Shown here in pieces: positions 1 to 64,000 of a DNA stretch of 64,000 bases; within the stretch, counting starts at the first letter, position 1; each line of letters opens with the position of its first letter. The DNA is from Eledone cirrhosa (lineage: Eukaryota). Location of the stretch: NCBI GenBank assembly GCA_964016885.1, contig OZ024763.1, positions 28,830,001-28,894,000 of the forward strand, in the 5' to 3' direction. The position numbers were made by a program, and so were the translations under genes. The notes under the pieces were generated by a model. It ran no database searches, had not been told where the DNA came from, and worked only from the letters and a program-made list of their open reading frames with translations.

Positions 1-330
<330 letters not shown>

Positions 331-475
331 TACTTCTTCATTCCTCCTCTTCCTCACCCCCACCTCCTCCTCCACCCCATCCCTCCCTTCCTCCTTTCTA
401 CCCATGTTTGTGACTGTATCGATGTTCTAACGTCTTTTGTCTCTTCATTGACTGTCTTCTTGTTTCATCTTCCAG

Positions 476-578
476 ATTTACCACCTTGCATAATATTCTG
501 CTGACACAGAGACCCAACCAACAATTTGAAGGAGAAGAAGACACTGAAGGAGAAGTTATCAACCCCAGCATATTACAG
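476..578 (+). CDS. Probable internal coding exon of an unidentified host gene (FTTLHNILLTQRPNQQFEGEEDTEGEVINPSILQ)
   Basis: Pyrimidine-rich acceptor ...cttcttgtttcatcttccAG (AG 474-475), donor CAG|GTACAT at 579, open frame ending in phase 0, compatible with the exon at 4920. Confidence 0.55.
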
Positions 579-659
579 GTACATTTTTTTAAAGTTTACC
601 TCGAGTGTATGTGGACTGACAACGTATTCTTGGAACAACTGCAACAAAATAAATATGAA

Positions 660-2130
660 ATTTACAGCTCACACTTTTACAGGTTTATAGCTGGCCCCCA
701 ACATGGTTGCAAATCATAAGGAGTTTCTTTGGTGTTTTAATTATAGGGGACTTAGTCTATTATTGTTGTTACATGCTCACATTTATGCAAGTTTACCTGG
801 CCCCCAACATGGCTGCAAATCATAGGGAGTTTCTTCGGTGTTTTAATTATAGGGGACTTAGTCTATTATTGTTGTTACAGTTTAGCTGGCCCCCAACATG
901 GCTGCAAATCATAGGGAGTTTCTTCGGTGTTTTAATTATAGGGGACTTAGTCTATTATTGTTGTTACAGCTCACACTTATGCATGTTTAGCTGGTCCCCA
1001 ACATGGTTGCAAATCATAGGGAGTTTCTTCGGTGTTTTAATTATTGGAGCCCCAGCCTTAACTTATTGTTGTGACAACTAACACCTGGGCAGATTTAGTT
1101 GGCCTCCTACGTGGCTGCATCTCGTAAAATTTTTCTCGCGTGTTTTAATGATAGGGTCCTGTAACATCTCTCACCTATGCAGTATAGGTGGCCGCCTACG
1201 TGGTTGTATCGTAAGATGTTTTCTCGTGTGTATTAATGATAGGCTTGCCAGCCCTATCATCTTGTTACAGCTCTCAACTATGCACATCATCATCATCACT
1301 CGTCGACTACTGTCGAGATGATGGATCTCACTCTCATGCCCCAGAATCCCCTGTGCCCCATCGCTGCCCCCAGGTCCTGTCTGCTGATTCCCGTATCCCT
1401 AGAGATAACGTCAGGGAATGACAGCTTCCTACTCCTAGTCAGGCTGGAGTCAGGGTTCCAGAGCAAGAGAGCGGATATGATTTCATTGCTGGCACGGTGA
1501 CAGTGGCCAGCAAATTGAGCTCTCCGGGATTTTAGAAGGGCAGAGGCTCGAGGGAGTTTGCCATAGATTTTAGACAAGGTGGGATGTCGTTTCCAGGATA
1601 GGTTTTGCACTCTCATTAAGAGGCGGGTATATGTGCCATCCAATCTCCTCTCAAGTTGTGATGTTAGTGTCCAAGTTTCGGATCCATAAAGTAATATGGG
1701 CTTAATGGTTGCTTGGAGTATTTCCAGTTTTAGCTTGTGCAGATTTAGCTGGCCACATAAGAAGTTCTTCGAGAGTTTTATTTACTAATATGGTCCCCAA
1801 TCCTATCATGCTATGCAGGTTTAGCTAATCTTTAAGGAGGTTTCTCGAGTGTTTTTCATAATAGAGTACCCCAGTCCTGTCATGCTGTTACAGCTCTGCG
1901 CCATGCAGATTTAGCCGGCCTCATAGGTTGTTTCTCGAGAGTTTTAATAATAGGGTCCCCCAGTCCTATCATGCTGTTACAGCTCTGCGCCTTGCAGGTT
2001 TAGCCGGCATCATAGGTTGTTTCTCGAGAGTTTTAATAATAGGGTCCCCCAGTCCTATCATGATGTTACAGTTCTGCACCATGCAGGTTTAGCGGGCCTT
2101 CCATGAGTTTTCTCGTGTGTTTTAATGGTG
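660..2130. repeat. Degenerate ~80-110 bp minisatellite, interrupted by an RTE fragment
   Basis: Recurrent gtttagctggcccccaacatggctgcaaatcatagggagtttcttcggtgttttaattatagggg...gttacagctc units at 660-1284 and 1737-2130. Confidence 0.85.
1285..1736 (-). mobile_element. 5'-truncated RTE-clade LINE 3' end with (TGA)n tail
   Basis: Minus-strand translation ILLYGSETWTLT...RRLDGTYTRLLMRV...RRAQFAGHCHR...LLLWNP matches the RTE post-RT C-terminal region; stop followed by tgatgatgatg. Confidence 0.88.
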
Positions 2131-2287
2131 GACGTTCAGGAATTGAAGCCAGGAACTTGTGATTGTGAGTCCAACCCTTTAACCACGAAACCAGGTGTCT
2201 TCACAATGTATTTTCGTTGACGCTCTAACCATTTGGCTAATAATATAACAAACTGTTATAACGGGTAGGAAGTTAGAAAGATATTTC

Positions 2288-2647
2288 GTGACTGTCTATC
2301 TGTATGTATGTATGTATGTATGTATGTATGTATGTATGTATGTATGTATGTATGTATGTATGTATGTATGTATGTATGTATGTATGTATGTATGTATGTC
2401 TGTCTGTCTGCCGTTTTACCTGTCTATGTCTCTGTCTATCTGTCTGCCTGCCTGCTTGTCTGCCTGTATGTATGTCTGTCTGGCTGCCTGCTTGTGTGTC
2501 TGTCTGTTTGCCTGCTGTCTGACTGTCTGTCTACACATCTTGTTGCCTGTATGTATGTCTGTCTGATTGCCTGCTTATGTGTCTATTTGTCTGTCTGTCT
2601 GTCTATCTTTTTGTCTGTCTGTCTGTCTGCCTGCCTGTCTGCCTGTC
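2288..2647. repeat. (TATG)n followed by degenerate (TGTC/TGCC)n microsatellite
   Basis: Direct inspection. Confidence 0.95.
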
Positions 2648-2789
2648 ACTATGTCCGAATTTAACCCTACACAGGCCAGGAGATAAGTTATTATTCAATA
2701 TGAGCCAAGTGAAAGAAACTGGTGCAATGTTTACGTGGCGTCTTATCTGATGAAGCGGTGTCTTATCTGATGATTAGGATTAGTTTCGC

Positions 2790-3825
2790 CAACATCATCG
2801 TCACCGCCACCCACTGCCAGCACTAAGCATCCACCGTCACAACCAACAAAGACAAAAAAACACCAGCACTCAGCTCACAATAACACAATCACCACTACCA
2901 CCATCATCATCATCACCACAACCACTACATACAACCATCACCACCAACACCGTCACCACCACCACCACCACCACCACCACGATCCAGCATTATCACCTAC
3001 TACCCACACCACCACTAACCCACCCACTACCATCTTCACCAACATCTCTACCACTACCACCACCACCACCACCACCACCAAAACCAACACTACAACCAAT
3101 ACCAAAACTACAACCATCACCACCACCACCACCACCAACCCACCAACACCACCATTCCTATCAACCACAACTCCCTCCATCACCATCATCATCACAACCA
3201 ACACCACCACAACACCACCACCACCACTCCATCCATCATCTCAACCAACAACAACAACACCACCACCACAACCAAGACCACCACCACCACCACCAACACC
3301 ACCACCACTCCATCCATCATCATCTCAACCAACAATAACAACACCACCACCACAACCAAGACCACCACCACCACCGCCACCACCAACACCACCACCACTC
3401 CATCCATCATCATCTCAACCAACACCAACAACACCACCACCACAACCAAGACCACCAACACGCCAAGACCACCAACACCACCACCACTCCATCCATCATC
3501 ATCTCAACCAACAACACCAACAACACAACACCACACCACACCACCACCACAACACCACCACCACTCCATCCAACAACAACAGCAACAACAACACCAAACA
3601 CGGTTCTTCCATCTCACGCAAACACCGCATTTTATTATATTTGTGATAAGCATAACAAAGTTATGAATCAGAGAGATTAGGTTAAAAATACTAAATACCC
3701 CCCCCCCCCCCCACACACACACACACACTACACCCCATCACTACCCCCATCACTACATCATACCCCACCCCATCACTACACCGCACCCCCACCCCATCAC
3801 TACACCCCCCACCCCATCACTACAA
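2790..3825. repeat. Compound (CAC/CAA/CAT)n low-complexity tract with higher-order units, then a short cactacacccc minisatellite
   Basis: Repeated accaccactccatccatcatcatctcaaccaac units. Confidence 0.9.
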
Positions 3826-3839
3826 AAAACCCAAAGCTA

Positions 3840-4415
3840 TAATAATAGTTTCTTATTTAGGCACAAGGCCAGTAATTTGGGGGGAGGGGGAATCGATTAA
3901 ATCAACCCCAGTGAGTTACTGGTACTTTATTTTATCGACTTCGTTAAGATGAAAAGCAAAGTTAACCTCGGTGGGATTTGAATTCAGACCATAAAGGGCC
4001 GTAACTCTATACTGCCATTTTAATAATAAAAATAATAATTGTTTCTACTTTAGGCACAAGGCCACCATTTTTGCCAGTGCATTACTGGTACTTTATTTTA
4101 TCGACCTCGTAAGGATGAAGGGCAAAGTTAACATCGGTGGGATTTGAACTCAGAACGTAAAGCGAAATAACTCTATGCTGAAAGGCACGTTATCCATTGT
4201 TCTGCCGACTCAGCCAATCCAAAATAATTGTTTCTATTTTTGGCACAAGCCAAGCAATCACTCAGTACATTACTGGTACTTTATTTTATCGACCCCCGTA
4301 AGGATGAAAGGCAAAGTTAGCCTCGGCGGGATTTGAACTCAGAGTGGCAAGGGCCGTAACTCTATGCGTCAAAGCATGGCATCCGACACTCTACCGATAC
4401 TGCCAATCCACTCTC
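3840..4415 (-). mobile_element. Head-to-tail cluster of about three family-A tRNA-type SINEs
   Basis: Reverse complement of the SINE core (tactggtactttattttatcgacccc...gatgaaaggcaaag...gatttgaactcag) three times. Confidence 0.85.
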
Positions 4416-4689
4416 CGAAATAATATAAGCTTGAAAGACAACACGATGGCGACTAAAGGATTGATTTGCGACAGTTGCTGATTTTTGTATTTTTCCTCCA
4501 TCAGTGAAAATATGTTTCTGATAATAATCTATCGTTATATGGAAGTCGTTTAACTAAATCTTTCCTAACACGCTGAACACTTATCGATTAGTTTATCCGG
4601 GAAAAACTATGAAGGACATCCATCTATCTATTCCCTTTTTATCCCTCTCCTTCTCATCACCATCATCATCATCATTATTATTAGTATCA

Positions 4690-4875
4690 AGGGCGGTGGA
4701 TTGGCAGTATCGGTAGAGGGTCGGACGCCATGCTTTCCAGCACAGTTACGTCCCTTTACGATCTGTGTTCAAATCCCGCCGAGGTTGACTTTGCCTTTCA
4801 TCCTTACGGGGTCGATCAAATAAAGTACCAGTAATGCACTGGGTAATTGCTGGCCTTGTGCCTAAAGTAGAAACA
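4690..4875 (+). mobile_element. Full-length family-A SINE (~190 bp) with 16 bp TSD
   Basis: A-box-like TGGCAGTATCGG, B-box GTTCAAATCC, core GCCTTTCATCCTTACGGGGTCGAT..AAATAAAGTACCAG; TSD ATTATTATTAGTATCA at 4674-4689 and 4876-4891. Confidence 0.92.
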
Positions 4876-4919
4876 ATTATTATTAGTATCATTGTTATTA
4901 TGTTTCATATATTTTACAG

Positions 4920-5012
4920 GTTGAGGAAGACCAGGAGACTGTTGTAACAGGATTAGACAAGAGGGTGGAGAGAGAGAGAAGACTAAACGTAAAGAAGAGA
5001 GAAGAAGAGTGA
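4920..5012 (+). CDS. Probable terminal coding exon (VEEDQETVVTGLDKRVERERRLNVKKREEE*)
   Basis: Acceptor tttcatatattttacAG (AG 4918-4919), phase 0 matching exon 476-578, TGA stop at 5010-5012, AATAAA signals at ~5062 and ~5071. Confidence 0.55.
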   Translation, partial: VEEDQETVVTGLDKRVERERRLNVKKREEE

Positions 5013-5211
5013 GAGAAGAGAAAGGAAGAAGAGAAAGGAAGAAGAGAAGAACCCAAAATAGAATAAATAGAATAAATCTAGAACAAACACACAAACAACA
5101 ACTACAAATAAATCCAAGCTCTGTCAGAAATCTTCGGAAATAAATGCTGAAATATTGTGAGTTGGATTCCCGGCAGTAACGTTGTTGAATGCTATTTCAT
5201 TTCAATTTTAC

Positions 5212-5252
5212 CACACACACGCACGCATACACGCACACACACACGCACACAC

Positions 5253-5341
<89 letters not shown>

Positions 5342-5372
5342 GATAGATAGATTCATGTAGATAGATAGATAT
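5212..5372. repeat. (CA)n plus (GATA)n microsatellite
   Basis: Direct inspection. Confidence 0.95.
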
Positions 5373-5491
5373 AAATGTAATCTGAATTTTTCGAATATTA
5401 ATAATAATATTCGATTCGTTTGCAATTATGCAAACAACCTCTTTTAAGCCATGTCAGTAGAATGAGCCCCTCATTCTTGCTCTTGTGTTGT

Positions 5492-5708
5492 GTCGGGTGG
5501 TTCAGGATTGGTAGAGTAGCTGAATGAACCCTGGCTGGTCATCACCCCTATTGGGGAATTTTCCTTGTTGTATTTTTATTGTTATTTTGTTATTGTTATT
5601 TTGTTATTGTTATTTATATTGTTTACACGTTGTATATGTAAACTCCCACTGTCCCAGTCTTTTGTTTTGTCCCCTATATGTCGGCCCTTGTGGCAAATAA
5701 ATGAAATC
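5492..5708 (+). mobile_element. 5'-truncated copy (3'UTR only) of the Tx1 family at 10997-16852
   Basis: Aligns by eye to ~16618-16825, ending tcccctatatgtcggcccttgtggcaaataaatgaaatc(ATT)n. Confidence 0.9.
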
Positions 5709-5726
5709 ATTATTATTAACTATCAT

Positions 5727-5912
5727 AAGGGCGGTGGATTGGCAGTATCGGTAGAGGTTCGGACGCCATGCTTTCCAGCATAGTTACGTCCCTTTACCAT
5801 CTGAGTTCAAATCCCGCCGAGGTTGACTTTGCCTTTCATCCTTACGGGGTCGATAAAATAAAGTACCAGTAATGCACTGGTAATTGCTGGCCTTGTGCCT
5901 AAAGTAGAAACA
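5727..5912 (+). mobile_element. Full-length family-A SINE with 18 bp TSD
   Basis: TSD ATTATTATTAACTATCAT at 5709-5726 and 5913-5930. Confidence 0.92.
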
Positions 5913-6409
5913 ATTATTATTAACTATCATTAACTTTATATAAAATAAAGTACCAGTAATGCACTGGGTAATTGATGGCCTTGTGCCAAAAGTAGAAACA
6001 ATTATTATTAACTATTACTATGGTTATTCTTGGAGAATACGTTTAATCTTTTCATAGGAAGTAAACTAAAAAAAATAATAATAATAAAAATGTATTAAAT
6101 TAAAAAAAAAATGAATTATCATTAATTAATAAAATTAACACTAAAAAGAAATACATATAATAATAAAAAATGCTACAACCCAAAGGAAAACTTTTCAGAA
6201 GAACAAAAAAAAAACGATATAGCAATTGAAGTATCTTAAAAGAAGATTTATAGAACAAGAAAACGGTGCTTAAGTATTAATGGATTCGTAGGGACGCCGC
6301 TGTGGAAAATGGTGTGACGTGGTGTGTATTATAAAGTAAGTTGGATGAGTTCCTCCCCCCTCTCTTATATCTGAATAAAGTTGATTTCTTGTTCTTAGTA
6401 ATCGTCGTC

Positions 6410-7013
6410 GTTGTTTTCTTCTTCTTTTTCTTTTTCTTTTTAATTTTATTTTTATTTTTATTTTTATTTTTATTTTTATTTTTCTTCTTCTTCTTCTTCT
6501 TCTTCTTCTTCTTCTTCTTCTTCTTCTTCTTCTTCTTTGCCTTCTTCTTCTTCTTTGCCTTCTTCTTCTTCTTTGCCTTCTTCAAAGCATGCGCATTCCT
6601 CCCTCTTAAAAATTCACACCACTCCTCACGCACACACCGACACACACGCCGTGTCTCCGACTTTCATCCCCATCAACCCCTTCCATCCCTCTCCCTACCA
6701 CCCTTCCTCCTCCCTCCTACACCACCCACCCTCCCCTACTCCCTACTCCTCACCCCATCCACGACACCAATATAAACAGCTGTCGTAACGACATGGAAAA
6801 CCAAACGCCTCCATCACGCAATTCAAAAAGACTATCATCTTGAGAAAAGCCGAGTCAAACCAAGTGGATAAATAAAGTATAACATATTTATTTAAAACAT
6901 TTCTCTTCCTCTCTCTCTCACTCTGCCCCCCCCCCCCCTCTCACTCAGCTCCCTCTCTCTCTCTCTCTATCTGCCCCCCCCCCCCACACTCTCTCTCTGC
7001 CCCCCCCCCCACA

Positions 7014-7055
<42 letters not shown>

Positions 7056-7204
7056 CGTTCTCTCTCTCTCTACTATCTATCCTATCGCTTCATCTAGTTG
7101 TCTATCTTTCGCTCTTTCTTTCTCTCTTCACCCCCCCCTATATCTCTTCACCTCGCCCCCTCCTCTCTCTCTCTCTCTGTATATATATATATATACACAC
7201 GCAC

Positions 7205-7240
<36 letters not shown>

Positions 7241-7284
7241 CTTCATGTCTCTCGATTACTCTTTCTCTCTCTCTCTCTCGCTCT

Positions 7285-7321
<37 letters not shown>

Positions 7322-7540
7322 TTCATCTCTCTCTCTCTCGTTTTCTCTTTCTCTCTCTCGCTCTGTACATATGTCTATTGATCCATCTCTCTCTCTTTCT
7401 CTTGCTCTCCCTCTTTCTCTCTCTCTCTCTCACTGCAGTTGTGTATGTATCTCTGCATTGTGTGTGTTTGTGTGTGTCCATGCATGTACGTACATGAACA
7501 CACATGTATGTGTTTGCACGCATGCATGTGTATGTGTGAA
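6410..7540. repeat. Low-complexity block: (TTTTTA)n, (TTC)n, (CT)n, (TA)n, (TG)n
   Basis: Direct inspection. Confidence 0.9.
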
Positions 7541-7756
7541 TTCGTCAACCACTAAATCCTTCTGTACGAAATCAATAAAGGAATAAAATGGAATACAAAA
7601 GAATCATAGAATCATGGAATGACAGAATATATTGGAATCATGGAATCACCGGAATCACGGAATCGAGTGAACAGTATTAATGGTTTTTGATTTAGACACA
7701 AGGCCAATAATTCTATTTATCGGAGTGGAAACATTCGATTATAACGATCCTAGTAA

Positions 7757-7900
7757 GGCGTATGGCTTCGTGGTTAAAGAGTTGAATCCTGGATTCGTAT
7801 CCGTGAGGTTGTGAGTTCGAGACCCGAGTTGGGTTATGCGTTGTGTCCTTGAGCAAGACACTTTATTTCATGTTGTTTCTTTCAGACAGGAGTTGCGACC
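7757..7900 (+). mobile_element. Family-B tRNA-derived SINE, degenerate
   Basis: A-box TGGCTTCGTGG, B-box GAGTTCGAGAC, then TTGTGTCCTTGAGCAAGACACTTTATTTCA; related copies at ~9685-9920 (-), 55180-55411 (-), 59320-59450 (-). Confidence 0.75.
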
Positions 7901-8004
7901 GATAGATTATATAAACAATTGGAGAAAAGATGAACGGAAACATTGGTTCCTTGGTACGATTTGACAAGTTGCACCTCACTCGAATATACAGGTTGTCCCA
8001 AAAA

Positions 8005-9540
8005 ATGCTAGAAAGCATGGCGTCCGATCCTCTACCGATACTGCTAATCCACAAATAATTGTTTCTACTTTTGGCACAAGGCCAGCAATTACCCCAGTGC
8101 ATTACTGGTATTTTATTTTATCGACCCCGTAAGGATGAAAAGCAAATTTAACTTCGGCAGGATTCGAACTCAGAACCCAAAGGTCCATAACTCTATGCTG
8201 CAAATTATAGTGTCTGACGCTCTACCTATAATGTCAATCCACAGAAGGCCAACAGAAGGCCAGCAGTTTTAGTTGGAATCGAAATACAATTAAATTGTTG
8301 TTGGGTTAAATAGCCCTACAGCCCGCAACAGGTGGTAAGTACGGTTACTCTCTCTCTGCCATCACCAAAACCAAATTAAAAGATGGTTGAGGTCAACTAG
8401 GGAGGGGTTCATCCAACATGACTGAGAAGGCCCAGGATTACATTGGACTTTTTTTTTATAGACCATGGAAGATTGGAGGATAAAGCTGACGTTGGTAAGG
8501 TTTGAACTCAGGGCATAAAGAGCTAGAAATAATACCGCAAAGGTATTTTCTCCGACGCTCTACTAATTCTCACAATACACCACCACCCCTTAATGGTTTT
8601 TGATGTAGGCAACAATTTTTGCGAGGAGGGGAAAGTCGACTAAATCAACCCCCGTGCATTACTGGTACTTTATTTTAACGACCCTGTAAGGATGAAAGGC
8701 AAGGTTAACCTCGGCAGGATTTGAACTTAGAACGTAAAGGGACGTAACTATATTACGCAAAACATGTTGTCCAACGCTCTACCGATACCGTCAATCCACT
8801 ACCTTACACCCCTCTCCATAAATCGACTCATCCTCAGTATTTAAACCACCCCTCCATAATAATTGTTTCTACCTTAGGCACAAGACCAGCAATTTTGTAA
8901 GGGAGGGGAAAGTCGATTAAAATGATCCCAGTACATTACTGGTACTTTATTTTAACGACGCCCGTAAGGATGAAAGGCAAAGCTAACCACGGCAAGATTT
9001 GAACTTAGAACACAAAGTATGTTGTCCGACGCTCTATTAATTCTGCCAAGCCACCACCCCTTCCATAAATCGGCTCATCTCCAGTACATAACTGGTACTT
9101 CATACCACCGACCCCTGTAAGGATGAAAGGCAAAGCTAACCTCGGCGGGATTTGAACTCAGAACGTATAGGAGCGTAACTCTTACACAAAGCATCTTGTC
9201 CGATGCTCTACCGCTAATCTACTACCCGGCACCCCTCTCCATAAATCGACTCATCCACTATTTAAACCACCGCCTTCATAATAGTTATTCTTATTTAACA
9301 TTGGCACAAGGCCAGTAAGTTGGGTGAGGCAGAGAGCTGTTTATATCGACCTACCCTCAGTACATAACTGGTACCTTAAGCTATCGACACCGGGAAGAAT
9401 GAACGACAAAGTTGACCTCAGCAGGATTTGAACCTAGGACAGAAAAAGCCGGAACAAATATCAGAGACCATTTCCCGACGCTCTACAGATTCTCTCTAAT
9501 GAAAGGTTTCTAATTTAGGCACAAGGCCAGCAATTATAGT
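8005..9540 (-). mobile_element. Array of degenerate family-A SINE copies
   Basis: At least six reverse-complement SINE cores. Confidence 0.85.
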
Positions 9541-10454
9541 GAGGTTAAATTGAAATGAAATAGCATTCATCAACGTTACCTTCGGGAATAGAACTCCCAA
9601 CCTTACGATTGTAAATCGAACACCCTTATTGTGTAATAGCAGCTGAATGTTTAAAAAAAAATTCGCTTCACAATCATGAAATTACGGTGCAAGTGGCTGA
9701 GCACACCATAGACACGTACACCGTTAACGTAATTCTCAGGGAGATTCAGTGATAGTAATACGGTGTGTGACAAACCTGACCCTTTCAATTACAGACACAA
9801 CACAACAGAACACATTTTGTTTATCCCCAGACGAGCGGGCCATAGAAACGTAAAATAAAACAGCATTTGTCAAGGACATAATACAGCACCGGGATTCGAA
9901 CTCACGACCCTTCGATATCAATCGATATCAATCGAACGACCCTTATTATATATCAGTTTAGAAGCCCGTCTGATTGACAGTATTTTTAAATCAAATGACC
10001 AGAATTGGAACACAGTCACGCTGATCAAACATTTTTAGGGGAGGGAAAAACTGATTAAATTGATCTCAGTGTATTACTGGTACTTTATTTTAATGACCCC
10101 CGTAATGATGAAAGGCAAAGTTGACCTCGGCAGGATTTGAACTCATAACGTATAGGACCGCAACAATATGCTGGACGTTCTACCAATACTATAAATCGAC
10201 AACGCCACACCAACCCTTCCATAAATGGACTCAGTGTGACGCTGACTCTCCCTGAGTGATAATTTAAAGTACACAATACTCCGACACTTGCAACAAATAT
10301 TGAAGAAGAATGACGCTCCGGCTATGTTTATCTAATATAATTCTTTATTAAGATATTAGAGTGTGATTTGTGCCAAAAGTAGAAACAATTATTTCTAGCA
10401 CTTCTTGTGATCAAATCAGAAATTATTACTATTATTTTTATTATTACCATACAT

Positions 10455-10996
10455 TAGAGTTACCTCCCTTTATGATCTGAGTTCAAATCCCGCCGAGGTT
10501 AACGTTGCCTTTCATCCTTACGAGGTCGATAAAATAAAGTACCAGTAATGCACTTGGATAATTGCTGGCCTTGTGTCAAAAGTAGAAACAATTATGGATT
10601 AACAGGATCGGTAGTGCGTCGGACATGTTTTGCAGCATAGAGATACGTCCCTTTACTTCCGAGTTCAAATTGATAAAATAAAGTACCAGTAACGGACTCG
10701 GGTCGATTTATTTGACAATCAAAAATTATTATTTGGCAGTTCAGTAGAGCGTCGGGCAACATATTTTGCGGCATAGAGATACGTCCCTTTACTTCGGAGT
10801 TCAAAGTTTAAATGCTGTCGAAGTTCGATTTTTCTTTCATCCATAGGGATGTCGATAGGGGTGGTTGATAAAATAAAGTACCAGTAATGCAGTGAGGTCG
10901 ATTTATCAACTCAACCTCCCCCCCCCCCCCAAAAAAAAAAGATTGTTTGGCCGTGTGCCAAAATCAGAAACGATTATTATTATTATTATTATTATT
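10455..10996 (+). mobile_element. Family-A SINE fragments ending in the (ATT)8 tract that precedes the Tx1 element
   Basis: SINE cores and tail ggccgtgtgccaaaatcagaaacg(ATT)8. Confidence 0.8.
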
Positions 10997-11206
10997 GACG
11001 AAAGTGGATGTACGTTTTTTGAAGCTCCGTGAGTAAGCAATTTTTGAGGATTAATTGTAGAGAATTGTTTATTTTTTGTACCGCTGAAGCATTATAAGAC
11101 ATTAATTTGTATCCTGTGAAGGAATAACTCATAATATTTGGGCCTTTTGGCCCAAATATTTGAACTTTATTTTGAAAAAAATAATAATTTTTTTTCTCAA
11201 AAAAAC

Positions 11207-13117
11207 ATGGCGGAGCCACGCCCCCTAGAGGCGGGTCTGCTGTCGTGCAACGGCGACTTGAGCGTTGAGAGGAGAGGTGAGGCGAGGAGCGCCACCAGCA
11301 CGAATGTGAGCAGCGACAGTGCCAGCACCAACGGGCCGAGCGGCGCGGAAGGTGGTAACAGCGACAACACCAACACCAACAAGCCGAACAGCGCAGAAGG
11401 TGGTAATAGCGAGAGCACCAACAAAACGAACAGCACAGAGAGTAATAGTAGCGACAGCAGCAGCACCAACAAGGCCAACAGCACAGAAGGTAACCACGAC
11501 ACAGGGGAGAACAACAACAGCAATAGCAGCAGCAACACCAACAAGAACAACAACAGTGACAACACCAACAAGAACACTTTCGCTGCTGTGGCAGCGGCTA
11601 AAAGGAGACCATGCTACAGCATCGACTTAACCAACAGAGAGGAAAAGTTGGCCCAGGCCTGGAAAATCATAAATCAAGAGCAGACCTGGGCAAACTTAAC
11701 TGTCCCGGCAGAAGCCATTGAGGCAGTGGAAAAAAGGACGGTGCATTTCAGATGCATCTCAGTAGAGACAAAGAGGGCAGCGATAATCGCCCAAGCTGAC
11801 ATAGAAGCCGCACTGAAATACATCAGAGAGGACACAGACTTCATAGAGAGGGGCAGGCAATACGGCACCGTTTCGGTGCTGTTCAAGTCTGAAGCCCTCG
11901 CTGTGAAGCATTCAATGACCCCTTGCAAAACCAGCAAGGTCATAATGTACCCCTCCCACATGGGAAAACGAATAGCACGTGTGCGCATTCCCAGGATTCC
12001 ACCAGGACTTGATATGTGGTGGCTCCTGGGTTGCGTAATCGTGGAAGGAACGGATACAGTCCCGGTAGAGGCAACGAGAACTGCCAGGGACGACTGGTCC
12101 GGGGTTGATCTGGAGATACTGCTCCAAATCAGACCCGAAAACGTAAAAACAATCCCGGACCACATCCGCCTCCAAAACGGGAGGGTGTTGCATATAATGA
12201 CTGAGGGCAAAAGGCCGCATTGTTTCCTTTGTGGGGAAACGACACACTTGCGAGCCTTCTGCCCTCAACTGCCGAAAAGCGCAAGGGGTCGAAAGATTCC
12301 ACTGCTGGCGACGCCGGGACAAGGACCACCAGCAACACCGTCAACAATGGAACCACCAAAATTGCACACCCAGGGGGGAAACGAGGAAAGCTCTCCCATT
12401 CCCCCTCCCCCCCAAAATACACACACGAACAAGAACATAAACACTCACTCAGACACAAACACGCTCACAGCCACAGACCCCTCATCCTCCAGCAGTGAAG
12501 ATGAGGGAAAACCAAAGTCCCCCAAAATACAAAAAACAAAACACAAAAAAAAAAGAAATCCACAAAGCACAAACACCCCCACAAAAAAAAATACACACAC
12601 CACCCACACAAACATTTTCCCCACAGCATCACCAACACAACCACCAAAATCCCCCAAACGCAAACAAGCTAAACAGACACAAGAACAAATAGACACACAA
12701 ACATCAGAAACTACAGACACCCCACCCACAACAAACGCAGACACAATAGAAACAACACTAACAAAGCTATCACCACCACAATCACACGAACAAATAAAAC
12801 CCGAGCAACAAAACATTAAAAACTTCGTGCTTGCCAGAAGGGCCAACAAGGAATTGATGGCCCATGTAGCACGAAGCACAAACATCGAAAAAGACGGGGA
12901 AACATTTGAAGCGAGCACATTTCGCGTACCAGATAATTTGCTTCTGATGCGAATGTCGCTCGCTTCATACAAAGAAATTCGAAAGAGCTTTCCTCGGGAT
13001 GTGGGAACCCCGAACGTAAAACCCACGTCAAGACTATTAAAGGGGTTCCCAAAAGAAACCCCACAAACCATGGAGGTCGAACCACCCGACCTTCACAAGA
13101 CCCCGGAAGGTAAGTAA
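11207..13117 (+). CDS. Tx1-type ORF1 (gag-like nucleic-acid-binding protein, 636 aa)
   Basis: First in-frame ATG in strong context AACATGG at 11207; N/S/T-rich N-terminus; zinc knuckle CFLCGETTHLRAFC (CX2CX4HX4C); P/T/K-rich linker. Confidence 0.9.
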   Translation: MAEPRPLEAGLLSCNGDLSVERRGEARSATSTNVSSDSASTNGPSGAEGGNSDNTNTNKPNSAEGGNSESTNKTNSTESNSSDSSSTNKANSTEGNHDTGENNNSNSSSNTNKNNNSDNTNKNTFAAVAAAKRRPCYSIDLTNREEKLAQAWKIINQEQTWANLTVPAEAIEAVEKRTVHFRCISVETKRAAIIAQADIEAALKYIREDTDFIERGRQYGTVSVLFKSEALAVKHSMTPCKTSKVIMYPSHMGKRIARVRIPRIPPGLDMWWLLGCVIVEGTDTVPVEATRTARDDWSGVDLEILLQIRPENVKTIPDHIRLQNGRVLHIMTEGKRPHCFLCGETTHLRAFCPQLPKSARGRKIPLLATPGQGPPATPSTMEPPKLHTQGGNEESSPIPPPPQNTHTNKNINTHSDTNTLTATDPSSSSSEDEGKPKSPKIQKTKHKKKRNPQSTNTPTKKNTHTTHTNIFPTASPTQPPKSPKRKQAKQTQEQIDTQTSETTDTPPTTNADTIETTLTKLSPPQSHEQIKPEQQNIKNFVLARRANKELMAHVARSTNIEKDGETFEASTFRVPDNLLLMRMSLASYKEIRKSFPRDVGTPNVKPTSRLLKGFPKETPQTMEVEPPDLHKTPEGK

Positions 13118-13146
13118 ACCTTTCCTCTCCCATTCATCCTGCCAGC

Positions 13147-16100
13147 ATGGCCATAAGAGTAGGAAGTTTAAATGTTCGTGGCCTGGGGTCGCCCTGGAAG
13201 CAAGGTCACTTGCTCAACGACCTCAGGTCACTAGGAATGGATGTAATTGCCATCAGCGAGACCAGAATTTCCGACACACGCGCACTGGCGCCGATTTTCG
13301 ACGATTATCAGATCTTTGCATCTGTTAGTCGGCCGGGAATGGGAGGTGGAGTGGCTGTGCTGTTTAGGAAATGTCTGGATCTCGAGGTAAGGTCAATCTT
13401 CCGGGATCCTGACGGAAAGTTGGTGGTCCTGGACGTGAGCAATAGCGAAGGTGGTGCCTTTAGACTGGTGGCCGTCTACGCCCCTACTGGGGCCGGTCGG
13501 CCGGACTTCTTTAGGCGCCTGGAAAACTTTCTGCTTACGTCTCGCCCTTTACTGTTAATAGGGGATTGGAATGGCATCTTAGAAGCACGCTGGGATTGTG
13601 TGGGAGTATCTGATAGGAGCGGGGGGTGCAAAAGCCTCAAGTACCTGATCAGCCAGTTTCAACTGTCTGACAGGTACCGACTAGATTTCCCTAATGCGCC
13701 AGTATGGACCTGGACCAATCGCATAGGGTCATCTAGATCGTACATAGATAGGATTTTCATTAGGAAAAGAGATAGAAATAGTGTAGGATGTCCACATTTT
13801 AAAACGGTTGCCTATTCAGATCACAAGCTTGTGATCTGTATGGTCGACCTAGATAAGACACGTAGGTTAGGACCTAGCTACTGGAAGCTAAACATGTCGT
13901 TTCCGGCACGTAAAGCTTACAGGGACCGGGTCAACAACTTAGTTAAGCAAAAGTTGACAGGGGGGGTTGTCAACAACAGGTGGTGGGGGGCACTCAAAAG
14001 AGAGATTAGAGCAACCTCGATAGGATTTAGCAAAGAAGTAGCAATAGAGAAAAATAGAAAGGAGGAGGGGCTGATAGCTAAGTTAGACGAGGCTATTTGT
14101 AGTGGCATTGCAACAGACGTGCTAGCGGCGAGAATGGCACTAGACCATTTCTTCAATGCGAAACACGAAGGTTGCATTGTCAGAGCTAAGGCGCGTGCTC
14201 TGAGGAACGAGGGAACCAAAGCTGCCCGATGGGCTCGCTTTGCAGAGACGCAGCGTGGAAATAAAACCACAATTCGGTCTTTGACGGATCGAGATGGACA
14301 CGAACTGAGCGATTCCAAGCAGATGTGTGAGGCCTTTCGCCAGCACTTTGCTCGATTGTTCGGGAGGATGGGTGAGTCGGAGACGGCGGCGGACTTCAGT
14401 CCCTACCTCGACGGCTTGCCACGCCTCTCGACGGCCGACGCTGAGCGCTGCGAAGAGCCGATAACATCAGCCGAAATTCAGGACGCCCTTGTCGGCTGCT
14501 CGAGTCGCAAGTCACCCGGTTTGGATGGTCTGCCCTACGAGCTTTACGTAAATATGCCAGACTTGTTCTCCGATCTCCTCGAAGCGCTCTACTGCAACTG
14601 GCAGCAGAACGGGAGCATTCCCAGTTCTGTGAGCCGTGGCGTAGTGACGCTGATAAGGAAAGACGAGAACAAGAGGGACACACTAGATAATTTCAGGCCC
14701 ATAACCCTGCTCAACACAGAGTTTAAGATTTTGGCCAAGGTGTTAGCGAAAAGGTTGGCGCTTGTCGTCAAAGATTTGGTTGGGGAGGCGCAAACTTGCG
14801 CAATCCCGACCAGGTCCATACACGACAACCTCCACCTCATGCGATACATCATAGAGAGGGTTGGGTGCAAACCTGGCTTCGGTGGGGCTCTGATCAATTT
14901 AGATCAATCGAAAGCATTCGATAGGGTCGACCATCGGTACTTGGAGGCTGTCCTCGAGGCGGCTGGCTTCGGCCCCGTCTTCAGAAGCTGGATCGCTGCA
15001 ATGTACAACGGCATCCGCTCGGTGGTCAAAGTTAATGGCCACCTCTCGGAACCGTTTCAGATCTCTCGATCGGTCCGTCAAGGGTGCCCTCTCTCCTCAC
15101 TTCTGTACGTATTGACTCTTGAGCCTCTACTGCGGAAGCTGGAGTTGTTGCAGGGCATCCCGCTCGAACCGGGACGTAGAAAGGCTGCGTCCGCTTATGC
15201 GGACGACATCACCGTGATGGTGTCGGACACCTCGGAAATCGAGGTGATCCGCACCCATTTGGAGGAATATGAAAGGTTGACGGGAGCAAAACTTAACCCG
15301 GAAAAGTCGGTGGGCTTGCAGCTCGGCACCTGGAGAGGCAAGTCCATGCCGTCCAACAGCGTCGTTGGGCGCTGGACAGACGGACCGGTAAAGTTGCTCG
15401 GGGTTTGGTTCGGACCAGACCTCCAGGTGGATAAGAATTGGGACGAGGTGACGAGCAGGATAGCCAACCTCACCCAGAAATGGGCTGAGAGAAAGCTATC
15501 ACTGAAAGGGCGGGCGGAGGTGGCGAACGCGTACATCGCGTCCGTCATCTACTACCGCCTGACCGTCGTGCCTTGCACCCGTCCACGCCTCGCCAATTTG
15601 GAACGGCTCCTTTTCAAATTTTTGTGGAGGGGACGGGTCCCGTTGGTGAGGCGGTCCATCTGCTGCCAGCACCCTCTTCGTGGAGGGCTGGGCATGCCGT
15701 GGCTAATGATGCGCAGACATGCGCTGAGGCTGCGACATCTCCAGATATTTTGCCTAAACGGTGAACAGGTGTGGTCGCCGTTTGTTAGACGGGCCTTTCC
15801 GCAGCTCATCTCTTTGACTGAGCTGCAGTCCTGGGTCAAGAAGAGACCGAGACTGGGCGACTGGCATCTGGAATGTTGCCAGGCGCTCACTGCACTCTGC
15901 AAGGTGGGCAATGCGGTCAGTGGAACTTCCACTCAAGATTTCTATAGAGGATTAGTGGAGGGCAAGTGCGATGACGTACTAGGAGAGGCTCTGGGCGTCA
16001 ACGAAGTAGAACTGACCAGTATGTTCCGGAGGACTTTCGAGCCGGGGACGATGGATAACTTCCAGAAATCCCTCGCTTGGCAGTGCTACCGGGGGGCGCT

Positions 16101-16566
16101 GCCGGTTCGGGATAAACTCTACAGGCACGGAAGTGCTGTCAGACGAACCTGCCCGAGATGCGCGCAGAGCGACGAAACCGTTCTGCACGCACTCGTCCAG
16201 TGTCCGTGCATTGCTGACTTGTGGGGTTATGTCGAACAGCTATTGTCGCGTGTAGAACGGATCCGGCTATCGTCCGAGTCCATAGTGAAGATTGACCCGC
16301 CGCCTTCTTTTGGTCAGGAAGGGCAGGCAATTTTCCTCTGCCTGGTGGCAGTAGCGAAAGAGGTTGCATGGTGGACCAGGTTGAAAGGACTGAAGACAGA
16401 CACTTTTCTCTTCGGCCAATCCCTCATCAACTTCTTCAAGTTTCACTTGGAAAGGAAGGTGAGGGTGGAGAGAGAAGTGCTGCCCCCCAGTACATTTACT
16501 GAAAGGTGGGTGAATGTGGCGAGAATGGCCCGCGTGAGTGGGCCTACTCTGATCATGCGCCTGTAG
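13147..16566 (+). CDS. ORF2: APE endonuclease, reverse transcriptase and C-terminal CCHC finger (1139 aa)
   Basis: APE motifs SLNVRGL, ISET, VYAP, GDWN, YIDR, SDH; RT motifs KSPGLDG, FRPITLLN, LDQSKAFDRV, VRQGCPLS, YADD; CPRC-x8-H-x4-C; no stops or frameshifts. Confidence 0.97.
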   Translation: MAIRVGSLNVRGLGSPWKQGHLLNDLRSLGMDVIAISETRISDTRALAPIFDDYQIFASVSRPGMGGGVAVLFRKCLDLEVRSIFRDPDGKLVVLDVSNSEGGAFRLVAVYAPTGAGRPDFFRRLENFLLTSRPLLLIGDWNGILEARWDCVGVSDRSGGCKSLKYLISQFQLSDRYRLDFPNAPVWTWTNRIGSSRSYIDRIFIRKRDRNSVGCPHFKTVAYSDHKLVICMVDLDKTRRLGPSYWKLNMSFPARKAYRDRVNNLVKQKLTGGVVNNRWWGALKREIRATSIGFSKEVAIEKNRKEEGLIAKLDEAICSGIATDVLAARMALDHFFNAKHEGCIVRAKARALRNEGTKAARWARFAETQRGNKTTIRSLTDRDGHELSDSKQMCEAFRQHFARLFGRMGESETAADFSPYLDGLPRLSTADAERCEEPITSAEIQDALVGCSSRKSPGLDGLPYELYVNMPDLFSDLLEALYCNWQQNGSIPSSVSRGVVTLIRKDENKRDTLDNFRPITLLNTEFKILAKVLAKRLALVVKDLVGEAQTCAIPTRSIHDNLHLMRYIIERVGCKPGFGGALINLDQSKAFDRVDHRYLEAVLEAAGFGPVFRSWIAAMYNGIRSVVKVNGHLSEPFQISRSVRQGCPLSSLLYVLTLEPLLRKLELLQGIPLEPGRRKAASAYADDITVMVSDTSEIEVIRTHLEEYERLTGAKLNPEKSVGLQLGTWRGKSMPSNSVVGRWTDGPVKLLGVWFGPDLQVDKNWDEVTSRIANLTQKWAERKLSLKGRAEVANAYIASVIYYRLTVVPCTRPRLANLERLLFKFLWRGRVPLVRRSICCQHPLRGGLGMPWLMMRRHALRLRHLQIFCLNGEQVWSPFVRRAFPQLISLTELQSWVKKRPRLGDWHLECCQALTALCKVGNAVSGTSTQDFYRGLVEGKCDDVLGEALGVNEVELTSMFRRTFEPGTMDNFQKSLAWQCYRGALPVRDKLYRHGSAVRRTCPRCAQSDETVLHALVQCPCIADLWGYVEQLLSRVERIRLSSESIVKIDPPPSFGQEGQAIFLCLVAVAKEVAWWTRLKGLKTDTFLFGQSLINFFKFHLERKVRVEREVLPPSTFTERWVNVARMARVSGPTLIMRL

Positions 16567-17237
16567 GCTGGTGAATTCGAGAAGGAGAGGGGTGCCCTTC
16601 CCGGGTGCCCTAGGAGCGTCGGGTGGCTCAGGACTGGTGGGGTGCTTGAGTCAACCCTGGGTGGTGATCCCTCTTATTGGGGAACTTTCATTGTTGTATT
16701 TTTATTGTTATTTTGTTTTTGTTTTTTTGTTATTTATACTTACTCGATCTCTATGTAAACCCCCACTGTCCCTGTCTATTGTGTTGTCCCCTATATGTCG
16801 GCCCTTGTGGCCAATAAATGAAATCATTATTATTATTATTATTATTATTATTACTACGATGGATTGGCAGAATCGGTAGAGCGTCGAACAACATGCTTTG
16901 TGGCATAGAGCTACGTCCCTTTACGGTCCAAGTTCAAACGACGCTGAGGTTAGATTTGCCTTTCATCCATAGTGATGAGGTTGGGGAGGGGAGCGGGTTC
17001 CATAAAATAAAGTACCAGTAATGAACTGGGGTCGATTTAATCGACTCCCCCCCCCAAAAAAAAAATTACTGGCCTTGTGCCTATACTAGAAATAATTATT
17101 TCTAGCACTTCTACCACAGGATGAAAGGTTAACTTTGCCTTTCGTCCTTACAGGGTCAATGAAATAAAGTACCAGTAATGCACTGGGGAAGGTTGCTGGC
17201 CTTGTGCTAAAAGTAGAAAAAAATATTTCCAGCACTT

Positions 17238-17635
17238 CTTGTGACTACCTAGAAATGTTTCTGATAACCGTGTGGGAATAAAACCCAATGAAAGCAGTAG
17301 TGGCTGATGCAGTGGGTAATGCTGGCTCTTCTCCGCGTAATGAAGTTTGTAACCACATAGAGATGTTTTTGATAACCGTGTGGGATAAATGTCTTCCCAA
17401 CGACCACTTCATATTACGAGAAATGCATACCAGTTAAACAGTAATGGCTGATGCAGTGGGTAATGCTGGCTATTCTACACGTAATGCAGCTTGTGACCAC
17501 ATAGAGATGTTTTCGATAACCGTGTGGGATAAATCTCTTCCCAATGACCACTTCATATTACGAGAAATGCACATCAGTTAAACAGTAATGGCTGATGCAG
17601 TGGGTAATGCTGGCTGTTCTACACGCAATGCAGCT
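17238..17635. repeat. ~144 bp tandem repeat, two full units plus one shorter unit
   Basis: catagagatgttt..gataaccgtgtggga...tggctgatgcagtgggtaatgctggct recurs. Confidence 0.85.
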
Positions 17636-18365
17636 GAGATTTGCCCCTCGACTGGGGTTCCTTTACATTTTTTAATAATTTATTTTCACTTTCTTTGTTC
17701 GATTTTTGAAAGAATAAACAAACGTTGATAATTTTATAAATGCCTTGTTGACTTTGCCTTTCATCCTTACGGGGTCGATAAAATAAAGTACCAGTAATAC
17801 ATTGGGGTAATTGCTGGCCTTGTGCCTAAAGTAGAAACAATTATTAATAAAGTTTAGGGCGGTGGACTGGCAGTATCGGTAGAGGGTCGGACACCATGCT
17901 TTGCAGCATAGAGTTACGGCCCTTTATGGTCTGAGTTCAAATCTCGCCTAGGTTAACTTTGCCTTTCATCCTTACGGGGTCGATAAAATAAAGTACCAGT
18001 AATACACTGGAATAATTGCTGGCCTTGTGCCAAACGTAGAAACAATTATTAATAAAGTTTATGTCAGGGTGATGGATTGACAGAATCGGTAGAGCAACGG
18101 ACATGTTTTGCAGCAGAGAATTGTGCTTATTTACGTTTTGAGTTCAAATCCACTCGAGATTAGCTTTGCCTTTCATCTTTACAAGGTCGTAAAATAATGT
18201 ACCAGTAATGCACTGGTTCTATTTAATCAACATTTACCTCCCCCAAAGGGCGGCGGATTGGCATATCGGTGGAGGGTCGGACGCCATGCTTTCCAGCATA
18301 GTTACGTCCCTTTACGATCTGAGTTCAAATCCCGCCGAGGTTGACTTTGCCTTTCATCCTTACGG

Positions 18366-18622
18366 GGTCGATAAAATAAAGTACCAGTAATGTACTGGGT
18401 TATTGCTGGCCTTGTGCCTAAAGTAGAAACAATTATTAGTGGTCGATAAAATAAAGTACCAGTAATGTACTGAGTTATTGCTGGCCTTGTGCCTAAAGTA
18501 AAAAGAATTATTAGGGGTCGATAAAATAAAGTACCAGTAATGTACTGGGTTATTGCTGGCCTTGTGCCTAAAGTAAAAAGAATTATTAGGGGTCGATAAA
18601 ATAAAGTACCAGTAATGCACTG
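18366..18622 (+). repeat. 75 bp tandem repeat made from the SINE 3' half (about 3.4 units)
   Basis: ggtcgataaa at 18366, 18441, 18516, 18591. Confidence 0.9.
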
Positions 18623-18963
18623 GGGGTTTTTATCAACCCCCCCCCCAAAAAAAAAATGTTTGGCCTTGTGCCTAAATCAGAAATGATTATTATTATTATT
18701 ATTATTATTATTACGATGGATTGGCAGAATCGGTAGAGCGTCGGACAACATGCTTTGCGGCATAGAGTTACGTCCCTTTACGTTTCCAGTTCAAATGCCG
18801 CTGAGGTTAGATTTGCCTTTCATCTATAGTGATGAGGATGGGGAGGGGGTGGGGGCTCGATAAAATAAAGTACCAGTAATGAACTGGGGGTAGATTTAAT
18901 CGACTTTGCCTCCCCCCCCCCAACTCGGAAAAAAATTTGTTAGCCATATGCCAAAATCAAAAA

Positions 18964-18995
<32 letters not shown>

Positions 18996-19455
18996 GTTTG
19001 ACAGTAATCGGTAGGGCGTTGGACACCATGCTATGTGGCATAGAGTTACGACCCTTTACGTTCTGAGTTCAAATCACGCCGAGATTAGCTTTGCTTTTCA
19101 TCCTTCAGGAGAATTTAATGGACTTTGCCCCCCCTCCCGCCCCCCACACAAAAAAGAATATATTGGGGATGCGCCTAATTCAGAAAACATTATTATTATA
19201 TTATTATTATTATTATTACTATTATTGCTACGCTGGATTGGCAAAATCAGTAGAGCATCGGACAACATGCTTTGTGGCACAGAGCTACGTCCCTTAAGTT
19301 TATGAGTTCAAATCTCGCCGAGGTTAGCTTTGTCTTTCAACATTACGGGGGGGGGGGGGGTCGATAAAATAATGTACCAGTAATACACTGAGGTAATTGC
19401 TGGCCTTGTGCCAAAGTAGAAACAATTAATTTGGTCTTGTGCTTCATAGTAAAAA

Positions 19456-19492
<37 letters not shown>

Positions 19493-19944
19493 CACTACGG
19501 TGGATTGGCAAGTTCGGTAGAGCATCGGACATGCTTTGCGGCATATAGCTACGTCCCTTTGCATTGGAGCTGATAAAATAAAATACCAGTAACATACTGG
19601 GTCGATTTAATCGACTCTGCCCCCCCCCCTACCAATAAAAAATTATTGTTGGCCTTGTGTCTAAATCAGAACCCATTATTATCAATAAATATCTATCTAT
19701 CTATAGATATGATCGATGTTGTAGCAGAATCGGTAGAGCATCCATCAAAACGCTTTGCATTTTTTTCCAGCTCAAATCCCACTGGGGTTAAAATAAGGCG
19801 GGGTGGGGTGGGTGGGGGGGGCATAAAATAAAGTATCAGTTATATATTGGGGTCGATTTAGTCGACTGCCCCTTTTCCCAAATTGCCGGCCTTGTGTCTA
19901 TATCCGAAAGAATTTATTACTAAATTATAAATTATATGTTTACA

Positions 19945-20248
19945 CTGAGGATGAAAAACTCAGAGCTGTATGGGAGCATCCCAAAAGTCAGCTCAAAAGT
20001 GACACAGAGGAGACTGAGGTTGGCTGGACATGCTCACCGACATCCAGAGTTGACATTGCACTCAGTACTCCTTTGGGAGCCCCTACATGGACACACTAGA
20101 AGAGGAAGACCAAGGTTAACGTATGTTGATGCCCTAAGGACAGACACTGGTCTGTTGGAGATGCAGGACATGGCAGCGATAATGAGGGACAGAGACCGCT
20201 GGAGAGAACTCGTCTATGGATCTCGGGAATTTTACCCGCCTTAGATAG
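19945..20248 (+). mobile_element. 5'-truncated RTE-clade LINE 3' end with 11 bp TSD
   Basis: RRLRLAGHAHRH...LLWEP...RGRPRLTYVD...MRDRDRWR; (TAGA) tail; TSD ATATGTTTACA at 19934-19944 and 20249-20259. Confidence 0.9.
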
Positions 20249-21610
20249 ATATGTTTACATTTGAAAGATAGAAGTTAGTTTGATTGGACACAAAAGACAA
20301 ACATTGTTTAAGAATCGTTTATCGAATTTTATTTCCATGCTGATTTCAGGGTCTGATTTTAGGGAGAGAGATGGTCGAATGGATTTGGCTGCTGTTTTTA
20401 GCAGGACGATTGACCACGTTGACGTTCTGCTGTTGACTTGTAAATAAATAAATAAATTGAATTGATATGGCGTTTTTGTTGTTATTATTTTTATTATTTT
20501 GTCTTAAGCCAGCCCTTACCGGGAAGACATGTGATGAAGGTGATCCAAACATGGCCATCACGGCTAAATTTATTTTAGGAGAAAGCTCACATCAACATCC
20601 CATATATTATATATATATCAAACATAAGCGATCGAATTTATTTATTGATCTATTGATTTATTCAATCAGTATTCTACATTTTAAAATAATTAAATAATAA
20701 ATATTTCACTTTGTGAAACTTAAAAATTCATGTTTGGTAAAGATACTGTAACAATATATCATAACAAAACACGTATTATGTTATATCATGTACTATTTTC
20801 CAGTTACACCGGTTTTGTTAACCAATCAGCGGTCGTTTGACGCCATTAGTTTTTGCCACCTGTGTCCCAGCATGACGTCTTATTTCATAGTTGCTACACT
20901 TGTCTAAAATACTTGTGGCAAAAGCACGCCTACCAAGTAAAAGAAATAATAACTGAACAGGTGAGACATTTAATGTTTTACAAATGAAAAACTGAGTGAA
21001 GTTGACTTTAATTATGAACACAGAGATGATTTTTAACGGTATTTATCACAGCATATAGTTACGGCGTGTAAAACTATGTTGAAGAAACTTTTAACGTTGA
21101 CACAGCTTGTTGATACTACCTTACGTAATTTTAATTTTTATTATTACATCTATATCGGAGACTGGTATAATTATAAATATTTACCCTACATAGATTGACT
21201 TAATGTCAACAAATTTGTCAAAAGTATTCATCTGAATTTAGCAGAAAAAAAAAACCCATAGAATATAACCACAACAACACATGCTTTTGAAAATAGAAGC
21301 TTTATTTAATATTTTATTTGATTTGACACATAAAAAAATGTACCAGCCAAGCACCGGTGTCGAAGTTTAGTCTATATCTCTTTCTTGCTTCTATTCTCTC
21401 ATTCTTTATCCTTCTCCGTAAGAAATCTACTGTAGTTAGAGCTGGAGAAGAAAAGGGCTGACAGGCTTTAAAAATGCCCTAGAAACGCCGTAACAACATA
21501 GTGCGTCTCTTCGACTATCTGGGGGGGGGGGGGTTACAGGGCCATAAATATTATGTATGTAGCTTATATTTATCTACACAGAGGGAATAATATTGACTGT
21601 AAACAAATTT

Positions 21611-64000: not shown

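Follow-up and report, generated by a model that had tools for sequence, protein, structure and literature searches.

The L1 group of LINEs has been described as the exception to the rule that SINEs and LINEs share 3' tails, and the available part of PMC3747384 counts 3 tail-sharing SINEs per more than 800 families, all of them in green plants. The plant pairs are ZmSINE2 and ZmSINE3 with LINE1-1_ZM and SINEX-3_CR with L1-1_CR (Ohshima 2013, PMC3747384), and tail sharing within this group has been noted in maize, sorghum and Chlamydomonas (PMC3747384; PMC3472496). In these pairs, as at the locus described here, the SINE 3' end is similar to that of an L1-group LINE, a likeness that was read as stringent recognition; as far as the accessible texts allow the comparison, the present case differs in its animal host, its (ATT)n ends, its shorter match and a shared hairpin that is unsupported.

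A partnership of Tx1 and a SINE as such is already published, without a shared tail, since SINEU was inferred to be mobilised by Tx1-Mar in crocodilians from the targets that the two share (Kojima 2015, PMC4494074). Going by the portion of that paper at hand, the likeness to the present locus lies in a Tx1-clade LINE being inferred as the mobiliser of a SINE, in a common target preference and in tandem SINEs around a target duplication. SINEU elements have snRNA heads, poly(A) tails and a Mariner target, and no LINE is given there as sharing the SINEU-1 3' end, whereas the SINE here has a tRNA-like head, a tail resembling a LINE end and an (ATT)n target. Insertion into a simple repeat that is regenerated by the element's own end is also known from the Tx1 families Kibi, in (TC)n, and Koshi, in (TTC)n (PMC4494074), and from Dong, in (TAA)n (PMC3812793). 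An (ATT)n-targeting Tx1 is not named in the parts of these two papers that were available; strict (ATT)n specificity of the LINE here is only a possibility, as 2 of its 4 copies in the 64-kb stretch of DNA that was analysed (hereafter the window) have ATT where their 5' end joins the flank, a small sample beside the criterion for a target-specific Tx1 in PMC4494074, which asks for more than 20% of copies.

The SINE resembles the UCON3 SINEs (Kojima 2020, PMC7245038), in which a tRNA-like head is followed by the UCON3 body; the hosts listed in the accessible portion of that work are Chordata, Nematoda, Cnidaria and Xenacoelomorpha, not Mollusca, and the tails of the hagfish members are RTE-like, CR1-like or unassigned. 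It also resembles the bivalve SINEs (Martelossi 2024, PMC11481361), which are mollusc tRNA-derived SINEs with short LINE-like tails, but the partner LINEs given in the available text are CR1, CR1-Zenon, L2 and Nimb, not Tx1. The word 'Tx1' is absent from the text and supplement of PMC5786205 and from the main texts of PMC4824008, PMC11481361, PMC7245038 and PMC3531059, and the available parts of PMC8967140 and PMC4758252 name no Tx1-SINE pair. No animal SINE with a Tx1-derived tail was found in the literature searched, most subscription papers, Repbase and Dfam lying outside that search, and the pair may already be annotated in Repbase or Dfam.

The window is of animal origin and has many microsatellites and other repeats, and all counts given below are limited to this one 64-kb window unless stated otherwise. 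The LINE features in it are the following.

10997-16852, plus strand: full-length intact L1/Tx1-group LINE, within the (ATT)n that separates two head-to-tail SINEs.
11207-13117, plus strand: ORF1, 636 aa, no internal stops, with a CCHC zinc knuckle CFLCGETTHLRAFC.
13147-16566, plus strand: ORF2, 1139 aa, no internal stops, with APE endonuclease, reverse transcriptase and zf-RVT (Pfam PF03372, PF00078, PF13966).
16796-16825, plus strand: the part of the LINE 3' tail that resembles the SINE tail, with the GGCC-CTTGT-GGCC hairpin at 16800-16812 and AATAAA at 16813-16818.
5492-5717, plus strand: 5'-truncated LINE copy, 84% identical to the full copy, whose ATT tail hosts a young SINE.
24504-24631, plus strand: old LINE 3' fragment (67%), whose tail ends after the hairpin, with a 5'-truncated SINE behind it.
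28311-28611, plus strand: diverged LINE 3' fragment (70%), beginning immediately behind a SINE ATT tail.
1290-1781 (minus), 19940-20250 (plus) and 39395-41266 (minus): other LINE fragments, two of which we take from their motifs to be RTE-like and one CR1-like, the latter with a 598-aa open RT frame.

The full-length copy is flanked by (ATT)8 at 10973-10996 and (ATT)9 at 16826-16852, and the fragment at 28311-28611 terminates in GAAACAATT, the same end as that of the short SINE. With two ORFs, and with APE, RT and a C-terminal zinc-binding region in ORF2, the element has the make-up of the L1/Tx1 group. The closest solved structure to ORF2 is human L1 ORF2p (E=4e-113, profile positions 3-892), R2 was matched at E=6e-37, and L1 and R2 were the sole full-length structures matched. 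The nearest named relative of ORF2 is from Argonauta hians, with 67% identity, which makes an octopod the likely host; none of the named Tx1 references (Tx1L, Keno, Kibi, Koshi) was among the protein matches of the LINE. ORF1 had no Pfam family match, and its RRM-like region comes from look-alikes only (Atlas; zf-CCHC and ZCCHC3 RNA-binding domains, 0.90-0.92). An ORF1 with RRM/zf-CCHC instead of Transposase_22 is given as a Tx1 trait in the available part of PMC5203782. Since ORF1 fits this type (the CCHC is seen, the RRM is a look-alike), the LINE likely belongs to the Tx1 clade, as against other L1 lineages. The 5' UTR holds a perfect 12-bp hairpin at 11133-11160 with a GGCC-TTTT-GGCC core, which recalls the hairpin of the 3' tail. 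The end of ORF1 (13109-13117) reads GGTAAGT, like a 5' splice donor, and relatives with 41% identity in ORF2 have GGTAAGT or GGTGAGT close to the end of ORF2.

Among the other repeats, a stretch at 41600-47100 is composed of RTE-5'-like sequence alternating with (TA)n/(TACA)n microsatellite in repeated units, which apparently arose by tandem duplication. Near-perfect long inverted repeats, MITE-like or fold-back, lie at 22672-22763 and 55640-55850, the second sharing sequence with 34230-34470.

The SINEs of the window amount to about 8.8 kb in 42 core units. Representative copies, clusters and a second family are listed below.

22471-22662, plus strand: typical short-subfamily SINE, with a tRNA-like head (A/B-box-like), a UCON3 body and a LINE-like tail at 22629-22662.
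4691-4891, plus strand: young SINE with an exact 16-bp target duplication starting with ATTATT, outside any earlier tail.
5729-5930, plus strand: young SINE (5729-5911) with an exact 18-bp target duplication (5709-5726, 5913-5930) starting with ATTATT.
3842-4411, minus strand: head-to-tail SINE cluster.
8005-9536, minus strand: head-to-tail SINE cluster of older copies.
10455-10996, plus strand: SINE cluster 5' of the LINE, the (ATT)8 tail of its final copy being the 5' flank of the LINE.
16857-19922, plus strand: SINE cluster 3' of the LINE, including a SINE (17857-18043) within the tail of the preceding SINE, with a 17-18 bp duplication.
24636-28316, plus strand: SINE-rich region, largely a tandem duplication of about 1.7 kb.
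7790-7880 (plus), 24370-24440 (plus), 55270-55400 (minus) and 59330-59440 (minus): CORE-like SINE family.

The main family shows dispersed copies, a common 3' end, a simple-repeat tail, 5' truncations and target duplications, and is divided into a short and a long subfamily. The B-box GTTCAAATCC was present in all three young copies examined and the A-box-like head was recognised by eye; ARAGORN and Rfam gave no tRNA and no other family at curated score in 3800-29000. The body, about 50 nt directly behind the tRNA head, is by alignment the UCON3 domain: the copy at 5729 and SINE2-1_CrH (Fig. S2 of PMC7245038, the part of the paper used for this) are identical in 39 of 49 columns, aligned by eye. 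A CORE, Meta or V identity was rejected for this SINE, as no likeness to the BivaCORE, BivaMeta and BivaV alignments (PMC4824008 supplement) was seen by eye. The second family has a CORE-like body, which by eye is like BivaCORE, and is distinct from the UCON3 SINE. Octopus SINEs, OR1 and OR2 among them, were reportedly described by Ohshima and Okada in 1994, and the UCON3 SINE might be one of these. The second, CORE-like family is perhaps the published octopus CORE-SINE.

Both the LINE and the SINE look young: the LINE has intact ORFs, and four short-subfamily SINE copies are 96-97% alike, the copy at 5729 being 97% identical to those at 4697 and 18255. In Octopus vulgaris, recent activity has been counted for 13 L1-Tx1 families and for 4544 SINE insertions (PMC13282606, part of which was available); SINEs are reported scarce in squids and cuttlefish in the accessible part of PMC8967140.

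The earlier note had proposed that the SINE 3' tail resembles the Tx1 3' end. The three end strings that it quoted were all located in the window: the LINE end is exact at 16796-16831 and has one mismatch at 5679-5714, the older LINE end is exact at 28577-28611, and the SINE end gave 18 matches with at most 3 mismatches, exact at 8054-8087 (minus) and 22629-22662 (plus), where 100 shuffles give an expectation of 0. In a hand alignment of LINE 16796-16828 with SINE 22629-22659, 23 of 33 columns are identical with two 1-nt gaps; without the last ATT the count is 20 of 30, so that the identity is about 67-70% across about 30 nt, in register with the (ATT)n. The two gaps lie on opposite arms of GGCC-CTTGT-GGCC, which becomes GGC-CTTGT-GCC in the SINE. 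Tail matches of bivalve SINE-LINE pairs are 35-61 bp long at 72-95% in the available part of PMC11481361, and the match found here falls just under that range.

The significance of this likeness depends on how it is measured. When a profile built from 36 SINE tails was run in nhmmer without anchoring, the LINE tail came up only at a non-significant E=2.7, and local alignments of single LINE and SINE copies (18 pairs) gave p of about 0.002-0.2. The profile was also scored anchored at the base preceding the ATT run, 3' anchoring being a prior set by the hypothesis; 36 of 44 anchors were kept, the 8 removed being 2 LINE tails, 1 non-SINE site and 5 duplicates. On this scale the three intact LINE ends scored 15.1, 12.1 and 10.0, against a null mean of about -17 and 17-53 for the SINE tails themselves. 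These scores were reached by 0 of 3000 shuffles for each of the three ends, by 1, 2 and 4 of 15000 natural 40-mers, and by 0 of 684 AATAAA-anchored 40-mers. When 108,170 non-SINE positions were scanned, the three LINE ends ranked 2nd, tied 3rd and 6th, with a chance match within ORF1 above them. The two RTE-like ends (two end positions each) and the one CR1-like end of the window scored -6 to -27 and did not match. The likeness is thus real and in register, short and weak; it stands when the 3' ends are anchored and is lost in the unanchored search. Homologous 3' tails are a criterion of a stringent SINE/LINE pair, and the anchored test, weak as the match is, speaks for such homology.

Sequences from elsewhere bear on the LINE end. 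Among the public-run matches listed, the LINE was found in 20 of 24 rows, from 13 studies. In 3 of 4 other samples coverage of the bin 16775-16805 exceeded that of the mid-UTR by several-fold to 30-fold, depth being a weak measure here (summed contig depth or reduced-representation reads, with 16816-16900 left out as repeat), and in one sample some 3800 reads have the same last 90 nt or so of the LINE attached to a different UTR. Because the terminal bin is deeper than the mid-UTR and a different UTR is joined to the same end, these reads suggest that the LINE end is conserved across subfamilies.

Relatives at about 41% ORF2 identity terminate in AATAAAATCAT, resembling AATAAATGAAATCAT of the LINE here; their array units end in TGTAAATAAAATCAT, of which the last motif is common with the LINE, the rest of the tail being absent. 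The shared last motif suggests that the LINE has this end as its own, and this favours it somewhat as the donor. The relatives come from contigs of a bacterial MAG, uncultured Arenicella sp. (CAXXMW0100000xx; L056-L098, L101-L103), many of which carry head-to-tail arrays of intact L1/Tx1-group LINEs with a period of 6.4-6.8 kb, an ORF1 with CCHC and an ORF2 with 41% identity to its counterpart in the LINE here. They are likely animal host DNA filed there, and their arrangement suggests insertion that is self-targeted or site-specific. In four relative loci, no RNA gene was recognised by Rfam. Only distant relatives, mostly 23-51% in the best segment, were present among 55 metagenome and 48 genome loci, and no ATT repeats stood behind the best 12 profile peaks in relative loci. 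Viral contigs contained no ORF2 relative and gave 0 matches for the SINE core or the LINE tail pattern.

Folding gave a different result for the LINE and the SINE. The pairing probability of the tail hairpin was 0.86-0.99 in the full-length LINE copy, 0.26 and 0.0 in two older LINE copies, and among seven SINE copies 0.01-0.19 in six and 0.42 in one. None of 10 tail sequences was more stable than its shuffles (z -1.2 to +0.9), and the compensatory change found by eye between the LINE and SINE families was a single symmetric indel pair. A stem-loop common to both, for which the earlier note had proposed this folding check, was accordingly not borne out, being predicted in the LINE and mostly absent from the SINEs. 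In terms of these models, ORF2 more likely recognises a linear tail with (AUU)n than a shared hairpin.

Exact, unique target duplications of 16-18 bp that start with ATTATT were observed in 4 of 19 SINE copies (4691, 5729, 17857 and 25314), two of which sit within an earlier tail, the copy at 5729 in that of a LINE and the copy at 17857 in that of a SINE. The other 15 copies have no exact long unique duplication: for several of them the match is short or pure repeat, one copy is within (TA)n, and others show none. The claim that every insertion duplicates an ATT site hence holds for these four and is contradicted by the young SINE located in (TA)n at 34511. Of 32 SINE heads, 14 have ATTATT in the 30 nt upstream, compared with a background of 2.4%, and in the reverse orientation it occurs at 0 of 32. 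Runs of (ATT) of at least three units lie at an element end or head in 19 of 22 cases (17 by script, 2 by eye). A unique target duplication was absent from all four LINE copies; the full copy sits in pure (ATT)n, and the copy at 5.5 kb has no ATT at its 5' junction.

Neighbouring elements tend to lie on the same strand, with 19 of 21 pairs once duplicated copies had been removed (p=6e-4; 23 of 25 before removal), and a same-strand SINE adjoins the LINE copy in 4 of 4 cases. Target-primed reverse transcription, in which the (AUU)n end of the RNA pairs at a nicked ATT site, predicts such stacking. Each ATT-started insertion leaves a new ATTATT immediately after it, and SINEs and LINEs that came later occupy those runs on the same strand, so that much of the head-to-tail stacking would be explained in this way, the remainder being tandem duplication at the DNA level. 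The four SINE clusters that had been pointed out do exist (3840-4415 and 8005-9540 on the minus strand, 16853-19920 and 24630-28310 on the plus strand). Their proposed origin from self-renewing ATT sites is favoured by the ATT-started duplications and the same-strand stacking and applies to only part of them: 24630-28310 is mostly tandem duplication, 24636-26649 and 26337-28316 being 93.6% identical over 2022 columns, and at 18441-18590 a piece from a SINE 3' end forms a 75-bp tandem repeat. Nesting of Tx1 in SINE tails was seen for the full-length copy and perhaps for the copy at 28.3 kb, whereas at 5.7 kb and 24.6 kb it is the SINE that stands behind a LINE tail.

At 25298-25683 one exact 16-bp target duplication encloses two SINEs, an internally deleted copy and a full one. 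Since the inner junction of this pair is identical to the junction at 24760-24782, its sequence suggests a read-through dimer that was retrotransposed as a single unit. No run of four T was found in the three young SINE copies examined, and because of this RNA polymerase III would be expected to read through the SINE tail.

The mechanism that we propose would begin with transcription of the SINE by RNA polymerase III and binding of the LINE ORF2 protein to the 3' end of the SINE RNA. The ORF2 endonuclease would then nick the bottom strand at an ATT-rich site, where a primer ending in AATAAT could pair with the (AUU)n end of the RNA, and a second nick 16-18 bp away would give rise to the target duplication. 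From the sequence comparisons, we consider with moderate confidence that a Tx1-lineage LINE, this family or a sister, donated the SINE tail and mobilises the SINE.

Another octopus LINE, most plausibly Dong-R4 or a family of L2/CR1 with an (ATT)n end, might instead mobilise the SINE, the Tx1-like element merely sharing the ATT sites and a loosely similar end. Dong elements target TAA microsatellites, one of them in a snail (PMC3812793), Dong-R4, with 1129 insertions, heads the recently active LINE groups of O. vulgaris (PMC13282606), both according to the parts at hand, and BivaCORE-SINE2, an L2-tailed bivalve SINE, likewise ends in ATT repeats (PMC4824008 supplement); the weak Tx1-SINE match (the E=2.7 and single-pair p values given above) also leaves room for such a LINE. 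No Dong copy was seen in the 64-kb window, where the LINE ends compared were RTE-like and CR1-like, and neither of these types matches; L2 is absent from the recently active O. vulgaris LINEs in the available part of PMC13282606. As another mobiliser would not account for why all three intact LINE ends match in register, we regard it as unlikely. Somewhat less likely still is that the likeness of these short A-rich ends came about by convergence or chance, with a SINE tail of other origin, for example an RTE-derived remnant as in the hagfish UCON3 SINEs. The non-significant unanchored search speaks for this reading, and the internal CCTGTGCCAAATCAG of hagfish SINE1-1/SINE2-1 agrees in 15 of 17 columns, by eye, with the long-subfamily tail (window 18661-18680; supplement of PMC7245038), where the RTE-driven hagfish SINEs are also given duplications of about 17 bp in the part available. 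However, the hagfish piece is internal and followed by about 50 nt of RTE 3' end, a stretch that the octopus SINE does not have, and this motif likeness was noticed post hoc; the RTE ends of the window score -10 to -27, and chance fails the anchored test at about 1e-4 to 3e-4.

The direction of transfer could also have been the reverse, a LINE lineage landing in SINE arrays having captured the SINE tail by read-through or template switching, in which case the likeness would reflect a shared site and not a partnership. The full-length LINE is indeed situated inside a SINE array, and Tx1 families acquire sequences shared with SINEU heads and target other repeats (PMC4494074, accessible part). 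This is nevertheless the most improbable of the three alternatives in our view: the conserved end of the LINE reaches about 50 nt upstream of the shared part, AATAAA(TG)AAATCAT resembles the end of the 41% relatives, which belong to another organism, and diagnostic bases common to 3 LINE copies set the LINE tail apart from both SINE subfamilies. We keep to donation of the tail by the Tx1-lineage LINE as the probable direction.

In the O. vulgaris genome SINEs make up 11.6%, and of its 900 recently active SINE families 893 have no classification (PMC13282606, from the part available); because most of these families are unclassified, it is useful to have a partner LINE for a SINE that is young and abundant locally. 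Self-renewing target stacking is already known in kind from tandem SINEU-3 (PMC4494074, in the text at hand), and the literature searched gave no case of shared-tail pairing for this LINE group in animals. The fullest form of the proposal, in which an animal Tx1-clade LINE strictly recognises a non-poly(A) tail and drives a major octopus SINE family while both seed their own (ATT)n sites, is one that we advance only tentatively and hold to be doubtful as a whole. With an intact LINE copy from an animal, the choice between stringent and relaxed recognition comes within reach of a cell assay. If the pairing is true, stringent template recognition in the L1/Tx1 group would extend from green plants to animals, its being the ancestral state that mammalian L1 has lost would be supported, and what drives some of the SINE expansion in octopus would be identified.
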